Source: Candidatus Nanopelagicales bacterium (GTDB taxonomy: Bacteria > Actinomycetota > Actinomycetes > S36-B12 > UBA10799). Taken from it: a stretch of DNA of 64,000 nucleotides. The translations under genes were made by a program, and so were the position numbers. The notes beneath the pieces were generated by a model that had not been told where the DNA came from, searched no databases, and saw only the letters and a program-made list of their open reading frames with translations. How positions within the stretch are numbered: the first letter of the stretch is position 1; the number at the start of each line of letters is the position of its first letter. The stretch is from assembly GCA_037046735.1 (NCBI GenBank), contig JBAOHC010000021.1, positions 110,025-174,024 on the forward strand. Direction: 5' to 3'. Below are positions 1 to 64,000 of this stretch, piece after piece.

Positions 1-813
1 GGCATAGACCACAAGCAGCGAAGTCACCTGGCTAACCACCCCGATGACGAACACCGACCCGAAGATCGTGCCGAGCACGCGGAAGACCGTCGGCCTGAGG
101 GTCTGGGCCGTGCCGATCGGGGCCATCACCAGGATCACTGCGATGAGGAACGCCCCGCCGATCATCTTCGGGTTGGCGAGCACATAGAACGTCGACACCG
201 TCACGAGCGTGGTGATCATCACCGTGTACGTCGTCGCCTCGCTCTGCGAGTGCGGGGTGAGTGTCGGCGCCGGGCGCTTGCGCATCATGAACATCACGAG
301 AAGTGCTGGGATGAGGCCACCGACGAAGAAGGTCAGTGCCATCCACAGCAGGTACTCGGTGTCCAAACGGTCAACCGTCGCCGCACCGTCCCAAGCCGGA
401 GGGTCGATGAGTGCCCACGCCAACATCACGGGCACCAACAGACCGGACTTCTGCAAGCCCGCCCGGGACAGACGTCCCACAGTCATGCACAGGATCGCCA
501 TCAGCGCCGCACCGGAGACGGGCGACAGACCCGCCACGATCGCCAGTGGGGCGAGGAACCCCATGACGATCGCGACGATCACCGCGTAGCGCCGCGCGCC
601 CGACATCGCCGCGGCCGCGCCCACGATGGCCGGTATCGACGCCCAGGTAGCGGCCCCTTGGGGTTTCCCGGTGCCCACCCAGGTGACGAGCAGCATCACG
701 ATCGCCGGCAACAGCACGAGCACGACGGCGATCGCCACCAGGATCAGGCGGCGCTTGACAGGCATCCGGGCCGCCTGGTTTGTAGCAACCTTGCCGGACT
801 CCCGAGCAGTCAT
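1..813 (-). CDS. FUSC/ArAE-like integral membrane protein, N-terminal 271 codons (ORF runs off left edge)
   Basis: Absent from the ORF track because there is no stop in the window. Manual translation of the minus strand from ATG 813..811 stays open to base 1: MTARESGKVATNQAARMPVKRRLILVAIAVVLVLLPAIVMLL... It is very hydrophobic and GC3-rich. It ends ...RPTVFRVLGTIFGSVFVIGV, paralogous to ...RHRAFQRVYGTIAGALTSAVV of the 5259..6257 protein. Confidence 0.55.
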   Translation of the reverse strand, partial: MTARESGKVATNQAARMPVKRRLILVAIAVVLVLLPAIVMLLVTWVGTGKPQGAATWASIPAIVGAAAAMSGARRYAVIVAIVMGFLAPLAIVAGLSPVSGAALMAILCMTVGRLSRAGLQKSGLLVPVMLAWALIDPPAWDGAATVDRLDTEYLLWMALTFFVGGLIPALLVMFMMRKRPAPTLTPHSQSEATTYTVMITTLVTVSTFYVLANPKMIGGAFLIAVILVMAPIGTAQTLRPTVFRVLGTIFGSVFVIGVVSQVTSLLVVYA

Positions 814-1034
814 GCCAGAAGCCTAGAGCCCGAGCGGATGGGATCGGCGACCCAAGAAACGGCCCCCACACCCGCTTCTTCGGCGTACTCAGCGCCAGCC
901 GCCGATGGCCGGAGAACGGCAACCGCCGGAGGCCAACGGTCATCACCAAATACGGAACCCGCGGCGCCACCAAGTGCCACAGTGCGCTCTCTGTACCGAC
1001 GGGACGGCACAGAGTGCCACTGGCGGCATGCAGT

Positions 1035-1775
1035 TCAGGGTCGGTAGGGCTCGCTGACGTCAGCGAGTCCAATCTGCGTGCGGCCGTCGTCGCCGTAAAC
1101 CGGCACCGGGGCCTGCGATGTTCCACCGGTGGTCAGGCGAGGCCGCCCCTGGTCCGTGAGCAAGCCGTAGTCGATCCAGCCCCAAGCACCGTTAGTGGCC
1201 ACGGCGGGCACAAGGTCCGGAAGGTTACTGTTGCCCGGGACGCCGAGGGACACTGTGGCGCTCACAGCAGCGTTGGCAGGGTCGAGCTTGTCGGTGATGG
1301 CCGCGTAGAGACGCCAGTGGGTCCCGTCAGCGACGTCGATGCGAAGCCCGTCGGCAGGTAGCGGTGCAAGGTGCTGGGGGTTGGCCGGGTCGAACTCATC
1401 CGTCAAAGGGATTGCGTCTCGCTGAACCGCCGGACCGGTGGAGCCTGCAACGCCGCCCCCGGGGGTGTTGCAGCGGGGGCCGTCGAAGCAGACCAACTCG
1501 ACCCGCAGGTACGTGGCGCCCGACGGCAGGTCCGTGAAGGGCACGCTGGCGGGCCCGACGCCGTTGATGATCAGGGGTGCGCGCAGGGGCTTGTCGGCTA
1601 GCTCCCCCGGCGGCCTCGGTCCTGCGGTAGCGGCCACACCTCCAACCGCCAACGAGGCCACTAATGCTGCGCCCATGACCGCCAGCCGCCGGCGCCGACG
1701 AGTCTGGGAGGTGGCCAATGTGACGAGCTCACGGCGCAGCTCGCTGGTGAACATGGGATCCATGGCGGCGTTCAT
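1035..1775 (-). CDS. single-pass membrane protein co-transcribed with ECF sigma factor (putative anti-sigma/sensor partner)
   Basis: Lies within ORF 1035..1856. The internal ATG at 1775 gives an ATGA overlap with the sigma gene stop (tcat at 1772-1775). The sequence MNAAMDPMFTSELRRELVTLATSQTRRRRRLAVMGAALVASLAVGGVAATA reads as a short cytoplasmic N-terminus plus one TM helix, followed by an external domain of about 190 aa. No HxxxCxxC zinc anti-sigma motif was seen. Confidence 0.55.
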   Translation of the reverse strand: MNAAMDPMFTSELRRELVTLATSQTRRRRRLAVMGAALVASLAVGGVAATAGPRPPGELADKPLRAPLIINGVGPASVPFTDLPSGATYLRVELVCFDGPRCNTPGGGVAGSTGPAVQRDAIPLTDEFDPANPQHLAPLPADGLRIDVADGTHWRLYAAITDKLDPANAAVSATVSLGVPGNSNLPDLVPAVATNGAWGWIDYGLLTDQGRPRLTTGGTSQAPVPVYGDDGRTQIGLADVSEPYRP

Positions 1776-2464
1776 CGTGTGCTCCTGAGCGGCTGCGAGG
1801 CGGAGGGGGTCGTGGCAGCTGGGGTCTGTGCCAGCCGCAGTCGGATGCGCTGCCATCTGGACCGGGCAGCAGCGTCGGTCAGACCGAGAGTCTGTGCGGC
1901 TGCACTGATGGGGAAGCCCTCGAGGGCGATAAGCGCCAGCAGTTGCTGATCGGCAGGCCCGAGCCTTCGGACTGCCGAAACGAGTGCCGGATCAAGGTCG
2001 AGGTCCGCCCGGCTGAGGGCGACTGTGTCGGCGGGGGCGCTTTGCTCCTCCTGTCTCGGGAGCCGTGAAATGAAGGCGCGATGGCGCCGCATCGCGCGGC
2101 CGCGGTTGAGGCACAGATTGTTCGCCACAACCAATAACCATGGGAGCACGGATCCGTCCACGACCGGGACGTCCTTTCGCCGGCGCCACAACTCAAGGAA
2201 CGCGGCCGCGACGACGTCCTCGGAGTCGTGGACGTCGCAGGTCAGGCGCAGCACGTGACGGAAGACGCGTTGGTGATGGAGATCAAAGATCAGCCCGAAG
2301 GCGACTCCATCACCGGCGAGGGAGGAGGCCCACGCCTGCTGCTCATCGATTGTGTCCACGCTTGTACATGTCCGCGGGGCCGGAACCTGCATCAACCCCT
2401 CCCGGCAGCTCTCGGGCTCCTGTGGCTTGCCATCCCTCGCCGCCCCGTTCATGGGAGTCAGCAT
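1772..2464 (-). CDS. ECF-type RNA polymerase sigma-70 family factor
   Basis: Region 2 motif: FDLHHQRVFRHVLRLTCDVHDSEDVVAAAFLELWRRR. Region 4 HTH: LGPADQQLLALIALEGFPISAAAQTLGLTDAAARSRWQRIRLRL. The start is uncertain; an alternative ATG lies at 2395. Confidence 0.85.
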   Translation of the reverse strand: MLTPMNGAARDGKPQEPESCREGLMQVPAPRTCTSVDTIDEQQAWASSLAGDGVAFGLIFDLHHQRVFRHVLRLTCDVHDSEDVVAAAFLELWRRRKDVPVVDGSVLPWLLVVANNLCLNRGRAMRRHRAFISRLPRQEEQSAPADTVALSRADLDLDPALVSAVRRLGPADQQLLALIALEGFPISAAAQTLGLTDAAARSRWQRIRLRLAQTPAATTPSASQPLRSTR

Positions 2465-3020
2465 GCCGGGTCACTCATGTCTCGCGTGAGTCGGACCGGA
2501 ACCTCCCGTCATTCCACCCGACGAGCGGGAGTAGACCCCAAACTGTCAGGTCGACCGATCCTGCTGTCAGGTATCCGATGCAAACGGACACACGAGGACA
2601 AACGGCAGGACATGCGGTCTTCAGTCGACTAACGGCGTCCCAAGCGCGCCTGTCCGTGCCCCTGTGTCTCGCTGTTTGTCTCATGGGTTCGCCTGCCTCT
2701 GAGTGAGTGGCAGGCACGGTTGTCGACGAGGCTGAAACCCCGAGTAGCGGCACCTGTCTCCTCGACCGACGTCGATTTCTACAGCCCGACAGAGTCGGCG
2801 CCGTATAGCGTCCGTTGTGAACAAGGGCGGGTCCGAGAACTGGATATGAGCGTTGGGCACGTTTCAGAGCCTGCGACCGCGGTGCCGGGGCTCACGAACA
2901 CGCCGAGTGCTCATCCATGGCCCAGGCAAGCGGCGCCCACTAGTCCTGCGGCACCGGTGCTGGCCAAACCGCGCACGTTCGCCATCACCTCACGTGAGTG
3001 GCTTGTTCACCGGTCGTCGA

Positions 3021-3156
3021 CCACATCTGGTTGACGCCCCACCAAGATCAACCAGATGTGGACAGACACGCCGCAGTTTCTGTCCGAAATGTCCTTTCCC
3101 ACGGCGCGTCGCTGGTTGGGAACGATCGTGAGCGTCGATCTCCCAACCAGATGTGG
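3021..3156. repeat. copy A of a 135-136 bp palindromic MITE-like intergenic element (inverted relative to copy B)
   Basis: Terminal 13-mers are ccacatctggttg (3021-3033) and caaccagatgtgg (3144-3156). An inner copy, caaccagatgtgg (3049-3061), gives a perfect 14-bp hairpin at the left end. The central inverted repeat is gacacgccg/cggcgcgtc (3065-3073 / 3102-3110). The reverse complement aligns along its whole length with 20487-20621. Confidence 0.8.
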
Positions 3157-3341
3157 ACACGAAACCGGGATCACCCCAAACTGGCGCGGAAGCACCGGAT
3201 GTGTTGTGGTCTCACACCCGAGCAAGACCCGCACGGGAGCCCCCTCCCTGCATGTCACACTCGCCCGTCTCCGAACGCACCCAGAGCAGCACACGCCTTG
3301 TGCCATACTCCAGTGCCGGACGCGTCAACCCAGGAGCAGCC

Positions 3342-5024
3342 ATGAGCGACACCACCAGCTCGGATCCGCTCGAGGCCCTTGGCCCCGACACCCTGCGGAG
3401 CGTTGCTGATTCGCTGTGGCAGTCCGAACTCGACCTGTCATCGCTACCGGACGGGATCCGCATTGCGCTCACCAGCGAGAAGAACAGCCCTGAGGCCTAC
3501 GGCGAGCGCATGCAGGCGTTCCTGCGCTACCTCAGCGAGCATCCCGTGGAGCACGCGCCGAGCTACGAGAAGACCTACGAACACTTGCTGCCCTTCTGCA
3601 CCCGGCTGTCCCCCCAGCAGGCCTATGCGATCTCGGTGAACCTCCTCGGACCACCGGCGTCCATCGGGTACGACATGGTGCCGACGAAGGCGAACTTCGA
3701 GTTCCCCCGTGACTTCGGGCCGAAGCCCCGAAGCGCCGTCGGATGGCACTTCTTCGTCGGGAGTTGCTGGGACGAGGACGGTGCGGAGTACGGCGTGGAG
3801 CTGATGTTCTTCCAGGCCGGGGTCTTCCCGCCACCCGTGGCCGCGGGCTTCGGGCTGACGGAGGACGAGAACCAGGTCGTCGAAGTCCAGTTGGCCGTCA
3901 GCAAAGCCGGCGAGGGTCACTGGCAGGCGGACCCCGTCTGCCTCGGGGGAACCAGTGGTCTGGTCTCGCACACAACGAACCCGTTCAGTTACACGGTCGG
4001 TCGCAACACGATGGCCTGCCACGACGCTGAGCAGTTCTTCCCGATCACGGTCAAGGCCTGGGGAGTGGATAGGGGCGAAACCCCATCCCGCGAGCTCGCG
4101 GTCGACATCACGTTCACCTCGGGAAAGCAGTACCTGTTCCAGGGAGCCGACGGCTGCATGCCCGCGGTCGACGGCGTGGGGTCGTTGTACTACTCGATTC
4201 CCAACATCAGTCTCGACCCGTCCTGCAGCACACTCACCCTCGATGGACGCACCATTCGGCTGGTGCGGGGCCAGTTCTGGTTCGACCGCCAGTGGGGCTA
4301 CATCTCCGGTGTCTCGCGCTCCAAAGTCATGCGCGCCGCCTCGTTCAGCAAGGACCCCAACCCCGCAGGCTGGGACTGGTTCATGGCCCAGTTCCTCGGT
4401 GACCGCCAGATCACCGTGTTCGCCCCGCACGCCAGCGAGCGCTCGCAGTACTACGAGCAGACGGGGCCGGAGCCGCCCGGGACGATGATCGTGCGCGTGG
4501 GCGGCACCTACATGGACGCCGACCGCGGTCAGGCCCTCACCTGGGGAACACTGCGGATCACCGACTGGATCAAGGCCGTCAACTCTCCCAACCCGCAGCG
4601 CTACGCGGTCACCAACACCTGGTACCCCAACCGGTGGGAGTTCGAGTTCGACGACGTCGTGCCCGAAGACATCAGACGCGTGACGATGACCCCGATCGTC
4701 CAGGTCGCGCAGGTGGGCTTCTTCGCCAACGGCGCCCAGTACGCCGAGGGCGCGGTGATCCTGACCGACCCCGATGGCAACGACATCGGGCGCGGCTTTG
4801 CGGAGTCGGTTGCCTATGCCGACACCCGCGACACCGTGCACCGGATTGCTGGGCTCCCGGACAGCCAGGCCCACATCGATTCGCTGTCCCATCGAACGAT
4901 CCCCAAGTCGCTGGCGGTGCTCAACACCGCCTACGTGCTCGCGCATCAGGCCGAACTCGCTGAGGTAGTCAGCCAATCGGTCGGGCTCGAGTTCTTCACC
5001 CAGCCGCAACCGAAACCTGAGTAG
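3342..5024 (+). CDS. AttH/CrtC-like lipocalin-fold protein (divergent, with about 125 aa N-terminal extension)
   Basis: Lies within ORF 3153..5024. The ATG at 3342 is preceded by AGGAG (3332-3336). The core FEFPRDFGPKPRSAVGWHFFVGSCWDEDGAEYGVELMFFQ resembles the AttH/hydroxyneurosporene-synthase-like signature (P.DHG.HP..EWWY.tG...G..fq.tfF). A later block reads LVRGQFWFDRQWGY. Confidence 0.65.
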   Translation: MSDTTSSDPLEALGPDTLRSVADSLWQSELDLSSLPDGIRIALTSEKNSPEAYGERMQAFLRYLSEHPVEHAPSYEKTYEHLLPFCTRLSPQQAYAISVNLLGPPASIGYDMVPTKANFEFPRDFGPKPRSAVGWHFFVGSCWDEDGAEYGVELMFFQAGVFPPPVAAGFGLTEDENQVVEVQLAVSKAGEGHWQADPVCLGGTSGLVSHTTNPFSYTVGRNTMACHDAEQFFPITVKAWGVDRGETPSRELAVDITFTSGKQYLFQGADGCMPAVDGVGSLYYSIPNISLDPSCSTLTLDGRTIRLVRGQFWFDRQWGYISGVSRSKVMRAASFSKDPNPAGWDWFMAQFLGDRQITVFAPHASERSQYYEQTGPEPPGTMIVRVGGTYMDADRGQALTWGTLRITDWIKAVNSPNPQRYAVTNTWYPNRWEFEFDDVVPEDIRRVTMTPIVQVAQVGFFANGAQYAEGAVILTDPDGNDIGRGFAESVAYADTRDTVHRIAGLPDSQAHIDSLSHRTIPKSLAVLNTAYVLAHQAELAEVVSQSVGLEFFTQPQPKPE

Positions 5025-5258
5025 TCCTCGACGCCTACTCGTCTGCCATGTGGCGATGGCTGGGTCGGACCCCAGGCGGGCTGCCACGGTCGCCGCTCAG
5101 TGTCGCCTGATAGTAGCCGGGCGGGGTGTCGCGGCGGTGGTGCACGGCAACCATGTGCGCACCAAGGCCTACCGTCGCCGCATCTGTGGCTGCGAACCGC
5201 ACTTCGCCCGCTCGCTTGCGCCATTCTGGGTGCTGCCAACCAGTCCACGGAGCCGACC

Positions 5259-6257
5259 ATGACCCAAAATTCGACCGGGGGTGCTCGCGCCCGCCAATTC
5301 GGAAGAATCGCGGTGGTAGCCACGGTGGGTTTGTGGCCACCGTTGATCGTCGGCCGACTCATCCTGGGGCCACCCGCGATCACGATGCTGCTCTTCGGCA
5401 CTCTGGTCGGCTTCTTGAACACCGCCGCCGCTGGGAGACGGCTGGGAACGGCCGCCACCATCGCCTTCGTCCTCGTCGCTCCCGTGGCCCTCGTGGCAGG
5501 GCAGGACCCGGTTGCCGGCACCTGCCTGATGGCGCTCGGGTGCCTGGCCGTCGGTACCAGCGCCTACTGGCAGCGGTTCAGCGCGTTCAATGTCGGACTG
5601 GCCGGGACTCTGTTCATCGTGGCCTCCCCCGCCGCCACGACCGACCTCCTGGATGGCGGCCCTGCGCAGTCGGAATACCTGCTGGCGGTCCTGTTTGGCA
5701 CCCTGCTCTGCGGGCTGTGGCCGGTGGCGATACTCCCGCTGCTGCACTTCGTAAAGGACATCCCTGCGCAGGCACACCATGAGAAGGCCGAGACGCTTCG
5801 CTACCTCGTGACGATGACGGTCCTCGTGTCTGCGACGACTTTCTACGCGCTGGCCTTCGCGAGGGACTCGAATGGCCTGTGGCTGCCGCTGACCCTGCTC
5901 ATGGTGTTGCAGATCGCGCCGGACACGACGCGGCACCGGGCTTTCCAGCGGGTCTACGGCACCATCGCCGGAGCGCTCACATCAGCCGTAGTGGCGACCG
6001 TGTTCCACGGCACTTGGGTGATCGCTCTGGTCGCCGTCATCGCCTTCCTGGGCGTACTCGCCACCGTGGGCCATCAGCCGTACAGCTACTACGCGTTCTT
6101 CCTGACCGTCCTGGTCCTTTTGGGTGTCTCGGCCACCGAACCGCCATTGGAGGCGAGCATGCAACGCATCATCTACACGGTGATCGGCTGCGCTCTCGCC
6201 TTGACCGCCTACCTGATTGAGCGACCGTTCATCGCCGATCACACGCCGCCGGAATAG
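5259..6257 (+). CDS. FUSC family membrane protein (aromatic-acid-exporter-like)
   Basis: Lies within ORF 5100..6257, with an internal ATG at 5259 (MTQNSTGGARARQFGRIAVVATVGLW...). It has multiple TM helices and the motif DTTRHRAFQRVYGTIAGAL. It is a paralogue of the partial gene at 1..813. Confidence 0.7.
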   Translation: MTQNSTGGARARQFGRIAVVATVGLWPPLIVGRLILGPPAITMLLFGTLVGFLNTAAAGRRLGTAATIAFVLVAPVALVAGQDPVAGTCLMALGCLAVGTSAYWQRFSAFNVGLAGTLFIVASPAATTDLLDGGPAQSEYLLAVLFGTLLCGLWPVAILPLLHFVKDIPAQAHHEKAETLRYLVTMTVLVSATTFYALAFARDSNGLWLPLTLLMVLQIAPDTTRHRAFQRVYGTIAGALTSAVVATVFHGTWVIALVAVIAFLGVLATVGHQPYSYYAFFLTVLVLLGVSATEPPLEASMQRIIYTVIGCALALTAYLIERPFIADHTPPE

Positions 6258-6713
6258 TCTGTCTCCCTCGACAGCTCTACTCCCCGGGGATGGGCAGCCG
6301 ACCTCACCGGTTCTGGCAGAACGGCCGGACCCGGGAACCGGTGGCCGACATGGGAGCAACAGTCGAAATCCGGTCGGGCTCGACATCATCCACGAGATGG
6401 CTTACGACCAGCCAGGACCGGCGCAAGGCCTCATGCAACGTCATCTGAGCACTCACTTTCAAACCACCCCTCATTTCGTCCCTCTACCAGAGTATCGGCA
6501 TCGGAAATCGTCGCCTGAAGAGGTCCTTCCCACTGATTCCGTCGCGCCTTCGACGTCAGCCATCTCCTGCCATGGCTGAGATGAGCCTGCTGCCTCGTCG
6601 ACGGACAGCCGTGCATTCCTCGCCCCGTTGTGGGCGAGCGCCGACGCGCCCGTCAGTCCGGGCACTTCCCCCGGTCGCTTCGTGCGTCTGTGAAACGGTG
6701 GTACTGTGAAACT

Positions 6714-6953
6714 GTGAAGAATCTGACCGTGGCCGTTCCCGATGAGGTGTACCGCTTGGCGCGTGTCCGGGCGGCTGAGTCAGGGACCTCAGTAAGCGCC
6801 CTGGTCACCGCCTACTTGAAATCCCTCGCAAGCGGTTCGGCCGAGTTCGATCGCAAAGCTCAACTCCAACGAGATGTCCTCGCGGACGTCACCGAGTTTC
6901 GCGCCGGTGATCGGCTGAGTCGAGAGGAGGTCCACGACCGTGCCGTTCGTTGA
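6714..6953 (+). CDS. ribbon-helix-helix type II antitoxin (VapB-like)
   Basis: GTG at 6714 within ORF 6630..6953: VKNLTVAVPDEVYRLARVRAAESGTSVSALVTAYLKSL, a typical RHH/CopG N-terminus. It overlaps the downstream PIN toxin start by 14 nt. Confidence 0.7.
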   Translation: MKNLTVAVPDEVYRLARVRAAESGTSVSALVTAYLKSLASGSAEFDRKAQLQRDVLADVTEFRAGDRLSREEVHDRAVR

Positions 6954-7347
6954 CACGAACGTTGTGTTGTACGCGGTCTCTACCCATCCATCCGAGGTGT
7001 CGAAGGCGCAGATCGCTCGCACACTCCTCGAGTCTGCGGACATCTGTTTATCCACTCAGGTGCTGCAAGAGTTCTACGTACAAGCCACCCGCCAATCTCG
7101 GCCCGATGCCCTCTCGCGTGATCAGGCCGCGGCGCTCGTCGAGGCCCTCACCAGGTTCTCCGTCCAAGACGTGACTGTCTCGATCGTGCGCGCAGCCATT
7201 CACACGATGAGCCGGTTCAACCTGTCGTACTGGGATGCCGCCATCATCGAGGCAGCCCGTGAGCTGGGCTGCGCGCAATTGCTCTCCGAGGACCTCTCGC
7301 ACGGACAGGACTACAACGGGGTCACGGTCGTGAATCCGTTCCTGTAG
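6940..7347 (+). CDS. vapC: PIN-domain ribonuclease toxin VapC
   Basis: VPFVDTNVVLYA... supplies the first acidic PIN residue. ...QVLQEFY... and ...SYWDAAIIEAARELGCAQLLSEDL match the conserved D/E/D pattern of the VapC family. About 135 aa. Confidence 0.85.
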   Translation: MPFVDTNVVLYAVSTHPSEVSKAQIARTLLESADICLSTQVLQEFYVQATRQSRPDALSRDQAAALVEALTRFSVQDVTVSIVRAAIHTMSRFNLSYWDAAIIEAARELGCAQLLSEDLSHGQDYNGVTVVNPFL

Positions 7348-7390
7348 GCGCAGCACCAACTCGAGTTCCAGCCTCGGCGTCAGCAGTCCA

Positions 7391-7912
7391 TTGGGATATC
7401 GACGCGGATTTACAATGCGTCAGTGCCGACTGCGAAGCCGAGCGTGCGGCATCTGGTGCGCGCGCGACCTCGCCGATCTTCGGTACACCGAGCCACTGAC
7501 CGTCGAGGATCTCGCGAAGGTCGAGCACATGTCTCGGGCCCACTTCTCCCGCGAGTACAAGAAGGCGTTCGGTGAGTCGCCGTACTCGTATCTGCTCACG
7601 CGCCGCCTGGAACGCGCGGCGACACTGCTGCGCAGCACCGACTGGTCGGTCGCAGACATTTGCATAACTCCTACCGGGTGGCTCAAGGCACAGCGATCGC
7701 CTGAGCCTTTGGACCGCGCGGCGAAGGTCTCGACATCGGCCGATGTGGTAGGCGCCCACGTGGCAGCATCAGTCGACCTTCGCCAGAAGAGCCCTAGTTC
7801 GCTCGTGGTCCGGGGCATCCGACACGGGCGATCCAGGAACACCAGCGCGTCGGCGGACGTGAATCATGGCAATCGTGATCTCCACAGCGCCGTCACGTGC
7901 GGTCCAGATTGA
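7391..7912 (+). pseudogene. AraC-family HTH regulator remnant (second HTH and effector domain lost)
   Basis: The first HTH is intact: LTVEDLAKVEHMSRAHFSREYKKAFGESPYSYLLTRRLERAATLLRSTDWSVADIC. The expected second HTH (..GF.S.S.F.R.F..) is missing, and the remaining 80 codons or so are not protein-like. No intact effector domain was found in any frame up to 7976. Confidence 0.4.
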
Positions 7913-7976
7913 ACCGATGTACGTCAAGCCGATTCCTGGAGCCACGCCGCGCAATGCCTCGCGGCCGATCCGCGGG

Positions 7977-9116
7977 TCAGAGCCAACGAGGTCGGCGCGC
8001 CTGCCGTACCCGCCTTCGGTCAGAACTCTGAAGCGGCAACCCCCCAGTCGTCGCATCGCTACCTGGGCCCTGCAAACCTTCCACGGCCCGACCCACGCTT
8101 CCCCAGGTCACCAACGCCAGCGCCAACTCCTCCTCCTCCATCTCGTTCACTGCGGCCAGCCCGCGATCCTCCAACTCGTCGCGCAGCCGCAATCGTGTCC
8201 GCCATTTGGGTGGTGTCGGCGGGTACGCCAGGTGCGCTAATCCCGGCCCGGTGAGCATCGCCACCGGTGGGGCAACTCCGGAGTCTGACCACTTCACCAG
8301 CTCGATCCCGGCCAGGACAGAACTGATCGCCCAGTGCGCGGCGAAAGCCTCGACGTCGGCGAGGTCGTAGGGGCTGGCGATGAGGCGCAGCGCGAGCGAG
8401 TCGTTGATCCCGGTGCGTAGCCACTGGGCGCGTAGCGTCGGGTCGGCGCGGTCGGACGTGCCGTAGGTCCAGGCCAGATAGGTGATGGAGTGAGGCTCCA
8501 GCGGCACCGAACGCATCGTGTCACGGATCCACTCCAGGCTCGGATTGCGGGCCATCACGCCGAGGTAGAACTTCGCCGGCAGCGGGTCGTCGGCGTCGAC
8601 CTCCAGGCTGATCCGGTCAACCTCGTCGGGGTGCATCCCGCAGTCCCACATAGTGCTCCACGGCTCGCCGGGCATCTCCGGGACCGGCTGCGGGGCGATC
8701 CCGCGGCACAGCGCCGACACCTGCCACGCGTTGGCGCCATGGGTCAGCGCCACGTGTTTGGGGTCCCGGGCGTGGGCCGCCGCGTCCTGCGGGGTTTGGT
8801 ACCCGCGCCGGGGACAACACTTAGCCTTCTTCACGGCGTGCCACGACGCCCGGGAGTGATTGGCTCTGATCGGACGACCCGCGAGGCGCTGCTCGAGGGT
8901 GTACCACTCGAGCACCGCCGGGGCGGCATCCGCCAACTCCAGACAGGACAGGTAGCCGCCCAGTGCGGCCAGAATCCGTTCCTGTTCCAGATCATGGCCG
9001 GTGTCGATGCGGCCGTCCGGGTATAGCGTGACCGGGTGCCGCTTCGAGCCCTTGGTGCTATTGCGGCTGGTCCGGCACGCCACGTTGACCGTCACTGGTC
9101 CGGGTAGGTCAGGCAT
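7977..9116 (-). CDS. orphan protein, third gene of the MoxR/VWA operon (Cys/His-rich N-terminal third)
   Basis: Lies within ORF 7977..9188. The ATG at 9116 overlaps the stop of the upstream VWA gene (ATGCCTGA, 9109-9116). GC3 is high throughout. There are 12 Cys/His in the first 140 aa (C14 H27 H41 C58 H87 H93 C100 C101 H115 H121 H126 C137). I recognised no family. The last 40 codons or so may be unreliable because another frame is also open at 7769..8056. Confidence 0.6.
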   Translation of the reverse strand: MPDLPGPVTVNVACRTSRNSTKGSKRHPVTLYPDGRIDTGHDLEQERILAALGGYLSCLELADAAPAVLEWYTLEQRLAGRPIRANHSRASWHAVKKAKCCPRRGYQTPQDAAAHARDPKHVALTHGANAWQVSALCRGIAPQPVPEMPGEPWSTMWDCGMHPDEVDRISLEVDADDPLPAKFYLGVMARNPSLEWIRDTMRSVPLEPHSITYLAWTYGTSDRADPTLRAQWLRTGINDSLALRLIASPYDLADVEAFAAHWAISSVLAGIELVKWSDSGVAPPVAMLTGPGLAHLAYPPTPPKWRTRLRLRDELEDRGLAAVNEMEEEELALALVTWGSVGRAVEGLQGPGSDATTGGLPLQSSDRRRVRQARRPRWL

Positions 9117-10323
9117 CGGGTACCACCTCCACCCGCTGCACCCACGCCGGCGTGACCGGCAGCAGGTCGCGCTGCCTGCCCAACACACCCACGATCACCG
9201 GCACCGGGGCGGGCACCGACGGCCATGGGGTGAACCCGTCCGTGAGCACGATCACTGTCTGCGGCGCCGGGCGGCAGGCCAGTGCCCCCGTGATACCTGC
9301 TCCCATGTCTGTGCCGCCACCACCGGCCAGTCGCACCTCGCGCACGTCGCGGACCGGCTGCACGGCGTGCACCGCAGCGTCCACCGCCAGCACTGTCACG
9401 CTGCTGTCCGGCACGGCCAACGACGCCAACACCGCCTTCACCTCCCCCAGCGCCTGCGCCAGCAGCCCGTCATCGATGCTGCCCGAGGTGTCGATCACCA
9501 CCGCCACCGCCGGCACTGGACGGCGCAACGCGGGCACGATGGCCTTGCCCACCGCGTGCTGACGGCGGGAGATCTTCGAATACGTGTAGTCGACCTGACC
9601 CTGACCCCAACCAACCCCGCGGCGGACGGCCGCGTGCAGCACCTGCTGCCAGGGCACCACCGGATCCAGGATGTGCCGGACCCACCGCCCCCACTCCCCG
9701 GCCACATTGCCGTACTCGCGGCAGTGCTCCCGGAACTCAATCGCCACCATCTTGCGGATCCCCTCAGCGCCCTGCGTCGACAGTCCGGGCATCTGCTCGT
9801 CAGCAGGCGGCAGGTCGTAATCGCGGGCCATCCCGTCACAGCCACTCCCACACGTCTGGTCCGGGTCCAGTCCCAATGGCGACTTCGTCACCGGCAAGGC
9901 CCGCAACAGCCGAAAGTACTCCTCCGCCGAACGGTTCGGATCCTGATACACCTGCCGCGGCTGGGGCAGGCCGACGTCGAAGGGCAACACCTCCGAGACC
10001 GTAAGATCCGTGGCCAGCTTCCACCGGTCCCGACCCGCCGCGTCCACACCGCAGTCCAGGGCCCTGCCCGCATGGTCGGCCAACAGGTGCCACACCTGAT
10101 GAGCGACCTCCCCGGCCAGCACCTGCACATCCGTGGCCACCGCCCACAACGGGTTCACATACAGCCGCCAATAGACATCAGCGGACATCCGCGCCACCCG
10201 CTCCGTCGGCACTGTCACCAGCGCGTAAACCGCGGTCGACAGGTAGGGCAAATCCCCGGCCGACTGCGAGACCAGCCACAACTTCGCCGCGGCCATCCGC
10301 TGCTCCACATCACGGTCGATCAC
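9109..10323 (-). CDS. VWA-like domain protein with N-terminal putative metallopeptidase module (DUF2201-type), HExxH degenerated to HQxxH
   Basis: Lies within ORF 9109..10491. The GTG at 10323 forms a GTGA overlap with the MoxR stop. N-terminal module: EVAHQVWHLLADHAGR...RDRWKLATDLTVSEVL. C-terminal module: PAVAVVIDTSGSIDD...AVDAAVH...GGGGTDMGAGI...VIVLTDGF, which is VWA/MIDAS-like. Confidence 0.8.
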   Translation of the reverse strand: MIDRDVEQRMAAAKLWLVSQSAGDLPYLSTAVYALVTVPTERVARMSADVYWRLYVNPLWAVATDVQVLAGEVAHQVWHLLADHAGRALDCGVDAAGRDRWKLATDLTVSEVLPFDVGLPQPRQVYQDPNRSAEEYFRLLRALPVTKSPLGLDPDQTCGSGCDGMARDYDLPPADEQMPGLSTQGAEGIRKMVAIEFREHCREYGNVAGEWGRWVRHILDPVVPWQQVLHAAVRRGVGWGQGQVDYTYSKISRRQHAVGKAIVPALRRPVPAVAVVIDTSGSIDDGLLAQALGEVKAVLASLAVPDSSVTVLAVDAAVHAVQPVRDVREVRLAGGGGTDMGAGITGALACRPAPQTVIVLTDGFTPWPSVPAPVPVIVGVLGRQRDLLPVTPAWVQRVEVVPDA

Positions 10324-11435
10324 AGCAGACCAGCCAGTTGCAGCGCCGGAGCGAACACCGTCAACCCCGCTGGTAGGTCCGCCCCCGCCGGCCGCCGCCC
10401 AGGACGCAACAACGCCCGCACCACCGGCACCGCCGAGTCCAGACTCGAATGCCCCGCTGCCCCGACACACACCCCCATGGCCGCGGTCCACCGTTGCGGA
10501 CTCGGATCAGACGTGTAAGCGGCCAACACCCCCTGCAGAGCCACATGCACCCGGTCGGGGCGCAAACCCTTCAGCCCATCTCCCATCGGGTCGGCGAGCA
10601 GCTCCTCCGGATCCGGAAGATCCAACGCCGACCGCCACGTCAGGAACTCATGCCCCACCGGCGCCCCCACCGCCCCGTACACAAGTAGCCGACGCACCTC
10701 CTCGCCCGCCCCGGCGTACCCGGCGATCGCCAGCAGTTGCGCCGCGTAGTCCCACGTCCGCGGCGTGGGGAAGGCCCGGCCCCGGCCAGCGGCATCCTTC
10801 GGAATCGAGGAGAGCTGCCCACCCCGGGTACGCAGGAAACCCGCAACAAGACCGCGTTCAGCCATCGCCAATCTGTCGAAGGTGGACGGTCGCTCCGGCA
10901 CCGGCAGCACCGGCCAATCCCCGGTCACGATCGACTCCGTGTACACATCCAGCGGCAACGACCACTCCAGATGCACAAACCGGTTCGCCGTCGGCGCGGC
11001 CAACTCCCACCCCGAAGCGGCCACATCCGCCGGGTTCGCCGCCGCTCCGAACGACACCCGCTGCGGCAACTGCAACGCCCCCACCTGAGCATGGGTCAAC
11101 GGCCGCAATGCCGCCGCCTGCACCGCGGGCGAAGCCGTCGTCCACTCATCAAAGAAGACAATCGACGGCTTCGGCTCCTCCGAAACCCGCACCGCCCACC
11201 CCGGCGGCGCCAACGTCACCCGATCCCCGTGCACCACCGGCAGCCCCGCAAAATCCGAGGGCTCATAGTGCGAACAGATCAACGTTTCCACATGCCAACC
11301 GCTGCCCGTCGCCGACTCAATCACCGCCGTCTTCCCCGCCCCCGGATCACCCCACAACAGGAACGGAATCCGCGCGGTGATGCACACCCCCACCGCCTGC
11401 AGCACTGCCTCATACGACTGCCGATCCCTGGCCAT
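10320..11435 (-). CDS. MoxR-like AAA+ ATPase (AAA_5 type)
   Basis: Lies within ORF 10320..11519. The ATG at 11435 follows a strong SD, GGAAGGGGAAG. Walker A is LWGDPGAGKT, Walker B is SIVFFDEW, and sensor 1 is FGAAANP. ANRF lies in the arginine-finger region. Confidence 0.85.
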   Translation of the reverse strand: MARDRQSYEAVLQAVGVCITARIPFLLWGDPGAGKTAVIESATGSGWHVETLICSHYEPSDFAGLPVVHGDRVTLAPPGWAVRVSEEPKPSIVFFDEWTTASPAVQAAALRPLTHAQVGALQLPQRVSFGAAANPADVAASGWELAAPTANRFVHLEWSLPLDVYTESIVTGDWPVLPVPERPSTFDRLAMAERGLVAGFLRTRGGQLSSIPKDAAGRGRAFPTPRTWDYAAQLLAIAGYAGAGEEVRRLLVYGAVGAPVGHEFLTWRSALDLPDPEELLADPMGDGLKGLRPDRVHVALQGVLAAYTSDPSPQRWTAAMGVCVGAAGHSSLDSAVPVVRALLRPGRRPAGADLPAGLTVFAPALQLAGLL

Positions 11436-11771
11436 AACTTCCCCTTCCGTCAAGTGCCGAGTGAAACACGCACCTACGACAAGTGGGGTTGGTCGTTGTC
11501 GACGATCGAAGCCGGGCACTGGCGATCATCTGGGGTCAGCTCTGAACAAGGGCACGACAAATCACACCGTGTCGCCTGCGCAACATCCCCCATGCTGACG
11601 CCCCCGCCGCCGACCTGAGGAAAAGGCGCCTGTTAACGCCCTGCCGTCGCCTGGGAGTTAACAAGGCGCAGCCAAACGATCCGTGGAGCTGACCTCCGCT
11701 GCCGGCTTCTTGTCATTTTCGCCGTAACCATCGGGCTGCCATTCGCTCCGCTCAGCCCAGCGCGGGCCTTA

Positions 11772-12109
11772 CCGCAGGACCTTGTGATCAGCCAGGTCTA
11801 CGCAGAAGGCGGTGAACCAGGCTCGTTCTTCCAGAGCGATTTCCCGGAACTGTTCAACCGAGGCCACTCCAGCGTCTGCCTCAACCATTGCGGTCTAGTG
11901 CGGGCATCGCCGTGACGTCCACTGTGACCGGCAAGGCCAAGAAGGGTAAGACCCGCTACTTCAGGCTGATCAAAGGCAGCCAGGCGGAGTTGTCCATCCG
12001 CACCTTCGGCCACAAAGGCTGGTGGTTGGTGATCACTCAGTCAGCGGCTGGCATCGGCTACATCCCATTCAGCCAGCGGATCTTCTACGTGGACGGCAGG
12101 CGGCTCTGA
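11772..12109 (+). pseudogene. decayed lamin-tail-domain (LTD) gene fragment
   Basis: The frame starting at about 11775 reads QDLVISQVYAEGGEPGSFFQSDFPELFNRGHSSVCLNHCGLVRASP*. This mirrors the LTD signature LvISEVYgGGGnsGatyknDFvELyN....v.L.GWsvqYaSa. Similarity continues weakly in another frame (ORF 11888..12109: ...GKTRYFRLIKG..). There is no start codon and no signal peptide, the frame is broken, and the local GC is lower. Confidence 0.3.
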
Positions 12110-12223
12110 ACGTCCTACGGGACCCATGTCACGCAACGTTCACTCGAACGTATTCCGGATTTGCGCCACACCCTGTCTCTCGCCAGCTCGCAGTGGGATA
12201 CTTGACAGCGAAGGTGAGGGTCA

Positions 12224-15200
12224 ATGAGCGAGATAGACATGACCACGCGGCACGAGGGCCACACCCCCGCGACCGCACCGGAGAGCCCACAGGCGGCCAG
12301 TGACATCGCGGCAGCGCCCGCCGACGCTCCCCCACCCACGCAGCGCCCGCCCTATCCGGGCCTCCCGGCGGTGATTCACGGCAACGGGGCGATCGCTCAT
12401 GTCATGCGGCATGTGTGCGGCGGCGTCATCGGCTACCCCATCACCCCGTCCACCGAGATCTCGGAACTGTTCGAGGCCGCCCGCTCCGAAGGCGGCGTCA
12501 ACGTGTGGGGCAAGCACCCCTTCTTCTTCGAACCCGAAGGGGAGCACTCCGCGCAGAGCGGTGCGCTCGGAGCAGCGCTCACCGGCGGGCAGTTCATCTC
12601 CAACGCCTCGTCGAGCCAGGGCATCCTCTACGCGATGGAGTCGCACTACGTGACCGTCGGTAAGAAGACGGGCGGCTTCGTGCTGCAGGTCGCGGCCCGC
12701 GTGGTGTCCAAGCACTCCCTCAACGTGATGGCCGGCCACGACGACGTCTACGCGCTGCTGTCGGCCGGCTACACGATCCTGTTCGGCTCGAACCCGCAGG
12801 AGGCCGCCGATCTCGCGGCGATTTCCTACCGGACCTCAGCACTGTCGCTCATCCCGGTCGCCAATGCCATGGATGGGTTTTCCACCAGCCACATGATCAG
12901 CGAGGCGTTGTTACCCGAACCCGAACTGCTGCGCGACTACCTCGGTGACCCCGCCGGGCGGATTGCGAGCCCCACTGTCGCCCAGGACATCCTGTTCGGT
13001 GCCAAAGGCCGAGTCGTCGCCTTGAACCAGTACCTCGACCGCCACCGCGATGACTTCCGACCGGCAGATCTCGCAGCTCTGAAAGCACACATCGACGACA
13101 TGGCCGCACAGGTGGAGGCCGACAATGACGGCGACCTGATCGAGACGACTCTGCGTTTTGTCCCTGACGAGCTGCACGGCCAGTGGCAGCGCCAATGGCG
13201 TAACGCTTTCCAGAAGGGGACCCGGCAACTCGTGCCTGCCCTGGTCGACGTGAACACTCCGGGGCTGACGGGCGCTGTCCAGAACCAGCCCGACTTCCAG
13301 GCCGGAGCGGTCGACCACCGCACTCACTTCGCCAGCGCAGTCCCAGCATTGACCCGCCGGGCCATGGCCGAGTACGCGACGCTGACCGGCCGGGCCTACT
13401 CCCCAGTCATGGCCTACGACTGCGACGACGCCGACTACATCATGATCGGGCTGGGCTCGATCACCGACGATGTCCGGGCGGTCCTACCCGTCTTGCGGGC
13501 ACGAGGGATGAAGGTCGGCGTCGTGAGCGTGAAGCTCCTGCAGCCGTTCCCCGAAGCGGAGCTCATCGAGGCGATCGCGGGCGCAAAGGCAATCACGGTG
13601 CTCGAGCGTTCCGACCAGACCGCCCTGACCGCTCTTGTGACCCAGGCGCTGTTCCGGGCCGGAGCCAACGCCGTTGAGCCGCGCCACGAGGGCATCCCCG
13701 CCCTCGCCACGCAGCCCCGCCTCACGACGGCGATCTTCGGGCTGGGCGGGCACGACGTCCAGCCCCGCCACATCATTGCCGCGTTCGAGCAGATGACCAC
13801 TGCTGACAGCGCCCCGCTGATCTACCTGGGCTCGCAGTTCTTCACGCAGACCTCATCCGCGCAGATGGCCGACGTACAGGCTCGCCTGCGGGTCGCCTAC
13901 CCGGAGACCGAACTCATGGCCTTGGAGACCGGCCCCAACCCCGTTCTCCTGCCCGAGTCCGCGATCCGGATCCGCTTCCATTCCGTGGGTGGGTACGGCA
14001 CCATCGCGACCGGCAAACTGCTGACCGACATCCTCGCCGGCGTCCTGCAGATGCACTCCAAATCCGCACCTAAATACGGCTCCGAAAAGAGCGGTGCGCC
14101 GACCAACTACTACATCACGCTGAGCCCGGAACCCGTGCTGATCACCAACGCCGAACTCGAAGACGTCGAGATCGTGGTGTCGCCTGACCATCGTGCGTTC
14201 ATCCACGCGAATCCGCTCAAGGGCCTGGTGGAAGGCGGCACCTTCATCCTGCAGTCCGACCTGTCGCCGGAGGACGTCTGGCGAGAGTTGCCACGGCACG
14301 CCCGGCGCACCATCCGCGACCGCCAGATCCGCTTCCTGGTCGTGGACGCATTCAAGGTGGCCAAGCGGCACGCCCCGACCGCGGAGCTCGAAACCCGCAT
14401 GATGGGCATCGCATTCATCGGAGCAGTCGTCGGTCACGTTGAGCAGATCGCCGGCGGCGCGTCCGAGGACGCCATCGCCGAGAAGGTCCGCGCGCAGATC
14501 CTCAAGAAGTTCGGCAGCAAGGGTGACGCCGTCGTCGAGGGCAACATGGAGGTCATCCGGGAGGGGATGGAAGCCACCGAGGTCGTCGACTACGACACCC
14601 CGCTGTTCCTGGCGATCGATGAGGCCCCGCCGGTGACTCTGCGGCGTCCCGGGACCGCCTCGACGCAGATGTGCGCCACAGCCGCGAGTACCGCCGGCCT
14701 GTTCGACCCGTCCTACTACGAGGATGCCACCGCCCGCCCGTTCCGGGAGGGCACGATCGGCGAGGCGCCAGTGCTGCCGGGGGCCGGGCTGTTCATGCCC
14801 GCGGGCACAGCAGCATCCAAGGACAAGGGGCTGTTCCGCCGGACGGTGCCCCACTTCGACTTCTCCACGTGCACCGGATGCATGGAGTGCGCCCTGGCGT
14901 GCCCCGACGCCGCGATCCCCAACACGATCCACGAGATCCACGATCTGATCCTGACCGGGATCAAGGAGATCGACGTCACCGAGGCGCAGCGGGATGCGCT
15001 GCGGGTCCACGTGTACACCCTCGCGGAGGGCGTGCGGGAGTCCTACCGGCAGGACAAGACCCCCCGCGCGTTCGCCGACATCGTCGCCGAGGTCGCGACT
15101 GGGATCGATGACGGGCAACCCACTCTGCGGCGCAACATCGAGCGACTGGTGGCGAAGCTGGCCACCTACCCGGTGGCCCGCACCCGGCCCTTCTTCGACG

Positions 15201-17308
15201 CGATGGAAAGCAGCGTCCCCGGCACCGGCGGGTTGTTCGCCGCCACGATCGACCCCTGGAAGTGCACAGGCTGTCTGGAGTGCATCGACGTCTGCGGGCC
15301 GGGTTCGTTGACCCCCACCGACGAGGACACCGACGTGCTCCTCGGGCTGCAGGACACGTTCGAGTTCATGACCGAACTGCCGAACACCCCTGCTCGCTTC
15401 CTCGAGGACTCAGCGACCCCGGGCGGAGACCTCAAACGCCTCATGCTGGACCGGGACAACTTCTACGCCACGACCGGGGGCCATGGCGCGTGCCGTGGCT
15501 GCGGTGAGGTCACGGCGATCCGGCTGGTGATGGCCGCGAGCCATGCACTGGCCGACGACCGGCGGCGTGCCCACCAGCGCGACCTCGACGACCTCGTGGA
15601 CCGCCTGCAGGCAAAGCTTGCGACTCTCACCGAGGAGCCCGCACGCCACCAGCGCGTGCAGGCGGCTCTGAACACTCTGCAGCGCAGGCTCTACCTCTAT
15701 GAGGGCGGTCCGACCGGTAACGGTCCCGCTCCGGTGGTGGTCGCCAACGCCACCGGGTGCAGCAGCGTCTACGCCTCGACCATGCCCTACAACTCCTACA
15801 GTGATCCGTGGGTGAACAGCCTGTTCCAGGACAGTTCCCCGCTGGCCAAGGGGATCTTCGAGGGCATCGCCGCGCAACTCACCGAGGATGTCCGCGCCTT
15901 GCGCATCGCAGCCCTCGAACTCGACGACGCCTACGACGAGGCCCGCGACGAGCGTGCCCTGCGGATCCTGTCCTGGGAGAAGTTCACCCCTGCTGAACTC
16001 GCGCTGCTGCCCACCATCATGAGCATCGGCGGCGACGGCGCGAGCTACGACATCGGCTTCGGTGCGATGTCGCGGGTACTGGCCAGCGACACTCCGCTGA
16101 AGATGCTGGTCCTGGACTCCGGGGCCTACTCCAACACCGGCGGCCAAGCCTCCACGTCGAGCTTCACCGGGCAGGACTCCGATCTCTCACGGTTCGGTGG
16201 TTCGCACACCGGCAAGCATGAGGCGCGCAAGGAACTGGCCCTCATCGCCTCCTTCCACCCGCATGTGTATGCGTGCTCGACGAGCACGGCGTTCCACGGC
16301 CACTTCCTCGAGACGACCCTTGAGTACCTGGGCTACGACAAGGCGCCGGCCGTCATGAACGTCTACACCCCCTGCGGGTCCGAGCACGGCATTCCCGAAT
16401 CGTCGTCCAACGCCCGGGCCCGGCTCGCCGTCGAGAGTCGCATGCATCCGCTGTTCGTGCATGACCCGCGCCGCGGCACCACCATGCACGACTGGTTCTC
16501 GATCGACGGCAACCCGGACGCGCAGTCGGCATGGACCACCAAGACGCTGGAGTACCTCGACGACTCCGGTGCCCTGCAGTTGCTGACCACACCCTTGACC
16601 CCGGCCGAGTTCGCACTCGGTGAGGTGCGGTTCAAGAAGCAGTTCCGTATCCTGCGGCCCGAGGAGCAGGCACTGGCCACCCCGATCGACGAGTACGTGG
16701 AACTGTCGGCGGAGCAACGCACCCAGCACGTGCCGTTCGTCTACGCGACCGATGACCAGCGGCACCTGATCAAGGTGGCCTGCTCGCACAAGATCGTCGC
16801 TCTGGTCGATGATCGGCGCCGGTACTGGCAGACATTGCAGTACCTGTCCGGGGTACACGAGGCGCAACTCACGGCATTGCACCGCGCGGACATCGAAGAC
16901 CTCCAGACGCGATTCGAAGAGGCCGCAGCGGCGCGCGAGACCTCCTTGGATGACATCGCGCGAGCCATGTCTGAGTTGGCGACTTCTAGCAGAGCACCAG
17001 CAGGAGCGGCTATGCCGGTCATGTCCTCTGCCGCCCCCAGGGCGGCCCCAACCGTCGCTGCGCCGGATGCGGCGGCGCACGGTCCGATCTGGCTCGACAC
17101 CGCCGACGAGGCGCTGTGCAACGACTGCGGCACGTGTTACCAGGAACTCCCCCAGTTCTTCGCGAAGACCACGGTGGTCATCGACGGCGAGGCCCGCGTG
17201 ATCGCGCGCATGATCCCGGGGGCAGCGCAGACGGTGGAAGTGACCCCCGACATCGCCAAACGGATCGATCGGGTGCGAGCCAACTGCGATGCGGAGATCA
17301 TCCGATGA
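12224..17308 (+). CDS. pyruvate:ferredoxin (2-oxoacid:acceptor) oxidoreductase-like enzyme, unusually long, with C-terminal ferredoxin-like domain
   Basis: SD AAGGTGAGGG lies before ATG 12224. Domain I: GNGAIAHVMRHVCGGVIGYPITPSTEI...EGEHSAQSGALGAALTGG. Two 4Fe-4S motifs: CTGCMECALACP and CTGCLECIDVCGP. TPP site: GHGACRGCGE...GGDGASYDIGFGAMSRV...LDSGAYSNTGGQ. The extra C-terminal module is CNDCGTCYQELPQFF...NCDAEI. Confidence 0.9.
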   Translation: MSEIDMTTRHEGHTPATAPESPQAASDIAAAPADAPPPTQRPPYPGLPAVIHGNGAIAHVMRHVCGGVIGYPITPSTEISELFEAARSEGGVNVWGKHPFFFEPEGEHSAQSGALGAALTGGQFISNASSSQGILYAMESHYVTVGKKTGGFVLQVAARVVSKHSLNVMAGHDDVYALLSAGYTILFGSNPQEAADLAAISYRTSALSLIPVANAMDGFSTSHMISEALLPEPELLRDYLGDPAGRIASPTVAQDILFGAKGRVVALNQYLDRHRDDFRPADLAALKAHIDDMAAQVEADNDGDLIETTLRFVPDELHGQWQRQWRNAFQKGTRQLVPALVDVNTPGLTGAVQNQPDFQAGAVDHRTHFASAVPALTRRAMAEYATLTGRAYSPVMAYDCDDADYIMIGLGSITDDVRAVLPVLRARGMKVGVVSVKLLQPFPEAELIEAIAGAKAITVLERSDQTALTALVTQALFRAGANAVEPRHEGIPALATQPRLTTAIFGLGGHDVQPRHIIAAFEQMTTADSAPLIYLGSQFFTQTSSAQMADVQARLRVAYPETELMALETGPNPVLLPESAIRIRFHSVGGYGTIATGKLLTDILAGVLQMHSKSAPKYGSEKSGAPTNYYITLSPEPVLITNAELEDVEIVVSPDHRAFIHANPLKGLVEGGTFILQSDLSPEDVWRELPRHARRTIRDRQIRFLVVDAFKVAKRHAPTAELETRMMGIAFIGAVVGHVEQIAGGASEDAIAEKVRAQILKKFGSKGDAVVEGNMEVIREGMEATEVVDYDTPLFLAIDEAPPVTLRRPGTASTQMCATAASTAGLFDPSYYEDATARPFREGTIGEAPVLPGAGLFMPAGTAASKDKGLFRRTVPHFDFSTCTGCMECALACPDAAIPNTIHEIHDLILTGIKEIDVTEAQRDALRVHVYTLAEGVRESYRQDKTPRAFADIVAEVATGIDDGQPTLRRNIERLVAKLATYPVARTRPFFDAMESSVPGTGGLFAATIDPWKCTGCLECIDVCGPGSLTPTDEDTDVLLGLQDTFEFMTELPNTPARFLEDSATPGGDLKRLMLDRDNFYATTGGHGACRGCGEVTAIRLVMAASHALADDRRRAHQRDLDDLVDRLQAKLATLTEEPARHQRVQAALNTLQRRLYLYEGGPTGNGPAPVVVANATGCSSVYASTMPYNSYSDPWVNSLFQDSSPLAKGIFEGIAAQLTEDVRALRIAALELDDAYDEARDERALRILSWEKFTPAELALLPTIMSIGGDGASYDIGFGAMSRVLASDTPLKMLVLDSGAYSNTGGQASTSSFTGQDSDLSRFGGSHTGKHEARKELALIASFHPHVYACSTSTAFHGHFLETTLEYLGYDKAPAVMNVYTPCGSEHGIPESSSNARARLAVESRMHPLFVHDPRRGTTMHDWFSIDGNPDAQSAWTTKTLEYLDDSGALQLLTTPLTPAEFALGEVRFKKQFRILRPEEQALATPIDEYVELSAEQRTQHVPFVYATDDQRHLIKVACSHKIVALVDDRRRYWQTLQYLSGVHEAQLTALHRADIEDLQTRFEEAAAARETSLDDIARAMSELATSSRAPAGAAMPVMSSAAPRAAPTVAAPDAAAHGPIWLDTADEALCNDCGTCYQELPQFFAKTTVVIDGEARVIARMIPGAAQTVEVTPDIAKRIDRVRANCDAEIIR

Positions 17309-20010
17309 CCGCCGAGCTCGACTATCAAGTTGAGTTGCTGCGCAGACGACTGGTCAGCGACCCGCGCGCCTTCCGTGAGGTGTTCATCTCCGAGGGGATG
17401 CAGGCCGTGGCCTGGGAGTTCCAGCAGCCCGAGTTGGGCGCGGAGTTCACCGATCGCATGTGGTCCATGCTGGTGCGCGGCGACGATGCGAGCACCCTGC
17501 TGATGCGGTTCGTGTGGAACCTTCCCCTGTCAGGCAAGCGCAAATTCATCCGCGCCCTGGACACACATCTGTCGCAGCGCTACCCGATGTTCGAGGGCCT
17601 GTCGCAAGGCTGGCCCGCGCACAGTTGCATCGAGCCGTACGTGCGCGACGCCGACCAGCGCGCTGAGGACTTCGGCCTGGTGAACCAGGGTTTCCTGGGA
17701 TACCTGGAGCTGGGATACACCCAGCAAGAGGTCGACTTGATCGTGTGGCTCGAGGTGCTGCGCGACAAGCAGTGCGAGGAGAAGCCCTGCGAGCTCGGGG
17801 TGTTCCTGGCCGAGTGCCGTGAACCCACCGGCGGCTGCCCGGTGGCCATCCACATTCCGCAGGTGATCGAGTTGATCGGCACGGGTCGGTTCCAGGAAGC
17901 GCTGGAGCTGCTGGAATCCAGCAATCCGCTGCCGGACGTGACGGGTCGGGTCTGCCCGCAGGAGCTGCAGTGTCAGGGGGTGTGTATCCAGAAGAAGCCG
18001 ATCGCAATCGGCCAGCTCGAGTGGTACCTGCCCGAACGCGAGAAACGGATCGATCCACAGGGCACCGCCCGACGTTTGGCACGGGTCCGCGATCCGTGGG
18101 AGCGGGCGACGCACCCGCCGGTGGCCATCATCGGGTCGGGTCCATCAGGCCTCATCAACGCCTATCTGCTGGCTGCCCAGGGCTTCCCGGTGACGGTCTT
18201 CGAGGCATTCCACGCCCTCGGCGGGGTGCTGCGGTACGGCATCCCCGAGTTCCGCCTGCCCAATGAGCTGATCGACGACGTCGTGGCGAAGATCCGGATG
18301 CTCGGCGGGCGGTTCGTGATGAACTTCGTGGTCGGCAAGACGGCGACCCTGCAGGACCTGCGCGATGCCGGCTTCGCCCGGATCTTCGTGGGCACCGGGG
18401 CAGGGCTGCCGCGGTTCATGAACGTTCCCGGCGAACACCTGCTCAACGTGATGTCGGCCAACGAATTCCTGACCCGGGTCAACCTCATGCAGGGGCTGCG
18501 GGCCGACTTCGAAACCCCGCTGCCCGAGACCGACGGCAAGGAGATCCTGGTCATCGGGGGCGGCAACACCGCGATGGATGCCGCCCGCACCGCGCGGCGA
18601 CTGGGCGGCCACGTGACGATCGTGTACCGACGCACCCAGGCGGAGATGCCCGCGCGGGTGGAGGAGCAGCACCACGCCCTGGAGGAGGGCATCGTGTTCG
18701 AGGAGTTGCGCTCACCGATCGAGTTCATCGGCAATGACCGCGGCTTCGTGGCTGCCGCGACCCTCGACCAGATGGAACTCGGCGAGCCTGATGACTCCGG
18801 GCGCCGTCGCCCTGTGTCCACCGGGCGCACGGAAACGAAGCGCGCGGATCTGGTCATCATGGCCCTGGGCAACGCATCGAATCCGATCATCAAGGATTCC
18901 GAGCCGCGGCTGGAGACCTCAAAGTGGGGCACGATCAATCTGGCGCATGAGGGCTCGCAGGAGACCACGCTGGACGGCGTCTACACCGGCGGCGACGCCG
19001 CACGCGGCGGCTCCACCGCAATTCTGGCGGCAGGCGACGGTCAGTCCGCCGCCCGCGAGATCCTGGCCATCGACGATCTGACACCCGAGGTGATCTCCGA
19101 TTCCGTGCAGCGAGCGCGCGACTACACCGACCTGGCCAACACAGAGGCCACCATCGTGGCCCGCACGGAACTCAGCGACGGCATCGTCGAGTTCACGGTG
19201 CGCGCGCCGTTGGTCGCCCGCTCGGCCCAAGCCGGGCAGTTCGTGCGGGTGCTGCCCGCCCCCGACGGTGAGCTCATTCCGCTCACCCTGGCGGACTGGG
19301 ATGGCGCCAAGGGCACGATCTGCCTCGTCGTGCAGGGGGTGGGAACCAGCAGCATTGAGATCAACCGGATGGGCGTCGGCGACGTCTTCACGGGAGTCGC
19401 AGGACCGCTGGGGCGGCCCAGCGAGATCACCCGCCATGACCAGGGAACGGTGGTCTTCACCGCTGGCGGCCTCGGCCTGCCGCCGGTGTACCCGATCATG
19501 CGAGCGCATCTGCTGGCCGGCAACCATGTGACGCTGATCAGCGGTTTCCGCAGTGCGGACCTGATGTTCTGGACCGGTCCGGGCGAGCGGATCGAGACGC
19601 TGCGCGCGGAGTTCAGCGATCAGCTCGACGTCGTGTACACGACCAACGATGGGTCGTTCGGCACTCCTGGCTTCGTGACGGGCCCCCTGGAGGAGTTGCT
19701 TCAGCAGAAGCGGGTTGCCGAGGTCGTCACCATCGGGCCGCCGATGATGATGCGTGCGGTCAGTGACCTCAGCCTGCGATACGAGACGCCCTGCGTGGCC
19801 AGCCTGAACTCGATCATGGTGGATGCCACCGGCATGTGCGGAGCGTGCATGGTGCCGGTCGTCATCGAGGGCAAAGCCGTGCGCAAGCACGCGTGCATCG
19901 ACGGACCCGAGATCAACTCCCACATCATCGAGTGGGACAAGTTCCTACCCCGCTTCAACCAGTTCAGCGCGCAGGAGAAGGCCAGCCGCGTCCGGCACGG
20001 GTTGGCCTGA
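17305..20010 (+). CDS. fused NfnB/GltD-like (Fe-S + FAD/NAD(P)) and NfnA/PyrK-like (FAD/2Fe-2S) oxidoreductase with unknown N-terminal domain
   Basis: Lies within ORF 17116..20010. ATG 17305 overlaps the PFOR stop as ATGA. Fe-S helical domain: GGCPVAIHIPQVIELI...GRVCPQELQCQGVC. Dinucleotide site: VAIIGSGPSGL. A second Rossmann motif is ILVIGGGNTAMDAA. The C-terminal PyrK/SudB-like part contains GQFVRVL...IPLTLAD...GMCGACMVPV...HACIDGPE. Confidence 0.85.
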   Translation: MTAELDYQVELLRRRLVSDPRAFREVFISEGMQAVAWEFQQPELGAEFTDRMWSMLVRGDDASTLLMRFVWNLPLSGKRKFIRALDTHLSQRYPMFEGLSQGWPAHSCIEPYVRDADQRAEDFGLVNQGFLGYLELGYTQQEVDLIVWLEVLRDKQCEEKPCELGVFLAECREPTGGCPVAIHIPQVIELIGTGRFQEALELLESSNPLPDVTGRVCPQELQCQGVCIQKKPIAIGQLEWYLPEREKRIDPQGTARRLARVRDPWERATHPPVAIIGSGPSGLINAYLLAAQGFPVTVFEAFHALGGVLRYGIPEFRLPNELIDDVVAKIRMLGGRFVMNFVVGKTATLQDLRDAGFARIFVGTGAGLPRFMNVPGEHLLNVMSANEFLTRVNLMQGLRADFETPLPETDGKEILVIGGGNTAMDAARTARRLGGHVTIVYRRTQAEMPARVEEQHHALEEGIVFEELRSPIEFIGNDRGFVAAATLDQMELGEPDDSGRRRPVSTGRTETKRADLVIMALGNASNPIIKDSEPRLETSKWGTINLAHEGSQETTLDGVYTGGDAARGGSTAILAAGDGQSAAREILAIDDLTPEVISDSVQRARDYTDLANTEATIVARTELSDGIVEFTVRAPLVARSAQAGQFVRVLPAPDGELIPLTLADWDGAKGTICLVVQGVGTSSIEINRMGVGDVFTGVAGPLGRPSEITRHDQGTVVFTAGGLGLPPVYPIMRAHLLAGNHVTLISGFRSADLMFWTGPGERIETLRAEFSDQLDVVYTTNDGSFGTPGFVTGPLEELLQQKRVAEVVTIGPPMMMRAVSDLSLRYETPCVASLNSIMVDATGMCGACMVPVVIEGKAVRKHACIDGPEINSHIIEWDKFLPRFNQFSAQEKASRVRHGLA

Positions 20011-20028
20011 AGTTCCTGCGCGTTTACG

Positions 20029-20474
20029 TTGTGGATCTTGATGTACCCCCTCTGCGCACTCGCCGCGGCCATCGTCGCCGTGGTGATGGCTTTGACGACG
20101 GTGCCCGCAGTCGCCACACCGATCCCGGCACCTCCACGAGTCCCGGATGCCGGCCACGCGCTCTCCGCCGTACATAAGAAGCGCTGCGCCAAGAGGCACC
20201 GCAAGAATCGCACATGCAAGGCGGCTGGTGGGACATCTCCTACTACGACGGCAACGCCGACGGCTGGTACGACGCGATGGGGTTCGACCTGAATCCCATC
20301 GACAACATCATGGACTCCTGGTACTCACTGCAGCAGCCAGTCACCGCGAGCGTCTCCCCGCTCGTCTCGGAGAACGTCGTCACCATGAACCTCATCAGGA
20401 CGCAGGACCCTTGGGCGCAGCGGGACCCATGGGGCACCTGGGCGGGGAATGCTGCCAACGATCCGCTCTACTGA
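20029..20474 (+). pseudogene. small secreted protein split over two frames (apparent frameshift near 20200-20225)
   Basis: ORF 20029..20292 begins with a signal peptide (ATG 20041: MYPLCALAAAIVAVVMALTTVPAVA/TP) and loses coding character after ...KNRTCKAA. ORF 20214..20474 (GGWWDISYYDGNADGWYDAMGFDLN...) is strongly GC3-biased but has no signal peptide or SD of its own. A 1-nt indel would join the two. Confidence 0.4.
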
Positions 20475-20486
20475 CGGGCTAGCCCT

Positions 20487-20621
20487 CCACATCTGGTTGG
20501 AGAACCGGCGAACGAGCGCAATTCCAACCACAGACACGCCGACATTCGGTCATATCGGACACGGAACGCGGCGTGTCCCTGCGCATTTGGTTGATCTTGG
20601 TCGGGTGCCAACCAGATGTGG
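20487..20621. repeat. copy B of the 135-136 bp palindromic MITE-like element
   Basis: Terminal 13-mers are ccacatctggttg (20487-20499) and caaccagatgtgg (20609-20621). The central inverted repeat gacacgccg/cggcgtgtc (20533-20541 / 20569-20577) is a perfect 9 bp. The inner 13-mer copies are degenerate (ttccaacca; gcatttggttg). Confidence 0.8.
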
Positions 20622-20655
20622 CGACAGAATGCGCTTACCCGGGTAGAGGACCCGC

Positions 20656-20775
20656 ATGAGTGAGACATCTCCCAGCTACAGCGCACCGATGCACGACGCC
20701 GACGACCTGCAGTCCGTCGAGGAGCAGTTCGACACCGAACCCGCTGGGACTGTCCCCGTCGACGACGAGGACTGA
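20656..20775 (+). CDS. 39-aa highly acidic small ORF upstream of the HipA-like kinase
   Basis: Below the ORF-track size cutoff. ATG 20656 is preceded by GGTAGAGGA. Sequence: MSETSPSYSAPMHDADDLQSVEEQFDTEPAGTVPVDDED*. Codons are GC3-rich, and it ends 35 nt before the kinase start. Confidence 0.3.
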   Translation: MSETSPSYSAPMHDADDLQSVEEQFDTEPAGTVPVDDED

Positions 20776-20810
20776 CCAGCGTTTCCGCTCCGGGCGGTAA
20801 CCTCAACGGT

Positions 20811-21635
20811 GTGCTCCCCCATGTGACCGCGACGCGTTACGTGACGCCGTTACGGGAGGGCGGGTCACTACCCGGGTTGATGGAGGCCGACGACCTCGGC
20901 ACCTACGTCGTCAAGTTCCACGCCGCCGGGCAGGGTCGCAAGGCGCTCGTGGCCGAGGTGATCGCTGGTCGCATTGCCCGTGGCTTGGGTTTGCGGGTGC
21001 CCGATCTTGTGACCGTTGAGGTCGACGCCGTGCTGGCCAATGGCGAGCCGGATCAGGAAGTGCAGGATCTCCTGCGACGAAGTGCGGGGCTCAACCTCGG
21101 GATCGACTTCCTGCCGGGCGCCCTCGACTTCGATCCGGTGGCCTTCCCTCTCGATGCGCAAGAGGCAGGCCGGGTCCTCTGGTTCGACGCGCTGGTCGCG
21201 AATATGGACAGGTCGAGACGAAACCCCAATCTGCTCCAGTGGCAGCAGCTGTGGCTGATCGACCACGGCGCCACCCTGACGTTCCATCATCGATGGGAGA
21301 CCGCCACGGCCAGCGACACCCGTCCGTACGACGCCACGGACCACGTCCTGCTGGGAAGTAATCCAGACGTGCTTGGTGCCAATGATGAATTCGCCGATGC
21401 AGTGACACGTGAGCTCGTGGACGATGCCGTGAGCGACGTGCCGGAGCTGTGGCTCGCAGAGGAACCGGGATTCCGGGACGTCGAAGCCGTCCGGGCCGCT
21501 TACGCTGAACGACTGCTGGCGCGCTTCGCCGCACGCGAACTGTGGTTGCCAGCCCTCCTGGAGGCCGTCGCCCGGCCACCGGCCCCGCGCCGTGTGCAGG
21601 GACGACCTGATTGGCTCGGTGGCAGCAGTGGCTGA
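20811..21635 (+). CDS. HipA-like / PI3-PI4-kinase-fold protein kinase family protein
   Basis: N-terminal block: TPLREGGSLPGLMEADDLGTYVVKFHAAGQG. Catalytic-loop-like block: FDALVANMDRSRRNPNLL. DFG-equivalent: LWLIDHGATL. Confidence 0.7.
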   Translation: MLPHVTATRYVTPLREGGSLPGLMEADDLGTYVVKFHAAGQGRKALVAEVIAGRIARGLGLRVPDLVTVEVDAVLANGEPDQEVQDLLRRSAGLNLGIDFLPGALDFDPVAFPLDAQEAGRVLWFDALVANMDRSRRNPNLLQWQQLWLIDHGATLTFHHRWETATASDTRPYDATDHVLLGSNPDVLGANDEFADAVTRELVDDAVSDVPELWLAEEPGFRDVEAVRAAYAERLLARFAARELWLPALLEAVARPPAPRRVQGRPDWLGGSSG

Positions 21636-22008
21636 GACCCGGGTCCCGTTCGAGTACGCGATCCTGCGGGTCGTGCCTCGCGTCGAGCGCGGTGAGTCGA
21701 TGAATGCCGGCGTGCTGCTGTACTGCCGCGCCTTGGACTTTCTCGGATCCCGCATCCTGCTGGATCGGCAACGCCTGGCCTCCCTGGATCCGGCCTCGGA
21801 CGCCGACCAGATCGAAAGGGCGCTGGCTGCAGCGGCCGACTGCACCCCACAGCAGGACGACGACATCGGCAAGCGATTCCGGTGGCTGACCGCGCCACGC
21901 AGCACGGTTGTCCAGCCAGGCCCCATCCACACCGGCCTGACTCACGACCCCGACGCCGACCTCGCTCGGTTGCTGGCAGTGTTGGTGGAGCCTCCCCACT
22001 CGCGCTGA
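21628..22008 (+). CDS. DUF3037 domain protein
   Basis: GTG 21628, in frame within ORF 21592..22008, overlaps the kinase stop (GTGGCTGA). FEYAILRVVPRVERGESMNAGVLLYC...RFRWLTAPRSTVVQPGPIH matches my memory of the DUF3037 family. Confidence 0.7.
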   Translation: MAETRVPFEYAILRVVPRVERGESMNAGVLLYCRALDFLGSRILLDRQRLASLDPASDADQIERALAAAADCTPQQDDDIGKRFRWLTAPRSTVVQPGPIHTGLTHDPDADLARLLAVLVEPPHSR

Positions 22009-22027
22009 GGGCCACCCCCGGACGTTT

Positions 22028-23191
22028 CTACAATTGAGGTTCTGGCGGAAGCTCCGCGCCTTTAGCCTGACGCTGGGCCACCCGGATCGCTGCCTGCCAA
22101 GCGTCATAGGCCTGGCCGTAGCGCAGCGTGATGCGGTCGGATTCGTCCTGGAACTGTTGCCACTGAGAGTTGAATTCGAAGTAGCACTCGCCGTAGAAAC
22201 ACTCGGCGTTGTCGAGCGCGCCCACCGCAGCGTCGATGGCATCCGCACCGTCACCCAGCACCGTGACGATCCGGCCATGCACACCTCGCAGGTCTGTCGG
22301 CGGTCGCAGGGCAGCCATACTGTTGGCGATCTCGCGTCGGTCCTCGGCGGCCTGGGAGAAGTAGTCCGTGACTTCGAACATGTACATCTGCTCGCTGTCC
22401 ATGCGGCCGACGAAAGTCCCCGTGTCGTTGCGCAGCGCGGTGTACCTATCAATCAACGGTTCCATCTGAGCGTGGTAAGACCGCACATCGGCGCGCTGCG
22501 CCTGCGCAGCCAGGCGGGCCTTCTTGACCTGCCGCTTGTACCGAGCCATCTCCTTGTCAACCCGGTCAGTCAGGTCATCGAGCGTGCGGACGGCGTCGTC
22601 ACCCTGGGCGCTCGCCTCCACGGTTGGGTCACCATAAGAGCTGAGCGTGTCGAGGTTCGACACCAGTACTTCGCGGTTATCGGTCCACACGACCGTGTTG
22701 TCCTGGGTGTATTCCGTGAGCGCAGCTAGCGCTCCCAGGGCGTCACGCAGCGTCGTGAGTCGATCGGCACCTTTTGCCGCGGGGTCACTGTCGAGGACAG
22801 CATCAATCGATGTCACCTGAGTAGCCGCCTGCTCGGCGACATCTCGCACCATCGTCGTGCTCTGAGCCGCTGACATATCGTCCAACGTCCCCATGAGCAC
22901 TGGGGTGGAGGCTTCGTATTCATCCTTCGCTGCACTGTTCTGACTGAGGCCCCACCAGGCGGCCCCGATCAGGATGATGCCGATCGCGGCAACGCCACCA
23001 AGGATGACCCAGAACCTGGGTTTGCGCCTCGCTGTCGCGACAACCGCTTTCGGTGGAGGCGCTTCGACGTCAATCTCAACGTCCTGGTTGGCGATTCGCT
23101 CGGGCGCGGGATGCCCACACTCCGCGCAGAACTTGTCCTCGGGATGCAACGGGTGCGAGCACTCGGAGCAGATCTGCGCGGCGTCGTCCAT
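22028..23191 (-). CDS. zinc-ribbon membrane-anchored protein, coiled-coil-rich ectodomain
   Basis: Zinc ribbon: MDDAAQICSECSHPLHPEDKFCAECGHP (CxxC...CxxC). TM helix: FWVILGGVAAIGIILIGAAWW. The external domain is long, helical and Ala/Asp-rich. Confidence 0.7.
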   Translation of the reverse strand: MDDAAQICSECSHPLHPEDKFCAECGHPAPERIANQDVEIDVEAPPPKAVVATARRKPRFWVILGGVAAIGIILIGAAWWGLSQNSAAKDEYEASTPVLMGTLDDMSAAQSTTMVRDVAEQAATQVTSIDAVLDSDPAAKGADRLTTLRDALGALAALTEYTQDNTVVWTDNREVLVSNLDTLSSYGDPTVEASAQGDDAVRTLDDLTDRVDKEMARYKRQVKKARLAAQAQRADVRSYHAQMEPLIDRYTALRNDTGTFVGRMDSEQMYMFEVTDYFSQAAEDRREIANSMAALRPPTDLRGVHGRIVTVLGDGADAIDAAVGALDNAECFYGECYFEFNSQWQQFQDESDRITLRYGQAYDAWQAAIRVAQRQAKGAELPPEPQL

Positions 23192-23225
23192 GATGTGCCT
23201 CCCCTTGGCGAACGCACCCTTCAGG

Positions 23226-23474
23226 CTACTCCGAGCAGTGGGTTGAATTCAGGGCCAGCAGACCACGCCGTCGATGCAGCATCATTGAGTCGGTGCCGGG
23301 TAAAGGGCCGGCATGACCTCCGATAGGCGTGAACGTGACGCCGCCGACCAAGCCCATAGCGAAGACACCATGACGAGCACCGCGGCCCAGGATCCTTTCG
23401 CGGGCGACGAGCCGAGCGCGACCCTGGGGGACAGTGGTGAAACGCGCCCGGTCTAAGAACAGGGCACGTTTCAC
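23226..23474 (-). CDS. hypothetical 82-aa ORF translationally coupled to the TPR gene
   Basis: The GTG at 23474 forms GTGA with the TPR gene stop (23471-23474). GC3 is moderate and I recognised no motif. It sits between the TPR and zinc-ribbon genes on the same strand. Confidence 0.25.
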   Translation of the reverse strand: MKRALFLDRARFTTVPQGRARLVARERILGRGARHGVFAMGLVGGVTFTPIGGHAGPLPGTDSMMLHRRRGLLALNSTHCSE

Positions 23475-24955
23475 CCGTGTTCGGGACTCACCGGAACCTC
23501 GTCGCCAGCATGCTTACGCAGGCTGTCGTTAGCCGGCAGGAAATACTGGCTGAGTTCGCGGGCCCGGTCGGTGTTCCCCTGCACCAGGTGCAGGGCGATG
23601 GCATGCGAGAAGTCCTGCCCGGCTCCCGGTTCGTCACTGTCGAGCCGCGACCGACCACGCACCTCATAGCAGTAGGCCGTACCGAGACTCGCTTCCCGAG
23701 CCGGGGTCTGAGCAATGACCTGGCTGGCGATCTCCGTGGCCCGGTCGACATGACCGGTCTGCTCCAGGGCAAGGGAGTACACGCCCAGGAACTCCCGGTA
23801 ACTCGCGTCCTCGGCCGTCGCATCGGGCGGCCACAGACTCGTATGCTCCTCCGCGATCCGGCGGCATTGTTCGAACTGCTGGTCCTGGCGCAGGTTGTCC
23901 AACCAGCGCACGACACTCCACCGCACGGCTGGCTGGTCGCCCGCCTGCCCGAACGCGTGGACCAAACGCTCGTTGGTCCGCGCCGCCTGTCGGTAGTCAC
24001 CGGCGTAGTGAAGGGCCACCGCCCGACGGGTGTCACAGCGCAAGCCCTCAGCGTCCCTGCCCGTCGCATCGAACAGCACCCACGCGTTGGCGAAGGCCTC
24101 GAGGGCGGCCGGCAGGTCCTCGCGTTCGAAGAACGCCTCGGCCCGCAGTTGCTCACACCGCGCCGCCCCCACGAAGTCGTCGGCCTGCCGATAGGCAGTA
24201 AGGGCCTGTTCGGCCTGGCCCAACGCCTGCTCGGCCTCCCCACGACGCAGAAAGACCTCGGCCAATCGATAGCGCGCGTACCGATCATCCGCCGTGGACG
24301 AGGACACATTCGCCAGCACCAAACATCCCCGGGCCAGTTCTAACGCCTCGTCGAGGTGACCGAGGAACAGGTGTACAGACACCGCGAAGTCGTCGACGAC
24401 CGCGACCAGATCCGGGCGCTCTGCCGTCCGGAAGTGGTCCCGACCGGCTCGGCAGACCACCAAGGCTTCCTCATCTCGGTTCAACAGGTACAGAGCCCGC
24501 GCCTGCAAGAAACAGGCGTCACCAGCGACGGTGCGCTCACCCTCGAACTCCGCGAGCTCCCGGCTTTGAACGGCCGCTGAAAGTTGCGCCTCTACATCCC
24601 CCAGGACCCGATAGCAGTCCGCCAAGCACCACAGAACGCTTGCGGCATCCCGGCTCATTGCAGCCTCACCGTAGGCTGCGGCTGCTCGCTGGTACGTCTG
24701 AACAGCCGCGTCGACGTCGCCTGCACTGAAGCAGGCAGCCCCCTGCAGCCGCATGGCGGTGGCCGCCTGACCGATATCGCCGAGCTGCGCAGCGGTGGAC
24801 TCGACCTCCTGCCACAGCGTCAGCGCCCGGTCGTAATCGCGGCGACTCGATGCCCGATTCGCCAGCTCGAACAGCACGTCGATACGCTCGCGGCCGGATG
24901 CCTGCGTCAGCGCTGTCCACAGATCCTCTTCGGCCATCTCCTGCAGATCACTCAT
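23471..24955 (-). CDS. tetratricopeptide-repeat protein
   Basis: There are repeated 34-40 aa A/L/Y-rich helical units along its 494 aa (..YDRALTLWQE.., ..AVQTYQRAAAAYGE.., ..YRLAEVFLRRGEAEQALGQAEQALTAY..). Confidence 0.8.
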   Translation of the reverse strand: MSDLQEMAEEDLWTALTQASGRERIDVLFELANRASSRRDYDRALTLWQEVESTAAQLGDIGQAATAMRLQGAACFSAGDVDAAVQTYQRAAAAYGEAAMSRDAASVLWCLADCYRVLGDVEAQLSAAVQSRELAEFEGERTVAGDACFLQARALYLLNRDEEALVVCRAGRDHFRTAERPDLVAVVDDFAVSVHLFLGHLDEALELARGCLVLANVSSSTADDRYARYRLAEVFLRRGEAEQALGQAEQALTAYRQADDFVGAARCEQLRAEAFFEREDLPAALEAFANAWVLFDATGRDAEGLRCDTRRAVALHYAGDYRQAARTNERLVHAFGQAGDQPAVRWSVVRWLDNLRQDQQFEQCRRIAEEHTSLWPPDATAEDASYREFLGVYSLALEQTGHVDRATEIASQVIAQTPAREASLGTAYCYEVRGRSRLDSDEPGAGQDFSHAIALHLVQGNTDRARELSQYFLPANDSLRKHAGDEVPVSPEHG

Positions 24956-25047
24956 CCGCTCCCCTGCCTATTCGGTCATTTCGACGGTAACGCGCACGTA
25001 CGACACGCGACCCTGACTACGCCCGCGGGTGACGGGTAGCAACCGGC

Positions 25048-25281
25048 ATGAGCGAATCCAATGACATGGCGAATCTCGAGACTCCGATCACCGGAGAGAT
25101 TCCGGACGACGCGTTGGCCGAGGCACAGGTGCCCGGTGACGGCGGTTCCGGACCGAGTACGGAGGCCCAGATCATCAGCGACGCCGACCTCACTGATGTC
25201 CCCGACGCTGACCTGACGGACATCCCCGAGGGCGACCCCGACGCCTTCGGCATGCATGAGGTCGACCCGGAGCAGGAGTAG
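25048..25281 (+). CDS. 77-aa acidic low-complexity protein
   Basis: MSESNDMANLETPITGEIPDDALAEAQVPGDGGSGP...DADLTDVPDADLTDIPEGDPDAF. It has GC3 bias but no clear SD. It is divergent from the TPR operon. Confidence 0.3.
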   Translation: MSESNDMANLETPITGEIPDDALAEAQVPGDGGSGPSTEAQIISDADLTDVPDADLTDIPEGDPDAFGMHEVDPEQE

Positions 25282-25295
25282 CGCCACCAGCCACG

Positions 25296-26165
25296 TCAGG
25301 CGGGATCGTGCTCGAAGTCGCGGGGAACTACGATCATCGGCACTGACAGCACTCGCATGATCTTGTTGGCGGTACGGCCGAGGAAGATCCGCTTCGGCTG
25401 GGCGAGCCGACTGGATCCGACGACAGCAACCTCACTGGCTGTGAACTCGAGTCTGCTCACGGCGTCTCCCATGGAAGTGCCGTGTCCAACGATGGTCGTC
25501 ACGGGGCACTCCGCAGGCAGCTTCTCGGCGGCCCTTGCCGCGACGCTCTCGACGTGAAGTCTGGCCAATTCGGTCCACTCCTGACGACGCTCCTCGGAGC
25601 CACCCTCGCCGACGGCGACCAACGACATGAGCCGCAACGGAACCTTCCAGCTGGCGGCCAGCCTGATGGCGTAGTCCAAGAGCACATCGTCGCCCTCACG
25701 CACACCGGTGGCGCAGGTGATGCGGCTGACGCCCGACTGAGGCTCGTAGCCGACGGGAGCAAGAGCGACCGGGACCGACGCGGCGTGGAGCAATGCGTCG
25801 GCGATACTGCCGAGTCGAACTCGGTGTGAGGTCCCGACCACGATCAGATCGTCAGAACTGCTCCGCTCGGAATTCTCCGCCTCTTCGATAAGCCCTTCAA
25901 TGATCGATTCGGCGGGCTGCAGCCGCCCCTCGACCTTCACCCCACTCGGCACGCGAGAGAGTCCGTCGGCCAGCCATTCCTCAGCTTGCGCCTGCAGTTC
26001 TTCGTTGAAAGCGCGGTCCGGCGAGTACATATGAAACGTCGGGCCGTCGTCCGGCAGCACTACCACCATGTCGATGACAGCCCCCGAAGATCTGGCCAAT
26101 GTGGCAGCCAGATTGATGCCGTCGATGCCGTGTTGTTCGGGTCCATATCCCACGATGTACCTCAT
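25296..26165 (-). CDS. universal stress protein (tandem Usp domains)
   Basis: MRYIVGYGPEQHG...VVGTSHR... and ...VAVVGSSRLAQPKRIFLGRTANKIMRVLSVPMIVVP, a typical Usp C-terminal ATP-binding motif. Confidence 0.85.
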   Translation of the reverse strand: MRYIVGYGPEQHGIDGINLAATLARSSGAVIDMVVVLPDDGPTFHMYSPDRAFNEELQAQAEEWLADGLSRVPSGVKVEGRLQPAESIIEGLIEEAENSERSSSDDLIVVGTSHRVRLGSIADALLHAASVPVALAPVGYEPQSGVSRITCATGVREGDDVLLDYAIRLAASWKVPLRLMSLVAVGEGGSEERRQEWTELARLHVESVAARAAEKLPAECPVTTIVGHGTSMGDAVSRLEFTASEVAVVGSSRLAQPKRIFLGRTANKIMRVLSVPMIVVPRDFEHDPA

Positions 26166-26242
26166 ACATCAGTAATCTAGCCCTCCGATCCCCTATGTTG
26201 AGCATCAGTTGCATGAACCCATGCGGAAGGGAGCTCGCCATC

Positions 26243-27637
26243 ATGGCCGATACCACGCAGGGAGCCGCCACAACCGGGACCGGTCATCTGGCGCGAACTC
26301 TCAGCATGTGGGCGATCGTGGGCCTGGGTCTGGGCTACATGACCCCGACCGTCGTCTTCGACACTTTCGGCATCGTGTCCGAGGAAACGGGCGGCGTGGT
26401 TCCGACGTCGTACCTGTTCGCCCTCGTGGTCATGATGTTCACGGCGATCAGTTACGGCCGCATGACACGAGTCTTCCCTTCGGCGGGCTCGGCATACACG
26501 TATACGTCAGAAACGATGAGCCCGAACCTTGGGTTCCTCATCGGCTGGGCAGCGCTGCTGGATTATCTGCTCCTACCGCTGGTCAACGCCCTCATCATCC
26601 GCAGTTACATGTTCTCGTTCTTCCCCAACGCCCCGGAGTGGATCTGGGTCGTGGTCTACGCAGCCCTGATCACCGCGATGTGTTTGGTGAGTATGACGAA
26701 TACTTCCCGCGTGAACATGGCGCTGGTGGTGTTCGAGGTGGTCCTGATCGGAGTCTTCCTGATCCTGGCCGCAAAGGCCCTCATGGACGGGATGGGCAAC
26801 GGCACCATCCTCTCCTTCGAGCCGGCATGGCATGAGGGTGTCAATCTGGGCCACGTCATTACGGGCGCGACAATCGTCGCCTTCTCCTTCATCGGCTTCG
26901 ACGCGATCACCATGTACACCGAGGAGGCCAAGGACGCCTCGACCGTGCCGCGGGCTATCCTGCTGGCACTGCTCATCGGTGGCACGATCTTCTTCGTCGC
27001 CGCGTGGTTCACCCAGTCTCTGTTCCCCGACACCTCGGGCTTCACCCAGGAATCGCTGGAGAACAGCGCACTGCCGCAGATCGCGTTCGAGGTCGGCGGG
27101 CAATTGTTCAAGATCCTGCTGACTGCTGCGGCGTTCGCTGCCACCGTGGCCTCCAGCCTGGCATCACAATCATCGGTGTCCCGCTTGCTCTACGTCATGG
27201 GCCGCAATGGCCGCGGGCCGATCTCACGCTTCTTCGGCTACATTCATCCGACCTTCCAGACCCCGGCATACGCGATCATCTTCACGGGGCTGGTCTCGAT
27301 GTTCGCGATCGGGCTGAACCTGGACTTCGTGGCGTCGCTGATCAACTTCGGTGCCCTGATCGCATTCACCTTCGTCAACCTGACGGTGATCGTCTACTTC
27401 GCATACCGCAAGCGCCAAGTGCACACTACGAAGGAGATCCTGCGCAACATCGTGCTGCCCGGGGTGGGCGTCATGCTCACCGTGCTCCTGTGGCTCTACC
27501 TGTCGGCGGAGTCGACCCGTTACGGCCTGATCTGGTTCGGCATCGGCATCCTTGTGCTGCTGTGGGTCACTCGATTCTTCAAGCGGCCCATGAACGTGAA
27601 CCTGGGCGAAGAGGGCCCGGTCACGCGCGAGGGCTGA
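26243..27637 (+). CDS. APC-family amino acid/polyamine permease
   Basis: ATG 26243 follows GGAAGGGAG. LSMWAIVGLGLGYMTP...FTAISYGRMTRVFPSAGSAYTYT..., about 12 TM helices. Confidence 0.85.
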   Translation: MADTTQGAATTGTGHLARTLSMWAIVGLGLGYMTPTVVFDTFGIVSEETGGVVPTSYLFALVVMMFTAISYGRMTRVFPSAGSAYTYTSETMSPNLGFLIGWAALLDYLLLPLVNALIIRSYMFSFFPNAPEWIWVVVYAALITAMCLVSMTNTSRVNMALVVFEVVLIGVFLILAAKALMDGMGNGTILSFEPAWHEGVNLGHVITGATIVAFSFIGFDAITMYTEEAKDASTVPRAILLALLIGGTIFFVAAWFTQSLFPDTSGFTQESLENSALPQIAFEVGGQLFKILLTAAAFAATVASSLASQSSVSRLLYVMGRNGRGPISRFFGYIHPTFQTPAYAIIFTGLVSMFAIGLNLDFVASLINFGALIAFTFVNLTVIVYFAYRKRQVHTTKEILRNIVLPGVGVMLTVLLWLYLSAESTRYGLIWFGIGILVLLWVTRFFKRPMNVNLGEEGPVTREG

Positions 27638-27656
27638 CCGCCGTGTGCCCGTCTGT

Positions 27657-28568
27657 CTACCGGCCGATCTGGATCGGATCGGAGTACGCCGTTGGGAAGC
27701 CCCGCTGACGGTGGACCGCGACGCGATAGCGACCCTTGTTCGGGACCCCAATATGCGCACGCTCCTGTGTGCCCTGCGTCCGATACCTCCGTGGTGAGGA
27801 AACCCACTCGCTGCCGCTTCGAGTCTGCAGTTGCACGGTCCAGGACCCGGGTAGCTCGGGCTTCACCGAAACGACGAGCCGACCCGAGGTCGGCTTCACA
27901 GATAGTCTCTGATTGGCCAACGGTCGCCGACCGGTGACCGCTCCGATGGGACCGAAGCCCGCGACATTCTCAGGTTGGACTGCCATCCGATAGACGCGCT
28001 TGGGGTCCAGCCCCCCGACCGTGACGCTGGTCGACGGTATGCCGGTGGCATCGGCTGGGATCACCGCATACACCTCATCGGTTGCAGTGTCCAAGACTCG
28101 ATAGACACCGGAGGCAGGACCCGCAGTGGGCGGATTGACAGTCAGTTTCAGGGACCGGTGCCTCGCTTTCACCGTCGGAGCCGGCGGGGCCTGCGGAACG
28201 CGGTCAGGGATCTCCCTCGGCCGTTCGTAGATAGTGACCTTGATCGTGCGTACCGCCGGGAGTCCGATGTCATTGGTGACCCGCACCCCGATGGTTCGAG
28301 TCCCCGGCGTATCGAAGATCCGGGTCACGACCGGCTTGCCGGACACCTCGTAGACGCCGTCGTTGTCGAAGTCCCATTCCGTGTTCGCTATGTACCCGAC
28401 GGGATCCCTGGACGGGTTGGAGGAGAACACCACGGGCAGGCCCGTGAAGGTGAGCGGACTCACAGCCACTTCCACAGTGGGGTAGGCATCCAGACCGCGG
28501 ATCACGTCATAGAGCGGGTCACCCGTCGGCTCAAATCCTCCCCGTCGCCATCGCTGCCGCGCGATCAT
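27657..28568 (-). CDS. PKD + fibronectin-III-like domain protein (no signal peptide; may be the frameshifted C-terminus of the upstream cutinase-VWA gene)
   Basis: Lies within ORF 27657..28802; the upstream part is Arg-rich and not protein-like. PKD-like block: PVVFSSNPSRDPVGYIANTEWDFDNDGVYEVSGKPVVTRIFDTPGTRTIGVRVTND. FN3-like block: PPAPTVKARHRSLKLTVNPP...VTVGGLDPKRVYRMAVQPENVAG. The first ATG (28568) overlaps the upstream gene by 38 nt. Confidence 0.55.
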   Translation of the reverse strand: MIARQRWRRGGFEPTGDPLYDVIRGLDAYPTVEVAVSPLTFTGLPVVFSSNPSRDPVGYIANTEWDFDNDGVYEVSGKPVVTRIFDTPGTRTIGVRVTNDIGLPAVRTIKVTIYERPREIPDRVPQAPPAPTVKARHRSLKLTVNPPTAGPASGVYRVLDTATDEVYAVIPADATGIPSTSVTVGGLDPKRVYRMAVQPENVAGFGPIGAVTGRRPLANQRLSVKPTSGRLVVSVKPELPGSWTVQLQTRSGSEWVSSPRRYRTQGTQERAHIGVPNKGRYRVAVHRQRGFPTAYSDPIQIGR

Positions 28569-30066
28569 CGTCACCGTCGTCCACGACATAGGCGTCCTCG
28601 GCGGGAACAGCACTCGCGATACCCATCGATCCGAAGGCCTCCATGATGTAGCCACCAGTCGCGGTGGCCAGGTCCGAGAAGATCTTGTTGGCGGCCCGGC
28701 TGAAGTTGACCGCAAGGAAGCGCGCACCCTTCTCCTGCGCCTTTTCGGCCAGCGACTCGGTCGTGAGCTGGATGGGATCCGGGTTCGCTCCGTCCTCGTC
28801 ACCCAACAGAACGACCGTCTTGCGCGCTTGCGGCCGGAAGGGCTGGTCCAGCCCGAGTGCGGCTCCTGCCAGGACCTGCTCCGTGCAACAACCGTTCGCC
28901 CGCAAGGAGACCATCCCGTCGATCAGCGCCGTCTTGTCCTCGGTCAGCCCGACAACAGTGCGAGCAGATGGCCGATCGTAATTGCCCTTGTACTCCACCA
29001 AGCCGAAGCGTGCCCGGTCGAACGTTGGGTTCTCGATGAACTCCTTTCTGACCGTCTTGACCGCATTGTCGATGTCGTTGCGCATGGAAGCCGTGGAATC
29101 CATCACTAGGACGACGTCCTGCTCCCCGGTGTATTCCTCCGTGGGGAGCCTGGCCAGGCCCAACCGCGACCCGATGTGCCGGGCACTGTCGACTGCCTCA
29201 CCCGTGAGGTCATAGGGGTTGTCTCCGGTGTCGTTGGGATTCGGGGACCAACCGATGGGCCTGGTGTAGTTGTGCGCCCGTGTATCAACAGCCTCCTTGG
29301 CACATGAGGGCGCCAGCAAGGGCACTGCCGACAGGGCACACAGACCGGTCCATGCCGGGATCCCCTGACACACCATGTCGTCGGGGTGACAGGTGGATAT
29401 GACTCGGCTGCCCGTGGCTCCTCGGAACTCCGGGCGTTGTCCGAGGCCGCCGTGCCGGTTCGAATCGAAGGAGCCCGGCCACCGCCCCGAACTGCCGTAG
29501 ATGCTGTCGCCGCGGAAGTACGGATCGCCGTAGAAGATCCCACCGGCGATCCGGTCGGGATGGGTCAGAAGGGCGTCTTGGTAGGTGTCCGCTGTCACCT
29601 GCGCCCCTTGCGAGTAGCCAACAAAGAGGGCCATGGTCTTCGCCGGACAGTCAGTGATCATCGCCTCGAAGCGGCGCGAAGCGGCCCCCTTAGCCAACGT
29701 CACGCTGTCTGAATACGACCCCGGCATCTTCAAGGCTGCCACCGCGAAATCCAATGTCGCCCCCGAAGCAGGGTAGTCCACATCAGACAACGGCATCTCC
29801 TTGATGACCGGCGGGGGACGATCCATCAGAGCGAACCTCTTGGCCACGTCCTTCTTGAAGGCATTGACCGCCCTGCCGACCGTGTCCGCGTACCAGCCCC
29901 ACGGTTCCATTGACTGCTGGCCGCTGCCGCGTGCACCGATCACCACGTAGTCCGCCTTCTCACACCACGTGTCAGCCCGGGCCGGTGGCGCAGCCGCTCC
30001 CAGCGGAATCAGTGCGAGCATGGCACCGAAAATGGGCATGGCGAAACGATGCGATAAACGCGTCAT
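28531..30066 (-). CDS. secreted cutinase-domain / VWA-domain fusion protein
   Basis: Signal peptide: MTRLSHRFAMPIFGAMLALIPLGAAAPPARA. Cutinase motifs: VIGARGSGQ and GYSQGAQV. VWA MIDAS motif: VVLVMDSTASM...VVLLGDEDG. Confidence 0.8.
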   Translation of the reverse strand: MTRLSHRFAMPIFGAMLALIPLGAAAPPARADTWCEKADYVVIGARGSGQQSMEPWGWYADTVGRAVNAFKKDVAKRFALMDRPPPVIKEMPLSDVDYPASGATLDFAVAALKMPGSYSDSVTLAKGAASRRFEAMITDCPAKTMALFVGYSQGAQVTADTYQDALLTHPDRIAGGIFYGDPYFRGDSIYGSSGRWPGSFDSNRHGGLGQRPEFRGATGSRVISTCHPDDMVCQGIPAWTGLCALSAVPLLAPSCAKEAVDTRAHNYTRPIGWSPNPNDTGDNPYDLTGEAVDSARHIGSRLGLARLPTEEYTGEQDVVLVMDSTASMRNDIDNAVKTVRKEFIENPTFDRARFGLVEYKGNYDRPSARTVVGLTEDKTALIDGMVSLRANGCCTEQVLAGAALGLDQPFRPQARKTVVLLGDEDGANPDPIQLTTESLAEKAQEKGARFLAVNFSRAANKIFSDLATATGGYIMEAFGSMGIASAVPAEDAYVVDDGDDDRAAAMATGRI

Positions 30067-30200
30067 GGCTGTTATCCCCTGGATTCTTCGCCATCCCCGA
30101 GTCGGGTTACTCCGTGCAACCCGCGGTCACGATGACGATCGCTGGCAGGCTAACAACACCGGGGGCAGGCACGCTGCGGCCTGTGGATGGCGGTCAGCCG

Positions 30201-31001
30201 TCAGCGGCTGGCGTTACGGTACTTCCGGATCGCCAGGGGAGCGAAGATCGCGATCAGGATGACCATCCAGGCCACCGTCACCAGGATCGGGTGCTGGGCG
30301 GGGATGCCCTCACCGACATACGGGTTCGGGTTTCCGAACAACTCCCGTGTGGAAGCGGTCAACGTGCTGACCGGGTTCCACTCCGCGATCGGCTGCAGGA
30401 TCCCTGGCAACGACGCCGGCGGAACGAACACGTTCGAGATGAAGGTCAGCGGGAAGATCGTCACGAACGTCAACTGCTGAGCGGCTTCCGTGTTCGGCAC
30501 CGAGAGCCCGATCCAGATCCCCAGCCAGGCCATCACGTGCGCAAAGGCCAGCAAGAGCAGGACGGCCAGCATGAACTCCCCGATGGAGGTGTGCACTCGC
30601 CACCCGACCGCGAGCCCGGCGAGCATGAGTACGACGAGAATGCCCGCCTGGTAGATCGTGTCGGCGACCGTCCGACCGGACAGCACCGCCGAGCGCGCCA
30701 TCGGCAGCGATCGGAACCGGTCGATCAGGCCCTTGCCCATATCGTCGGCCATCCCAATGGCAGTGGTGGCCGAGGCGAACACAATGGTCTGGGCGAAGAT
30801 CCCGGGCATCAGGAATTCGGTGTAGTCGCCACCTCCGGGCAGCGGGATCGCGCCACCGAACACGAACGCGAACAGCAGCACGAACATGATCGACTGCAGG
30901 ACCGCGAAGATCGCCAGTTCCGGGATCCGTGGAATGCGCTTGAGGTTGCGCCACATGATCACCAAAGAGTCGGACACCGGTCCACTTTCAAGCATGCTCA
31001 T
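30201..31001 (-). CDS. ABC-2 type exporter permease (DrrB-like)
   Basis: Six TM helices. WRNLKRIPRIPELAIFAVLQSIMFVLLFAFVFGG. ATGA overlap with the upstream ATPase gene. Confidence 0.85.
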   Translation of the reverse strand: MSMLESGPVSDSLVIMWRNLKRIPRIPELAIFAVLQSIMFVLLFAFVFGGAIPLPGGGDYTEFLMPGIFAQTIVFASATTAIGMADDMGKGLIDRFRSLPMARSAVLSGRTVADTIYQAGILVVLMLAGLAVGWRVHTSIGEFMLAVLLLLAFAHVMAWLGIWIGLSVPNTEAAQQLTFVTIFPLTFISNVFVPPASLPGILQPIAEWNPVSTLTASTRELFGNPNPYVGEGIPAQHPILVTVAWMVILIAIFAPLAIRKYRNASR

Positions 31002-31978
31002 GCGCTCTCCTCCTCCGACTGCTCGACACTGTGGTGGCCGGTGAGTGACAGGAAGACATCGTCCAGCGTGGGCCTTCGTAAAGCGAGATCGTCGATGGCG
31101 ATGTCGGCCTCTCCGAAATGCCGCACCACCTCCACCAGTTGCTGCGCACCACCCGTCGATGCAGCTGTCAGCCGACGCGTGTGCTCGTCGACTTCGACGC
31201 CGCCGGCCAGGGAAGCGAGCAGGGTGACGGCCGCCTGCACCGATGCCCGATCTCGCACCACAAGTTCCAACCGCTCCCCGCCGACCTGCGCCTTCAGGTC
31301 GTCCGCTGTCCCCTGCGCGATGATCTTGCCGGTGTCGACGACAGCGATGACGTCGGCGAGTTCGTCGGCCTCCTCCAGGTACTGCGTGGTCAGCAGCAGA
31401 GTCGTGCCCTGCCGGACGAGGTCACGGATCACATCCCACATCCCGAGCCTGCTGCGCGGATCAAGACCGGTGGTCGGCTCGTCGAGGAACAGCAGGTTCG
31501 GCTGGCCGATCAAGGCTCCGGCAAGGTCGAGCCGGCGCCGCATGCCTCCTGAGTAGGTCTTGATCGTGCGCCCACCGGCGTCGGTCAGGTTAAAGCGCTC
31601 CAAGAGATCCTCAGCGCGCTTCTTGGCCTCGGCCTTGGGCATCTCGTACAGCCGCCCGAACATGTACAGGTTCTCCCAGCCGGTGAGGTTCTCATCGACG
31701 GCCGCGTACTGCCCGGATAGCCCGATCGCGCGGCGTACCTCCTGGGACTGCGAGACCACGTCGTATCCGGCCACCTTGGCGCTGCCCCCATCCGGCCTCA
31801 GCAGTGTGGTGAGAATCCGCACGGTGGTGGTCTTGCCCGCGCCGTTGGGTCCGAGCAGTCCCAAGACAGTGCCTTGCGCGACATCGAGGTCGACGCCGTC
31901 CAGCGCCCTGACCTCCGCAGAACCCCGTCGTGCGCGGTAGATCTTCACCAGACCGCGGGCCTCGATGGCATTTGTCAT
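30998..31978 (-). CDS. ABC transporter ATP-binding protein (DrrA-like)
   Basis: Internal ATG 31978 (MTNAIEARGLVKIY). Walker A is GPNGAGKTT, the signature is YSGGMRRRL, and Walker B is LLFLDEPTTGLD. Confidence 0.9.
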   Translation of the reverse strand: MTNAIEARGLVKIYRARRGSAEVRALDGVDLDVAQGTVLGLLGPNGAGKTTTVRILTTLLRPDGGSAKVAGYDVVSQSQEVRRAIGLSGQYAAVDENLTGWENLYMFGRLYEMPKAEAKKRAEDLLERFNLTDAGGRTIKTYSGGMRRRLDLAGALIGQPNLLFLDEPTTGLDPRSRLGMWDVIRDLVRQGTTLLLTTQYLEEADELADVIAVVDTGKIIAQGTADDLKAQVGGERLELVVRDRASVQAAVTLLASLAGGVEVDEHTRRLTAASTGGAQQLVEVVRHFGEADIAIDDLALRRPTLDDVFLSLTGHHSVEQSEEESA

Positions 31979-32206
31979 GAGGACGATCCTATGTCGGATA
32001 TGTCCCGGCGCATGTTCTGTGATGCTGCTCACACCCACTGTGCGCTTGTTCACAATCGGTTGAAGTAACTGTTCGGGCTGTGTCAAGGTCGATGAAGCGT
32101 CGGACACCGTTTTCGACGCCTTGGAGGCCCAGACCTCCTACGACAGCCCCGGCGACCGCGGTGCAGTACCGGACCGCACGAGGGGACGATCGACCAAGGA
32201 ACAATC

Positions 32207-32647
32207 TTGCAAAAAGCACTTGCTATGCCCCTTGCTGCCCTCATGATCGCTGGCGTGAGCGCCACGACGATGGCACCTGCGATGGCCGCCAACAACGACC
32301 GTGACAACAAGTCATCACGCAACTATGCCCAGCGTTTCCCCGTTCAGTTGAAGTACGTGAACAAGTACAACCTGAAGAAGGGCGAACTGCGCGAGATCGC
32401 CGCGGCCAAGGTCTGGGCCAAGGGCTCCAAGCCCCGCGCCGTGCGCTCCTGCGAGTCCGGTGGCAACTACGGCATCAACACGGGCAACGGCTACTACGGC
32501 GCCTACCAGTTCGCGGCCGGCACCTGGCGCGGCGTGGGTGGCGGTCGCTACTCGTCCTACGCCCATCAGGCACCCAAGTTCGCACAGGATCACATGGCCT
32601 ACCGGCTGTGGAAGCGCAGCGGATGGGGCCCCTGGGGCTGCGCCTGA
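32207..32647 (+). CDS. secreted Rpf-like transglycosylase-domain protein
   Basis: Signal peptide: MQKALAMPLAALMIAGVSATTMAPAMA. The C-terminal CESGGNYGINTGNGYYGAYQFAAGTWRGVGG...GWGPWGCA matches the resuscitation-promoting-factor-type transglycosylase-like domain. Confidence 0.8.
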   Translation: MQKALAMPLAALMIAGVSATTMAPAMAANNDRDNKSSRNYAQRFPVQLKYVNKYNLKKGELREIAAAKVWAKGSKPRAVRSCESGGNYGINTGNGYYGAYQFAAGTWRGVGGGRYSSYAHQAPKFAQDHMAYRLWKRSGWGPWGCA

Positions 32648-32655
32648 TCTACGAA

Positions 32656-32697
32656 CGAGGCCCCCGATTCTCCACGAGCGTGGGATCGGGGGCCTCG
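32656..32697. terminator. bidirectional stem-loop between convergent rpf-like and ggt genes
   Basis: cgaggcccccgat (32656-32668) and atcgggggcctcg (32685-32697) form a perfect 13-bp GC-rich stem with a 16-nt loop. It starts 9 nt after the rpf-like stop and ends 18 nt from the ggt stop. Confidence 0.6.
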
Positions 32698-32714
32698 CTA
32701 TGTCCAGGCGCGCC

Positions 32715-34118
32715 TCAGACGATGCGCCAGGCGCCGCCGCGGCGTGGATCGGCGTGTGCGCGCAGTGCGCCGGACCCGGTCACTTGCACCGCGTTGACAC
32801 CCCCGAAGAAGAAGTGCCGTTCATCCCAGATGTTGACGGGCGCGAACTTGCGCAGAGCGTCGACTTGAGCGGGGGACAAACCGGGTTCGGCCTGCACAAC
32901 TCCGGCCCCGTCCACATGCAGGCGGGGGGCCTCGATGGCCTCAGCCAGATCGGCGTCCCCGTCGGTCATCAGCGTGATCACGCGGGTGAGGGCACTGCGG
33001 ATGCGTTCACTACCCCCCGAGCCAAGAACGATCAGGCCGTCGTCGAACTTCACGACACTCGGTGCCATCATCGACCGGATGCGAGTCCCCCCGACTGCCG
33101 CATGAGGACCCGCCGGGTGCAGGTCGTCTTCACCCATCATGTTGTTCAAGTGGATGCCCGTGTCCGGCAGAACGATTCCGCTGCCCAGACCGTTCGACAC
33201 CGTCAAGGAGGCACACATTCCATTCGCGTCCACGGTGCTGATGTGTGTCGTGCCTGTTGTGGAGACGGGCCCCGAGACCTGCGACTTCAGCCAGGCCGTG
33301 GTCTCCGTGAGAGCCTCTGCGATAGCGACCGGCTGCGGGTGACTCTGCTCGGCCAGGTCGCTGAGGACGTGCGCGACGATGGACCCGCCCAGCGATGGCA
33401 GCGGGTTTGTTGTCAGGACAGCGTTGTGGACCGTTGAGACCAGAGGTTCTCGAAGCGTTACTGCATAGTCGCGCAAATCGCCCTGCGTGACGGGGGTCAA
33501 CCCCTCGAAGTGCGAGTTGAGGTCAGCGACGCTCTTCACCTCGCCATCGGCAACGCGCTGCAGGAAGTCCCCCAACTCGGGTGTCACGAGCGTTTCACCG
33601 GCACGCAGCAAGGTCCCGTGTGGCGCCATCCGCGCCCGCACCTGCGGGGTGAACATGAGCACCGGTTCGATGAGGAACATGGCATGGGCGACACCGGGCT
33701 CCAGCACCACACCGTCTCGCGCTAGCGCGATGGACGGCGATACGAGATCTGCCAGCGGCAGGGACCCCCAGCGCTGGTGCCCGGCCAGGAAACCGTCCAG
33801 ACATCCGGGAACTGCCACGGTCTGCGTGCCGACGTGGAAGTCCTGGGTCGTCCCGGAGTAGACCACGGTGACCGTATCGACGTCACCCATCGTCCCGGAG
33901 GGCACGGTGGTGAAGAAGTCGACCAGCGTGCTGGTGCCGTCGGGCTCGCGAACCAGCAGGAAGCCGCCGCCACCCATGCTGGACACCCCAGGTTCCGTGA
34001 CGGTCGAGGCGAAGGCTGCCGCGATGGCCGCATCGACGGCGTTCCCACCCTCGGCAAGTACGCGGGCGCCAACATCTGCTGTGGGACCTGACCCACAACT
34101 GATCGCACCAGCAGACAC
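32715..34118 (-). CDS. ggt: gamma-glutamyltransferase
   Basis: GGNAVDAAIAAAF..., SSMGGGGFLLV, and the autoprocessing/catalytic Thr block GTTHISTVDANGMCASLTVSNG...LNNMMGE. Confidence 0.9.
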   Translation of the reverse strand: MSAGAISCGSGPTADVGARVLAEGGNAVDAAIAAAFASTVTEPGVSSMGGGGFLLVREPDGTSTLVDFFTTVPSGTMGDVDTVTVVYSGTTQDFHVGTQTVAVPGCLDGFLAGHQRWGSLPLADLVSPSIALARDGVVLEPGVAHAMFLIEPVLMFTPQVRARMAPHGTLLRAGETLVTPELGDFLQRVADGEVKSVADLNSHFEGLTPVTQGDLRDYAVTLREPLVSTVHNAVLTTNPLPSLGGSIVAHVLSDLAEQSHPQPVAIAEALTETTAWLKSQVSGPVSTTGTTHISTVDANGMCASLTVSNGLGSGIVLPDTGIHLNNMMGEDDLHPAGPHAAVGGTRIRSMMAPSVVKFDDGLIVLGSGGSERIRSALTRVITLMTDGDADLAEAIEAPRLHVDGAGVVQAEPGLSPAQVDALRKFAPVNIWDERHFFFGGVNAVQVTGSGALRAHADPRRGGAWRIV

Positions 34119-34208
34119 GGGTCTCAGGGTAACGGTGACCGCTTGTGGGCCATCGTCTCGGTGCGAACGTCCGGGAATCCTGGCCTGACCCGCGGCGTTG
34201 CACCTGAC

Positions 34209-34550
34209 ATGGCCACTACCGAACTCACCGACGCCACGTTCACCGATTCCACCGCAGGCAAGACCGTCGTCATCGACTTCTGGGCCGCCTGGTGCGGCCC
34301 GTGTAAGCAGTTCGCTCCGGTGTTCGCCAAGGTCTCCGCCGACTACGACGATGTGGTGTTCGCGAAAGTGGATGTGGACGCCAACCCGGGGCTAGCGCAG
34401 TCGTTCGGCGTCACCGCGATCCCGACGCTGGTGGTGATTCGCAACAATCAGGTGCTGCACAGCAAGGCCGGTGCCATGAACGAGAAGGCTTTGCGAGCGA
34501 CCATCGACAAGGCGATCGAAGGCCCGAAGCGGATGACGTTCCAGTTCTGA
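34209..34550 (+). CDS. trxA: thioredoxin
   Basis: Internal ATG 34209. VVIDFWAAWCGPCKQFAPVF...GVTAIPTLVV (WCGPC active site). Confidence 0.9.
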   Translation: MATTELTDATFTDSTAGKTVVIDFWAAWCGPCKQFAPVFAKVSADYDDVVFAKVDVDANPGLAQSFGVTAIPTLVVIRNNQVLHSKAGAMNEKALRATIDKAIEGPKRMTFQF

Positions 34551-34572
34551 GCGGAGGCTGCGCCAACGGTCG

Positions 34573-34794
34573 TCAGAAGATGCTGACGCGCGCGTCCGGG
34601 GAATAGTGCAACTCATACCGTCGCGCGGAGACTGAGCTGACCGCGTCGATCACGATCTCGCCGTACTCCTGGCAGAAGTGGAACACCACGAGGTGATCGC
34701 CTTCCACGTCGATGGTGTCCCCGGACTTCAACTGCTGCGCTGTACGAACCACGTTTATAGAATCGGCTACTGAATTCAAGTATTGATGCCTCAC
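34573..34794 (-). CDS. small hypothetical protein (start uncertain)
   Basis: Only the C-terminal 60-73 codons of ORF 34573..34992 look coding by GC3 bias (LKSGDTIDVEGDHLVVFHFCQEYGEIVIDAVSSVSARRYELHYSPDARVSIF). Candidate GTG starts lie at 34794 or 34752. There is no SD and no family I recognised, and the context is locally AT-richer. Confidence 0.3.
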   Translation of the reverse strand: MRHQYLNSVADSINVVRTAQQLKSGDTIDVEGDHLVVFHFCQEYGEIVIDAVSSVSARRYELHYSPDARVSIF

Positions 34795-35034
34795 ACGACA
34801 AGATTCGGTAACGGTCCGGTCACGAAGTCCGGGCTTCAGGGGTAGCAATGCCACGTAGCGGGGCCATCTCGCGGACCTGTGGGGGTCTGGGCGATCCCGT
34901 GACAACCCGAAACAATCGCGGGGAGAATGTGCGGTCGCGAGGGCAATGGGCATTGAAGATCGCTGCCCCTTACATGTGGTTATCCACCACAAAGCACCTG
35001 GTCAGGATAGTTTGTCGTAGCCCTCTCGTACGGT

Positions 35035-36150
35035 GTGGGCATGAACGAATCGGTTGCCGACGCGTGGGAGGCACTGCGCTCCCGGGAAGATCCGCTGGAG
35101 CGGGCGAAAGCGGCGGAGGCGGTGATCGGGTACTGCCACGCCCAACAACTGCGGGCTTTCCATCAGGTGTTCGTGGAGTCCGAACTGGGTGCGGATCCGG
35201 ACGGGGTGGTGGTCGACCCGACCCCGCCGGAGATCGCCTGCGCGATGCTCTGGTCCCCGGGTGCCGCCTCATCGATGGTGGATGTGGCGGTGGACGTCGT
35301 CGAGGACCTGCCAGTGCTGCTGACCGCACTGTCCGACGGCCGGATCGATTTGGCGAAAGTGCGGGAGATCACCCGCGCCACCCTCGGACTTGAACCGGGT
35401 GATCGGCGGGCCCTCGTGGAGCGGGCGATCGACTACGCGGCGACCCGGACCCGGTCGCAGGTGCGGCCGTGGCTGACCCGGCAGGTCGACCGGATCGACG
35501 CCGACGCCGCCGAACGCAGGCGCAGGAAGGCCCGCAAACAGCGGGAGGTGAAACTGATCCCGGAGCCGGATGGCATGGGGACCCTGTCGGCGTACCTGAC
35601 CGCTGAGGAAGCCACTGCCTGTATGAACGCGATCCGGGCGAAGGCGACCAGGATTGCCGGGTCGCGGGATGCCAGCCAGGCCGATGTCTTCATCCACCTG
35701 CTGACCGGGATCGGCGCGGCCGAGCAGGTCCCGATCGCGGTGATCATGACCGACGACGGCGCCGAGATCGAAGGGTACGGGCCGATCGCCGACGGTCACG
35801 CTGATGATCTGCTGCGCCGCCTGGAGTCCCCGTCGGCGATCATCCGGCTGACACCACCGCAGTGTCGGATCGGCTACGCCCCGACGGTCACGATGCGCCG
35901 GTACGTCCAGACCCGCGATCGGCACTGCCGATTCCCCGGCTGCCGCCGGCCCGCCCGCTCCTGCGACCTCGACCACATCGTGCCCTACCCAACCGGCGCG
36001 ACCGACGTGGCCAATCTGCAGGCGTTATGCCGCTACCACCACCGGATCAAAACCCACACCGGCTGGCGGGTGGAACGCGGACCGAACAACACCACCATCT
36101 GGATCAGCCCACGCGGCAAGCGATACACCAGCCGACCCGACGACCCCTAG
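35035..36150 (+). CDS. DUF222-type HNH endonuclease (13E12-repeat-like family)
   Basis: C-terminal block: RDRHCRFPGCRRPARSCDLDHIVPYPTGATDVANLQALCRYHHRIKTHTGW. The N-terminal helical region resembles DUF222. Confidence 0.85.
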   Translation: MGMNESVADAWEALRSREDPLERAKAAEAVIGYCHAQQLRAFHQVFVESELGADPDGVVVDPTPPEIACAMLWSPGAASSMVDVAVDVVEDLPVLLTALSDGRIDLAKVREITRATLGLEPGDRRALVERAIDYAATRTRSQVRPWLTRQVDRIDADAAERRRRKARKQREVKLIPEPDGMGTLSAYLTAEEATACMNAIRAKATRIAGSRDASQADVFIHLLTGIGAAEQVPIAVIMTDDGAEIEGYGPIADGHADDLLRRLESPSAIIRLTPPQCRIGYAPTVTMRRYVQTRDRHCRFPGCRRPARSCDLDHIVPYPTGATDVANLQALCRYHHRIKTHTGWRVERGPNNTTIWISPRGKRYTSRPDDP

Positions 36151-36328
36151 AGATCGAGAATCCCCGCGCACGCGGGCAGCGCCAACACTTAGGAGCCCGA
36201 CAGGCCGTGCCGGTCAGTGCACCGCGCGGCAACATGTCATGAGACGCGGAGGACAACGGGGCCAACCAGCTAGTGACAATCACTCGCCGCGCGGACAGCC
36301 ACCATCACGGGTGGAGTCGCACTAAGGC

Positions 36329-36538
36329 TCAACGGCCGTCTTCTTCGTCCTCATCATCGATGTATTTGCTGTACGGGTCATAATCATCGTCGTCGTCGAA
36401 TTCTTCGTCGACGTCATGATGCATCGACTTTTGTCCGCTCAACTCGGCTTGCAGTGCCTCAAGGTCTGTTCGTGGCGCATTGTACTTCAGTTCGCGCGCT
36501 ACCTTGGTCTGCTTGGCCTTTGCACGGCCGCGCCCCAT
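36329..36538 (-). CDS. DUF3073 domain protein
   Basis: Internal ATG 36538 follows GAGGGGG. MGRGRAKAKQTKVARELKY... with an acidic C-terminal tail. It is the conserved actinobacterial neighbour of purM (as Rv0810c). Confidence 0.85.
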   Translation of the reverse strand: MGRGRAKAKQTKVARELKYNAPRTDLEALQAELSGQKSMHHDVDEEFDDDDDYDPYSKYIDDEDEEDGR

Positions 36539-36743
36539 ATGGCTCGACCCCCTCGCCCGGGATTGTTGCCCGAAGTGGTCCGTTGACAATTACGTGCAGG
36601 GCTTCTTGCCCACCCCAGAAGCGTACCCCGTCCTCTCGCATGAGCGCACCTCACCCGCCCGGATTCAACTATCGAGTTGCCGCTCCTGATGTTCGATGCG
36701 AGACTGCGAGAGACGCCCGTATCGGACATTTGGGAGCAAGTTG

Positions 36744-36953
36744 ATGAGCGCCAACGTGAGCAATCCAGAGGAGCTACTGACACCTTCCGAAGTGGCTGCG
36801 CTCTTCCGCGTCGACCCCAAGACAGTCACTCGCTGGGCCAAGGCCGGCAAATTGTCGTGTGTAAAGACTCTCGGCGGTCACCGGCGTTACCTTGCCAGCG
36901 AGGTCAACGCTCTGCTGGAGGGCCTGCCCGTTCAGCGTGGCCCGCAGCACTGA
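36744..36953 (+). CDS. bldC: BldC-like MerR/excisionase-family small DNA-binding protein
   Basis: ATG 36744 follows GGGAG. LLTPSEVAALFRVDPKTVTRWAKAGKLSCVKTLGGHRRYLASEVNALL is near-identical in pattern to Streptomyces BldC. Confidence 0.85.
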   Translation: MSANVSNPEELLTPSEVAALFRVDPKTVTRWAKAGKLSCVKTLGGHRRYLASEVNALLEGLPVQRGPQH

Positions 36954-36959
36954 TCCTCC

Positions 36960-37661
36960 TCAGAAGAGTCTCAAAGGCCCCGGCCGGTCCTGCGGCGCAG
37001 TCACCTCGGTCAGATCTATCCGATATCCGCTGTACATCGGGTCATTCAGCTCGCAGGCGCCTGCTGAGGAGAAGCTGTATGTGGGCGCGGCGATGATTGA
37101 ACCCGTGGTACCGGCCAGCTTGAACGCCCGGGCGGGGCCCAACACCGGGACGGTCGAGCGATACGTGATGCGGATCAGCGAGGAGGATCCCCACACGGCG
37201 ACGTCCTGCAGATCGTCAGCCGGCAGGAACGGCGCTTCGGCACATGTTGCGTCCAGGTAGACCGGGCTGCCCAGCGGCAACAACTGACCGTTGGCCAGAT
37301 AGGCGTACGAGCCCCCGTCGATGAGTACCTGCATCACGAGTACCGACGGCGCGATGGCGATACCGCTCATGGCCTTACCCACAACAGCGCCCGCACCATC
37401 GACGACGACACCAAGGTAGGAAGCACTGCCGGCTGTCCCCTGGGCGCCGGGCGCACCGGAGTTACCAGTGGGACCCGCCTTACTCCAGGTCAACTTCTTC
37501 CAGCCTTTTTTGCACTTAGTCATCCCTTTGGTCATCATCCGCATCTCGCCGGTGCTCTTCTTGACACACGCTCGGTATGAGGTGGCCGCCGTGCCGGACT
37601 GCGCTGCGATGCCGGTAGTGGCCAGAGCGAGCGCGCTGGCCACAGCAAGTGAACGTTTCAC
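36960..37661 (-). CDS. secreted protein, tandem paralogue 2 (basic Cys motif + short collagen-like triplets)
   Basis: Signal peptide: MKRSLAVASALALATTGIAAQS. CVKKSTGEMRMMTKGMTKCKKGWKKLTW, then GPTGNSGAPGAQGTAG. It ends VTAPQDRPGPLRLF. It is collinear with the 37671..38360 protein. Confidence 0.7.
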   Translation of the reverse strand: MKRSLAVASALALATTGIAAQSGTAATSYRACVKKSTGEMRMMTKGMTKCKKGWKKLTWSKAGPTGNSGAPGAQGTAGSASYLGVVVDGAGAVVGKAMSGIAIAPSVLVMQVLIDGGSYAYLANGQLLPLGSPVYLDATCAEAPFLPADDLQDVAVWGSSSLIRITYRSTVPVLGPARAFKLAGTTGSIIAAPTYSFSSAGACELNDPMYSGYRIDLTEVTAPQDRPGPLRLF

Positions 37662-37670
37662 AGATCTGCC

Positions 37671-38360
37671 CTACCCGATACTCAAAGGGCCGGTGGCGTC
37701 CTGCGGCGCGGTCACCGGCTCCAGGAACACGATCTTGCCGTTATGGGAGCCATTCGAAACACAGTCGCCGGTCTCGTTGAGTTCGTAGACCGGCTGGTTG
37801 ATGACCTGTGTCGCCGAGGTCAGTGCCCAGGCCCGGGTCGGGCCGAGGGCCGGTATCATCTTGCGCCACACAACTCGGGTCGGACCACCGACCGATCCTG
37901 TCAACAGCGATGCGCTCAGCTCTGAACTCGCGGTGAGAAATGCCTGACCGGTGCAGTCAGCTGCCAGCCAGTTCGGGCTGTCACCGCCCAGGGACATCAC
38001 CCTCCCGTCACCGGTGTAGACGAACATCCCGTTGTCCACAAGGACGAACATGACCAGAATGCCGGTGGGGTAGATCCCCATGAACCTGCCCACGACTCGG
38101 CCGGTAGCATCCTTGACCACGGTCATGGGACCCTCAGCGCCGGCGGGACCTGTCTGTCCCTGGGGTCCAACTGCCCCCCGCTGATTCCAGGAGACCTTCT
38201 TCCACCCCTTCTTGCACTTCTTCTTCGGGATTCGCATCTCGCCGGACTTCTTGTTGACGCAGACCGTGATCGTAGCGCCCTGTGCGGGTACCGCAGACGT
38301 GCCTGCCGCCAGCAGACACAACGAGATAGCAGCGATTATCGCCCTTCGCACCACACCCAC
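37671..38360 (-). CDS. secreted protein, tandem paralogue 1
   Basis: Signal peptide, then CVNKKSGEMRIPKKKCKKGWKKVSW, then GPQGQTGPAGAEGP. It ends VTAPQDATGPLSIG. Confidence 0.7.
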   Translation of the reverse strand: MGVVRRAIIAAISLCLLAAGTSAVPAQGATITVCVNKKSGEMRIPKKKCKKGWKKVSWNQRGAVGPQGQTGPAGAEGPMTVVKDATGRVVGRFMGIYPTGILVMFVLVDNGMFVYTGDGRVMSLGGDSPNWLAADCTGQAFLTASSELSASLLTGSVGGPTRVVWRKMIPALGPTRAWALTSATQVINQPVYELNETGDCVSNGSHNGKIVFLEPVTAPQDATGPLSIG

Positions 38361-38424
38361 CTCCCAGTGATTGTGCGTAAGGCTAGTGTCTGCCGACTCG
38401 CGTGGCAGTCCCCCAAACGAATGA

Positions 38425-39480
38425 TCAGATTCCGGTTAGGGAAACCGATCCTCCCTGACCACCCTTTGCCTGGGCGTCACTGCGATCTGTGGAAACGCGG
38501 GGTCGAACCTCACCGCAGACCCACGCGGGGACACCCCGCTCAGTGAGAGATGCGAGCACCGGCTGCGGTTCGGGGACGACAGCCAGCATGCCGATTCCCA
38601 TGTTGAAAGTGCGTTCGGCATCCTGACGCTCAACGCCCAGATCGAGCAACGCCTGAAAGACAGGAGGCACCGTCCACGTCCCCCGGTCGATGTCAGCGTG
38701 CAGACTGGACGGCAGGACGCGCGCCAGATTGGCGGCCAGCCCGCCGCCGGTGACATGGGAGAAGGCGTGCACATCGGACGCCACGGCCAAGCAGTCGAGA
38801 GCGTAGATCCGGGTCGGCTCCAGCAGCTCCTCCCCGAGCGTGCGGCCAAAGTCGGCGACCTCGTCGGCCAGGGCCCACTGGTTGAGGAAGACCTTGCGTG
38901 CCAGCGAGTAGCCGTTCGAATGTAGGCCGGAGGACGCCATCGCGATCACGGTGTCCCCGGCCTGTACCCGCTCCGGCCCCAGCAGCGCATCCGCTTCAAC
39001 GACTGCCGTCCCTGCACCGGCCACGTCGTACTCGTCGGGGGCCATCAGACCGGGATGCTCAGCCGTCTCCCCGCCAAGGAGTGCACACCCTGCTTGCTGG
39101 CACCCAGCTGCGATCCCGCTGACTATGGCGGCGATCCGCTCCGGAACCACTTTGCCGGTGGCGATGTAGTCGGTCATGAAAAGCGGCTCAGCGCCGCACA
39201 CGACGAGGTCATCGACGACCATGGCGACCAGGTCGATGCCGATCGTGTCGTGGATGTCCATGCGCCGGGCCACGTCGATCTTGGTGCCCACGCCGTCGGT
39301 GGCCGTGGCGAGCAACGGTCGCTTGTAGCGGGCCAGGGCGGAGGCGTCGAAGAGACCAGCGAAACCACCGAGACCGCCCACCACCTCGGGGCGCATGGTG
39401 GCCGCCACGCGGTGACGCATCAACTCGACTGCCCGCTCGCCAGCTTCGACGTCGACGCCGGCGTCCGCGTAACTACTCAT
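38425..39480 (-). CDS. purM: phosphoribosylformylglycinamidine cyclo-ligase (AIR synthetase)
   Basis: Internal ATG 39480 forms ATGA with the purF stop. MSSYADAGVDVEAGERAV...ATDGVGTKIDVA...GGETAEHPG... Confidence 0.95.
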   Translation of the reverse strand: MSSYADAGVDVEAGERAVELMRHRVAATMRPEVVGGLGGFAGLFDASALARYKRPLLATATDGVGTKIDVARRMDIHDTIGIDLVAMVVDDLVVCGAEPLFMTDYIATGKVVPERIAAIVSGIAAGCQQAGCALLGGETAEHPGLMAPDEYDVAGAGTAVVEADALLGPERVQAGDTVIAMASSGLHSNGYSLARKVFLNQWALADEVADFGRTLGEELLEPTRIYALDCLAVASDVHAFSHVTGGGLAANLARVLPSSLHADIDRGTWTVPPVFQALLDLGVERQDAERTFNMGIGMLAVVPEPQPVLASLTERGVPAWVCGEVRPRVSTDRSDAQAKGGQGGSVSLTGI

Positions 39481-40943
39481 CCCGTCACCTCGAGGATGTG
39501 TTTGCTGCGCAGTTCGGGATCGGCGAGCTCCACGGGATACACACCGTCGAAGCAGGCCCGACACAACTGACCTTTGGGCACCTGGGTCGCTTCGATGAGG
39601 CCGTCCAGCGACACGTAGGACAACGAGTCGGCCTTGATAGAGGTGCGAATTTCCTCCACGCTCAGGCCGGGCGCGATGAGCTCGGCCCGGGACGCGAAGT
39701 CGATCCCGTAATAGCAGGGCCACAAGACCGGTGGTGATGAGATGCGGACGTGGACTTCGGTGGCGCCGGCCTCCCGCAGCATCCGCAGCAGTGCCCGTTG
39801 GGTGTTGCCGCGCACGATGGAATCGTCGACCACGACCAGGCGTTTGCCGGCGATGACCTCGGCGAGCGGATTGAGCTTGAGACGCAGTCCCAGTTGCCGA
39901 ATGGTCTGAGTGGGCTGGATGAATGTCCGGCCAACGTAGGCGTTCTTGACCAGACCCTGCGCGAACGGGATCCCCGACTCCTGCGCGTAACCGATCGCTG
40001 CGGGGGTGCCGCTCTCGGGCACTGGGATCACCAGGTCCGCCTCGATCGGAGCCTCTCGGGCGAGCTGCCTACCCACCTCGACCCGGACCGCGTTGACACT
40101 GCGGCCGGTCAGGATCGAGTCGGGTCGGGCCAGGTAGACGTACTCGAACAGGCACCCTTTGGGATCCGGCATCGCGAACTTACGTGACCGCACCCCGTTC
40201 TCGTCGATGGCAACAAACTCGCCCGGTTCGATGTCACGTACGAAGGAGGCCCCCACGATGTCCAGCGCCGCGGTCTCGCTGGCCACCACCCACCCGCGCT
40301 CAAGCCGGCCCAAGCACAGCGGCCGGATTCCTTGTGGGTCGCGGGCGGCGTACAGGGTGTTCTCGTCGAGGAACACCAAGCTGAAGGCACCACGCAGCAA
40401 GGGCAGTTCAGTCATCGCCGCCTGCTCGATCGTCTCCCCCGGGTGTGCCGCAAGCAGCGCCGTGAGCAGGTCGGTATCGGAACTGGCGACCATGCTGGCG
40501 TCAAGCGGCAACTCCCCCGTGTCGAGGGTCGCCAAGCGCTCGGCAAGTTCATGCGTGTTCGTCAGGTTACCGTTGTGGCCGAGCGCGAGGTGGCCGGTGG
40601 CAGTGGTCCGGAACGTCGGCTGGGCGTTCTCCCAGACGCTGGAACCGGTCGTCGAGTAGCGGGCGTGGCCAATCGCGATGTAACCGTGCAGTGAATCCAG
40701 CAATGAGTCGCTGAAGACCTGCGATACCAAGCCCATGTCCTTGTAGACCAGTATCTGACTGCCGTCGCTGGTCGCGATTCCGGCCGACTCCTGGCCGCGG
40801 TGCTGCAGCGCGTACAGCCCGAAGTAGGTCAGCTTTGCGACCTCATCGCCAGGAGCCCAGACCCCGAAAACGCCACAAGCGTCCTGAGGTCCTTTTTCAC
40901 CGGGGAGAAGATCGTGGTTCAATCGCCCATCGCCGCGCGCCAC
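39477..40943 (-). CDS. purF: amidophosphoribosyltransferase
   Basis: N-terminal nucleophile CGVFGVWAP. LYALQHRGQESAGIA. PRTase motif VVVDDSIVRGNT. Confidence 0.95.
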   Translation of the reverse strand: MARGDGRLNHDLLPGEKGPQDACGVFGVWAPGDEVAKLTYFGLYALQHRGQESAGIATSDGSQILVYKDMGLVSQVFSDSLLDSLHGYIAIGHARYSTTGSSVWENAQPTFRTTATGHLALGHNGNLTNTHELAERLATLDTGELPLDASMVASSDTDLLTALLAAHPGETIEQAAMTELPLLRGAFSLVFLDENTLYAARDPQGIRPLCLGRLERGWVVASETAALDIVGASFVRDIEPGEFVAIDENGVRSRKFAMPDPKGCLFEYVYLARPDSILTGRSVNAVRVEVGRQLAREAPIEADLVIPVPESGTPAAIGYAQESGIPFAQGLVKNAYVGRTFIQPTQTIRQLGLRLKLNPLAEVIAGKRLVVVDDSIVRGNTQRALLRMLREAGATEVHVRISSPPVLWPCYYGIDFASRAELIAPGLSVEEIRTSIKADSLSYVSLDGLIEATQVPKGQLCRACFDGVYPVELADPELRSKHILEVTG

Positions 40944-40997
40944 TGCTCAAGTGTTGCACAGGCGGCGTTGGGTCCAAGCCCGTGATTGCCAGATCGG

Positions 40998-42728
40998 CTA
41001 TATGCCGACAACCGGCCGGTACCTGGGTTTCCACATCGAGTCCAGGACCGCTTGCAGTGCGTTGTCCGGAGTCGCCCTCGCCACACCCTCCCGAACGGCC
41101 TCCTCAACCACTGCCACCGCCACGGCCGCGGAGGTCGCCCGGATGTCGGCGATCTCAGGCAGCAGGGGACTGCCTGGCCCATGGATCTCGACCAGTTGGG
41201 CGACCGCTTTGGCCGCCGCGTTGAGCATCCCGTCGGTGATCTTGGTGGCCCTGGCCACGATGGCGCCAAGGCCCAGCCCGGGATACAACAGGGCATTGTT
41301 GGCCTGCCCGATGTGGTGACTGACACCGTCGATGGTCACCGGATCGAACGGGCTGCCGGTCACGATCAAGGCCTGGCCGTCAGTCCAGGCCAGCAGGTCC
41401 GCCGGCACAGCCTCGGCCAACGGAGTGGGGTTGCTCATGGGCAGGATGAACGGCCGCGCCACATGCGAGTGCATCTCACGGACCACCTGCTCGGTGAACG
41501 CACCGTGGACCGTGGACGTGCCCACCAGGATGGTGGGCTGGACCCGCCGGACCGTCTCCAGCAGGGAGATCGCACCTAGCTCGTCGCGCTCGTAGTCGCG
41601 GACCTCAGCGGCGGGCCGGGCGTAGCCACGGTGGTAGTCGCGAAGCTCGGGGAGCTGATCGTGCAGCAGCCCGGGGCGGTCGATCAGCCAGATCCGGCGC
41701 GAAGCCTCCTCGCGGCTGTATCCCGATTCCACGATGGCGTCGCGGATCTGGTCGGCGATCCCCACACCGGCTGTGCCGGCACCAAACACGACCACCCGGT
41801 GATCGGACAGCGGCATGGCGGTGACCTTGACCCCGGACAGGATCGCGGCGAAGGCGATCGCCCCCGTGCCCTGCATATCGTCGTTGAAGGTACACACCTG
41901 GTCGCGGTATCGATCCAGGATCCGGCGGGCATTCGTCTCCCCGAAATCCTCCCAGTGCAGAAGCGCATTGGGGAACATCTTGCTGGCGGTGCTGACGTAG
42001 GTCTCGATGAGTTCGTCGTACTTCTCGCCGCGCAGCCGGGCGTGCTTCTCACCCAGGTACCCGGGGTCGGTCAGCAGCCCAGTACGGTCGGTGCCGACAT
42101 CGATGACGACGGGAATCGCCCGTTCTGGATCGACCCCCGCGGCCGCCACGTAGACGCTGATCTTGCCGATCGCGATGTCGATGCCGCCGACCCCCCAGTC
42201 GCCGATGCCGAGGATCGCCTCGGAGTCGGTGGCCACCAGCAGGTCCACATCATCGGGGCCGAGCCCGAGGTTCGTGAAGGCCTTCGGCACATCCTGCGGC
42301 CAGCGGGACTGCAGATACACCCCCCGCGGACGGCGGAAGGCGTGGCTGTACTCACGGATCGATTCGCCCACGGTCGGCGTGTAAACGATCGGCATAAGGT
42401 CGGGCAGGTCGTCGATCAGCAACCTGTAGAACAGCGTCTCGTTACGGTCGTGCAACTCGCGCAGATAGACGTTCTTGGCCAACGGGCCCGGCTGCTCAGC
42501 CAACTGTCGACGCACCCGCAACAACTGTTGGTCGATGGTCTCGACACGCTGCGGCAACAGACCGACCAGGCCAAGCGCCTCCCGTTCGGCGTCGGAGAAG
42601 GCGGACTGCTTGTTCAACCGCGGATCGGCCAGCAGAGCCTGCCCGCGCAGGGTCGTTCGGCGCGCTGGGAGTTCGTTCACACTGTCGGTTCTACCGTCCG
42701 AGGCAATCGTTTGCGCATCGACGCGCAC
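40998..42728 (-). CDS. NAD(P)-dependent malic enzyme
   Basis: LNKQSAFSDAEREALGLVGLLP, ETLFYRLL, VYTPTVG, FNDDMQGTGAI, VVFGAGTAGVGIA. Confidence 0.9.
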   Translation of the reverse strand: MRVDAQTIASDGRTDSVNELPARRTTLRGQALLADPRLNKQSAFSDAEREALGLVGLLPQRVETIDQQLLRVRRQLAEQPGPLAKNVYLRELHDRNETLFYRLLIDDLPDLMPIVYTPTVGESIREYSHAFRRPRGVYLQSRWPQDVPKAFTNLGLGPDDVDLLVATDSEAILGIGDWGVGGIDIAIGKISVYVAAAGVDPERAIPVVIDVGTDRTGLLTDPGYLGEKHARLRGEKYDELIETYVSTASKMFPNALLHWEDFGETNARRILDRYRDQVCTFNDDMQGTGAIAFAAILSGVKVTAMPLSDHRVVVFGAGTAGVGIADQIRDAIVESGYSREEASRRIWLIDRPGLLHDQLPELRDYHRGYARPAAEVRDYERDELGAISLLETVRRVQPTILVGTSTVHGAFTEQVVREMHSHVARPFILPMSNPTPLAEAVPADLLAWTDGQALIVTGSPFDPVTIDGVSHHIGQANNALLYPGLGLGAIVARATKITDGMLNAAAKAVAQLVEIHGPGSPLLPEIADIRATSAAVAVAVVEEAVREGVARATPDNALQAVLDSMWKPRYRPVVGI

Positions 42729-42761
42729 CGGGCGGTTCGCCCTACCGGCGCGAGACGCGTT

Positions 42762-43421
42762 TCAGTCCAGCCGCGCGAAAGCGGTCACATCGGCCGGTTT
42801 ACCCATCACCAGGATCTCGTCGCCGTAGCTGAGTTGAGTCTGTAGATCAGCATGGGTGAACTGATCCTGGCCGCTCGGACGTACCGCGATGACGGTGACC
42901 CTGTGTTTGTCCCGCAACTTGGAGGATCCCAGCGGCTCCCCGACCAGGAAGCGCGGCGGCTTCGTCTTCGCGATGACCCAGTTGGTGGCAATGCGCATGT
43001 AGTCGAGCACCTCGCCACTGACCAAGTGCGCGATCCGCTGGCCCATGTCGTGCTCCGGCTGCACGACATGGTGGGCGCCCACCCGTTGCAGGATCAGCGC
43101 GTGCTGTGAACTCAGCGCTTTGCCCCAGATGCGCTCCACACCCAACTGCGACAGGTTCGACACCGCGAGGATGCTGTCCTCCATCGCCCCGATCGCCACC
43201 ACCGCCGTGTGGAACTCCTCGGCGCCGATCTCTTCGAGTGCTTTCAGATCGGTCGCGTCCGCGCGAACGATGTTGCTCAGCATCCCGGCGTAGCGCTGAA
43301 CCCGCTCCTCGCTGTCGTCAACAGCCAACACCTCCACTCCGCTGCGGGCGAGCTCGCGGGCCAGCGCGATCCCGAATCGGCCCATGCCCAATACCAGAAC
43401 AGGGCCCTGTGACTTAGCCAA
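42762..43421 (-). CDS. TrkA/KtrA-family K+ uptake regulatory subunit (RCK)
   Basis: VLVLGMGRFGIALAREL (Rossmann GxGxxG) plus a C-terminal TrkA_C-like part. 8-nt overlap with the upstream TrkH gene. Confidence 0.9.
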   Translation of the reverse strand: MAKSQGPVLVLGMGRFGIALARELARSGVEVLAVDDSEERVQRYAGMLSNIVRADATDLKALEEIGAEEFHTAVVAIGAMEDSILAVSNLSQLGVERIWGKALSSQHALILQRVGAHHVVQPEHDMGQRIAHLVSGEVLDYMRIATNWVIAKTKPPRFLVGEPLGSSKLRDKHRVTVIAVRPSGQDQFTHADLQTQLSYGDEILVMGKPADVTAFARLD

Positions 43422-44745
43422 CGATCATCCTCTCCTCGGGTCGTTCGAACCGTTGTTTACGCTCGCGTAGTGCCAGCGCCGACGCGACCGTCAGTGGGCC
43501 GACCCGGCCGATGAACATCAATGCCACGATGACCAATTGCGCATTGATGGGAAGCGAAGCGGTGATGCCGACCGACAGCCCCACCGTGGCCAAGGCGGAG
43601 ATGGCTTCGAAGAGCACGGCTTCGAACGGGAACTGCGTCATCGACAAAAGAGTGAAGGTCGCAACCCCGACCATTCCGATACTGAGCAGCGTCAGCGTCA
43701 TGGCACGGCGCTGGGTGTCGGTCGGGATCCGCCGACGGCCCACGTTGACGTGCTGATCGCCTCGGCCCTGCGACCACAGCACGTACAGCAGCACACCGAA
43801 CGTTGTGACCTTGATCCCCCCGGCGGTACTCGCGCTACCTCCACCGATGAACATCAGCGCGCTGGTGAAAAGTAACGTCTCAGGACGCAATTGACCCATG
43901 TCGACCGCGTTGAACCCGGCGGTACGAGGCATCACGGCTGTGAAGAAGGCCAACGTCCCGCCTTGGGCCGGACTGTATTCGGCCAGTGTGCCAGGATTCG
44001 TCACCTCCGAGATCCAGATCACGACCGTACCCGTGGCCAGCAGTCCCGCCGTGACGATGACCGTAATGCGGGTGAGTACCGACCACTGCGCCGGGCTGTG
44101 CCACATCCGCGCCAGCTCGAAGATGACGGGGAATCCCAGACCACCGACGATCACCGCCACCGAGATCGTGATCAGGAACAACCCGTCCCCGGCAAACGGG
44201 ATCAAGTTGCCCGGATAGGTCGAGAAGCCGGCGTTGTTGAAGGCCGAAACGGAGTGGAACAAGCCGTGGTACGCAGCCTGCGGCAACGGTTCGTCGTAGC
44301 GGATGAGCAACTGCGCGGTCAGCAACAGCGCGAAGATCACTTCGGTGACGAGGACGAACCCGACGATGCGCCGAATGATGTGGCGCACAGAGCCAGGCGT
44401 CAGCGCGCGCGACTCTGCCTGCACGATCAGACGACTGCGTAGACCCAGCCGCTTGGACAGAACGAGGGCGGCCAGGGTGGCCAGGGTCATGATCCCCAAG
44501 CCGCCCACCTGAATGAGGAGCATGATCACCACTTGCCCGAACGTCGACCAGTAGGTGGCCGTGTCGACGGTGGTCAAACCGGTCACGCATACGGCCGAGG
44601 TGGCCGTGAAGAGGGCGTCGTGCAGCGGCGCAACTTCGCCGGCCACTGTCGCCCACGGCAGGCTCAGCAGACCGGTCCCAACAGCGATGCCCCCCGCGAA
44701 CGCCACTGCGACCACCTGCCCCGGGTGCAGGTCGGAGAGGGCCAC
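43414..44745 (-). CDS. TrkH/KtrB-family K+ transporter membrane subunit
   Basis: 443 aa and polytopic, with repeated selectivity-filter-like segments (TAVCVTGL, SAFNNAGF, PRTAGFN, STAGGIKV). Confidence 0.9.
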   Translation of the reverse strand: MALSDLHPGQVVAVAFAGGIAVGTGLLSLPWATVAGEVAPLHDALFTATSAVCVTGLTTVDTATYWSTFGQVVIMLLIQVGGLGIMTLATLAALVLSKRLGLRSRLIVQAESRALTPGSVRHIIRRIVGFVLVTEVIFALLLTAQLLIRYDEPLPQAAYHGLFHSVSAFNNAGFSTYPGNLIPFAGDGLFLITISVAVIVGGLGFPVIFELARMWHSPAQWSVLTRITVIVTAGLLATGTVVIWISEVTNPGTLAEYSPAQGGTLAFFTAVMPRTAGFNAVDMGQLRPETLLFTSALMFIGGGSASTAGGIKVTTFGVLLYVLWSQGRGDQHVNVGRRRIPTDTQRRAMTLTLLSIGMVGVATFTLLSMTQFPFEAVLFEAISALATVGLSVGITASLPINAQLVIVALMFIGRVGPLTVASALALRERKQRFERPEERMIVG

Positions 44746-44987
44746 GTTTCCCGATTATGGTCTGGTCGAGGCCTGATCGCCCTGCCAGTGCGGACTGTGC
44801 CGGTCGCCGCCGATTTTGGAACCGTTGTCGCCGGACTTGAGGTCAGTGGGCCCGTGTGGGCGATGCAAATTGATCCCAAGCCTGCCGACGTGCGTCGGGC
44901 GGCACCCGGCAGCAACACCGGCAAGCCCTTTCCGGATCTGGATCTTCGTGCCTACACTTAGCGACCACCAATCCTGAGGAGACACCG

Positions 44988-46562
44988 GTGCGGATTTCCT
45001 TGACCACTGCCCTCGTGATCGCCGCACTGCCCATGGCCTTGGTTGTGCCAGTCCCCGTGGCGTCGGCGGACCCCGTGGGGTTCATCACCGAATTCCCGAC
45101 CCCGTCCGGCGATAGCCAGGGCATGGCACAAGGGTCAGACGGGAACTTCTGGTTTGTGCAACTGGGAACCAGCAAGGTCGTGCGCATGACCCCGGCCGGC
45201 ACCGTCACGGAGTTCCCCACCCCGACGCCTAGCAGTCGGCCCAATGACATCACCGCGGGCCCAGACGGCAACCTGTGGTTCACACAGCAGGACGCGGCCG
45301 CGAATCGCATCGGCCGGATCACGCCTGGTGGAGTCATCACGGAGTTCCCGCTGACGTCGACGGGCAGCCCGAGCTTCATCACCGCCGGACCTGACGGCAA
45401 CCTGTGGTTCACGAAGACCAACAACAACAACATCTTCCGGATGACGACAGCCGGTGCTGTCACCGGCACATTCGCGATCCCAACTCCGGGTAGCTCCCCG
45501 GCCGGGATCACCACCGGACCGGACGGCAACCTTTGGTTCACCGAATTCTTCGCAAACAAGATCGGTAGGGTCACGCCGTCCGGCACGATCACCGAGTTCC
45601 CGATCCCGACCGCGAGCAGTTCACCGCGCGACATCGCCGCCGGCCCCGACGGCAACGTGTGGTTCACCCAAACCGCGAACGCTGTGAACAAGATCGGCCG
45701 GATCACCCCCTCGGGGGCCGTCACCGAGTTCCCGATCCCCACTGCGAACGCGGGCCTCGACAGCATCACAACCGGCCCCGACGGGAACCTCTGGTTCACC
45801 CAGGGTGCCGGGAACAGAGTCGCCCGGATCACCCCGAACGGCACTGTCACAGAGTACCCGTTGCCCAATGCGAGCAGCAGCCCCCGCGCCATCACGTCGG
45901 GCACGGACGGCGCGCTGTGGTTCATCGAGAACTTCGGTAACAGGGTCGGACGGATCACCTCTGGCATCTCGCCGAGCGACCGGAAGCCGGCGTTGAACGG
46001 CACCGGGCAAGTGGGTCTGCCGCTGGTGTGTGGGGCTGATGTCTGGGGGATAGCCTCGACTGTGGCTGTGGGGTGGCGACGCAACGCCGCCACGATCCCT
46101 GGACTGACCGGCCTGACATACGTGCCCACCGACGCTGACCTGGGTTCAACCATCAACTGCGTCAGTACAGCGACCCTCCCAGGGGTTTCTGCTCGGCTCA
46201 GCGCCACGAGCAATGGCATCGCCGTGGTGGCACAGGTGACGGGACCGGTCGGCCCGCCAGGACCCACGGGTGCCACAGGGCCGACTGGCCCCGGCGGACA
46301 ACTCACGGCGGTTTTCGCGCCTGGCGGCAAGCGGATCAAGGCTGGCAAGACTCTGCGTGTTCAGTTCGGTGTCACCAATGCCGCTCCGCTGACTGCCCAA
46401 CTGGCAGGGAAGAAGACCGCGACCAAACCAGTTCAAGCTGGGTCCGGGACCAACACCTTGCGGTGGAAACTGCCGAAGAGCCTGACTCCCGGCAAGTACT
46501 CGCTGCGGTTGCTGTTCGAGGGCAAGATCAAGGCCCAGACAGCGGTGCGGATCACGAAGTAG
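44988..46562 (+). CDS. secreted Vgb (virginiamycin B lyase)-like 7-bladed beta-propeller repeat protein with collagen-like/Ig-like C-terminal region
   Basis: Signal peptide: MRISLTTALVIAALPMALVVPVPVASA. Seven repeats of about 42 aa: ITEFP.PT..S.P..IT.GPDGNLWFT....N.IGRITP.G. The C-terminus carries GPVGPPGPTGATGPTGPGG. Confidence 0.8.
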   Translation: MRISLTTALVIAALPMALVVPVPVASADPVGFITEFPTPSGDSQGMAQGSDGNFWFVQLGTSKVVRMTPAGTVTEFPTPTPSSRPNDITAGPDGNLWFTQQDAAANRIGRITPGGVITEFPLTSTGSPSFITAGPDGNLWFTKTNNNNIFRMTTAGAVTGTFAIPTPGSSPAGITTGPDGNLWFTEFFANKIGRVTPSGTITEFPIPTASSSPRDIAAGPDGNVWFTQTANAVNKIGRITPSGAVTEFPIPTANAGLDSITTGPDGNLWFTQGAGNRVARITPNGTVTEYPLPNASSSPRAITSGTDGALWFIENFGNRVGRITSGISPSDRKPALNGTGQVGLPLVCGADVWGIASTVAVGWRRNAATIPGLTGLTYVPTDADLGSTINCVSTATLPGVSARLSATSNGIAVVAQVTGPVGPPGPTGATGPTGPGGQLTAVFAPGGKRIKAGKTLRVQFGVTNAAPLTAQLAGKKTATKPVQAGSGTNTLRWKLPKSLTPGKYSLRLLFEGKIKAQTAVRITK

Positions 46563-46567
46563 GAGGC

Positions 46568-46867
46568 CTAGCTCTCATTGGTGGAGGCGCGGGTCAGCGG
46601 CAGCCATTGTGAAAGGTCACTGCGCTCGCCCGAGGCGTCGATGCGGCCCTCCGCCAGGGCCTGCTCCCAGGTGAGCTCTCCGCGGGTCAACGCCAGCCAG
46701 GTAGGCCCGTCGCACTCCACGACCGCTCGTGGGGTTCCCCGCCGGTGCGGGCCACCCGAGATCGCCTGGATGGCACCGTACGGGGGGATGCGGATCTCGA
46801 CTGAGCGGCCGGGGGCCTTCTCCGCGAATGCGGCCAACGCGGCTTTGACCTCCGCCCGCGTGCCCAT
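46568..46867 (-). CDS. sterol-carrier (SCP2-like) family small protein
   Basis: 99 aa, sequence ...VECDGPTWLALTRGELTWEQALAEGRIDASGERSDLSQWLPL. It holds the conserved position near purL seen in actinobacteria (as Rv0807). Confidence 0.65.
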   Translation of the reverse strand: MGTRAEVKAALAAFAEKAPGRSVEIRIPPYGAIQAISGGPHRRGTPRAVVECDGPTWLALTRGELTWEQALAEGRIDASGERSDLSQWLPLTRASTNES

Positions 46868-46917
46868 GGACCCAGGCTAACTCGTGTTCGAAGGTGCTCT
46901 GGGCGGCGATGGGTCTA

Positions 46918-47052
46918 CACATCTGGTTGAGAAGACTGCCCCAAAGACCGTTTGCAACCAGATGTGTAGGACAAATGTCCGTTAAGCCCTGTTTGTACCC
47001 CGCAATTTCTACACATCTGGTTGGCGGTTCCACCCGCTCAACCAGATGTGTA
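46918..47052. repeat. copy C (best preserved) of the 135-136 bp palindromic MITE-like element
   Basis: There are four perfect copies of the 13-mer: acacatctggttg at 46918 and 47012, and caaccagatgtgt at 46956 and 47040. They form two perfect 15-16 bp hairpins and, together, 13-17 bp terminal inverted repeats. The right arm supplies the last codons and stop of the GNAT gene (..GVYTSG*). Confidence 0.85.
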
Positions 47053-47610
47053 GACGCCGCCGCCCAACCGGGTCCGCTGCCGACCATCGGGGTCGAAATT
47101 CGCCGGGTCGAGCCACGCGAGAACCTGCCGGCGCCGGTTGGGCCACTCATGATCAAGCAGGGAGAACCAGGCCGTGTCACGATTGCGGCCATTGACGACC
47201 ATGTGTTGGCGAAACACCCCCTCGAAGGTGAAACCGAAGCGCAGCGCGGCGGCCTTGCTCGCCTCGTTGCGGTTGTCACACTTCCACTCGACCCGACGCG
47301 CACCCCAGTCGAAGAGATGGTCAGCCATCAGCAACACCGCCTCGGTCGATGCCGGGGTTCGGCGCATCTGCGGCCCCCACAGGACATGCCCGATCTCGGC
47401 CACGCGGTTGGGCTCGTCGATCCGCATGATTGCCGCGCGTCCGACCGGCTGGCCGTCGATCAACGCCGCGAAGAACAACGGGTCGTCACTGGTCAGCCCA
47501 TCGTCGAACCAGTCCGGTGAGGCGAACTCGTGCTGGAGGTCGGCCAGCGGCCGGTGTGACTCCTCGATCGGCTCGAGGGTCACGTAACGGCCCCGCAGGA
47601 CTGCCCGCAT
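47038..47610 (-). CDS. GNAT-family N-acetyltransferase
   Basis: Internal ATG 47610 overlaps the purL stop (TGATG). ...IGHVLWGPQMRRTPASTEAVLLMADHLFDWGARRVEWKCDNRNEASKAAALRFGFTFEG. Equivalent position to Rv0802c. Confidence 0.85.
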   Translation of the reverse strand: MRAVLRGRYVTLEPIEESHRPLADLQHEFASPDWFDDGLTSDDPLFFAALIDGQPVGRAAIMRIDEPNRVAEIGHVLWGPQMRRTPASTEAVLLMADHLFDWGARRVEWKCDNRNEASKAAALRFGFTFEGVFRQHMVVNGRNRDTAWFSLLDHEWPNRRRQVLAWLDPANFDPDGRQRTRLGGGVYTSG

Positions 47611-49838
47611 CAGAAGAACGCGGGCAATACCCCGGCGCTGACGGTCGTCATCTCGGCGATGCCCCACTCCAGCTCACCGACCTGCAGGACGTCACCCAGC
47701 CCAGAATCCACCACGCCGATCCGCGTGCAGGCGAACCGCCGGGCACCACACATCTCGGTGAACCGCAACTCCTCCGAGCGCGGCACCACGACGATGGCCC
47801 GGGTGGCCGACTCGCTGAACAACCACGTGAACAGGTCCTCCCCGTCGGGCACCCAGGTGCGCGCACCGATGCCGGACCGCATGGCCATCTCAGCCAGGGC
47901 CAATCCGATCCCGCCGTCGGACACATCGTGGGCGGCGGTCAACATCCCGTCCCGGGAGCCGGCCACCAGGATTTGGGACAGCACCCGCTCGGCATCGAGG
48001 TCGACCTCCGGGGGCATGCCCGTCAGCAGGCCCTGCGACGTCGCCACCGCAGAACCGCCGAACTCGGACCTGGTCACACCGAGGACATAGATGAGTTCCC
48101 CGTCCGGCCCCCAGGCCATCGGCGTCCTGCGGGCCACATCGTCGAAGACGCCCAGCACGCCGACCACGGGTGTGGGATGGATGGGTGCCGAGCCGGTCTG
48201 GTTGTAGAAGCTCACATTGCCCCCGGTGACCGGGATACCCAGCTGCAGGCAGCCATCGGCCAGGCCAGTCACGGCCTGCTCGAACTGCCACATCACCTCG
48301 GGGTCTTCCGGTGATCCGAAGTTGAGACAGTTGGTCACAGCCAGCGGCACGGCACCGGTGGCCGAGACGTTGCGATAGGCCTCGGCAAGTGCGAGTTGCG
48401 TGCCACGGTATGGGTCGAGCTCGACGAACCGGGCGTTGCAGTCCGTGGCGATCGCCACGCCGCGCCCCGTCTGCTCATCGATGCGCAGCACCCCGGAATC
48501 CTCGGGCTGGGCCAGCACGGTGTTACCCCGCACGTAGCGGTCGTACTGGTCGGTGACCCACGCCTTGGACCCGTGGTTGGGATTGCCCAGCAGGTCCAGC
48601 AACGTCGTGCGCGGATCGGTCTGCCGCGGTTCGGTGGTCACTGCCTGCCGCGTCCGGATCGTGGCCGGCTCGGCGATGGGACGCTCGTAGATAGGGCCAT
48701 CATGGGCCACCGTGCGGGGTGGGACATCCACGACCACCTCGTCGTGCCACTCGATGACCAGCCGGTCACCTTGCGTCACCTCGCCGATAACGGTCGCTGT
48801 GACCGCCCACTTCTCGCAGATGGCCATGAACGCGTCAAGGTTGCCCGGTGTGACGACCGCACACATCCGCTCCTGTGACTCGCTCATCAGGATCTCTTCG
48901 GGGCTCAGACTCTGATCCCGCAGCGGCACCCGATCCAACCACACGTGCATGCCGCCGTCGCCGTTGCTGGCCATCTCGGACGTGGCGCAACTGAGCCCCG
49001 CTCCGCCGAGATCCTGAATGCCGTCGATCAGGTCGGCCGCCAGCAGCTCCAGAGTGCATTCGATCAGCAGCTTCTCGGTGAAGGGATCCCCGACCTGCAC
49101 CGCGGGACGTTTGCTGGGACCGGTCTCGTCGAAACTCTCGCTGGCCAGCACGCTCACCCCGCCAATGCCGTCGCCGCCGGTCAGCGCGCCGTAGAGAATC
49201 ACGAGATTGCCCGCGCCCCTCGCACTGCTGACGTGGATGTCCTCGTGGCGCATCGCGCCCACGCACAGGGCGTTGACCAGCGGATTGGTCTGGTAGCACG
49301 GGTCGAAGACGGTTTCACCGCCGATGTTGGGCAGCCCAAGGCAGTTGCCGTACCCCCCGACGCCGGCAACCACACCGTGCACGACCCGGGCTGTATCAGG
49401 GTCATCGACACTGCCAAATCGCAACTGGTCCATCACGGCCAATGGTCGCGCTCCCATGCTCAGGATGTCGCGCACAATGCCGCCCACCCCGGTGGCGGCG
49501 CCCTGGTAAGGCTCGATGTAACTCGGGTGGTTGTGGCTCTCGACCTTGAACGTGACAGCCCACCCGTCGCCGATATCGACAACGCCCGCGTTCTCCCCGA
49601 TGCCAACGAGCAGCGCCTCGGACTCCGGAGCCTTGCGGCCGAACTGCCGCAGGTGAACCTTGCTGGACTTGTAGGAGCAGTGCTCACTCCACATCACCGA
49701 GTACATGGCCAGTTCGGAACTGGTGGGGCGCCGGTGGAGAATGTCGCGGATGCGCTGGTACTCGTCGGGCTTCAGACCGAGTTCGGCGTACGGCTGCGGG
49801 TGGTCAGGGGTCTGCGCGGCGTGCGCCACCGAATCCAT
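47610..49838 (-). CDS. purL: phosphoribosylformylglycinamidine synthase subunit PurL
   Basis: 742 aa. [37 protein letters not shown]. Confidence 0.95.
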
Positions 49839-49901
49839 GGGTACGAGTTTAGGTTGGCAGCCAGCACGCCGGTAACCGCGGGCGATCTCCAGAGCTGGTC
49901 T

Positions 49902-50570
49902 TCAGCCCACCAGGGCGGTCAGCACCGAGGCGAACAGGCCCAGTCCGTCGACGCCGGGGCCCGTCAGGTCATCGATCGCATGCTCCGGGTGCGGCATCAG
50001 GCCCACCACGTTGCCCTGGGCATTGCTGATGCCCGCGATGTCGCGCCGCGATCCGTTCGGGTTACCGCCCAGGTAGCGGAACACCACGCGGCCGTCGGCT
50101 TCGAGCATGTCCAGCGTGCGCTCGTCGGCGATGTAGGACCCCTCACCGTTCTTCACGGGCACGACAATCTCCTGACCGGGTTCGAACGCCCCAGTCCAAG
50201 CACTGTTCGTGCTCTCCACCCGCAGCGTCTGATCACGGCACACGAAGTGCAGGCTGTCGTTGCGCACCAACGCGCCGGGCAGCAGGTGGGCCTCGCACAA
50301 GACCTGAAAGCCGTTGCAGATGCCCAGCACCGGCATGCCCTGCTCTGCGGCGTCCACGATCTCGCTCATTACCGGCGCAAATCGGGCGATCGCGCCACAG
50401 CGCAAGTAATCCCCGTAGGAGAAGCCACCGGGCAGCACGACGGCCGCCACCCCGCGCAGATCGTGGTCGCCGTGCCACAGTGCTACTGGTTCTGCCCCTG
50501 CGTACGTCACCGCCCGCGCGGCATCGATGTCATCGAGGGTTCCGGGGAAAGTGACTACGCCGACTCGCAC
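49902..50570 (-). CDS. purQ: phosphoribosylformylglycinamidine synthase glutaminase subunit PurQ
   Basis: GTG 50570 gives [21 protein letters not shown]. The catalytic block is [13 protein letters not shown], followed by ...MPHPEHA. A GAGGG SD overlaps the stop of the upstream USP gene. Confidence 0.9.
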
Positions 50571-50574
50571 ACCC

Positions 50575-51441
50575 TCACGGTACGACAGCGACTGGGCAAG
50601 CGGCCTTGTGCACCACCGCATGGCTGACCGAACCCAGCAGCAGACCACGGAACCCGCCCAGGCCGCGTGACCCTACGACCACGAGTTGGGCGTGTTCGCT
50701 GGCCTTGACCAACGCCTTGACCGGGGAACCCTTCATGACCTCCTGGCGCACCTTCACGTCGGGGAAGTCGCCACGGAACCCTGCCATCGCTTCGGAGGTG
50801 TCGCGCAACTCGGCGTTGCCGTAATCGCGGATCAGCACCTCGGGCTCATAACTGGGGACCTCGACCATGGACCAGGTCGGCGGGATCTCCCAGGAGTGCA
50901 GGACGTGCAAGGACAGGCCCGTGAAGCTGGCCTGCTCGAACGCCCAGCGCAGCGCCTTGAGCGAATGTGCGGAGCCATCCACGCCGACGACCATGTCGAC
51001 TGCGTCCGCGGCGACAGGGCGCACCACGACGGTCGGGCAGGACGCGTGTGTGGCGATCTGGCGTGAAACGCTGCCGAGCAGGAAGCCGGTCAGCCCACCG
51101 GAACCATGGCTGCCGACGACGGCCATCTCGGCGTCTTCAGACAGGTGCACCATGACCGACGCCGGCCGGCCGGCGATGACCTCACCCACGGCGTTGGCGC
51201 CCAGTTGCGCGGCCGCGACCAGCCCCTCGTCGTTGGCCGCCTGCGCCTCTTTGCGCAATTCATCGACGAGGTCCTGCTGGACCAGCGCTGAGGCACCCAT
51301 ACCCAGGTCCGCCGGCGGCATGGACCATGTGGTCACCACCTCCAGCGTGCGCCCACGTTGTGCAGCAGTGGTAGCCGCCCATTGCAGTGCCAGTGCCGAA
51401 CCTTCGGAACCGTCGTAACCCACAATCACCGAACCGGACAT
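50575..51441 (-). CDS. universal stress protein (tandem Usp domains)
   Basis: Internal ATG 51441. [15 protein letters not shown]...[33 protein letters not shown] and ...[33 protein letters not shown]. Confidence 0.85.
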
Positions 51442-51563
51442 CACAACCCCTCCGTCCACACGTGGCCGGTGGTCGCCAGGCGCAATCGTGCGCCTGACCG
51501 ACGCATCGAACCTGTTGTCCGCTGACTCTGATTCTACTCCTGCCCACCCGCTTCCCGGCAGGG

Positions 51564-52019
51564 CTATTTGAGCGCAATCCGTCCGGAATCGATCTTGAAG
51601 ACGATCCAGTGGTGGGGTCCGATACCGGCTTTGTCCCATTGTGGTCCCACGATCGTCCAGCCGGCGCGCTGGTACAGGCCCAATGCCGCCACTCTGGCAT
51701 TCGCCCAGAGGCTGGCCGCACCACCGCGCTCAGCCCGCCGCACAGCCGCCTCGAGCAGGGCCGTGCCCGTACCACCGCGGTAGTGCGGCAGGACGGCCAT
51801 CGACCGCAACTGCCACTGCGGCGCCGGCAATTCCATGAGCTCTGGATGTGACCACTGTGCGGGGCCCACTGAGCACGCACCCACCACCCGGCCGGCCACG
51901 ACAGCGGCCACATGCAGACAGTCCGCCGGTGGGTCGGCGTCACCCGGCAATGGGCCATGCGGACGCAGTACTTCGAGCTGCACGTCGCGGACTTCGGACT
52001 GCGTCGCATCGCGGATCAC
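51564..52019 (-). CDS. GNAT-family N-acetyltransferase
   Basis: QLRSMAVLPHYRGGTGTALLEAAVRRAERGGAASLWANARVAALGLYQRAGW (acetyl-CoA motif A). The ORF-track start 52049 would overlap the divergent gene start by 7 nt, so GTG 52019 (VIRDATQSEV..) is preferred. Confidence 0.8.
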   Translation of the reverse strand: MIRDATQSEVRDVQLEVLRPHGPLPGDADPPADCLHVAAVVAGRVVGACSVGPAQWSHPELMELPAPQWQLRSMAVLPHYRGGTGTALLEAAVRRAERGGAASLWANARVAALGLYQRAGWTIVGPQWDKAGIGPHHWIVFKIDSGRIALK

Positions 52020-52042
52020 GGGTTCACAGTAGTTTGGCGTGC

Positions 52043-52510
52043 ATGGCATATCGCGACGTCATGCGCTGGCTCGGACACAAGGAATGGTTCGCCTGGACCG
52101 CGGCCCGGCTCGCGCCGTTGGACGCGAAGGTGGTCAAGAAGACCGGCGGGAAGTTCGGGCTACTGGGCAATTACGGTCTGCCGCAGTGTCTGCTCACAAC
52201 GACGGGGCGCAAATCCGGCCAACAGCGCACCGTGACGCTGCTCTACGGCACGCGCGGCGACGACGTGGTGCTCATCGGTTCCAACTTCGGCCAACAGCAC
52301 CACCCGGCTTGGGCGCTGAACCTCGAGGCCAATCCGCAGTGCGTCTTCAGCACAGATGACCGGACCCAGGACATGGTGGCGCGGATGGTCACCGAGGAGT
52401 CCGAGCGTGAGGAACTGTGGCAGCTGATGTACGACATCTGGCCGGCCTACGCGGCATATCGCGGGCGGGCGGGCCGTGACATCAAGGTCTTCGTTCTGAC
52501 GCCTGTCTGA
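52043..52510 (+). CDS. deazaflavin(F420)-dependent nitroreductase-family (DDN-like) oxidoreductase
   Basis: Internal ATG 52043. LLTTTGRKSGQQRTVTLLYGTRGDDVVLIGSNFGQQHHPAWALNLEANP...EREELWQLMYDIWPAYAAYRGRAGRDIKVFVLTP. Confidence 0.8.
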   Translation: MAYRDVMRWLGHKEWFAWTAARLAPLDAKVVKKTGGKFGLLGNYGLPQCLLTTTGRKSGQQRTVTLLYGTRGDDVVLIGSNFGQQHHPAWALNLEANPQCVFSTDDRTQDMVARMVTEESEREELWQLMYDIWPAYAAYRGRAGRDIKVFVLTPV

Positions 52511-52518
52511 GGCAAGGA

Positions 52519-52546
52519 GCCCGGCTCCCCCCTCGTTGAGCCGGGC
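52519..52546. terminator. stem-loop between convergent DDN-like gene and purS
   Basis: gcccggctc (52519-52527) and gagccgggc (52538-52546) form a perfect 9-bp stem, 9 nt after the DDN stop. Confidence 0.45.
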
Positions 52547-52592
52547 AACAAGAGGATCCCCCGCGGCGCCCGTTACCGAAACGTGACCTCAG

Positions 52593-52835
52593 TCACCGGA
52601 CCTCGAGGCTGTACTCCTCGATCACGGGATTGGCCAGCAGCGTCTCAGCCAAATGCTCGAGTTCGGCCAGACGCTCCTCGGTGAGTTGACCGTCGATCTC
52701 GATCTCGAAGCGCTTACCCTGGCGCACAGCCCTGACCCCCGAGAGCCCCAGCCTGCCCATCGCCTTCTGGACGGCCTGCCCTTGCGGGTCCAGCAACTCG
52801 GGTTTGGGCATGACTTCAACGATGATCCGCGGCAC
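52593..52835 (-). CDS. purS: phosphoribosylformylglycinamidine synthase subunit PurS
   Basis: GTG 52835 gives VPRIIVEVMPKPELLDPQGQAVQKAMGRLGLSGVRAVRQGKRFEIEIDG. 80 aa. Confidence 0.9.
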   Translation of the reverse strand: MPRIIVEVMPKPELLDPQGQAVQKAMGRLGLSGVRAVRQGKRFEIEIDGQLTEERLAELEHLAETLLANPVIEEYSLEVR

Positions 52836-52864
52836 GTCTGAAACTGTATCCCGTGCCGTTGGGA

Positions 52865-54202
52865 TCAGTGTGTCTCGGACTCCGCGACATACTTCGCGAA
52901 CTGCGCGTGGTCGGCGTCCACCACGTCGGCGTAGCGCAAGGCGAAGCGGGAGACCGCCTTGACGAAGGAATCGGAATCCCCGAGGTAGGCGTCGATGGCG
53001 ATCCGGTCGCCGGTGACGGCGTGCGCCCGGGCGAGCGTGAAACCGCACAGTCGCGCAAAACGAGGCAGACTGGCAGCCGGGGTGCGGGCGTACGCGGTAA
53101 CAACTGGGCGCAGTTGGCTGATGATGTAGTCGCGGTCCTGCCAGCGGCTGAATCCCAGCAACGGGTCCGGCTCGAACTGGATCAGTGCCTGTCCCAATGC
53201 GATCCGCCGGGCCTGATTGCCGCGGTGGCGGTATTCGGGCAGCACGAACGGCTGCAGCACCGACGGCCTCGCCTCCTTGACCTCAAGGGCCACCAACTCG
53301 TGTCGGCGGGTGCCTTGCAACAGCACGATGAAGCACCGCAGACCGACGTCCGAGACACCCCGCACGAGCATCGCGATGTCCGCGATCCGGTACTCGGTGA
53401 GCATCTGCTGCACCTCCGGACTCACAGAGGTCGCATATCCGCTCATGATCGCGATCATCCCGTCATGCAACGTCGCGGCATCCTGTTCGCTGAGCCACTG
53501 GGTGAGCGGCTGGATCGGGCCGCCGAAACGCAGTTGGGTCTCGTCCTCGAACATGTCGGAATAGAGCATGGGTTCGTCGGGGAAGGCGAGGTCTTTGGTG
53601 CGGCGATCGCCCTTGGCGACCGCTCTGGCCACCTCCCCCTCCGGGACTCCGGCGAACCAGAGGTCGAGCCGGTCCTGGTCAGCCGCCCAGGCGATACCGC
53701 GCCGGTAGCCCTCCACGGATGCCCGTGCGACCGCTCGCTGATCCTTAGCCGCAGCACCGGCCGCGCGTGCGGCCAGCACCAGGCCGGTACTCATCCGCTT
53801 GACGTCCCACTCCCAGGGCGCCCGCAGAGTCTCGTAGAAGGAGCCCACCTCGAAGACGGGTTCGCCGTGCGGAGGCCGGAAGTAGCCGAACGTGAACGCG
53901 TCGACGTCTCCGCAGGCCTGCACGTTGATCTCCGAGACGGGCGTCACAGAGAGGTCGGCGGCCATGACCACATCCGCGCCCCGGAAGTAGGAATGGGCGT
54001 CGGTTGCCATCCGCTCATGGCGCAGTGGGATCAATGAGGCAAGCCGGTCCTGGTCCTGTTCGAGCACGAGCCGCAGGGGGTCCGGGCGCACTTGCGACCG
54101 GTAAAGGTCAGCGTGAGCGTCGTGGGGAACACGGTTGCGCGCATCCAACCCGCGCTGGATCCGCTCGTCGAGGGAGCCGGCGGTCTTCAGCGCTTGCCAC
54201 AT
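52865..54202 (-). CDS. DUF2252 domain protein
   Basis: Internal ATG 54202. LIPLRHERMATDAHSYFRGADVVMAADL...NVQACGDVDAFTFGYF... About 445 aa, typical for the family. Confidence 0.8.
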   Translation of the reverse strand: MWQALKTAGSLDERIQRGLDARNRVPHDAHADLYRSQVRPDPLRLVLEQDQDRLASLIPLRHERMATDAHSYFRGADVVMAADLSVTPVSEINVQACGDVDAFTFGYFRPPHGEPVFEVGSFYETLRAPWEWDVKRMSTGLVLAARAAGAAAKDQRAVARASVEGYRRGIAWAADQDRLDLWFAGVPEGEVARAVAKGDRRTKDLAFPDEPMLYSDMFEDETQLRFGGPIQPLTQWLSEQDAATLHDGMIAIMSGYATSVSPEVQQMLTEYRIADIAMLVRGVSDVGLRCFIVLLQGTRRHELVALEVKEARPSVLQPFVLPEYRHRGNQARRIALGQALIQFEPDPLLGFSRWQDRDYIISQLRPVVTAYARTPAASLPRFARLCGFTLARAHAVTGDRIAIDAYLGDSDSFVKAVSRFALRYADVVDADHAQFAKYVAESETH

Positions 54203-54218
54203 GGCACGAGTGTACGGA

Positions 54219-55178
54219 TTACTCGTAGTTCCAGGCTTCCCAGGCGCTGGCCACCATATCGTGCAGGTCCTTGCTGGCCGTCCAGCCGAGCTCGTCCTGA
54301 ATCTTGTCCACCAGGGCCACCAGTTGGGCAGGATCACCGGGGCGGCGCGCGGCGATCTGCGCCTCCGCGTCACGGCCGAGCACGGCACTGACCGCATCGA
54401 TCACTTCGATGACCGAGACCCCCTGTCCGCGACCGACGTTGTACACGGTGCCCACCGTTTCACCCTCGCAACGAGCCGCCGCGGCGACGTGGGCGTCGGC
54501 CAGGTCGCTGACGTGGATGTAGTCGCGGATGCAGGACCCGTCCGGGGTGGGGTAGTCGTCGCCGAACACCTGCGGGCGCTGACCGGTGGTCAACGCCCGG
54601 TAGACCATGGGAATCAAATTGAAGACGCTGGTGTCGCCCAGATCGGGGGATCCGGCTCCCGCCACGTTGAAGTACCGCAGAGAGATCCAGGACAGGTCAC
54701 GGTTGACCGCGGCGTTGGACGTGATCCATTCGCCCACGACCTTGGTCTGGCCGTAAGGGGACTCGGGATTGCGCGAAGCATCTTCGGCGACGAACTGCGC
54801 GGCTGGCGTCCCATAGACAGCTGCGGACGACGAGTAGACGAAACAGCGTGTGCCGACCTCGGCCATGGCCTCTAGCAGCGACAGCATGCCGTCGACGTTC
54901 TCGCGGTAGTAGTACTCGGGTCGCTCCACCGACTCCCCGACAGCCTTCTTGGCGGCCAGATGCACCACGCCGGTGACGTCGTATTCGCGCAGAGCCGCTG
55001 CCACGACGGCGCGATCAGCCACGTTGGCCTGCACGAGCGGCACCCCCTTCGGCACCTTTCGCGCGAGTCCTGTGGACAGGTCGTCCAGGACCACCACATC
55101 GCGGCCGCTGGCCTGCAGGGCGCGCAGCACGTGGGCGCCGATGTAGCCGGCACCTCCAGTGAGTAGCCAGGTCGTCAT
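54219..55178 (-). CDS. galE: UDP-glucose 4-epimerase
   Basis: LLTGGAGYIGAHV, SSSAAVYG, YGQTK. ATGA overlap with the purC stop. Confidence 0.9.
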   Translation of the reverse strand: MTTWLLTGGAGYIGAHVLRALQASGRDVVVLDDLSTGLARKVPKGVPLVQANVADRAVVAAALREYDVTGVVHLAAKKAVGESVERPEYYYRENVDGMLSLLEAMAEVGTRCFVYSSSAAVYGTPAAQFVAEDASRNPESPYGQTKVVGEWITSNAAVNRDLSWISLRYFNVAGAGSPDLGDTSVFNLIPMVYRALTTGQRPQVFGDDYPTPDGSCIRDYIHVSDLADAHVAAAARCEGETVGTVYNVGRGQGVSVIEVIDAVSAVLGRDAEAQIAARRPGDPAQLVALVDKIQDELGWTASKDLHDMVASAWEAWNYE

Positions 55179-56038
55179 GCGAACTCCCTTCCCGTCAGAG
55201 TCTCGTAGGCCGCGATGTACTTGGCGCGGGTGTGCGCCACCACGTCTTGCGGCAGCGCTGGCGGGGGCTCGTCGCCCGCTGGGTCCCAGCCGGATTCGTT
55301 TCGCAGCCAGTCACGCACGAACTGCTTGTCGAAACTCGGCGGCGCTGACCCCTCGACCCACGTCGTCGCCTCCCAGAACCGCGACGAGTCGGGGGTCAGC
55401 ACCTCATCGCCCAGCACGATGGAGCCGTCGGCGCGCACGCCGAACTCGAACTTGGTGTCGGCCACGATGATCCCGCGCTCCGCGGCGATCGAGCGTGCCC
55501 GATCGTAGATTGCCAGGGACATATCCCGGATCCGTTCGGCCCGTTGCTTGCCGACCCGCTCAACGGCCCCGGTGAAGTCAATGTTCTCGTCGTGATCCCC
55601 GATGGCGGCCTTCGTGGCTGGGGTGAAGACCGGCTCGGGCAGGCGCTGCGATTCCCGCAAGCCGGGCGGCAGGTCGATGCCGCATACAGCACCGGTCCTC
55701 TGGTAGTCGTTCCAGCCCGAACCGCTGAGGTACCCTCGTACAACACACTCGACAGCGAGCATGTCAAGGCGTTCGCAGATGACTGCGCGGCCAGCGACGG
55801 CATCGGGCACATCCGTGCTGATGATGTGATTGGGCACGAGGTCGTGCAGTTGGTCGAACCACCACAGCGACAGCTGGGTCAGTACGCGACCCTTGTCAGG
55901 AATCGGAGTGGGCAGAATCGCGTCGAAGGCGCTGATCCGGTCGGAGGCGACGAACAACAGCCGGTCGCCGTCGGTGTAGAGGTCGCGCACCTTGCCGGAA
56001 TAGACGTGCGTCCACCCGGGGATCGGATCAGTGCTCAC
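55175..56038 (-). CDS. purC: phosphoribosylaminoimidazole-succinocarboxamide synthase
   Basis: GTG start. YSGKVRDLY..., ASDRISAFD, ADTKFEFG, LTPDSSRFW. Confidence 0.95.
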   Translation of the reverse strand: MSTDPIPGWTHVYSGKVRDLYTDGDRLLFVASDRISAFDAILPTPIPDKGRVLTQLSLWWFDQLHDLVPNHIISTDVPDAVAGRAVICERLDMLAVECVVRGYLSGSGWNDYQRTGAVCGIDLPPGLRESQRLPEPVFTPATKAAIGDHDENIDFTGAVERVGKQRAERIRDMSLAIYDRARSIAAERGIIVADTKFEFGVRADGSIVLGDEVLTPDSSRFWEATTWVEGSAPPSFDKQFVRDWLRNESGWDPAGDEPPPALPQDVVAHTRAKYIAAYETLTGREFA

Positions 56039-56145
56039 TCGTTCACGCTAACGGGTCTGCTGTGCCCACGATCAGGCGTGTCCTGCGGCTGGGACGAAGA
56101 CACCCGACTTCGGCGCCGGATCCGGCTCTTTGGGGCACAGTGGTG

Positions 56146-56841
56146 ATGATGACCGCCAACCGTTTCGCCGCACTGGCCTGTGCTTTGTGGCTGGCCGCCG
56201 GTGCCCTCACCTTCTACATCGCGACCATTTCCGGCATCCCTGCTGTGGATCTCGCCTTGGCCCAACCGGCGCACGACCTGGCCGTGGCGAATCCCTGGCT
56301 GGTCTGGGTGGCACGGTTCTTCGCAGCGATGGGTTCGGGCTTCGTCCTCGCGCCTCTGACCGTGGGCGTTGTGGTCGCCTTGTGGCTGCGCGGACAGCGG
56401 TGGTGGGCGGTGTGGCTGGCAGCGGACGGGATCACCGGAATCGTCGTATCCCAGACGGTCAAACGTGTCGTCGACCGACAACGTCCCGCCTGGGACAACC
56501 CGCTGAACGAGTTGACCAGCCCGTCGTTCCCCAGCGGGCACAGCATGGCGGGGATCTACGGGTACCTGGCTTTCGGTGTCGTCGCGTGGTTCCTGGTCAA
56601 TCGCGCGTTCGGGACTGTGCTCATGGTCTTCGGTGTTCTGATGGGGCCCAGCCGGGTGTTCTTCGGGGTGCACTGGCCCACTGATGTCCTGGCGGGGTGG
56701 CTGTTCGCGGGTGCCTGCCTGTGCACCGTGACCGCCGTCTTGTGGTGGCGCTGGGGACCGCCTCCGACCGGGACGTCAGAGGTGCCCGTCGTGGGCGATA
56801 CGGCACCGCCTCTGGCAGCGAGCGGCGGGGCGCCCGACTGA
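56146..56841 (+). CDS. PAP2-family phosphatase (membrane)
   Basis: KRVVDRQRP, PSGHS, SRVFFGVHWPTDV (the three PAP2 motifs). The start could also be GTG 56143. Confidence 0.8.
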   Translation: MMTANRFAALACALWLAAGALTFYIATISGIPAVDLALAQPAHDLAVANPWLVWVARFFAAMGSGFVLAPLTVGVVVALWLRGQRWWAVWLAADGITGIVVSQTVKRVVDRQRPAWDNPLNELTSPSFPSGHSMAGIYGYLAFGVVAWFLVNRAFGTVLMVFGVLMGPSRVFFGVHWPTDVLAGWLFAGACLCTVTAVLWWRWGPPPTGTSEVPVVGDTAPPLAASGGAPD

Positions 56842-57084
56842 CCAATCGGTGACGGTGCTCGCTGACGATCCGACTCGAGGCAACCTCGCTGGTCGTGCAT
56901 CCGCTCGCCTGTGGGCGCGTCACCGCCTGCCCTCAACACCATGTTCACGTCCTTCCTGGGCGGATTGACGTTCTTCACATTGGTGGTGGCACACGCGACC
57001 TTCTGCATCGTGGTGGTGTTTGCGGCCAGCGTCACCTGGTTCCTCCCGGCGGTCGTCTGGGACGAACCCGGCCAACGGCTCAGG

Positions 57085-58498
57085 TCAGAGGATGGCCCCG
57101 GGACTGTAGTCGGCCGCTCGCGGATGCTCGGCAGCAAGAAGAGCCACCCGCTCAACCACCACACCCACCTGCGCCCGTGCCGCACCCGTGAACTCCAGCG
57201 GCTGCGCCATCAAGGCCTCCAAGTCGCCTAGATCAAGGGGCAAGCGGTCATCGGCGGCGAGGCGCTGCAGGAGTCCCGGATCCTTACCCGTGGTACGCAT
57301 GTCCAAGGCTGCGGCGACCGCGTTGTCCTTGATCACCTCGTGCGCGGTCTCTCGGCCCACCCCGCTGCGCACGGCGGCCATCAAGATCTTCGTGGTCGCC
57401 AGGAACGGCAGGTACTTGTGCAACTCGCGCTCCACGACGGCCTCGAAAACACCGAACTCATCGAGGACGGTGAGCATGGTCTCGAGCATCCCGTCGATCG
57501 CGAAGAACGCGTCGGGAAGCATGACCCGGCGCACCACCGAGCAGTACACGTCCCCCTCGTTCCACTGCGAGCCCGCGAGGTCTGAGGCCATCGTCTGGTA
57601 CCCGCGCAGGAGCACCATGAAGCCGTTGACCCGCTCGCACGAGCGCGTGTTCATCTTGTGCGGCATCGCGCTCGATCCCACTTGGCCCTGCTGGAAACCC
57701 TCTGTGACCAGGTCATGACCGGCCATCAGCCGGATCGTTGTGGCCAGACTCGACGGTCCGGCTGCCACCTGTAGCAACGCCGAGAGCACCTCATAGTCAA
57801 AACTGCGCGGGTAGATCTGCCCGACACTGGTGAGAACCCGTTCAAAGCCCAGATGCCCGGCCACGCGCCGCTCCAGCTGCGCCAGCGCCTCGGGCGACCC
57901 CAACAGATCGAGCATGTCCTGAGCAGTGCCCACTGGCCCCTTGATCCCGCGAAGCGGGTAGTCCTCCAGCAGGTGCTGCAACCGCTCGTAGGCGATCAGA
58001 ACCTCATCGGCGGCCGTGGCGAACCGCTTGCCCAGCGTCGTGGTCTGAGCGGCGACATTGTGCGATCGGCCGGTCAGTGCGACCTCGTTGTACTGCGCCG
58101 GCGAGATGCCCGAGTCGTGCCAGCAGGGCAACGGTCTTGTCACGCACCAGCAGCAGGGACTGCCGGATCTGCATCTGCTCCACGTTCTCGGTGAGGTCGC
58201 GGCTGGTCATGCCCTTGTGGATCTGTTCGTGGCCGGCCAACGCGCTGAACTCGTCGATGCGCGCCTTGACGTCGTGGCGGCTGATGCGCTCGCGCGCAGC
58301 GATGGAATCCAGGTCCACCTGATCGATGACCGCCCGGTAGTCGGCCAGCGCATCTGCGGGAACCTCCACCCCGAGGTCCGCCTGAGCCTGCAGCACGGCC
58401 AGCCACAGTTCCCGCTCAGCCACGATCTTGTTCTGCGCTGACCAGATGTGCTGCATCTGCGGGGACGCGTAGCGGTTCGCCAGGACGTTGGGGATCAT
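57085..58498 (-). pseudogene. purB: adenylosuccinate lyase PurB interrupted by a single-base frameshift (or assembly error)
   Basis: ORF 58004..58498 carries the N-terminus (MIPNVLANRYASPQMQHIW...LVRDKTVALLARLG). ORF 57085..58143 carries the rest (ISPAQYNEVALTGRSHNVAAQTTTLGKRFA...SSAMPHKMNTRSCERV...YSPGAIL). The frames differ by 1 and the total span is 1414 nt (3n+1). They join at a GGG run (plus-strand ccc 58109-58111). Confidence 0.85.
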
Positions 58499-59751
58499 CG
58501 ATCGGCCTTCCGGTGAGGGTGCTGGCTTGGCACGTTCTGCGCGATGTCGGTGCGGTAGTGCCCACCGGGCAGGTCGATGGTGCTCAGCACCGCGTACGCC
58601 TGCTCCCGCGCTTGGCTCAGGGTCTGCCCCGTGGCCACCACGTTGAGCACCCGGCCACCCGCGGACACGATCTGAGCGTCTCGCAGGGCCGTTCCGGCAT
58701 GCAGCACCCCCGGGTGGTCGGCGCCCGTGATCACATCACCGGTACGCGGCGACTGCGGGTATCCGTGGGCAGCCAGCACAACTGTCACAGCGGCCCCCTC
58801 CCGCCACTGCAGGGCTGGGTGCTCACCGAGGCGACCCGTGGCCGCGGCCAGCAGGAGACCGGCCAGCGGCGTCTCCAACAGCGCGAGCACCGCTTGCGTC
58901 TCAGGATCGCCGAAGCGCGCGTTGAACTCGACCACCTTGGGTCCTGAGCCGGTCAGCGCCAGCCCTACGTAGAGCACCCCCACGTAGGGGGTTCCGCGGC
59001 GGGCCATTTCAGCTATCGCTGGCCTGGCCACATGGTCCACGGTCCACTGCGCCAGATCGGGATCGGCCCACGGCAGCGGGCAGTAGGCGCCCATGCCGCC
59101 TGTATTGGGCCCGGTGTCGCCCTCGCCGACGCGTTTGAAGTCCTGGGCGGGCAACAACGCCACCACATCTGTGCCGTCACAGATGCAGAACACGCTGGCC
59201 TCCGGGCCGTCCAGGTACTCCTCGATCACCACCTGGCCGCCCTTGCCGAAGATCGCGTCGGCGTGCGCCATCGCGAGATCACGGTTCTCGGTGACCACGA
59301 CCCCCTTGCCCGCCGCGAGACCGTCGTCCTTGACCACATACGGAGGTCCGAAGCCGTCCAGCGCTGCTGCCAACTCGTGGGGGCTGCGCAGAGTCCGCGC
59401 GGCCGCCGTTGGGATCCCGGCCGCCAGCATCACCTGCTTGGCGAAGTCCTTGCTGCCTTCCAGCTGGGCGGCCGCGGCGGAAGGGCCGAACACCGGAACT
59501 CGCAACGGCGCGATCGCGTCCGCGGCCCCAGCGACCAGCGGCGCCTCCGGACCAATCACGACCAGGTCGAAGCCTGCGGCCAGACCGGCCACCGCTGCAG
59601 CGTCACCGACGTCGACCGGAACAGTGGTCACGACCCGTCCAATGCCAGCGTTGCCGGGGGCGGCCACCACCTCGCTCACGGCCGGGTCGGCCAACAGGGA
59701 AAGGACCAGAGCATGCTCCCGAGCACCGGAGCCGATCACCAATACGCGCAC
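58495..59751 (-). CDS. purD: phosphoribosylamine--glycine ligase
   Basis: MRVLVIGSGAREHAL..., ATP-grasp core, ...GPNTGGMGAY. ATGA overlap with the purB start. Confidence 0.95.
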   Translation of the reverse strand: MRVLVIGSGAREHALVLSLLADPAVSEVVAAPGNAGIGRVVTTVPVDVGDAAAVAGLAAGFDLVVIGPEAPLVAGAADAIAPLRVPVFGPSAAAAQLEGSKDFAKQVMLAAGIPTAAARTLRSPHELAAALDGFGPPYVVKDDGLAAGKGVVVTENRDLAMAHADAIFGKGGQVVIEEYLDGPEASVFCICDGTDVVALLPAQDFKRVGEGDTGPNTGGMGAYCPLPWADPDLAQWTVDHVARPAIAEMARRGTPYVGVLYVGLALTGSGPKVVEFNARFGDPETQAVLALLETPLAGLLLAAATGRLGEHPALQWREGAAVTVVLAAHGYPQSPRTGDVITGADHPGVLHAGTALRDAQIVSAGGRVLNVVATGQTLSQAREQAYAVLSTIDLPGGHYRTDIAQNVPSQHPHRKADR

Positions 59752-59796
59752 GCCTCCCAGGGTAGGCGCAGGCTCCTGTCCCCGGCGCCGCGCGGC

Positions 59797-61095
<1,299 letters not shown>

Positions 61096-61156
61096 CTATT
61101 GCCTGACCAGATTGCCTGACCAGAGCAACCTACCGCACGAACCGTCGCCGGGGACG

Positions 61157-62830
61157 TCAGCCGTGGGCGTCCTGCTGGTAGGCGGCCACCACCTCGTCGA
61201 AGTCCGCGAAGATCCGGTCCTGGGTGAAGTCCGCGGTGAGGCCCAGAGTCTTCATGCTGTGCAGCAGGGAGGGATCGGCGCCCATGATGCCGAAGTGCGC
61301 GGAATGGGCGTGGACATAGTCGATCAGACCCTTGACACTGATGGCCGCCGAATAGTCGATGTCGGTGACGCTCGAGCAGTCCAACACCAGCCATCGCACC
61401 GGGTCCGGCGCCGAGGAGAAGACCGCCTCGACGGCGTCGACGAAGCGGTTGGCGTTGGCGTAGAAGAGTTCGCTGTCGTACCTGAACACGATCAGCCCGG
61501 GCATCGTCTGGGCGCCTGGTTTGGCGCTGCCGAAGACTGGTGCGTCGGCGGCCTCTTTGATCACGAAGGACTTGGGGGTGTACTGGCGCTGGACCAGCCA
61601 GATGACACTCATCACGATCGCCAGAATGATGCCCTCCTCCACGCCGATCGCGCAGACCACCGCGGCCGTGACGATCGCGATGACTGCCTCACCACGGCGC
61701 TCCTGCCAGATCCGGCGCAGGCCCACGATGTCGACGAGGTCGATGCCGATGAGGAAGACGATGGCGCCCAGAACGGCCTTCGGCATGTCCGCGAGCAAGC
61801 TGGTCAGGAACAGCACCACGATGAGGACGACAGCGGACATGGTGATGTTGGCGACCTGCGTGCGGCCCTTGAGTTCGTCGAGAATCTGGGTCTTCGTGGG
61901 GCTGCCGTTGACCACGAACGTGCCGGACATCCCAGCCGCGAGGTTGGCGCCCGACAAACCGACGATGTCGCGGTTGACATCGACCTTCTGCCCATGGCGC
62001 ATGGCGAAGGACCGTGACGTGGCCGCTGACTGGGCGATGATGAGGATGAAACACGAGAAGGCCACCCCGACGCAGTCACCGAGGGCGGACATCTCGATGC
62101 CCTGCGGCCAGCCGAGGGGCGGGAAACCACCTTGTACCTCGCCCACCACGGCAACACCCTTGGCCGAGGCGTTGATGGCTGCCGAGACGATGATGGACAG
62201 TACGACCGCGACGATGGCCCCTGGAACGACTGGCAGGAACTTCTTGAAACCGAGGATGATGATCAGCGTTCCTGCCGCGAAGGCCGCTGTGAGCCAGTCG
62301 ATGGATCCCAGATTGGTGAGCAGGCTCCACTGCTGCTCCAGCCAGGAGCCGGTGCCCTTCGGGATCCCGAGCATGTCCGGCAGCTGACCGGTGAAGACCT
62401 GCACCCCGACACCGGTGAGGAAGCCGATGAGCACCGAGGCGCTGAGGAAGTCACCCAGGAATCCCAGCCGTGCGACCCGGGCTATCAGCAGCATCGCAGC
62501 ACAGAGGATCGCGATGAAGGAGGTGTACGCCAGCCACAGATCTGAGTAGGGGGTGAGCCCGGAGACCGTCATGCCGGCCAGCCCCGCCGCCAGGATGGCC
62601 GCGGTGGCGGAGTCGGCACCCACCACCAGCAGCCGCGACGATCCGAGCAACGCGAACAGCAGTGTCGGGAAGATGACGGTGTACAGGCCGGTGACGATGG
62701 GGGTCTGCGCGATGCTGGTGTAACCCATGGTCTCCGGAATGGCGACCGCTGCCAAGGTCAAGCCGGCGACGATATCGGCCCGCAGCCATGGTTTCTGATA
62801 CCCGCGCAGGGTGATCGGGACGAGGTTCAC
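61157..62830 (-). CDS. SulP-family anion transporter with C-terminal STAS domain
   Basis: GTG 62830 within ORF 61157..63013. LRADIVAGLTLAAVAIPETMGYTSIAQ... The STAS tail reads LIVFRYDSELFYANANRFVD...LVLDCSSVTDIDYSA. Confidence 0.85.
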   Translation of the reverse strand: MNLVPITLRGYQKPWLRADIVAGLTLAAVAIPETMGYTSIAQTPIVTGLYTVIFPTLLFALLGSSRLLVVGADSATAAILAAGLAGMTVSGLTPYSDLWLAYTSFIAILCAAMLLIARVARLGFLGDFLSASVLIGFLTGVGVQVFTGQLPDMLGIPKGTGSWLEQQWSLLTNLGSIDWLTAAFAAGTLIIILGFKKFLPVVPGAIVAVVLSIIVSAAINASAKGVAVVGEVQGGFPPLGWPQGIEMSALGDCVGVAFSCFILIIAQSAATSRSFAMRHGQKVDVNRDIVGLSGANLAAGMSGTFVVNGSPTKTQILDELKGRTQVANITMSAVVLIVVLFLTSLLADMPKAVLGAIVFLIGIDLVDIVGLRRIWQERRGEAVIAIVTAAVVCAIGVEEGIILAIVMSVIWLVQRQYTPKSFVIKEAADAPVFGSAKPGAQTMPGLIVFRYDSELFYANANRFVDAVEAVFSSAPDPVRWLVLDCSSVTDIDYSAAISVKGLIDYVHAHSAHFGIMGADPSLLHSMKTLGLTADFTQDRIFADFDEVVAAYQQDAHG

Positions 62831-62888
62831 GGGTGCGATTGAACCAGGGTGAGAAGGGCGAAGCCTCCCCCAGAGCGGAGGAAGATCG

Positions 62889-63287
62889 TCAGTGACGGCC
62901 TTCGGCGATGAACCGCCGGCCGCTGAGTTCTGTGGGTTCGATGACCACGTACCGATTCTTGGGTGCCGTGTTCCAGGGGAACAGCGGCAGTCCCTCCGCA
63001 GAGTCCATCTCATCGTCGTGGGTCAGCACGCGCCCCAGACCTGCCATGACCACCGACCAGGCTTCGTTGGAGTCCTCGTTGTACCCATCGATCTCGAACG
63101 CCACTTCGTGGTGGGCCATGACGGAGGCCAGCTTGCTGCCCTCCGCCGTCTTGAAGTAGATCTCGCCCTCATGGACCACGTAGTTGATGGGGAAGATGTC
63201 AACCCGCCCCCCTACGACCGTCGCGAGCCGGCCGATCTGATTGGCCGCCAGCAATTCCCAGCACTGCTCATCGGAGAGAACATCCAT
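62889..63287 (-). CDS. pyridoxamine 5'-phosphate oxidase-family (FMN/F420-binding split-barrel) protein
   Basis: Internal ATG 63287. MDVLSDEQCWELLAANQIGRLATVVGGRVDIFPINYVVHEGEIYFKTAEGSKL. Confidence 0.8.
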   Translation of the reverse strand: MDVLSDEQCWELLAANQIGRLATVVGGRVDIFPINYVVHEGEIYFKTAEGSKLASVMAHHEVAFEIDGYNEDSNEAWSVVMAGLGRVLTHDDEMDSAEGLPLFPWNTAPKNRYVVIEPTELSGRRFIAEGRH

Positions 63288-63450
63288 ACCCGCATCCTTC
63301 CACGACCCGGTCCTGCCGGGCAGGTTGATCGTCGGGTTTGCGCCGATGGGAAGAATTTTCAGGCGTGGTGGATAGCGCCTTCTGGTGGCACTGCTGTTCT
63401 TCGTGGCAATCATTGCTGCGAAGTGACGGCAGCGGTTGGAGACCGAACTG

Positions 63451-63923
63451 CGGACTATTCCGGGGTTGTTACCCCGAAACACGGACTATTCCGGGGTTGT
63501 TGCCCCGAGAGACCGCAGAAACGGCCAACGACGTCGGAAAAGTGGCCCGCCGAAGTCGGTCGGGAGGGTCCGTTTACCCAGCGACGCAGGACACGACGAG
63601 CCTCAGCCCCACCACGGACTATTCCCGGGTTGTTGCCCCGAACCACGAACTATTCCGGGGTTGTTACCCCGAAACACCGCGAGAACGGCCAACAACATCG
63701 GAAAAGTAACGGCCGAAGTCGGCCGAGGAGCGTCCGTTCACACCCGCGACGCAGCGAACCCCCAGGACACGACGAACCTCACACCCACCACGGACTATTC
63801 CCGGGTTGTTGCCCCGAAACACCGCAAGAAAGGCAAACGACCCGGGAAAAGTGGCCCCGAGGGCTGCGGCAAAGGACCGCGGTCAAGCGGTCCTCTCGTC
63901 CGGCCGTCGCCGCGGACACGACA
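63451..63923. repeat. three-unit tandem array (about 165-175 bp units) built around a 30-nt hairpin motif present 5 times
   Basis: The motif CGGACTATTCCGGGGTTGTT(A/G)CCCCGAAAC starts at 63451, 63482, 63615, 63646 and 63791. Each unit continues ..accgc.aga.acggccaac.ac.tcggaaaagt..ggacacgac..cccacca. The sequence between motifs is homologous between units. Confidence 0.85.
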
Positions 63924-63953
63924 GATCCCCGGCCCCACCAGGGACCGGGGATC
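63924..63953 (-). terminator. GC-rich stem-loop, probable terminator of a minus-strand gene entering from the right edge
   Basis: gatccccggcccc / acca / gggaccggggatc forms a 13-bp stem with one C.A mismatch and a tetraloop. One minus-strand frame has a TAA at 63966..63964, just upstream in that orientation. No convincing U-tract. Confidence 0.4.
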
Positions 63954-64000
63954 CGACGAGTCCTTAGGCCCTCGTCCCAGCGCTGCGCAGGTCGTTGCAC

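Follow-up and report, generated by a model that had tools for sequence, protein, structure and literature searches.

MoxR-VWA pairs such as CoxD/E, NorQ/D, and BchI/D insert metal cofactors, and pairs that carry a peptidase domain, often an inactive one, are already known. DUF2201-type proteins, in which a zincin-like and a VWA domain are joined, are widespread in bacteria and phages as partners of MoxR ATPases. In phages, a MoxR-vWA pair that includes a metallopeptidase domain at the N-terminus was proposed to act as a chaperone and its cochaperone (Iyer et al. 2021, PMC7824862), and in vWA-MoxR systems the peptidase domains joined to the vWA component were described as often catalytically inactive (Kaur et al. 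2020, PMC7159879). The published literature that we found on DUF2201, PF13203, and PF09967 consists of incidental mentions, with no characterisation and no protease assay of any DUF2201 protein. The labels "peptidase" and "dead peptidase" thus rest on motif logic, and any loss of catalysis presupposes a zincin mechanism which, for DUF2201_N itself, is suggested by its sequence.

The locus described here lies in a 64,000-nucleotide stretch of DNA, called the window below, from a Candidatus Nanopelagicales bacterium. It resembles the PF13203/PF09967 proteins that are accompanied by MoxR/AAA_5 ATPases in its two-domain architecture and in its ATPase neighbour, but the Glu of the HExxH motif and the residues R82, N102, E108, and N110 of this family are absent, and the third gene of the operon differs from that of the nearest HExxH-type actinomycete operons. 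As in RavA-ViaA, CbbQ-CbbO, NorQ-NorD, CoxD-CoxE, and BchI-BchD, a Walker-intact AAA+ ATPase is found together with a MIDAS-intact VWA protein, whereas the VWA partners in those systems have no zincin-like domain. A further likeness is with the vWA-MoxR conflict systems, whose vWA partner bears a peptidase-like domain that likewise lacks catalytic residues and presumably acts without catalysis. However, most of those domains resemble caspases or trypsin; they occupy "effector" positions and belong to ternary systems with VMAP or a beta-propeller, while the domain studied here is zincin-like and N-terminal. No VMAP, beta-propeller, FtsH-type, or effector domain was detected at the locus, and searches with the product of its third gene, a 379-aa protein, gave no match in Pfam, NCBIfam, PADLOC, or the PDB. 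As far as sequence can tell, a zincin-like form that lacks the Glu throughout a clade and comes with a third gene of its own is new.

An operon of three coupled genes

The gene of the zincin-like and VWA-like protein (404 aa) occupies positions 9109-10323 of the window on the minus strand, stop codon included, as delimited by its ORF and by the genes called on other contigs. Its product is 100% identical to an annotated 404-aa protein of a Candidatus Nanopelagicales MAG. Two Pfam domains follow each other along the protein, and both passed their gathering thresholds: first PF13203 (DUF2201_N, "putative metallopeptidase domain"), the zincin-like domain, at residues about 8-260 (positions 9544-10302, minus strand; 65.5 bits vs. 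a cut-off of 23.2, E = 7.7e-18), and then the VWA-like domain PF09967 (DUF2201) at residues about 273-397 (9133-9507, minus strand; 68.8 bits vs. 26.4, E = 5.8e-19). PADLOC and NCBIfam scans of the same protein gave no match. The MIDAS of the VWA domain, D278-T-S280-G-S282 (9478-9492, minus strand), is intact in its DxSxS...T...D form, and D278, T279, S280, S282, T338, and D362 were all invariant in a 93-sequence alignment (A1).

Upstream of this gene, a MoxR-like AAA+ ATPase of 371 aa is encoded at positions 10320-11435 on the minus strand, counted from a probable ATG at 11435 in a frame that is open up to 11519; the products called in relatives have 369-370 aa. Its Walker A motif (GDPGAGKT, 11328-11351, minus strand), read from the ORF translation, and its Walker B motif (IVFFDE), further downstream in the same ORF, are both intact. 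The Pfam matches of the ATPase remained below threshold (AAA_5, 20.8 bits vs. a cut-off of 22, E = 4e-4; bpMoxR, 17.4 vs. 27, E = 2.4e-3) and PADLOC returned one marginal RtcR-like match only, while the orthologue in a Streptomyces locus (L084) passed AAA_5 with 31.5 bits. ATPase orthologues, 40-89% identical, were present in all related loci, and a homologue was found immediately upstream of the DUF2201 gene in every related locus with a long enough contig.

The 404-aa gene is translationally coupled to both of its neighbours. Its GTG start (10323-10321) overlaps the TGA stop of the ATPase gene (GTGA), and its end overlaps by 8 nt (ATGCCTGA) the downstream gene, which encodes the 379-aa protein, Cys/His-rich and of no known family, and is placed by called genes at positions 7977-9116 on the minus strand, with its ATG at 9116-9114.

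The wider neighbourhood contains genes for a 1694-aa PFOR, a GltD-like oxidoreductase, a sigma factor, a FUSC-like membrane protein, and a PIN toxin. A defence-island or prophage setting was considered and rejected, since the neighbours look chromosomal and ordinary.

Position 76 across the clade and the family

The initial annotation had reported an altered HExxH motif in this protein, with Gln in place of the catalytic Glu. Read again from the minus strand, positions 10072-10101 (cat cag gtg tgg cac ctg ttg gcc gac cat) do encode HQVWHLLADH, that is H75-Q76-V-W78-H79-L-L-A82-D-H84, with the CAG codon of Gln76 at 10096-10098 (minus strand). When 1.84 billion cluster representatives were searched exhaustively with phmmer, 7,870 relatives were found, and 146 of the best 150, clustered at 50% identity, were aligned with MAFFT. 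The block matches the family motif H-E-x-x-H-L-L-R-x-H-x-x-R column for column and without gaps: the query keeps H75, H79, H84, and R87 and has Q for E76 and A for R82. Glu occupies column 76, as GAG or GAA, in the HExxH-type relatives and in 117 of the 146 representatives (80%), and the other positions of the motif are more conserved still (H75, 144/146; H79, 145/146; R82, 124/146; H84, 143/146; R87, 141/146). As aligned, HQVWH is the HExxH column of DUF2201_N; the Glu that is the norm of the family is missing from it, and both His and the downstream His are kept, in agreement with the initial annotation on each of these points. The strings HELAH and HELGH, present in a few close homologues, were considered as the true motif and rejected; they are chance overlaps formed by H71-E72-x-x-H75 in other columns.

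That annotation had treated the substitution as one transition in one codon. The exchange that separates GAG from CAG, G to C, is a transversion, and the extent of the change is also much larger than a single codon of a single strain. Among the 118 full-length closest homologues (45-100% identity), position 76 was occupied by Q (46), L (40), H (24), V (5), A (2), or S (1) and never by Glu, although H75 was kept in 117/118 and H79, H84, and R87 in 118/118 each. In the clade of the query as a whole, which comprises 123 members over the same range of identity, none had Glu (Q46, L43, H24, V5, A2, M2, S1). Since the Glu is absent from 123/123 members down to 45% identity, the difference does not correspond to a one-step E-to-Q event in one strain.

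The same picture was obtained from genomic loci. A scan with a 19-sequence alignment as query, restricted to one genome per species, yielded 80 loci. Glu76 was absent from 29/29 readable loci at 45-83% identity, which carry Q, H, L, V, or I instead and span at least six actinobacterial lineages; their hosts belong to the Nanopelagicales, Propionibacteriaceae (including Aestuariimicrobium ganziense), Intrasporangiaceae, Kineosporiaceae, Jiangellales, Microbacteriaceae, and Micrococcales. In contrast, the loci at 39-44% identity (Streptomyces, Actinomadura, Nonomuraea, Actinoallomurus, Rhodococcus rhodnii, and others) all read HE[VAIL]xHLLRDH. Codon 76 was CAG, GTC, CTG, GTG, CAC, CAT, CTC, or ATC in the Glu-less loci, and GAG (n = 51) or GAA (n = 1) in the HExxH loci. 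GAG is one step away from both CAG and GTG, yet it was never seen among the Glu-less loci, which suggests that position 76 tolerates uncharged residues but apparently not Glu. In a neighbour-joining tree, drawn without bootstrap, the Glu-less clade of the query was monophyletic, and the Glu had also been lost in about nine further lineages scattered over the family; it may thus be less indispensable than had been assumed at the outset. Taken across these alignments, the absence of Glu76 reads as old and lineage-fixed, with Q itself not conserved, and this settles the choice between a fixed and a strain-specific difference that the initial annotation had left to an alignment.

The single-base distance between CAG and GAG is all that would speak for a sequencing error, a mutation confined to this strain, or a pseudogene. 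The identical protein was found on 13-14 independent contigs, its gene has an uninterrupted reading frame that is translationally coupled to the genes on either side, and the protein is strongly conserved in a clade in which no member has the Glu. Artefact or pseudogene is excluded by these data, and the probability that we would leave to any such origin is practically nil.

The spectrum of residues at position 76 also bears on the idea that Gln76 was selected as a steric mimic of Glu, so that a substrate would be bound uncleaved and handed over to the ATPase. Engineered E-to-Q zincins do act as traps: the E137Q variant of BepA, an M48 peptidase, is protease-dead, stabilises the BepA-LptD interaction and substrate binding, and retains part of the chaperone-like function of the enzyme (PMC8423444). 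Q is, moreover, the commonest residue at position 76 in the closest relatives of the query (at least 54% identity). However, L, V, H, A, M, S, or I are found at this position as often as Q over the clade, so no Gln-specific property is conserved, and four further pocket residues have been lost as well. We consider a Gln-specific trap to be very unlikely. The initial annotation had proposed a substrate trap or an adaptor for the ATPase, and of these two the non-proteolytic adaptor is a reasonable proposal, given the adjoining AAA+ ATPase. Its more general premise, that an E-to-Q change abolishes hydrolysis and preserves binding, has a precedent in BepA, a distant M48 protein, whereas for DUF2201 proteins protease activity itself has not been demonstrated in the published literature that we found.

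Residues lost, residues kept, and the zincin-like domain

The 123 members of the clade were compared with 110 HExxH-bearing representatives. Besides Glu76, the clade has lost R82, N102, E108, N110, and D111, which are conserved in the HExxH group at 93%, 91%, 80%, 97%, and 78%, respectively, and W78, A82, and T108 have become fixed. H75, H79, H84, R87, D106, E134, C158, and S160 are kept. The Glu-less lineages outside the clade of the query retain R82, E108, and N110, which indicates that the pocket was remodelled more deeply in this clade. The initial picture of a single E-to-Q change does not account for the loss of R82, N102, E108, and N110.

Such losses do not amount to decay of the domain. 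In the N-domain of the clade, 36 positions are at least 97% conserved at a mean pairwise identity of 55%, which indicates that the N-domain is under purifying selection. Measured against the VWA domain, however, its zincin core (residues 45-140) is less well conserved in the clade (identity ratio 0.78) than it is in the HExxH relatives (1.0).

It may be asked whether the domain is still a hydrolase, in which water is activated through Glu72, Asp83, Asp106, or the metal alone. None of the candidate metal ligands varies, and conservation of the domain is strong; Glu72, which precedes Q76 by one helical turn, is enriched in the Glu-less clade, where the HExxH relatives have Val; and the about nine other lineages without Glu76 that keep R82, E108, and N110 leave room for a Glu76 that is not strictly essential. 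On the other hand, residue 72 is Glu in only 66 of the 118 closest homologues (about 56%) and R, Q, H, A, or G in the others, and Glu72 was rejected on this ground as a relocated general base that would explain the clade in general, although it could be a partial substitute for Glu76 in some members. The clade has not acquired a fixed acidic residue in the vicinity of the motif, and the loss of several conserved polar pocket residues at once is more easily explained by a catalytic site that decayed than by one that moved elsewhere. A hydrolase that persists by another route is, in our view, quite unlikely.

The likeness to zincins was also analysed beyond the motif. A PDB sequence search with the single 404-aa protein gave no match, whereas a 93-sequence profile gave a weak one to the M48 peptidase 3c37 (E = 0.0012) across the HExxH helix, placing '...LAGVLAHEINHAVARHGTR' opposite the motif helix; the VWA portion of this profile matched the VWA domain of the Mg-chelatase BchD (2x31). 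Two AlphaFold2 models, both confident, had a pLDDT of 90 (whole protein) and of 92.8 (residues 1-245). A Foldseek search of the PDB with the full model returned only VWA folds (CLCA1, integrin I domains), aligned to the C-terminal half, and with the N-domain it returned nothing significant. The weak local matches of the N-domain were to the minigluzincins selecase and jannalysin (E above 1) and to IrrE. Against predicted viral structures (BFVD), the N-domain found many phage "metallopeptidase / VWA-like domain" proteins, with E down to 3e-11.

An M48-like gluzincin layout consists of HExxHxxxxH followed by a downstream Glu. This layout, seen in M48 gluzincins (BepA, HtpX, Ste24) and in minigluzincins (selecase, jannalysin), is common to the family of the query, in which an invariant Glu lies about 55 residues beyond the HExxHxxxxH-type motif. 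The residue in question, Glu134 (GAG, 9922-9924, minus strand; motif AEEY[FY]), is invariant in the 93-sequence alignments A1 and A3, at least 97% conserved across the Glu-less clade, and located on helix 133-141 of the AlphaFold2 model of residues 1-245, and it is a candidate third metal ligand of the gluzincin type. From the M48-like HExxH...E arrangement, we infer by analogy that H75, H79, and E134 are the putative metal ligands. The N-domain nevertheless differs from M48 proteins and minigluzincins by a similarity that is marginal, by large helical additions, and by having no close solved structure, and membership of M48 was supported by none of the tests made.

The explanation that we favour, and consider probable, is that the N-domain is an ancient pseudo-peptidase, which has lost its general base and residues of its pocket, has kept a probable metal site, and has been retained as a binding or scaffolding module. 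It is in line with the frequent inactivity of vWA-fused peptidase domains, with the chaperone-cochaperone proposal for the phage pair, and with the substrate binding of protease-dead BepA E137Q. HQVWH would be the equivalent of the HExxH helix in a zincin-like domain, distantly M48- or minigluzincin-like and fused to VWA, and the Glu would have been lost long ago in an actinobacterial clade along with R82, N102, E108, and N110. Purifying selection would have held H75, H79, E134, H84, R87, and D106 as well as the whole fold, such that the domain may no longer hydrolyse peptide bonds but may still hold a metal. The VWA domain, with its intact MIDAS, would couple the N-domain to the ATPase, and the two proteins together would remodel or assemble a client, for which, or for a co-adaptor, the 379-aa Cys/His-rich protein is the best candidate.

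The operon partners and what they suggest

A homologue of the 379-aa gene was adjacent in every Glu-less locus with a long enough contig and in none of the HExxH-type loci. In the closest relatives of the query it lies downstream, as here, and in the other loci it precedes the ATPase gene. The conserved motifs of this protein family are C..H..T.HD..ER..A.GG..SC, at the N-terminus, and C..AA.H.R...H. The HExxH-type loci have instead, upstream of the ATPase, genes for an LRR protein and for a 581-aa protein with weak ankyrin similarity. The two types of operon split cleanly according to the presence or absence of the Glu.

The strict co-occurrence of the Glu-less protein with a partner that has conserved Cys/His motifs is of interest for another possibility, in which the His/His/Glu site would load a metal into the 379-aa protein, in the manner of the MoxR-VWA pairs that insert cofactors. 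Candidate ligands were indeed kept while catalytic residues disappeared, and the closest match of the VWA profile is the VWA domain of BchD. However, the same ligands are conserved in the HExxH-type relatives, which have different partners, no metal-trafficking genes were found near the locus, and metal loading is proposed here by inference only. We regard metal handling as unlikely.

Homology between the 379-aa and the 581-aa proteins over their full lengths was rejected, since a short module alone matches. The N-terminal motif of the 379-aa family aligns with residues about 367-415 of the 581-aa protein, weakly both by BLASTP (E = 0.5) and by hhalign (E = 8e-4, probability 24%). When an HMM of the module was run on six-frame translations, it gave the best or a near-best match at a constant place in about 35 of 53 HExxH-type loci, and the module common to the two proteins is probably real. 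These about 40 residues (C..H..PH..GG..C) are internal in the 581-aa protein and form the extreme N-terminus of the partner of the Glu-less type. One reading of this arrangement is that the HExxH systems would cleave the 581-aa protein to expose the module, whereas the Glu-less systems would encode it "pre-exposed", with the dead site serving to grip it.

A broader proposal can be made on the same grounds, namely that several actinobacterial orders possess a distinct three-gene system made of a MoxR-like ATPase, a pseudo-zincin-VWA adaptor that retains its metal, and a Cys/His-rich partner, in which the change of partner compensated for the lost proteolysis. We put this forward as doubtful, with a low probability similar to that given above to a relocated catalytic mechanism. 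The pseudo-peptidase itself, taken alone, is a fairly ordinary case of a pseudoenzyme and overturns nothing that is known.

Within a family of zincin-VWA and MoxR ATPase pairs, one clade has dropped the presumed catalytic Glu and four of its neighbours, has kept the putative metal ligands, and has concurrently switched its operon partner. The Glu-less clade is in this respect a natural "protease-dead" counterpart of the HExxH-type systems. The 379-aa Cys/His-rich protein is nominated as a specific candidate client, and a comparison of the Glu-less with the HExxH-type systems could tell whether proteolysis, binding, or metal handling underlies the function of this family.

The 379-aa partner protein and a similar module in HExxH-type operons

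The DUF2201 gene is translationally coupled to a 379-aa ORF (window 7977-9116, minus strand), whose product gave no match in the libraries searched (Pfam, NCBIfam, PADLOC, and PDB sequences). Two motifs, C..H..T.HD..ER..A.GG..SC and C..AA.H.R...H, are conserved in this protein, and its gene strictly co-occurs with the Glu-less clade, the actinobacterial relatives that lack Glu in the second column of the HExxH motif (position 76). In more distant members its place flips: instead of lying downstream of the VWA gene, it lies upstream of the ATPase gene.

The N-terminus of the 379-aa protein resembles (hhalign E = 8e-4) a C/H module of about 40 residues in the 581-aa accessory protein that HExxH-type operons encode. 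In Streptomyces sp. NBC_01520 (locus L084), this module lies at 4105-4251 and covers residues 367-415 of the 581-aa protein, whose ORF spans 3007-4752; about 35 of the 53 HExxH-type loci (L032-L085) have a match at the equivalent place (nt ~3950-4380). The HMM matches to the module were weak, yet their position was constant across these loci. Two loci of Luedemannella flava, L036 and L037, lie about 21 kb apart on one contig and carry identical HExxH-type matches, which suggests that the entire operon region was recently duplicated.

Genes flanking the operon

Immediately downstream of the three-gene operon, a small ORF (6630-6953, plus strand) runs into the start of an ORF for a PIN-domain (VapC-like) protein (6940-7347, plus strand), and the two probably form a type II toxin-antitoxin pair. 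A 173-aa ORF (7391-7912, plus strand), which contains only an AraC-type HTH region and is overlapped by other frames, is possibly a truncated regulator, or else a remnant. Divergent from the ATPase operon run two oxidoreductase genes (12224-20010, plus strand); the first encodes a 1694-aa fused pyruvate:ferredoxin oxidoreductase-like protein and is overlapped by the next, encoding a 964-aa GltD/DPD-like FAD/Fe-S oxidoreductase.

Residue E72 and loss of the HExxH Glu

Residue E72 (10108-10110, minus strand) precedes position 76 by one helical turn. It is Glu in about 56% of Glu-less clade members and Val in the HExxH relatives; the Glu is enriched in the clade, not conserved. In a few homologues, E72 creates accidental HELAH strings.

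The HExxH Glu is also absent, replaced by H, Q, A, V, or C, from about nine more scattered lineages of the family (representatives P0132, P0152, P0155, P0159, P0161, P0164, P0172, P0174, P0184, P0226, P0228, P0243, P0249, P0254, P0260, and P0268), which retain the pocket residues R82, E108, and N110. Loss of this Glu is therefore recurrent within DUF2201_N.

Follow-up and report, generated by a model that had tools for sequence, protein, structure and literature searches.

The usual view of PFOR-type enzymes is that they pass electrons to a diffusible ferredoxin of low potential, chiefly in anaerobes. In the window analysed here, a stretch of 64,000 nucleotides from a Candidatus Nanopelagicales bacterium, one open reading frame with an ATG start encodes a single chain of 1694 aa (ORF list and translation) that raises the question of what a PFOR does with a ferredoxin domain of its own, and where its electrons go. 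The sequence-only reading had proposed that the fused acceptor makes the electron path self-contained. Our analysis points to another arrangement, in which the enzyme keeps its carrier on a tether and the neighbouring gene codes for a dedicated flavoprotein linked to NAD(P).

Identity and domain plan of the long PFOR

The hallmark motifs of the family are all present: GYPITPSTEI at aa 70-79, the cluster motifs CTGCMECALACP at aa 883-894 and CTGCLECIDVCGP at aa 1014-1026, and the TPP motif, composed of GGDGASYDIGF at aa 1269 and NTGGQ at aa 1304-1308, both almost invariant among the homologs. The earlier account of these motifs required one amendment, as the second cluster motif ends in C-G-P and not in C-P. 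Matches to Pfam models (Table 1; Fer4 families at ~868-905 and 1003-1025) and HMMER alignments gave the domain order I-II-III-V-VI in one chain, which is the canonical order of single-chain PFORs, and NCBIfam PorB-type models matched aa 1264-1411. The closest solved structures in the PDB were the PFORs of M. thermoacetica (HMMER, E 6e-81) and D. africanus (E 5e-71); the chain aligned to 6cin and 1b0p as five separate, colinear stretches. The same two structures were the best Foldseek matches of the predicted model (E 1e-26 to 1e-22), with a TM of just 0.36, the model being poor. Cysteines for three internal [4Fe-4S] clusters are present, two sets in domain V (C883/886/889/893 and C1014/1017/1020/1024) and one, for the proximal cluster, in domain VI (Cys 1090/1093/1179/1384), and in the alignment to solved PFORs they fall on the blocks GAC.GCGE, TGCSS and YTPC. 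In total, the motifs place 16 Cys for four predicted [4Fe-4S] clusters. The assignment to a genuine PFOR-type enzyme is thereby confirmed at the level of sequence.

Table 1 Features of the long PFOR gene and its downstream partner
Feature	Position in the window	Strand	Evidence
Long PFOR-family 2-oxoacid oxidoreductase gene	12224..17308 (stop codon included)	+	ORF list, translation, Pfam, PDB, Foldseek
N-terminal Ala/Pro-rich extension, aa 1-45	12224..12358	+	Homolog coverage
Domain I (POR_N), aa 67-239, with substrate-carboxylate residues T74 and R159	12422..12940	+	Pfam, HMMER alignment
Insertion 1 between domains I and II, aa 229-345	12908..13258	+	Alignment gap, AF2
Domains II and III (PFOR_II aa 403-469, POR aa 589-783)	13430..14572	+	Pfam, PDB alignment
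Ferredoxin-like domain V, two cluster motifs	14870..15295	+	Motifs, Pfam Fer4 families
75-aa helical insertion splitting the domain V motifs, aa 909-1000	14948-15223	+	Gap vs 6cin residues 712-728, AF2
TPP-binding domain VI	15485..16648	+	Motifs, alignment, NCBIfam PorB-type matches
61-aa helical-hairpin insertion in domain VI, aa 1104-1170	15533-15733	+	Alignment, AF2
Start of C-terminal extension: small α/β unit aa 1476-1520, helix aa 1522-1588	16649..16987	+	AF2
Flexible low-complexity tether, aa 1589-1623	16988..17092	+	AF2, homolog comparison
C-terminal single-[4Fe-4S] ferredoxin domain, aa 1624-1694	17093..17305	+	Pfam, profile, AF2, Foldseek
ATGA overlap, PFOR stop codon / partner start codon	17305..17308	+	Sequence
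Partner gene, 901-aa fused NfnB-NfnA homolog	17305..20010	+	Translation, Pfam, PDB, NCBIfam
Partner N-terminal region, aa 1-165	17305..17799	+	Pfam, PDB
NfnB-like half of partner, aa 168-586	17806..19062	+	Pfam, PDB
NfnA-like half of partner, aa 617-894	19153..19986	+	PDB, residue-level alignment

The most likely substrate, judged from aligned residues, is pyruvate. In a residue-level HMMER alignment to 7plm/1b0p, T74 and R159 correspond to T31 and R114 of the D. africanus enzyme, while L166 and V168 take the positions of its L121 and I123, small hydrophobic residues that suit a small substrate like pyruvate. The protein scored only 383.6 bits against the PFOR equivalog model TIGR02176 (NCBIfam cut-off 911.35), so it is to be regarded as a member of the family rather than as a canonical PFOR equivalog, and its pyruvate specificity rests on few aligned residues. 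This low score would also fit another substrate (2-oxoglutarate, a branched-chain or aromatic 2-oxoacid, or oxalate), which would turn the locus into a different 2-oxoacid:NAD(P)+ oxidoreductase. The NCBI name, '2-oxoacid:acceptor oxidoreductase family protein', is generic, and an NAD-coupled OFOR is known in the NADH-dependent phenylglyoxylate dehydrogenase, whose subunit models match weakly. Since single-chain PFORs are the top full-length hits in sequence and fold alike, and Thr and Arg are kept at positions 31 and 114, we regard this alternative as quite unlikely.

Compared with the single-chain PFORs of the NifJ/YdbK type (6CIN, 1B0P), the protein is alike in domain order, TPP motif, three-cluster cysteines and Thr/Arg residues but is ~520 residues longer. 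Pfam, HMMER against solved PFORs and Foldseek all bore out the description of a PFOR-like enzyme with internal insertions. The three additions first listed (the insertion at aa 229-345, the helix with its Ala/Pro linker and the terminal ferredoxin) were also recovered, but the list was incomplete, as the additional residues are distributed over at least six sites. Defined against 6cin as reference (HMMER alignment), helical insertions follow domain I and lie within the domain V ferredoxin and within domain VI. The first contributes ~88 residues beyond 6cin in the gap between the HMMER stretches 51-228 and 346-908 and is predicted to form a helical subdomain (AF2 helices at aa 260-334, local pLDDT 81-92); it is kept in orthologs from Leptospiraceae, Chromatiaceae and Magnetococcales and is missing from the Methylococcaceae type described below. 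Helices were likewise predicted for the insertions in domain V (pLDDT 63-87) and domain VI (pLDDT 80-89). A further ~62 residues are scattered over aa 346-908, and a 31-aa deletion relative to 6cin lies at aa 1227-1263. As the AF2 model of aa 40-1239 was poor overall (pLDDT 63), the insertions are not placed relative to the distal cluster.

The size of the protein had been taken as unusual ("outsized"), a view that did not survive comparison with its relatives. Its full-length, colinear homologs number more than 110; they measure 1633-1724 aa and share 69-99% identity with it. A single orthologous family, spread over Actinomycetota, Chromatiaceae, Magnetococcales, Roseiarcus and Leptospiraceae, has the long form as its standard. 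Length and architecture are normal for this large family; the possibility that the form is both common and already characterised applied in its first half only, as it is common but not characterised. The N-terminal extension is shared with the closest relatives only (P0001-P0003, covering 100% of the query), most homologs starting near aa 40 and covering 97-98%. Cultured strains with the long form include Nostocoides australiense Ben110, Fodinibacter luteus, Piscicoccus intestinalis, Kineosporia and Actinotalea. Artificial joining of separate genes by an assembly error or a frameshift is refuted by these comparative data, and we give it practically no weight: although the family does contain such cases (P0076, a frameshifted read-through of 2587 aa from PFOR into the partner, and P0017 and P0082, whose tails are out of frame), the same colinear architecture with an in-frame ferredoxin tail recurs in the independent homologs, cultured strains among them, and proteobacterial orthologs retain 55-59% identity over aa 40-1694.

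The C-terminal extension and its ferredoxin domain

The long PFOR ends in a 215-aa extension that is absent from 6CIN and 1B0P and consists, in this order, of a small α/β unit, a 67-residue helix, a disordered linker and a compact ferredoxin domain for a fourth cluster (AF2 model of aa 1476-1694, mean pLDDT 88.9). The α/β unit and the long helix were conserved across 614 representative proteins and had no sequence match in Pfam or the PDB. The linker was modelled without secondary structure (pLDDT 60-65). Across 94 homologs, the stretch from the helix end to the first Cys measured 46-84 aa, and 57% of its residues were Ala, Pro or Gly (30%, 14% and 13%, respectively) with no conservation of sequence. 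Low pLDDT and composition together suggest that the tether is mobile. The lipoyl domains of 2-oxoacid dehydrogenase E2 subunits are carried on Ala/Pro-rich swinging-arm linkers, and both systems share length-variable, low-complexity tethers with a small cofactor domain at the end; this is an analogy only, and the cargo would be an Fe-S cluster here and is lipoamide in E2.

The terminal domain carries CNDCGTCYQ at aa 1632 and NCDAEI at aa 1687, with C1632, C1635, C1638 and C1688 as predicted ligands, and none of these four Cys varies in any intact homolog listed, across phyla. Its match to Fer4_15 (aa 1628-1694) was marginal, at 23.0 bits against a cut-off of 22.4, and Fer4_13 matched the tails of distant relatives with 25-31 bits (cut-off 24.5). 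A profile built from 19 tails retrieved the ferredoxins 7m1o (E 3e-4) and 7m1n (E 8e-4) from the PDB with all four Cys aligned, and the domain aligned over its full length with a solved 72-aa ferredoxin. The AF2 model was compact (pLDDT above 90 over aa 1624-1694), and its best two Foldseek matches were the monocluster ferredoxins 1iqz and 2z8q (probabilities 0.99 and 0.91, TMt 0.55, with weak E-values of 0.07 and 0.14). Invariant Cys, family models, profile and fold agree with the earlier claim of a terminal module that resembles ferredoxins, and support a genuine, built-in ferredoxin domain with a single predicted cluster.

The extension might instead be chiefly protective or structural, and not a mobile electron carrier. 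A precedent is domain VII of the D. africanus PFOR, an addition at the C-terminus by which the clusters are shielded (PMC12337175), and many hosts of the long form are aerobic or facultative (Nanopelagicales, Nostocoides, Kineosporia, Cellulomonas). Both are C-terminal add-ons to a single-chain PFOR, but the extension in the window is ~3.5 times longer and has no detected sequence similarity to domain VII: the HMMER alignment to 1b0p/7plm stops near residue 1118-1128 of 1231, and the extension alone as query found no PFOR in the PDB. Moreover, a static shield would be oddly built as a ferredoxin domain with four Cys at the end of a disordered linker of 35 aa, and it would leave unexplained the strict association with Nfn or Rnf genes described below. 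A chiefly protective role therefore appears improbable, although protection and electron transfer can coexist.

The downstream flavoprotein and the gene pair

The stop codon of the long PFOR gene overlaps the start codon of the next gene as ATGA, a predicted translational coupling of the two. The partner scored 1595.7 bits against NF009415 (NCBIfam PRK12779, cut-off 1519). Its NfnB-like half contains Fer4_20, for two [4Fe-4S] clusters, and an FAD/NAD(P)H Pyr_redox_2 domain (Pfam), and matched 5jca_L (E 3.5e-105) and 4ylf_B (E 2e-101) with the Cys block aligned. The NfnA-like half combines a domain that binds FAD/NAD with a [2Fe-2S] site of the Asp + 3 Cys pattern, its DATGMCGAC...HACIDGPE aligning to DGTGMCGAC...FACVDGPE of Nfn, and matched 5jca_S (E 9e-62) and 4ylf_A (E 8e-50). 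In comparison with classical Nfn, the partner keeps both halves, which score E 1e-105 and 1e-62 against NfnI, as well as the cofactor motifs and the [2Fe-2S] site, but the halves are fused B-then-A behind an extra 110-165 aa; no Pfam or PDB match was found before aa 157-175, and the first ~110 aa are without counterpart in classical NfnB. A single 901-aa chain in this order rules out the classical two-subunit nfnA-then-nfnB arrangement. It is a 'Pattern C' Nfn in the terms given in the available excerpts of Liang, Huang and Wang 2019 (PMC6405883), which describe Pattern C proteins as uncharacterised and state that sequence alone cannot decide between bifurcation and plain ferredoxin:NAD(P)+ reductase activity. 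Published trees place Pattern C at the base or root of the Nfn family. A PFOR is among the neighbouring genes in the Figure 2 legend of PMC6405883; in the excerpts available, a link of Pattern C to the long PFOR is not discussed.

In 79 of the 80 genome loci the partner is the next gene downstream on the same strand, the lone exception being a contig end. The same pairing was present in Leptospiraceae, Propionibacteriaceae, Chromatiaceae, Magnetococcales and Roseiarcus and is near-universal over five phylum-level lineages, while no other conserved flanking gene was found among the neighbours of the loci examined. Divergence of PFOR and partner was correlated (r = 0.87, n = 67), as is expected of any two genes inherited together vertically. 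No description of the pair as a unit was found in the literature searched.

Given this constant, coupled neighbour, the ferredoxin domain is most likely a link to NAD(P) and not a terminus, and the electron path, contrary to the sequence-only reading, is probably not self-contained. A self-contained PFOR would use the fused ferredoxin as a built-in first acceptor for assorted soluble partners, with the Nfn-like gene independent and merely co-regulated. The ferredoxin domain is real, classical Nfn enzymes use free ferredoxin according to the available excerpts of PMC6405883, and ~70 of the 80 loci show 18-214 nt between the two tblastn matches and not an overlap; conserved operon structure could mean co-regulation only. 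Yet the pairing persists across the five lineages while all other neighbours vary, and the genes overlap in the window and overlap or abut with zero gap in several relatives (L002-L007, L086 and L089).

A sister clade bears on the same question. The Methylococcaceae-type long PFOR, which has a Fer4_13 tail and is distant from the window protein (~28% identity), appears from its gene context to be partnered by a different ferredoxin:NAD+ oxidoreductase, Rnf: an rnfB-like gene lies directly upstream in 3 of 3 loci examined, and at one of them the PFOR stands between this gene and rnfCDGEA. This speaks for an Fd:NAD(P)+ output that is dedicated and not general-purpose, and overall we consider a self-contained PFOR unlikely.

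Published contexts hint at such coupling of PFOR to a ferredoxin:NAD(P)+ oxidoreductase. In the accessible parts of the respective reports, PFOR genes lie between rnfB and rnfC in the Solemya velum symbiont genome (PMC4287430), and a Propionibacterium PFOR, the knockout of which cripples growth, is flanked by and co-transcribed with NfnB-like and DHOD-like genes (PMC7650540). In Propionibacterium two separate genes encode the partners, whereas the window has one fused gene, and those parts of both reports mention neither the long form nor a tethered ferredoxin domain.

A proposed route from 2-oxoacid to NAD(P)

We consider it probable that the genes at 12224-20010 form one module, in which the tethered ferredoxin wires the PFOR to a ferredoxin:NAD(P)+ oxidoreductase so that free ferredoxin is unneeded. 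The first gene would supply a divergent single-chain PFOR with TPP, a chain of three clusters and a fourth [4Fe-4S] cluster in the tethered domain; the second, translationally coupled to it, would supply the fused NfnB-NfnA iron-sulfur flavoprotein. At the TPP site, pyruvate and CoA would be converted to acetyl-CoA and CO2, and the three internal clusters would conduct the electrons. The tethered ferredoxin would load at the distal cluster and swing across to the NfnB-like half and its [4Fe-4S] clusters, and the flavins of the partner would then reduce NAD(P)+. As in classical Nfn, low-potential electrons and NADH may combine to give 2 NADPH, and in the reverse direction NAD(P)H could drive pyruvate synthesis. 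The presumed electron donor of the partner would thus be a tethered ferredoxin, where that of classical Nfn is free, and the PFOR, in contrast to other single-chain PFORs, would belong to a family with an obligate Nfn-type gene partner.

A bolder version, which we hold only tentatively, is that PFOR and partner form a stable complex and a new type of flavin-based electron-confurcating/bifurcating enzyme that works without free ferredoxin. Its forward reaction would be pyruvate + CoA + NADH + 2 NADP+ -> acetyl-CoA + CO2 + NAD+ + 2 NADPH. In reverse it would be an NADPH-driven pyruvate synthase, with which aerobes and facultatives could carboxylate acetyl-CoA without a low-potential ferredoxin pool. 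If true, Pattern C Nfn proteins would never be free-standing transhydrogenases but subunits of 2-oxoacid oxidoreductases.

In the eukaryotic PNO (Euglena, Cryptosporidium), the PFOR is fused with a module that resembles NADPH-cytochrome P450 reductase (CPR). The proposed module follows the same idea, in that PFOR chemistry would be linked straight to a nicotinamide cofactor without free ferredoxin, but the output modules are unrelated. PNO has a flavodoxin/FNR-type CPR domain in the same chain, whereas the window has a tethered [4Fe-4S] ferredoxin and a separate Nfn-type flavoprotein; Pfam found no such CPR domain in the 1694-aa protein, and the partner is of the Nfn/GltD/PyrK type.

The module as predicted is directly testable in cultured strains or by co-expression. 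The current labels, a generic PFOR and 'glutamate synthase small chain', would give a wrong electron acceptor and a wrong NADPH balance in metabolic reconstructions. Among the hosts concerned are Actinomycetota from freshwater and activated sludge, with Nostocoides/Tetrasphaera among them, as well as purple sulfur bacteria, Magnetococcales and Leptospiraceae. If the proposed module is real, it would give the uncharacterised Pattern C Nfn family a concrete role, represent a counterpart of the eukaryotic pyruvate:NADP+ oxidoreductase that evolved independently in bacteria, and explain how many aerobic or facultative bacteria can carry out PFOR chemistry without an exposed pool of free ferredoxin.

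The long PFOR and its extra length

The ORF list and the translation place the long PFOR in a single ATG-initiated reading frame of 1694 codons, and every hallmark motif quoted in the sequence-only reading was found in the product (table). Two CxxCxxCxxxCP clusters had been described; both cysteine blocks are present, but the second is followed by G-P instead of an immediate P. The domain scan suggested in the same reading returned the Pfam families POR_N, PFOR_II, POR, several Fer4 families and Fer4_15. The closest solved relatives are the PFORs of M. thermoacetica (6cin, E 6e-81) and D. africanus (1b0p/7plm, E 5e-71). With 383.6 bits, the protein misses the threshold of the curated PFOR equivalog TIGR02176 (911.35). 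In alignment with the D. africanus enzyme, T74 and R159 fall on the substrate-carboxylate residues T31 and R114, and L166 and V168 on the pocket residues L121 and I123. Of the 21 cysteines, 12 lie at positions of the three canonical clusters. Judged from its sequence, the long PFOR is a divergent member of the single-chain PFOR fold family; its database name is '2-oxoacid:acceptor oxidoreductase family protein'.

A chance or chimeric ORF is ruled out by over 110 colinear homologs (1633-1724 aa, 69-99% identity to the long PFOR). The protein had been called outsized, as if unusual; these homologs share the same length and architecture, and the family in which the long form is standard is widespread.

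Length differences were read from a HMMER alignment to 6cin (1171 aa). All three additions named earlier (the insertion at aa 229-345, the linker and the terminal ferredoxin) were recovered, but the list was incomplete, as the length differs from 6cin in more places. An AF2 model of aa 40-1239 (pLDDT 63, domain I <50) served solely to assign secondary structure locally within the insertions: in this poor overall model, helical elements were predicted at aa 260-334 (local pLDDT 81-92) and aa 905-979 (63-87), and a hairpin at aa 1091-1159 (80-89). Foldseek ranked 6cin and 1b0p first for the same model (E 1e-26 to 1e-22), where the TM of 0.36 against PFORs is no measure of quality.

Coordinates of features in the window and in the long PFOR (aa, residues of the long PFOR unless stated otherwise)
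Feature	Position	Strand	Details
93-aa ORF	12022-12303		runs into start of long PFOR gene
Long PFOR gene	12224-17308	+	1694 aa
Partner gene	17305-20010	+	901 aa; directly downstream of long PFOR
Partner N-terminus	17305-17799		partner aa 1-165
HipA_2-like kinase ORF	20811-21635	+	after operon
Large TPR-repeat protein	23471-24955	-	after operon
Malic enzyme gene	40998-42728	-	Pfam malic, Malic_M; ~21 kb downstream of operon
GYPITPSTEI	aa 70-79
CxxCxxCxxxC block 1	aa 883-893
CxxCxxCxxxC block 2	aa 1014-1024
GGDGASYDIGF	aa 1269
NTGGQ	aa 1304
CNDCGTCYQ	aa 1632
NCDAEI	aa 1687
POR_N	aa 67-239		Pfam
PFOR_II	aa 403-469		Pfam
POR	aa 589-783		Pfam
Several Fer4 families	~aa 868-905 and 1003-1025		Pfam
Fer4_15	aa 1628-1694		Pfam
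Paired segment	aa 51-228		6cin 6-181
Paired segment	aa 346-908		6cin 211-711
Paired segment	aa 1001-1103		6cin 729-822
Paired segment	aa 1171-1226		6cin 829-891
Paired segment	aa 1264-1428		6cin 960-1118
Ala/Pro-rich extension	N-terminal		~45 aa vs 6cin
Insertion noted earlier	aa 229-345		+88 aa
Diffuse gain	aa 346-908		~+62 aa
Insertion between the two cluster motifs of internal ferredoxin domain V	aa 909-1000		+75 aa
Insertion in domain VI	aa 1104-1170		+61 aa
Deletion	aa 1227-1263		-31 aa
C-terminal gain	beyond aa 1428		+213 aa
Small α/β unit	aa 1476-1520		AF2
Single 67-residue helix	aa 1522-1588		AF2
Segment without secondary structure	aa 1589-1623		AF2, pLDDT 60-65
Compact domain	aa 1624-1694		AF2, pLDDT >90

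The C-terminal tether and its ferredoxin domain

The C-terminal region (aa 1476-1694) was modelled by AF2 from 48 aligned sequences with a mean pLDDT of 88.9. In 94 homologs, the stretch from the helix end to the first cysteine spans 46-84 aa of unconserved sequence composed of 30% Ala, 14% Pro and 13% Gly. The predicted long helix and this Ala/Pro/Gly-rich tether bear out the helical and Ala/Pro linker proposed after the TPP domain. In the Leptospiraceae ortholog P0275 (L083:7001-12337), eight consecutive histidines (HHHHHHHH) stand in the tether directly before the ferredoxin domain.

Searched against the PDB as a single sequence, the C-terminal extension gave noise and one marginal ferredoxin match, and a profile was required. 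Built from 19 tails of several phyla, this profile matched the 72-aa 'putative ferredoxin' 7m1o (E 3e-4) and 7m1n (E 8e-4) over the whole length, including all four cysteines. The top two Foldseek matches of the C-terminal model in the PDB were both monocluster [4Fe-4S] ferredoxins, from B. thermoproteolyticus (1iqz, probability 0.99, TMt 0.55, E 0.07) and P. furiosus (2z8q, probability 0.91, TMt 0.55, E 0.14); such weak E-values are expected for a domain of only 70 residues. Pfam Fer4_13 scores above cut-off in distant relatives, and the four tail cysteines are invariant among all intact homologs. The built-in ferredoxin domain is thereby upheld, and the cysteine motif, whose failure to align with ferredoxins would have spoken against it, does align. 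Gene 1 encodes all that a PFOR requires and, in addition, a disordered tether that carries a domain for a fourth cluster. The extension is unrelated to domain VII of the D. africanus enzyme, which a 2025 study describes as unique to that enzyme among structurally characterised PFORs (PMC12337175).

With aa 1430-1694 as query, exhaustive HMMER searching retrieved 614 representative proteins at E ≤ 1e-3. Several proteins of ~580-870 aa, including P0329 (604 aa, Elusimicrobiota), P0325, P0365, P0370 and P0378, carry a post-TPP extension and Fer4_13 tail as in long PFORs; the N-terminal 300-700 residues of these P0329-like proteins had no Pfam match, and they are annotated as hypothetical.

A co-inherited Nfn-type partner

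The stop codon of the long PFOR overlaps the start of the partner gene in an ATGA at 17305-17308. The partner shows the Pfam order Fer4_20, Pyr_redox_2, NAD_binding_1 and DHODB_Fe-S_bind. In the PDB, its aa 168-586 match large Nfn subunits (P. furiosus NfnI, E 3.5e-105; T. maritima NfnB, E 2e-101) and its aa 617-894 the corresponding small subunits (E 9e-62 and 8e-50). The Asp plus three Cys [2Fe-2S] motif is conserved. Gene 2 has the full set of Nfn features. It passes the NCBIfam equivalog PRK12779 (1595.7 bits vs 1519), which bears only a placeholder name, and databases list it as 'sulfide/dihydroorotate dehydrogenase-like FAD/NAD-binding protein' or 'glutamate synthase small chain'. Its published counterparts are the fused Nfn homologs that Liang, Huang and Wang call 'Pattern C' and describe as ~200 residues longer, with C-terminal NfnA-type domains, and as uncharacterised (PMC6405883). 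The N-terminal 110-165 residues of the partner had no Pfam or PDB sequence match; this stretch accounts for the greater length of 'Pattern C' proteins relative to classical Nfn.

The C-terminal module was scanned in one genome per species, which yielded 319 confirmed stretches. Among the best 80 of these, hosts are Actinomycetota throughout (including Nanopelagicales, Cellulomonas, Actinotalea, Demequina, Kineosporia, Piscicoccus, Fodinibacter and Nostocoides australiense Ben110), bar one record labelled Proteobacteria. The partner lies immediately 3' of the long PFOR on the same strand in 79 of these 80 loci; in the sole exception, the contig ends 166 nt past the PFOR gene. The survey of distribution proposed earlier also revealed the pair in a Leptospiraceae MAG (PFOR 1778 aa, partner 983 aa), Chromatiaceae (1691 and 969 aa), Magnetococcales (1680 and 956 aa), Roseiarcus (11-nt overlap) and Propionibacteriaceae (4-nt overlap). 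The proteobacterial PFORs share 53-59% identity with the window protein, and the two complete ones are colinear across aa 40-1694 with a tail of the same type. Identities of PFOR and partner to the window proteins correlate (r = 0.87 over 67 loci), which is weak evidence because any co-inherited pair would show the same. The two genes are co-inherited and, judging by the overlap, co-translated. We hold the architecture as described to be very nearly certain.

Two loci in MAG MFD04716.bin.2.293 (L021 and L074) each carry a long PFOR with partner; either this is a true duplication, or the bin holds mixed strains. The 2587-aa P0076 (L001:8001-15764) was rejected as a natural PFOR-partner fusion, as it is a frameshift artefact with the ferredoxin domain out of frame, and was kept solely as a synteny example. 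Like P0076, the MAG-derived P0017 and P0082 have frameshifts in the GC-rich ferredoxin-tail region, which automated domain-architecture surveys would take for natural fusions or truncations.

The surroundings are an ordinary chromosomal context with purF-, purL- and purA-type genes, malic enzyme, TrkH and permeases. None of the 17 other flanking ORFs recurs among 81 loci, one close relative excepted, and neither the HipA_2-like kinase nor the TPR-repeat protein is conserved beside the pair in other genomes. The malic enzyme is another pyruvate/NAD(P)-linked enzyme in the window; its position relative to the operon is probably coincidental. In the ~600 nt upstream of the long PFOR (11619-12223), the only ORF of ≥80 aa is the 93-aa one, and no sigma-70-like consensus was found; sigma-70 and terminator scans performed no better than on shuffled sequence. 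Rfam returned no family at gathering score across the whole window and no TPP riboswitch upstream of the long PFOR.

Proposed electron route

A distant clade of long PFORs in Methylococcaceae (~28% identity to the window protein, 1606-1639 aa) lacks the first insertion and has a Fer4_13-type tail (CTTCDEC...AEKC..IIHPG). In the three loci examined (L082, L084, L085), no Nfn-type neighbour was found and an rnfB-like gene lies directly upstream of the long PFOR; the metagenome contig L084 (5072-15475) reads rnfB-like, long PFOR, rnfC, D, G, E, A. Such a placement of PFOR genes, between rnfB and rnfC, has already been reported for the Solemya velum symbiont, in a paper whose excerpted text does not mention the long form or the ferredoxin tail (PMC4287430). 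L082 also carries, a few kb from the long PFOR and beside a radical-SAM gene, a separate two-gene OFOR (429-2841, -) of 614 aa (POR_N + TPP_enzyme_C) and a 192-aa POR gamma subunit. That the genes of two different ferredoxin:NAD(P)+ oxidoreductases, Nfn-type and Rnf, are alternative fixed neighbours of long PFORs is the strongest argument for the tail as a dedicated output wire.

The tethered ferredoxin would accept electrons from the domain V distal cluster and hand them on to the two [4Fe-4S] clusters in the NfnB-like half, whose flavins may reduce NAD(P)+. The fused ferredoxin had been thought to make the electron path self-contained; given the ATGA overlap and the pairing in 79 of the best 80 of 319 loci, the route probably continues into the co-encoded flavoprotein. 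As candidate docking surfaces we consider the helical insertions, the long 67-residue helix and the N-terminal part of the partner that had no match. In classical Nfn, two NADP+ are reduced at the expense of reduced ferredoxin and NADH (PMC6405883). If the partner retains this chemistry, the overall reaction would be pyruvate + CoA + NADH + 2 NADP+ -> acetyl-CoA + CO2 + NAD+ + 2 NADPH. The pyruvate couple lies near -500 mV and NAD(P) near -320 mV, which makes the forward reaction strongly favourable; the reverse direction, pyruvate synthesis, would require bifurcation. We lean towards a functional coupling of the long PFOR with its partner, and regard a bifurcating or confurcating complex of the two as a tentative and rather doubtful proposal.

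The eukaryotic pyruvate:NADP+ oxidoreductase would follow the same principle by analogy, although its output module is unrelated. A PFOR/Nfn-like complex was proposed in Propionibacterium from co-transcription and a knockout (McCubbin et al., PMC7650540); there the partners are two separate genes, in contrast to the fused partner of the window. The electrochemically characterised Magnetococcus PFOR is the two-subunit Mmc1_1741/1742 enzyme and not the long form. Full-text literature searches turned up no paper on the long form, its tethered ferredoxin or the PFOR/Pattern C pairing as a unit; the form is common but, within these searches, not already characterised. The system is no new category; it combines known kinds, PFOR plus Nfn, in a new and uncharacterised arrangement.

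Follow-up and report, generated by a model that had tools for sequence, protein, structure and literature searches.

A chromosomal HipA_2 kinase–DUF3037 gene pair from Candidatus Nanopelagicales is a short-form member of a family that includes characterised anti-phage systems

The pair formed by a HipA-like kinase and a DUF3037 protein in the Retron-Sda1 operon is a standalone anti-phage system, in which deletion of the kinase gene abolishes defence and deletion of the DUF3037 gene is toxic, and pairs of this kind were identified as PDC-M66 (PMC12548924). For DS-6 (E. coli; DefensePredictor), the catalytic mutation D139A in DS-6A abolishes defence, and DS-6A and DS-6B are predicted by AlphaFold3 to form a complex (ipTM 0.76–0.79); the same paper cites Brenes & Laub 2025 for DS-6/HipAD (PMC13092281). 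The tested homologues are toxic in E. coli without any special substrate being supplied. Here we analysed a kinase–DUF3037 locus in a 64,000-nt stretch of a Candidatus Nanopelagicales contig (JBAOHC010000021.1, positions 110,025 to 174,024; hereafter the window), and the results showed that it is a member of the HipA_2/DUF3037 family comprising PDC-M66, DS-6/HipAD and the Retron-Sda1-linked pair. A first-pass annotation of the window had held that the function of this pairing was not established, a statement that is out of date now that the pair is a PDC-M66 candidate with homologues shown to be anti-phage (PMC12548924, PMC13092281). Because the family was experimentally characterised in 2025–2026 as a kinase-toxin/neutraliser anti-phage system, the locus is no new kind of system, and the analysis serves mainly to correct the record, by placing a pairing once listed as of unknown function in a characterised family.

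All the features described in the first-pass annotation, namely the kinase gene, the DUF3037 gene, their 8-nt overlap and an upstream micro-ORF, were found in place on the forward strand. The kinase gene (20811–21635) begins with GTG and encodes a HipA_2-family atypical protein kinase of 274 aa. In the Pfam search, residues 14–245 matched PF20613 (HipA_2; 71.2 bits, cut-off 27, E = 1e-19), which was the only family matched, with neither HipA_N nor HipA_C. The PADLOC profile PDC-M66A also matched (E = 4.4e-23), covering residues 1–160 only. The motifs NMDRSRRNPN and LIDHG, earlier read as catalytic-loop-like, hold the catalytic D133 (21207–21209), N138 (21222–21224) and D151 (D151-H-G, from 21261); these three residues, together with K35 (20913–20915) and E49, showed no variation in 46 kinase homologues. 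The AlphaFold model of the kinase (pLDDT 87.8) matched CtkA, PI4KIIalpha and Fam20 kinases among known structures (probability 1.0), the best match being the protein kinase CtkA. At the sequence level, a profile of the kinase family found no match at E ≤ 10 among PDB sequences, and sequence and profile searches with both the kinase and DUF3037 families against PDB sequences returned nothing meaningful. The SCO1664 family (TIGR03843, NCBIfam) reached no more than 12.8 bits (cut-off 172.4), with only the catalytic-loop region aligned. An antisense ORF across the kinase gene, chosen by a crude GC3-based gene caller, was set aside on the homology evidence.

The DUF3037 gene (21628–22008, forward strand) encodes a 126-aa protein, a short form without a C-terminal domain, which matched PF11236 over the full length of the domain (Pfam; 121.6 bits, cut-off 22.6, E = 2.6e-35). 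The PADLOC profile PDC-M66B matched at E = 3.1e-7, with residues 20–84 aligned to positions 4–68 of its 281 positions. This length is the rule in the family: the 5,673 DUF3037 homologues are mostly about 126 aa, most of the 1,516 representative clusters fall at 125–135 aa, and in the closest homologues it is exactly 126 aa. The predicted structure (pLDDT 91.8) gave no significant fold match to PDB chains with Foldseek (best E = 0.6). Two motifs, Y.YA.LR.VP..ERGE..N.G and RF.WL.APRST..Q..P.H.G, are conserved family-wide, and R21, E23, N26, R83 and H101 are near-invariant polar positions. Polar motifs conserved this strongly are unusual for an antitoxin.

The DUF3037 start codon GTG lies over the kinase stop codon TGA, in an 8-nt overlap read directly from the sequence (GTGGCTGA, 21628–21635, forward strand). 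The start at 21628 is supported by the 126-aa length of the closest homologues and by the genes called on contigs of the same species and on sister contigs, which contain the identical overlap. The co-occurrence of the two genes, which the first-pass annotation had taken to imply co-expression, held widely: across several phyla, 78 of the 79 testable loci have the kinase gene immediately 5' of the DUF3037 gene, and 69 of the 78 paired junctions overlap, 52 as a 4-nt RTGA overlap and 17 others by 1–22 nt. One lone DUF3037 gene without the kinase was seen, in L073. The pairs on Bacteroides and Streptomyces plasmids have the same order and likewise overlap or abut. These results indicate that the kinase and DUF3037 genes form a genuine two-gene operon, and the start–stop overlap points to translational coupling of the two proteins. 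Apparent kinase–DUF3037 fusions in the representative library, in which the HipA_2 part is partial and sub-threshold, may be frameshift or read-through artefacts and were not counted as evidence of interaction.

We then compared the pair with the described systems. The kinase family profile aligned with DS-6A (hhalign probability 97.5%, E = 8.8e-12), with D139 of DS-6A falling on D133, and the DUF3037 protein aligned with the N-terminal domain of DS-6B (residues 4–128; probability 80%, E = 1.4e-5). DS-6/HipAD shares the gene order, a HipA_2-type kinase followed by DUF3037, with an overlap of 4 nt in DS-6, whereas the kinases are only about 29% identical and the DUF3037 proteins 25%. DS-6B has 275 aa and an extra C-terminal DUF1829-like region (163–260) predicted to contact DNA, whereas the 126-aa partner here is DUF3037 alone. 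Going by the title of the paper by Brenes & Laub (Cell Host Microbe 2025), DS-6 reportedly comes from E. coli prophages, whereas the pair here is chromosomal, syntenic within lineages and under strong purifying selection. Both proteins match PDC-M66A and PDC-M66B respectively, although only partially and without a defence-island context at this locus; the partial matches indicate that the PADLOC profile models the long form. The Retron-Sda1 pair has the same two domains but adjoins a retron RT and ncRNA, neither of which occurs here, and its DUF3037 protein carries a C-terminal region resembling a retron DNA-binding protein, which the partner here lacks. Since the short form is the family majority, the C-terminal extension marks out the validated subgroup rather than the family as a whole. 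The validated systems are atypical long forms, and the common short form behaves as a stable chromosomal gene pair.

The likeness to canonical HipBA lies in an atypical Ser/Thr kinase with a HipA/CtkA/PI3-4K-like fold, D-x4-N and D-x-G motifs and a small partner. However, no HTH protein of the HipB type is adjacent, the partner lies downstream where HipB lies upstream, and DUF3037 has an unrelated fold for which no counterpart has been solved. E. coli HipA is also about 170 aa longer than the kinase here. The Gerdes phylogeny paper on Hip kinases does not mention DUF3037.

A sigma-70 consensus scan found no promoter and was replaced by a scripted analysis of the actinobacterial TANNNT motif. 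Of 80 loci, 69 carry TANNNT 6–8 nt ahead of the kinase start, the motif was absent at all other offsets from 0 to 39, and an SD-like core precedes the kinase in only 2 of the 80. Here the predicted −10 hexamer is TAACCT (20798–20803, forward strand), 7 nt 5' of the kinase GTG. In actinobacteria, TANNNT is centred 7–12 bp upstream of transcription starts, and 32 of 37 toxin–antitoxin (TA) pairs in M. tuberculosis are leaderless (PMC3898074). The conserved box and the rarity of an SD-like core suggest that the operon is probably leaderless with its own promoter, its mRNA beginning at or near 20811. This regular leaderless-promoter signature, combined with start–stop coupling, amounts to a model of expression for the family that is precise and can be tested, and it corrects the kinase start sites as called in public assemblies.

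On balance, and with modest confidence, we favour the reading that two genes of the HipA_2/DUF3037 family make up a self-contained operon here, with a kinase toxin that the DUF3037 protein neutralises and a leaderless mRNA from which both are expressed. Judging from the conserved motif, transcription from the TAACCT box would yield a message without a Shine–Dalgarno sequence, and ribosomes finishing the kinase would re-initiate on the DUF3037 frame, tying the output of the two proteins together. By homology to the tested members, the kinase would be a growth-arresting Ser/Thr kinase, the DUF3037 protein would bind and neutralise it, and the cell would be arrested once the kinase is released, for example by phage infection or stress. 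The first-pass suggestion of a HipA-type kinase toxin with a small neutralising partner is plausible. Since the DUF3037 protein here has no C-terminal DUF1829-like or DNA-binding region, DNA binding and autoregulation by the partner are not expected. The missing domain, the housekeeping neighbours and the strong purifying selection described below make a phage-defence role of the chromosomal short form only putative.

These same traits speak for an alternative that we take seriously while judging it rather unlikely, namely that the short-form pair is inherited vertically and has a housekeeping or regulatory role. The kinase would then phosphorylate some cellular protein in normal physiology or in a stress response, and DUF3037 would serve it as obligate subunit, as activator or as substrate. 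Across the 80 loci, the neighbours were housekeeping genes with synteny at the level of the lineage (SDR-SDR-Ung in Streptomyces-like genomes, Lpd and CbiX in Nocardioidaceae), and neither integrases nor defence genes were found among them. The kinase was present on 9 of 72,556 plasmids and gave one weak match among phages. Purifying selection acts with equal strength on both genes, whose dN/dS of about 0.1 (kinase 0.08–0.17; DUF3037 0.10–0.11) equals that of the neighbouring TPR gene. On the short-form pair this selection is strong in Actinomycetota, Chloroflexota and Bacteroidota alike, and kinases of Actinomycetota and Bacteroidota are still 46–49% identical. The near-invariant polar residues of DUF3037 suggest a functional site under the same reading, and the short form is the family norm. 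The housekeeping neighbours, the low dN/dS and the cross-phylum conservation call into question the label 'defence' for most of the family.

Against a housekeeping role stand the tested homologues, which are a toxin and its neutraliser and defend against phage, and with which the pair here shares gene order, overlap and catalytic Asp. A leaderless, tightly coupled operon is moreover typical of actinobacterial TA modules, and the lone DUF3037 gene of L073 is what would be expected of an antitoxin remnant. As far as a locus scan with fixed peptide patterns shows, the spread of the pair in Actinomycetota also looks patchy rather than universal. Against the favoured toxin reading, in turn, the housekeeping surroundings of the pair are unlike those of a typical defence or TA cassette. 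A wider scenario, which we regard as improbable, would make the short form a conserved cellular signalling module with DUF3037 as obligate partner or substrate, the prophage and retron defence versions being later co-options and the acidic peptide of the micro-ORF an extra modulator recruited in one clade.

The acidic, clade-restricted micro-ORF itself (20656–20775, forward strand; MSETSPSYSAPMHDADDLQSVEEQFDTEPAGTVPVDDED) was read from the sequence; its 39 aa comprise 31% Asp/Glu and zero Lys/Arg, and it ends 35 nt before the kinase start. The first-pass annotation had offered it as a third component or substrate mimic, citing tripartite HipBST systems. That the locus is such a HipBST-like system, with the peptide as substrate mimic, inhibitor or regulator, appears very improbable to us. 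In its favour, the frame, start and stop are preserved in four close lineages, where the sole indel is in frame, and GC by codon position (0.68/0.42/0.80) has a coding-like periodicity. A pN/pS of about 0.4–0.5 indicates weak constraint (Fisher P = 0.004–0.03 against L085, the most divergent lineage), and several public assemblies contain the micro-ORF as a predicted gene, invariably in this position 5' of the kinase.

Several results weigh against this role. The micro-ORF was found in 0 of 80 loci from other species, and it is missing in L088, the next-closest lineage and nearest outgroup, where a permease gene abuts the kinase; its conservation thus extends to the four close lineages and to none of the distant loci. 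It changes four to five times faster than the kinase and DUF3037 genes, and its conservation does not exceed that of the non-coding DNA around it. A search of 5.8 billion sequences, for which a three-sequence alignment served as query because 39 aa is too short for a direct one, matched four protein clusters only, all of the same clade, and Pfam, NCBIfam and PADLOC gave no match. An ORF of 39 aa is also unremarkable by chance at 65% GC, and dozens of ORFs of at least 30 aa overlap the region. The Shine–Dalgarno sequence that the micro-ORF had been credited with is present here as GAGGA but is not conserved, its relatives having GTGAC, ATCAC or GAAGG. The conserved −10 box and the predicted leaderless start furthermore both lie downstream of the micro-ORF.

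HipBST and the present locus both have a short HipA-like kinase without the HipA N-terminal subdomain and a small separate partner. However, HipBST has three genes where two are conserved here, and no HTH protein accompanies the pair. The HipS partner resembles the HipA N-subdomain, whereas the fold of DUF3037 resembles none of the solved structures in the PDB, where HipS and HipB structures are expected, and the analogy fails on this point. Taken from sequence comparison, the micro-ORF is a clade-specific addition and no part of the conserved kinase–DUF3037 module; it may be translated.

It is also highly unlikely that the kinase phosphorylates a small molecule or lipid, such as an antibiotic or metabolite, with DUF3037 as an accessory protein and no protein-kinase toxin involved. 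The lipid kinase PI4KIIalpha and Fam20-type kinases are among its structural neighbours, and a plasmid of Streptomyces sp. 2P-4 carries the pair inside an apparent polyketide cluster, flanked by a PPTase gene and ccrA and next to the elfamycin exporter gene facT. However, the best structural match is a protein kinase, the homologues are toxic in E. coli with no special substrate, and the biosynthetic context occurs in this one plasmid lineage only, most contexts being unrelated housekeeping genes.

Ahead of the module lies a composite palindromic intergenic repeat of about 135 nt (20484–20625) with four CACATCTGGTTG half-sites. The palindromic copy reported there in the first-pass annotation is real: its 14-nt arms (20487–20500 and 20608–20621) are perfect, and the element folds into a hairpin (z = −3.8). 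An Rfam search over the whole window, this element included, returned no RNA family. Two further copies were found at about 3019–3165 and 46915–47053, giving three copies in the window against about 7 weak hits expected by chance. A role as a module-specific operator was considered and rejected because the other copies flank unrelated genes. The element is a dispersed repeat adjacent to the module and not specific to it, and it is kept 5' of the module in L081 and L085.

Reading of the window sequence confirmed the whole observation of the first-pass annotation, with its ORF positions right: two ORFs, their 8-nt overlap, a 39-aa acidic ORF and an inverted repeat were all present. The upstream ORF (20811–21635, GTG start, 274 aa) matched the HipA_2 kinase family (Pfam PF20613, E = 1e-19) and the downstream ORF (21628–22008) matched DUF3037 (Pfam PF11236, E = 2.6e-35), both far over the curated cut-offs. 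The mechanical DUF3037 ORF starts at 21592; we preferred the later GTG at 21628, because the nearest homologues are exactly 126 aa and because independent gene calls in sister and same-species contigs give the same 8-nt overlap with the kinase (GTGGCTGA). Kinase residues K35, E49, D133, N138 and D151 did not vary among 46 aligned homologues, the last three lying within the kinase motifs originally quoted. In the public assemblies L081–L084 and L092–L096, the kinase was called automatically as 307 aa or 251 aa; we retained the 274-aa GTG start because of its conserved N-terminus and its spacing from a −10-like box. One homologue (P0182) is apparently misannotated, bearing the NCBI name 'aminotransferase class I and II'.

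The view that HipA-like/DUF3037 pairing lacked an established function proved outdated, since both window proteins matched the profile pair for PDC-M66, a phage-defence candidate of PADLOC, and such pairs are described in two reports (PMC12548924; PMC13092281). The Retron-Sda1 operon includes a HipA-like kinase/DUF3037 pair that protects E. coli from phage Bas51, with the retron RT and ncRNA unnecessary; deletion of the kinase abolishes defence, deletion of DUF3037 is toxic, and DUF3037 homologues are strongly associated with HipA-like proteins (PMC12548924). The validated E. coli system DS-6 was renamed HipAD, with credit to Brenes & Laub 2025; a D139A mutation in the kinase DS-6A abolished defence, and a DS-6A:DS-6B complex was predicted with AlphaFold3 (PMC13092281). 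We compared the window proteins with the DS-6A and DS-6B sequences from the supplement of PMC13092281. The window kinase-family profile aligned with DS-6A over 191 columns (hhalign probability 97.5%, E = 8.8e-12), placing D139 onto window D133, whereas the likeness of the DUF3037 domain to DS-6B was weaker (probability 80%, E = 1.4e-5, 25% identity). Gene order in DS-6 is as in the window, with a start-stop overlap of 4 nt, but DS-6B is 275 aa long and carries a C-terminal DUF1829-like region, unlike the bare 126-aa domain of the window. Among 1.84 billion cluster representatives searched, 1,516 DUF3037 clusters scored E ≤ 1e-3, mostly of 125–135 aa, which makes the short form typical of the family and the validated systems the exception. 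The same short pair occurs on a Bacteroides finegoldii plasmid, annotated as 'HipA family kinase' and 'DUF3037 domain-containing protein'. The window pair is a new member, of the common short type, of this known, recently validated family.

To assess co-occurrence, we scanned one genome per species and obtained 80 loci for relatives of DUF3037, spread over Actinomycetota, Chloroflexota and other phyla. The results of tblastn showed the kinase directly upstream of DUF3037 in 78 of them; one of the other two had no upstream DNA at all, and the other (L073) was a true orphan DUF3037 whose upstream gene lies on the opposite strand. A 4-nt RTGA overlap was found at 52 of the 78 junctions and overlaps of 1–22 nt at another 17, and the few outliers appear to be frameshifts in bins from long-read metagenomes. 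The proposed translational coupling was thus borne out, and these prevailing start-stop overlaps indicate that it is a conserved property of the family. In the representative-library proteins P0242, P0339 and P0348, an N-terminal DUF3037 domain is joined to NUDIX, Fic/DOC or nitronate-monooxygenase domains, either through true fusion or because neighbouring gene calls were merged.

A TANNNT hexamer stood 6–8 nt ahead of the kinase start codon in 69 of the 80 loci, with none at other offsets from 0 to 39, and an SD-like core preceded the kinase in just two. The window copy, TAACCT (20798–20803), lies 7 nt before the GTG at 20811. In M. tuberculosis, mapped transcription starts have TANNNT centred 7–12 bp ahead of them, and 32 of the 37 TA gene pairs lack a leader (PMC3898074). 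From the motif position, the scarcity of SD cores and the M. tuberculosis TANNNT rule, we infer a promoter belonging to the operon itself and a leaderless mRNA whose 5' end is the kinase start codon. This predicted start also supports the 274-aa kinase over the public 251-aa and 307-aa versions. An uncultured Corynebacteriales contig (L008) has no TANNNT box before its kinase at 5027.

The 39-aa acidic micro-ORF (20656–20775) had been proposed as a third component. It was not detectable by tblastn in the 80 loci, and only L008 had an acidic small ORF upstream of the kinase, unrelated in sequence. This L008 ORF (~4890–5026, 45 aa, proline-rich) stops 2 nt ahead of the kinase start and may be an independent ORF or reflect a different expression arrangement. 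The micro-ORF cannot fit in L088, the next-closest lineage (82% identity in DUF3037), where only 2 nt separate the end of an amino-acid permease gene from the kinase. A profile search of 5.8 billion proteins returned only four clusters, all of 39 aa, from the same narrow clade and always at the identical position upstream of the kinase. Within this clade, start, stop and frame were retained, with a sole in-frame indel; GC by codon position was coding-like (0.68/0.42/0.80), and pN/pS was ~0.4–0.5 (P = 0.004–0.03 against the most divergent lineage). Its conservation did not exceed that of flanking non-coding DNA, its dN/dS was 0.35–0.44 versus ~0.1 in the two core genes, a several-fold faster evolution, its Shine-Dalgarno was not conserved among relatives, and it precedes the promoter predicted for the operon. 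The micro-ORF may be a real clade-specific small protein; absent from all 80 loci and confined to one narrow clade, it is not part of the conserved system. The original interpretation holds in part: the kinase/partner logic and the coupling stand, and the novelty and the third component do not.

The kinase model (pLDDT 87.8) matched H. pylori CtkA, PI4KIIalpha and Fam20 kinases (probability 1.0, TM ~0.5), in keeping with membership of the HipA-like/PI3-4K-like class of atypical kinases. For DUF3037, the model was confident (pLDDT 91.8) and gave no significant Foldseek match in PDB (best E = 0.6), so at the level Foldseek detects it is unlike HipB, HipS and the HipA N-domain; its sequence had no PDB match. 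Near-invariant residues across the family (Y10, P17, R21, E23, N26, G28, R83, F84, H101, G103) form two motifs.

A defence role for the window pair is uncertain. It is flanked by a POR-like/GltD-like oxidoreductase pair on one side and TPR, Usp and permease genes on the other. Neighbours over the 80 loci included SDR reductases, uracil-DNA glycosylase, a Rieske protein, a LysR regulator, Lpd, CbiX and ABC transporters, with synteny held within lineages and no integrases or defence genes. Of 72,556 plasmids, 9 carried the kinase, several megareplicons among them, and phages gave a single weak match; dN/dS of both genes was 0.08–0.17, comparable to the neighbouring TPR gene. Such housekeeping neighbours, rarity and low dN/dS are unusual in a mobile defence cassette and are compatible with a housekeeping or regulatory module, a reading we regard as rather unlikely. 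In L088 (5175–6369) the pair lies directly 3' of the permease gene, whereas the window clade has the same Usp and permease genes downstream of it, indicating a local rearrangement that shifted the module. On the Streptomyces sp. 2P-4 plasmid NZ_CP095012.1 (4031–5172), a HipA-family kinase/DUF3037 pair is flanked by a PPTase gene and ccrA, with the elfamycin exporter facT and a TetR gene adjoining, within what looks like a polyketide cluster; a match on an S. globosus plasmid has equal identity and score and a comparable position in its record.

A composite palindromic repeat of ~135 nt occurs in three intergenic copies (3019–3165, 20484–20625, 46915–47053). It comprises four CACATCTGGTTG half-sites forming two palindromes (spacers ~22 and ~13 nt), and the copy before the module has a perfect 14-nt inverted repeat (arms 20487–20500 and 20608–20621). 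It folds as a single long hairpin (z = −3.8), and Rfam gave no match. The copy before the module is kept at that position in the sister lineages; a module-specific operator was rejected, as the repeat is dispersed and its other copies adjoin unrelated genes (ECF sigma/CrtC-like and GNAT/SCP-like intervals). The repeat may be REP/MITE-like or a global-regulator binding-site array. The window, 99% identical to same-species metagenome-assembled contigs, lacks at 20207–20222 some 245 nt present in them (L094, 4307–4566), inside a repeat-rich secreted-protein gene (212–225 aa, D-x-N-x-D-G-like repeats), which is therefore split into ORFs 20029–20292 and 20214–20474 in different frames; a true deletion, a pseudogene or an assembly collapse could account for this. 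A gene at 22028–23191 (minus strand), convergent with DUF3037, encodes a 387-aa protein and is present in the window species and absent from the sister lineages L081 and L085, hence an indel; the protein has an N-terminal zinc ribbon and a weak PADLOC match to PD-T4-6 (E = 6e-4).

Follow-up and report, generated by a model that had tools for sequence, protein, structure and literature searches.

Three intergenic sites in the window (the whole 64-kb stretch of DNA analysed here) carry copies of a polar, hairpin-forming repeat of ~140 nt. The family is previously undescribed, and a literature search for the 12-mer that makes up its arms returned only eukaryotic primer matches; the class in which we would place it, that of the bacterial REP/BIME-like repeats, is already known. 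In the reading that we favour, and that we hold to be about evenly poised between right and wrong, these elements belong to the REP/BIME (REPIN-like) kind: intergenic repeats that are structured, non-coding, and restricted to one lineage, with arms recognized in trans. This assignment is favoured over a DDE-type MITE by hairpins that stand alone or in mosaics, by the lack of target-site duplications, by arms that stay invariant as the loops drift, by the siting at gene ends, and by vertical retention that goes along with dispersal.

Three copies of the repeat in the window

The 12-mer CACATCTGGTTG and its reverse complement occur at nine exact sites in the 64-kb window, against a mean of 0.40 and a maximum of 3 in shuffled sequences, and these sites group into three intergenic clusters with cores of 133–134 nt (3022–3155, 20488–20620, and 46918–47050; Table 1). 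The original prediction of three intergenic copies of nearly constant length, bounded by inverted ends and not attributable to chance, is borne out by these counts and bounds. The 13-nt inverted ends that it described are indeed inverted arms, but the conserved terminus runs 4–5 nt past the 12-mer, as (G)TCTA / TAGA(C). The copies are 52–62% G+C, compared with ~66% for the host genome and 65.5% for the window. The PurL protein encoded in the window is identical to that of the metagenome-assembled genome (MAG) GCA_964268605.1 (“Candidatus Nanopelagicales bacterium”) and is also found on wastewater metagenome contigs; the host is an uncultured actinobacterium of wastewater.

Table 1 Repeat copies, their parts and the genes adjoining copy A in the window, with the parts of the canonical element
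Feature	Position	Strand	Description
Exact 12-mer sites	3022, 3049, 3144, 20488, 20609, 46918, 46955, 47012, 47039	both, pooled	exact matching
Element A	46914–47055	+	atypical, four complete arms
Arms of A	46918–46929, 46955–46966, 47012–47023, 47039–47050	+	exact 12-mer
Left hairpin H1 of A	46915–46969	+	15-bp stem (46915–46929 with 46955–46969), 25-nt loop; from sequence and DNA fold
Central spacer of A	46970–47007	+	motif ATGTCCG(T)TAA; GGACAAATGTCC at 46969–46980
Right hairpin H2 of A	47008–47054	+	16-bp stem (47008–47023 with 47039–47054), 15-nt loop
GNAT (RimJ/RimL-type) acetyltransferase gene	47038–47610	−	190 aa, PF13302/PF00583; 3′ end enters R2 arm of A
SCP_3 (sterol-carrier family) gene	46568–46867	−	51 nt beyond L1 arm of A (46918)
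Element B	20484–20624	+	type 1
Parts of B	L1 20488–20499; CAACCAC 20525–20531; CGCATTTGGTTG 20582–20593; R2 20609–20620	+	from sequence
Element C	3018–3159	−	type 1, canonical three-hairpin form
Parts of C	arms 3022–3033, 3049–3060, 3144–3155; 7-mer 3112–3118	given on +	from sequence
Canonical L1	element 5′ end		(G)TCTA-CACATCTGGTTG
Canonical loop 1	after L1		variable, ~25 nt; ends often lengthen the stem
Canonical partial arm	after loop 1		7-nt CAACCAG, followed directly by CGACACGCC
Canonical centre	after partial arm		~30 nt, semi-conserved, then GGCGTGTC or CGCGTGGCGTC
Canonical L2	after centre		CACATCTGGTTG
Canonical H2 loop	after L2		always 15 nt, starts ATC(A/T)TGGT
Canonical R2	element 3′ end		CAACCAGATGTG-TAGA(C)

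Family members beyond the window

The family was sought with an exact-hairpin pattern, requiring both arms to be perfect and the loop to measure 10–40 nt. Among 185,579 species-representative genomes, the only match was a cyanobacterial hairpin with a different loop, and no actinobacterial representative was retrieved. This hairpin, at positions 1872–1924 of L001 (Trichormus sp. MAG DVDT01000008.1) and identically at 5869–5921 of L006, joins the same arms, CACATCTGGTTG and CAACCAGATGTG, by a 29-nt loop and is surrounded by DNA of 40% G+C. By chance alone, the genome collection should contain ~0.07 such matches, and the identical 12-nt arms of this hairpin are therefore probably a coincidence. 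The same pattern yielded 19 stretches in 241 million metagenome records, 17 of them of 63–69% G+C and the other two representing the cyanobacterial sequence. After removal of duplicates and orthologues, the family amounts to ~16 distinct genomic sites: the three in the window and ~13 on metagenome contigs. The original prediction would have been refuted, in favour of a transcription-factor operator, by a lack of further copies together with the same sequence at orthologous loci in relatives; since additional copies exist, this refutation did not come about.

Alignment of 16 copies defines a canonical element of ~140 nt (Table 1), with a core of 133–136 nt across the family and an L1-to-L2 spacing of 91–97 nt. 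Its inverted termini measure ~16–17 nt, (G)TCTACACATCTGGTTG / CAACCAGATGTGTAGA(C), of which 12 nt are invariant and 4–5 nt form a semi-conserved extension. Since the R1 covariance model scores the copies at 91–143 bits on one strand and at 22–47 bits on the other, the element is polar. Under the REP/BIME reading, the unit is the hairpin, and in the commonest form three of them follow one another: one with a long loop and a partial 3′ arm, one in the centre, and a perfect one with a short loop.

Two subtypes of the centre can be distinguished, type 1 including window copies B and C and type 2 including most of the metagenome copies. The motif GTCCGAWWT lies in forward orientation in all type-2 copies (for example, L009 864–913) and in copy A, and is inverted in all five type-1 copies (window 3061–3111 and 20532–20581 among them). 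Judging from this distribution, the loop of the central hairpin appears to have been flipped between its inverted stems once in the history of the family. An inversion of the whole centre between the subtypes was also considered and rejected: global alignment (forward 1.8, reverse 0.3) gave no separation, and only GTCCGAWWT is clearly flipped.

Copy A and the end of the GNAT gene

All the structural details originally described for copy A, namely the four arms, the two perfect hairpins, and GGACAAATGTCC in the spacer, are present, with only minor shifts in their bounds. It was also taken to be the best copy; alignment against the 15 others makes it instead the atypical, divergent member. It has a full arm on the 3′ side of H1, where the other copies have CAACCAG-CGAC, its centre aligns in forward orientation with the type-2 centre (AATGTCCGATTAACCCGTTTCGCACCGCG), and the S1/S1′ stem is lost. 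R1 scores it at 104 bits on the plus strand and 47 bits on the minus strand. The element was found in all same-species contigs that were retrieved via PurL and scanned with R1 (L021–L030).

Copy A lies between the 3′ end of the GNAT gene and the 5′ end of the SCP_3 gene. The GNAT gene ends in GGC GGC GTC TAC ACA TCT GGT TGA, and its last five codons and stop fall inside the conserved arm plus arm extension; the proposed overlap of seven codons and the stop thus stands as to overlap and stop, with five codons lying within conserved element sequence. GNAT homologues without a hairpin have unrelated C-terminal tails after a conserved RQRxxL. In a relative with 85% identity in GNAT (L031), the stop of that gene is likewise supplied by the arm of a hairpin, here a solo one, and the protein also ends in TSG*. 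The start of that hairpin loop is homologous to the H2 loop of copy A (AGCGGGTG); in place of copy A and the 170 nt seen in the window, L031 has this single hairpin and a 70-nt spacer. The suggestion that the element supplies the GNAT C-terminus agrees well with these comparisons, in particular with the unrelated tails of the hairpin-free homologues, which indicate that the element has replaced, and in this sense rewritten, the 3′ end of at least this one gene.

A second gene may contain the element in frame. In L015, a reading frame on the minus strand (673–2217) is open through the element at 1759–1908 (…VYTSGWRAAKINQMCRRR…); upstream of the element it encodes what by eye resembles the C-terminal end of an adenylation domain (…SGKVDRAALL…), and downstream a PP-binding site and an acyltransferase domain. 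This may represent an in-frame insertion into an inter-domain linker, as seen for the Rickettsia palindromic elements, or it may be fortuitous, as a G+C content of 66% makes stop codons scarce.

Copies B and C

Copy B lies 13 nt after a TGA codon (20472–20474) and 36 nt before the ATG of a 39-aa open reading frame (ORF), and has degenerate inner arms, CAACCAC and CGCATTTGGTTG. It scores 116 bits with R1, compared with 125 bits for its equivalent in strain L037, which is closer to the consensus; the two differ by 5–6 changes that lead away from the consensus in copy B. In a 92% relative (L038), only the centre survives at this locus and the arms are gone. Given this decay in both the window and L038, not every copy is maintained.

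Two small ORFs lie next to copy B. The 39-aa ORF (20656–20775) is very acidic (MSETSPSYSAPMHDADDLQSVEEQFDTEPAGTVPVDDED) and directly precedes the genes for a HipA_2 kinase and a DUF3037 protein; a 39-residue gene is called at the matching position in both L037 and L038. On the other side, a stretch of ~460 nt (20012–20470), which includes an 86-aa ORF with high third-position G+C, is missing from L038. An exact look-up of this ORF found no called gene on record, and the stretch may be a lineage-specific insertion, or the ORF may be no gene at all.

Copy C, located in the intergenic region between the ECF-sigma and AttH genes, scores 127 bits with R1 on the minus strand and folds as H1, a central hairpin, and H2; the inner arm of its left hairpin consists only of the 7-mer CAACCAG. 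A small G+C-rich hairpin followed by TTTCGT (3165–3179, minus strand) abuts its L1 end. The same hairpin and TTTCGT accompany the copy in L019 (~1563–1585) and are absent from the other copies.

Folding and conservation

Single-strand folding against shuffled sequences gave z-scores of −8.7 for copy A, −5.2 for C, and −4.0 for B, and of −3 to −9 for the copies overall. Type 1 copies fold as three hairpins, and the others with a closing L1:R2 stem. One pair at the foot of H2 covaries, being A-T in seven copies and C-G in six, whereas the covariation statistics of the structure as a whole are barely above controls; the stems are conserved in sequence, beyond mere pairing.

Among paralogues, mean pairwise identity reaches 92% in L1, 88% in the 7-mer, 98% in L2, and 99% in R2, as against 34% in loop 1, 35% in the flanks, and 50–68% in the centre. 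The search pattern demanded perfect L2 and R2 arms, and the high conservation of arms at the loci that it retrieved thus partly reflects ascertainment; no such demand was placed on L1 and the 7-mer. Between orthologous loci, the flanking genes diverge by 19–34% at third codon positions and the loops and centre differ at 35%, whereas the arms not selected by the search show 3 changes in 50 nt, with 12.9 expected from the third-codon divergence (P ~0.001). By these comparisons, the arm sequence is evidently kept while the loops drift at approximately the neutral rate. Purifying selection on all arms, for which a figure of 3/122 changes (P ~2e-10) was first obtained, was rejected as an overstatement: the figure is inflated because L2 and R2 are perfect by construction in pattern-retrieved loci, the corrected count is the one given above, and copy B decays.

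Sequence constraint of this kind would be accounted for if a trans-acting protein recognized the arm sequence. The likeliest candidate would be a hairpin-binding enzyme of the HUH/RAYT type acting on folded single strands, which would explain why target-site duplications are lacking and why the exact arm sequence, over mere pairing, is preserved. We know of no RAYTs established in Actinobacteria, and the more specific proposal that the arms are the recognition sites of a dedicated protein, representing either the first actinobacterial REPIN/RAYT-type partnership, in which a domesticated hairpin-binding HUH enzyme would be paired with its repeat population, or a TRIT-like, sequence-specific factor that would define 3′ ends at sites devoid of canonical intrinsic terminators, is put forward tentatively and with a low probability.

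Outside the arms, information content drops to background, near zero, within 4–5 nt. For this reason, a longer element of 160 nt with an inverted terminus of ~28 nt, which the pair formed by copy C and L019 had suggested, was not retained. Complementarity between the flanks of individual copies, as would be left by insertion into pre-existing terminator stems or by a longer closing stem, looked convincing by eye for A, L009, and L018, but it was dismissed after a permutation test (mean duplex energy −10.2 vs −9.7 kcal/mol, p = 0.23).

Genomic position

Most copies lie just beyond stop codons, often filling the whole gap between convergent genes, and at nine ends or more the stop codon is 13–16 nt from the nearest arm, in keeping with the terminator-like position that copy A had been predicted to occupy. 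Two copies (C and L009) are in divergent promoter regions. Orientation relative to the neighbouring genes is unbiased (3 sense, 4 antisense, 4 convergent, and 2 divergent), and the neighbours are functionally unrelated housekeeping and membrane genes, among them those for aspartokinase, MoaA, a NuoD-like protein, a chromate transporter, AIM24, WS/DGAT, AttH, GNAT, and the HipA_2/DUF3037 pair. Scans detected no promoter-like sites at the elements and no canonical terminators at the hairpin arms, the loops being 15–25 nt long, the stems ~50% G+C, and no T run following.

This placement would suit a host RNA element, that is, a sequence-conserved, bidirectional 3′-end hairpin kept by selection and acting as terminator, pause site, or mRNA stabilizer in analogy with TRIT, perhaps read by a dsRNA-binding factor and dispersed only secondarily. 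The spacing to the stop codon fits the footprint of a terminating ribosome, the H2 palindrome works on both strands, and the hairpin at the GNAT stop has been retained across ~32% synonymous divergence. TRIT itself provides a precedent: one M. tuberculosis genome has 147 such conserved, palindromic hairpins, which sit at gene termini and often extend over the stop codon, and their high sequence conservation led to the proposal of a binding factor (PMC3152330). We nevertheless regard such a primary role as unlikely. According to PMC3993855, mycobacterial RNA polymerase depends on a U-tract for intrinsic termination, and no U/T tract follows the hairpins; TRITs overlap only 2–4% of mapped M. tuberculosis 3′ ends (bioRxiv 10.1101/2022.06.01.494293). 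Nor would a 3′-end function explain the two copies in promoter regions or the decay of copy B without replacement; structure alone would not need identical arms at every locus, and a 140-nt polar module of three hairpins exceeds what a terminator needs. Under the REP/BIME reading, copies would remain at gene ends because these places tolerate insertions. A hairpin of 13–17 bp just past a terminating ribosome might in addition serve as a 3′-end barrier or stabilizer for one or both convergent transcripts, a role that, from position alone, is plausible and compatible with that reading.

The same positional data bear on two further possibilities. A family of genes for structured non-coding RNAs, or else a cis-regulatory RNA of the attenuator or riboswitch type, could exploit alternative pairings (L1:R1′, R1′:L2, and L2:R2), and the helices can indeed be mutually exclusive, as in the two folds described above. 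However, covariation is barely above controls save for one pair, the elements show neither promoter-like sites nor a preferred orientation, and their neighbours are unrelated. In Rfam, nothing reached the gathering score in the window, and the only matches below it were chance ones of the hairpin type (miRNA precursor models and RNA-OUT, E 0.02–0.8). We consider this possibility very improbable. Transcription-factor operators, with repeated CACATCTGGTTG boxes marking a regulon, would account for invariant 12-nt boxes at constant spacing (in the H2 loop and from L1 to L2) and for some retention at orthologous loci, yet most copies are not at promoters but downstream of genes or between convergent ones, and the genes that they flank share no common theme. 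A copy with 86% identity occurs at an unrelated locus, and arrays and solo hairpins vary between close relatives, all of which renders operators scarcely credible.

Dispersal, turnover, and inferred mobility

Copy C and L019 are the pair just mentioned: they share 86% identity over 160 nt, while the rest of the two loci is unrelated. As judged from such unrelated flanks, the family has reached many intergenic locations that are unrelated to one another, and we infer from this that it is mobile; the original view of the repeat as a mobile or REP/BIME-like element accords with the ~16 dispersed sites and with the C-like copy. Relatives at 74–85% protein identity have no copy in the ~55 kb examined, and the family is therefore confined to a narrow clade. 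Five loci of these relatives (L032–L036) were considered as empty sites and discarded; they lack the elements, but gene order differs or the intergenic DNA is unalignable.

Structural variation is found even between related loci. Where L007 has a single hairpin, L013 carries two full elements separated by 158 nt, and L002 and L014 differ by an indel of ~100 nt bounded by L arms. Solo hairpins are present in L007, L017, and L031, and composites or tandem arrays in L003, L013, and L014. Arrays expand and also shrink to solo hairpins or remnants, a behaviour that fits deletions between directly repeated arms.

L009 (630–1300) and L012 are identical over ~700 nt including the element, with substitutions beyond, and the loci overall are ~86.5% identical; this suggests recombination between strains or a chimeric assembly.

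Inverted ends, small constant size, dispersed copies without coding capacity, and a near-identical copy at an unrelated locus are also what would be expected of a classical MITE, an internally deleted derivative of a DDE-type insertion sequence that is mobilized in trans via its 16–17-bp inverted ends. TA occurs directly outside both 12-mers in 7 of 14 copies, as might be produced by an IS630/Tc1-like element duplicating TA. However, this TA belongs to the palindrome and is found before the internal L2 arm too, and it is therefore no signal of duplication. No k-mer of 3–8 nt is shared at any offset between the flanks, in agreement with the earlier remark that target-site duplications are lacking. 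Furthermore, the arm occurs three or four times per element, solo hairpins exist, and similarity is sharply mosaic, unlike in the uniform families formed by young MITEs. No HUH/RAYT or other transposase gene was found beside any of the 19 loci or in the 64-kb window, and the search for a transposase with matching inverted ends, by which mobility was to be checked, came back empty: no insertion sequence with these termini was found in the window, the 19 loci, plasmids, phages, or viral contigs, and the plasmids, phages, and viral contigs contained no match to the family at all. On balance, a classical MITE seems quite unlikely.

Comparison with known repeats

The REP/BIME/REPIN repeats of Enterobacteria and Pseudomonas, which are mobilized by RAYT (HUH Y1) enzymes, offer the closest set of likenesses on which the REP/BIME reading draws. 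They too lie outside genes, form hairpins, and are dispersed; they are found singly as palindromes or combined into mosaics with conserved linkers, leave no target-site duplication, are frequent at 3′ ends and between convergent genes, and combine vertical retention at orthologous sites with spread. A foot of the REP/BIME type, CTAC...GTAG, is present in about half the copies of the new family, the others having (G)TCC...GGA(C). The differences are as follows. The host is an actinobacterium, and no RAYT gene lies beside the retrieved hairpins. The arms here are perfect repeats of 12–17 bp with long loops, whereas REPs are short imperfect palindromes, and the new family has a partial arm, a central hairpin, and a 15-nt, partly conserved loop (ATCWTGGT). 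Several points count against the assignment, among them the lack of a HUH/RAYT gene at the 19 loci and in the window, the restriction of the CTAC...GTAG foot to about half the copies, the decay of copy B, and the share of arm conservation that is due to the search pattern. With three copies in the 64-kb window but 19 exact-hairpin stretches in metagenomes and no actinobacterial representative, the copy number looks modest and is apparently far lower than that of classical REPs, which number in the hundreds. The two hairpins, moreover, are no simple inverted copies of each other, unlike in REPINs; although the outer arms L1 and R2 are inverted and close a stem in some copies, the element is polar and its halves differ.

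TRIT resembles the family in being actinobacterial, lineage-restricted, and bidirectional, and in consisting of a sequence-conserved palindromic hairpin at gene termini that can overlap the stop codon. It is reported as restricted to Mycobacterium (PMC3152330), and it is a single hairpin, whereas the family described here, which matched no Rfam family at gathering score, appears to have another sequence and is usually a module of three hairpins of ~140 nt.

Among MITEs, Correia/NEMIS of Neisseria, RUP/BOX of Streptococcus, and Nezha of cyanobacteria likewise are non-coding, intergenic elements of 100–160 nt with inverted ends and long hairpins, which sometimes extend or truncate neighbouring reading frames. 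These have target-site duplications (TA for Correia) and parent insertion sequences, neither of which was seen here, and the new family further differs by its internally repeated arm and mosaic conservation. PATEs, derived from IS200/IS605, share hairpins of the same polarity near both ends, the lack of target-site duplication, and plausible recognition as single strands. They lack true inverted ends and insert 3′ of a fixed tetra- or pentanucleotide, in contrast to the true inverted ends found here and the lack of a conserved flank beyond 4–5 nt; no TnpA was found at the examined loci.

High-G+C Actinobacteria possess few canonical terminators and, to our knowledge, few repeat families are described for them. 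That a module of hairpins is conserved at gene ends suggests a trans-acting factor worth finding, which could be a mobilizer of the repeat or a marker of transcript 3′ ends. In other respects, the family would add one more ordinary case to a well-known class of bacterial repeats and would not represent a new kind of system. It could be used as a strain-typing marker for the wastewater lineage. At many of the retrieved loci, no more than a few hundred bases separate the copy from the end of its contig, perhaps because assemblies broke at the repeat.

Two further genes of the window deserve mention. An ORF at 35011–36150 (plus strand), with no hairpin arms nearby, contains a DUF222 domain, which we take to form the N-terminus in the actinobacterial REP13E12/HNH-endonuclease repeat family. 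The gene at 6919–7347 (plus strand) encodes a PIN-domain protein, possibly a VapC-type toxin.
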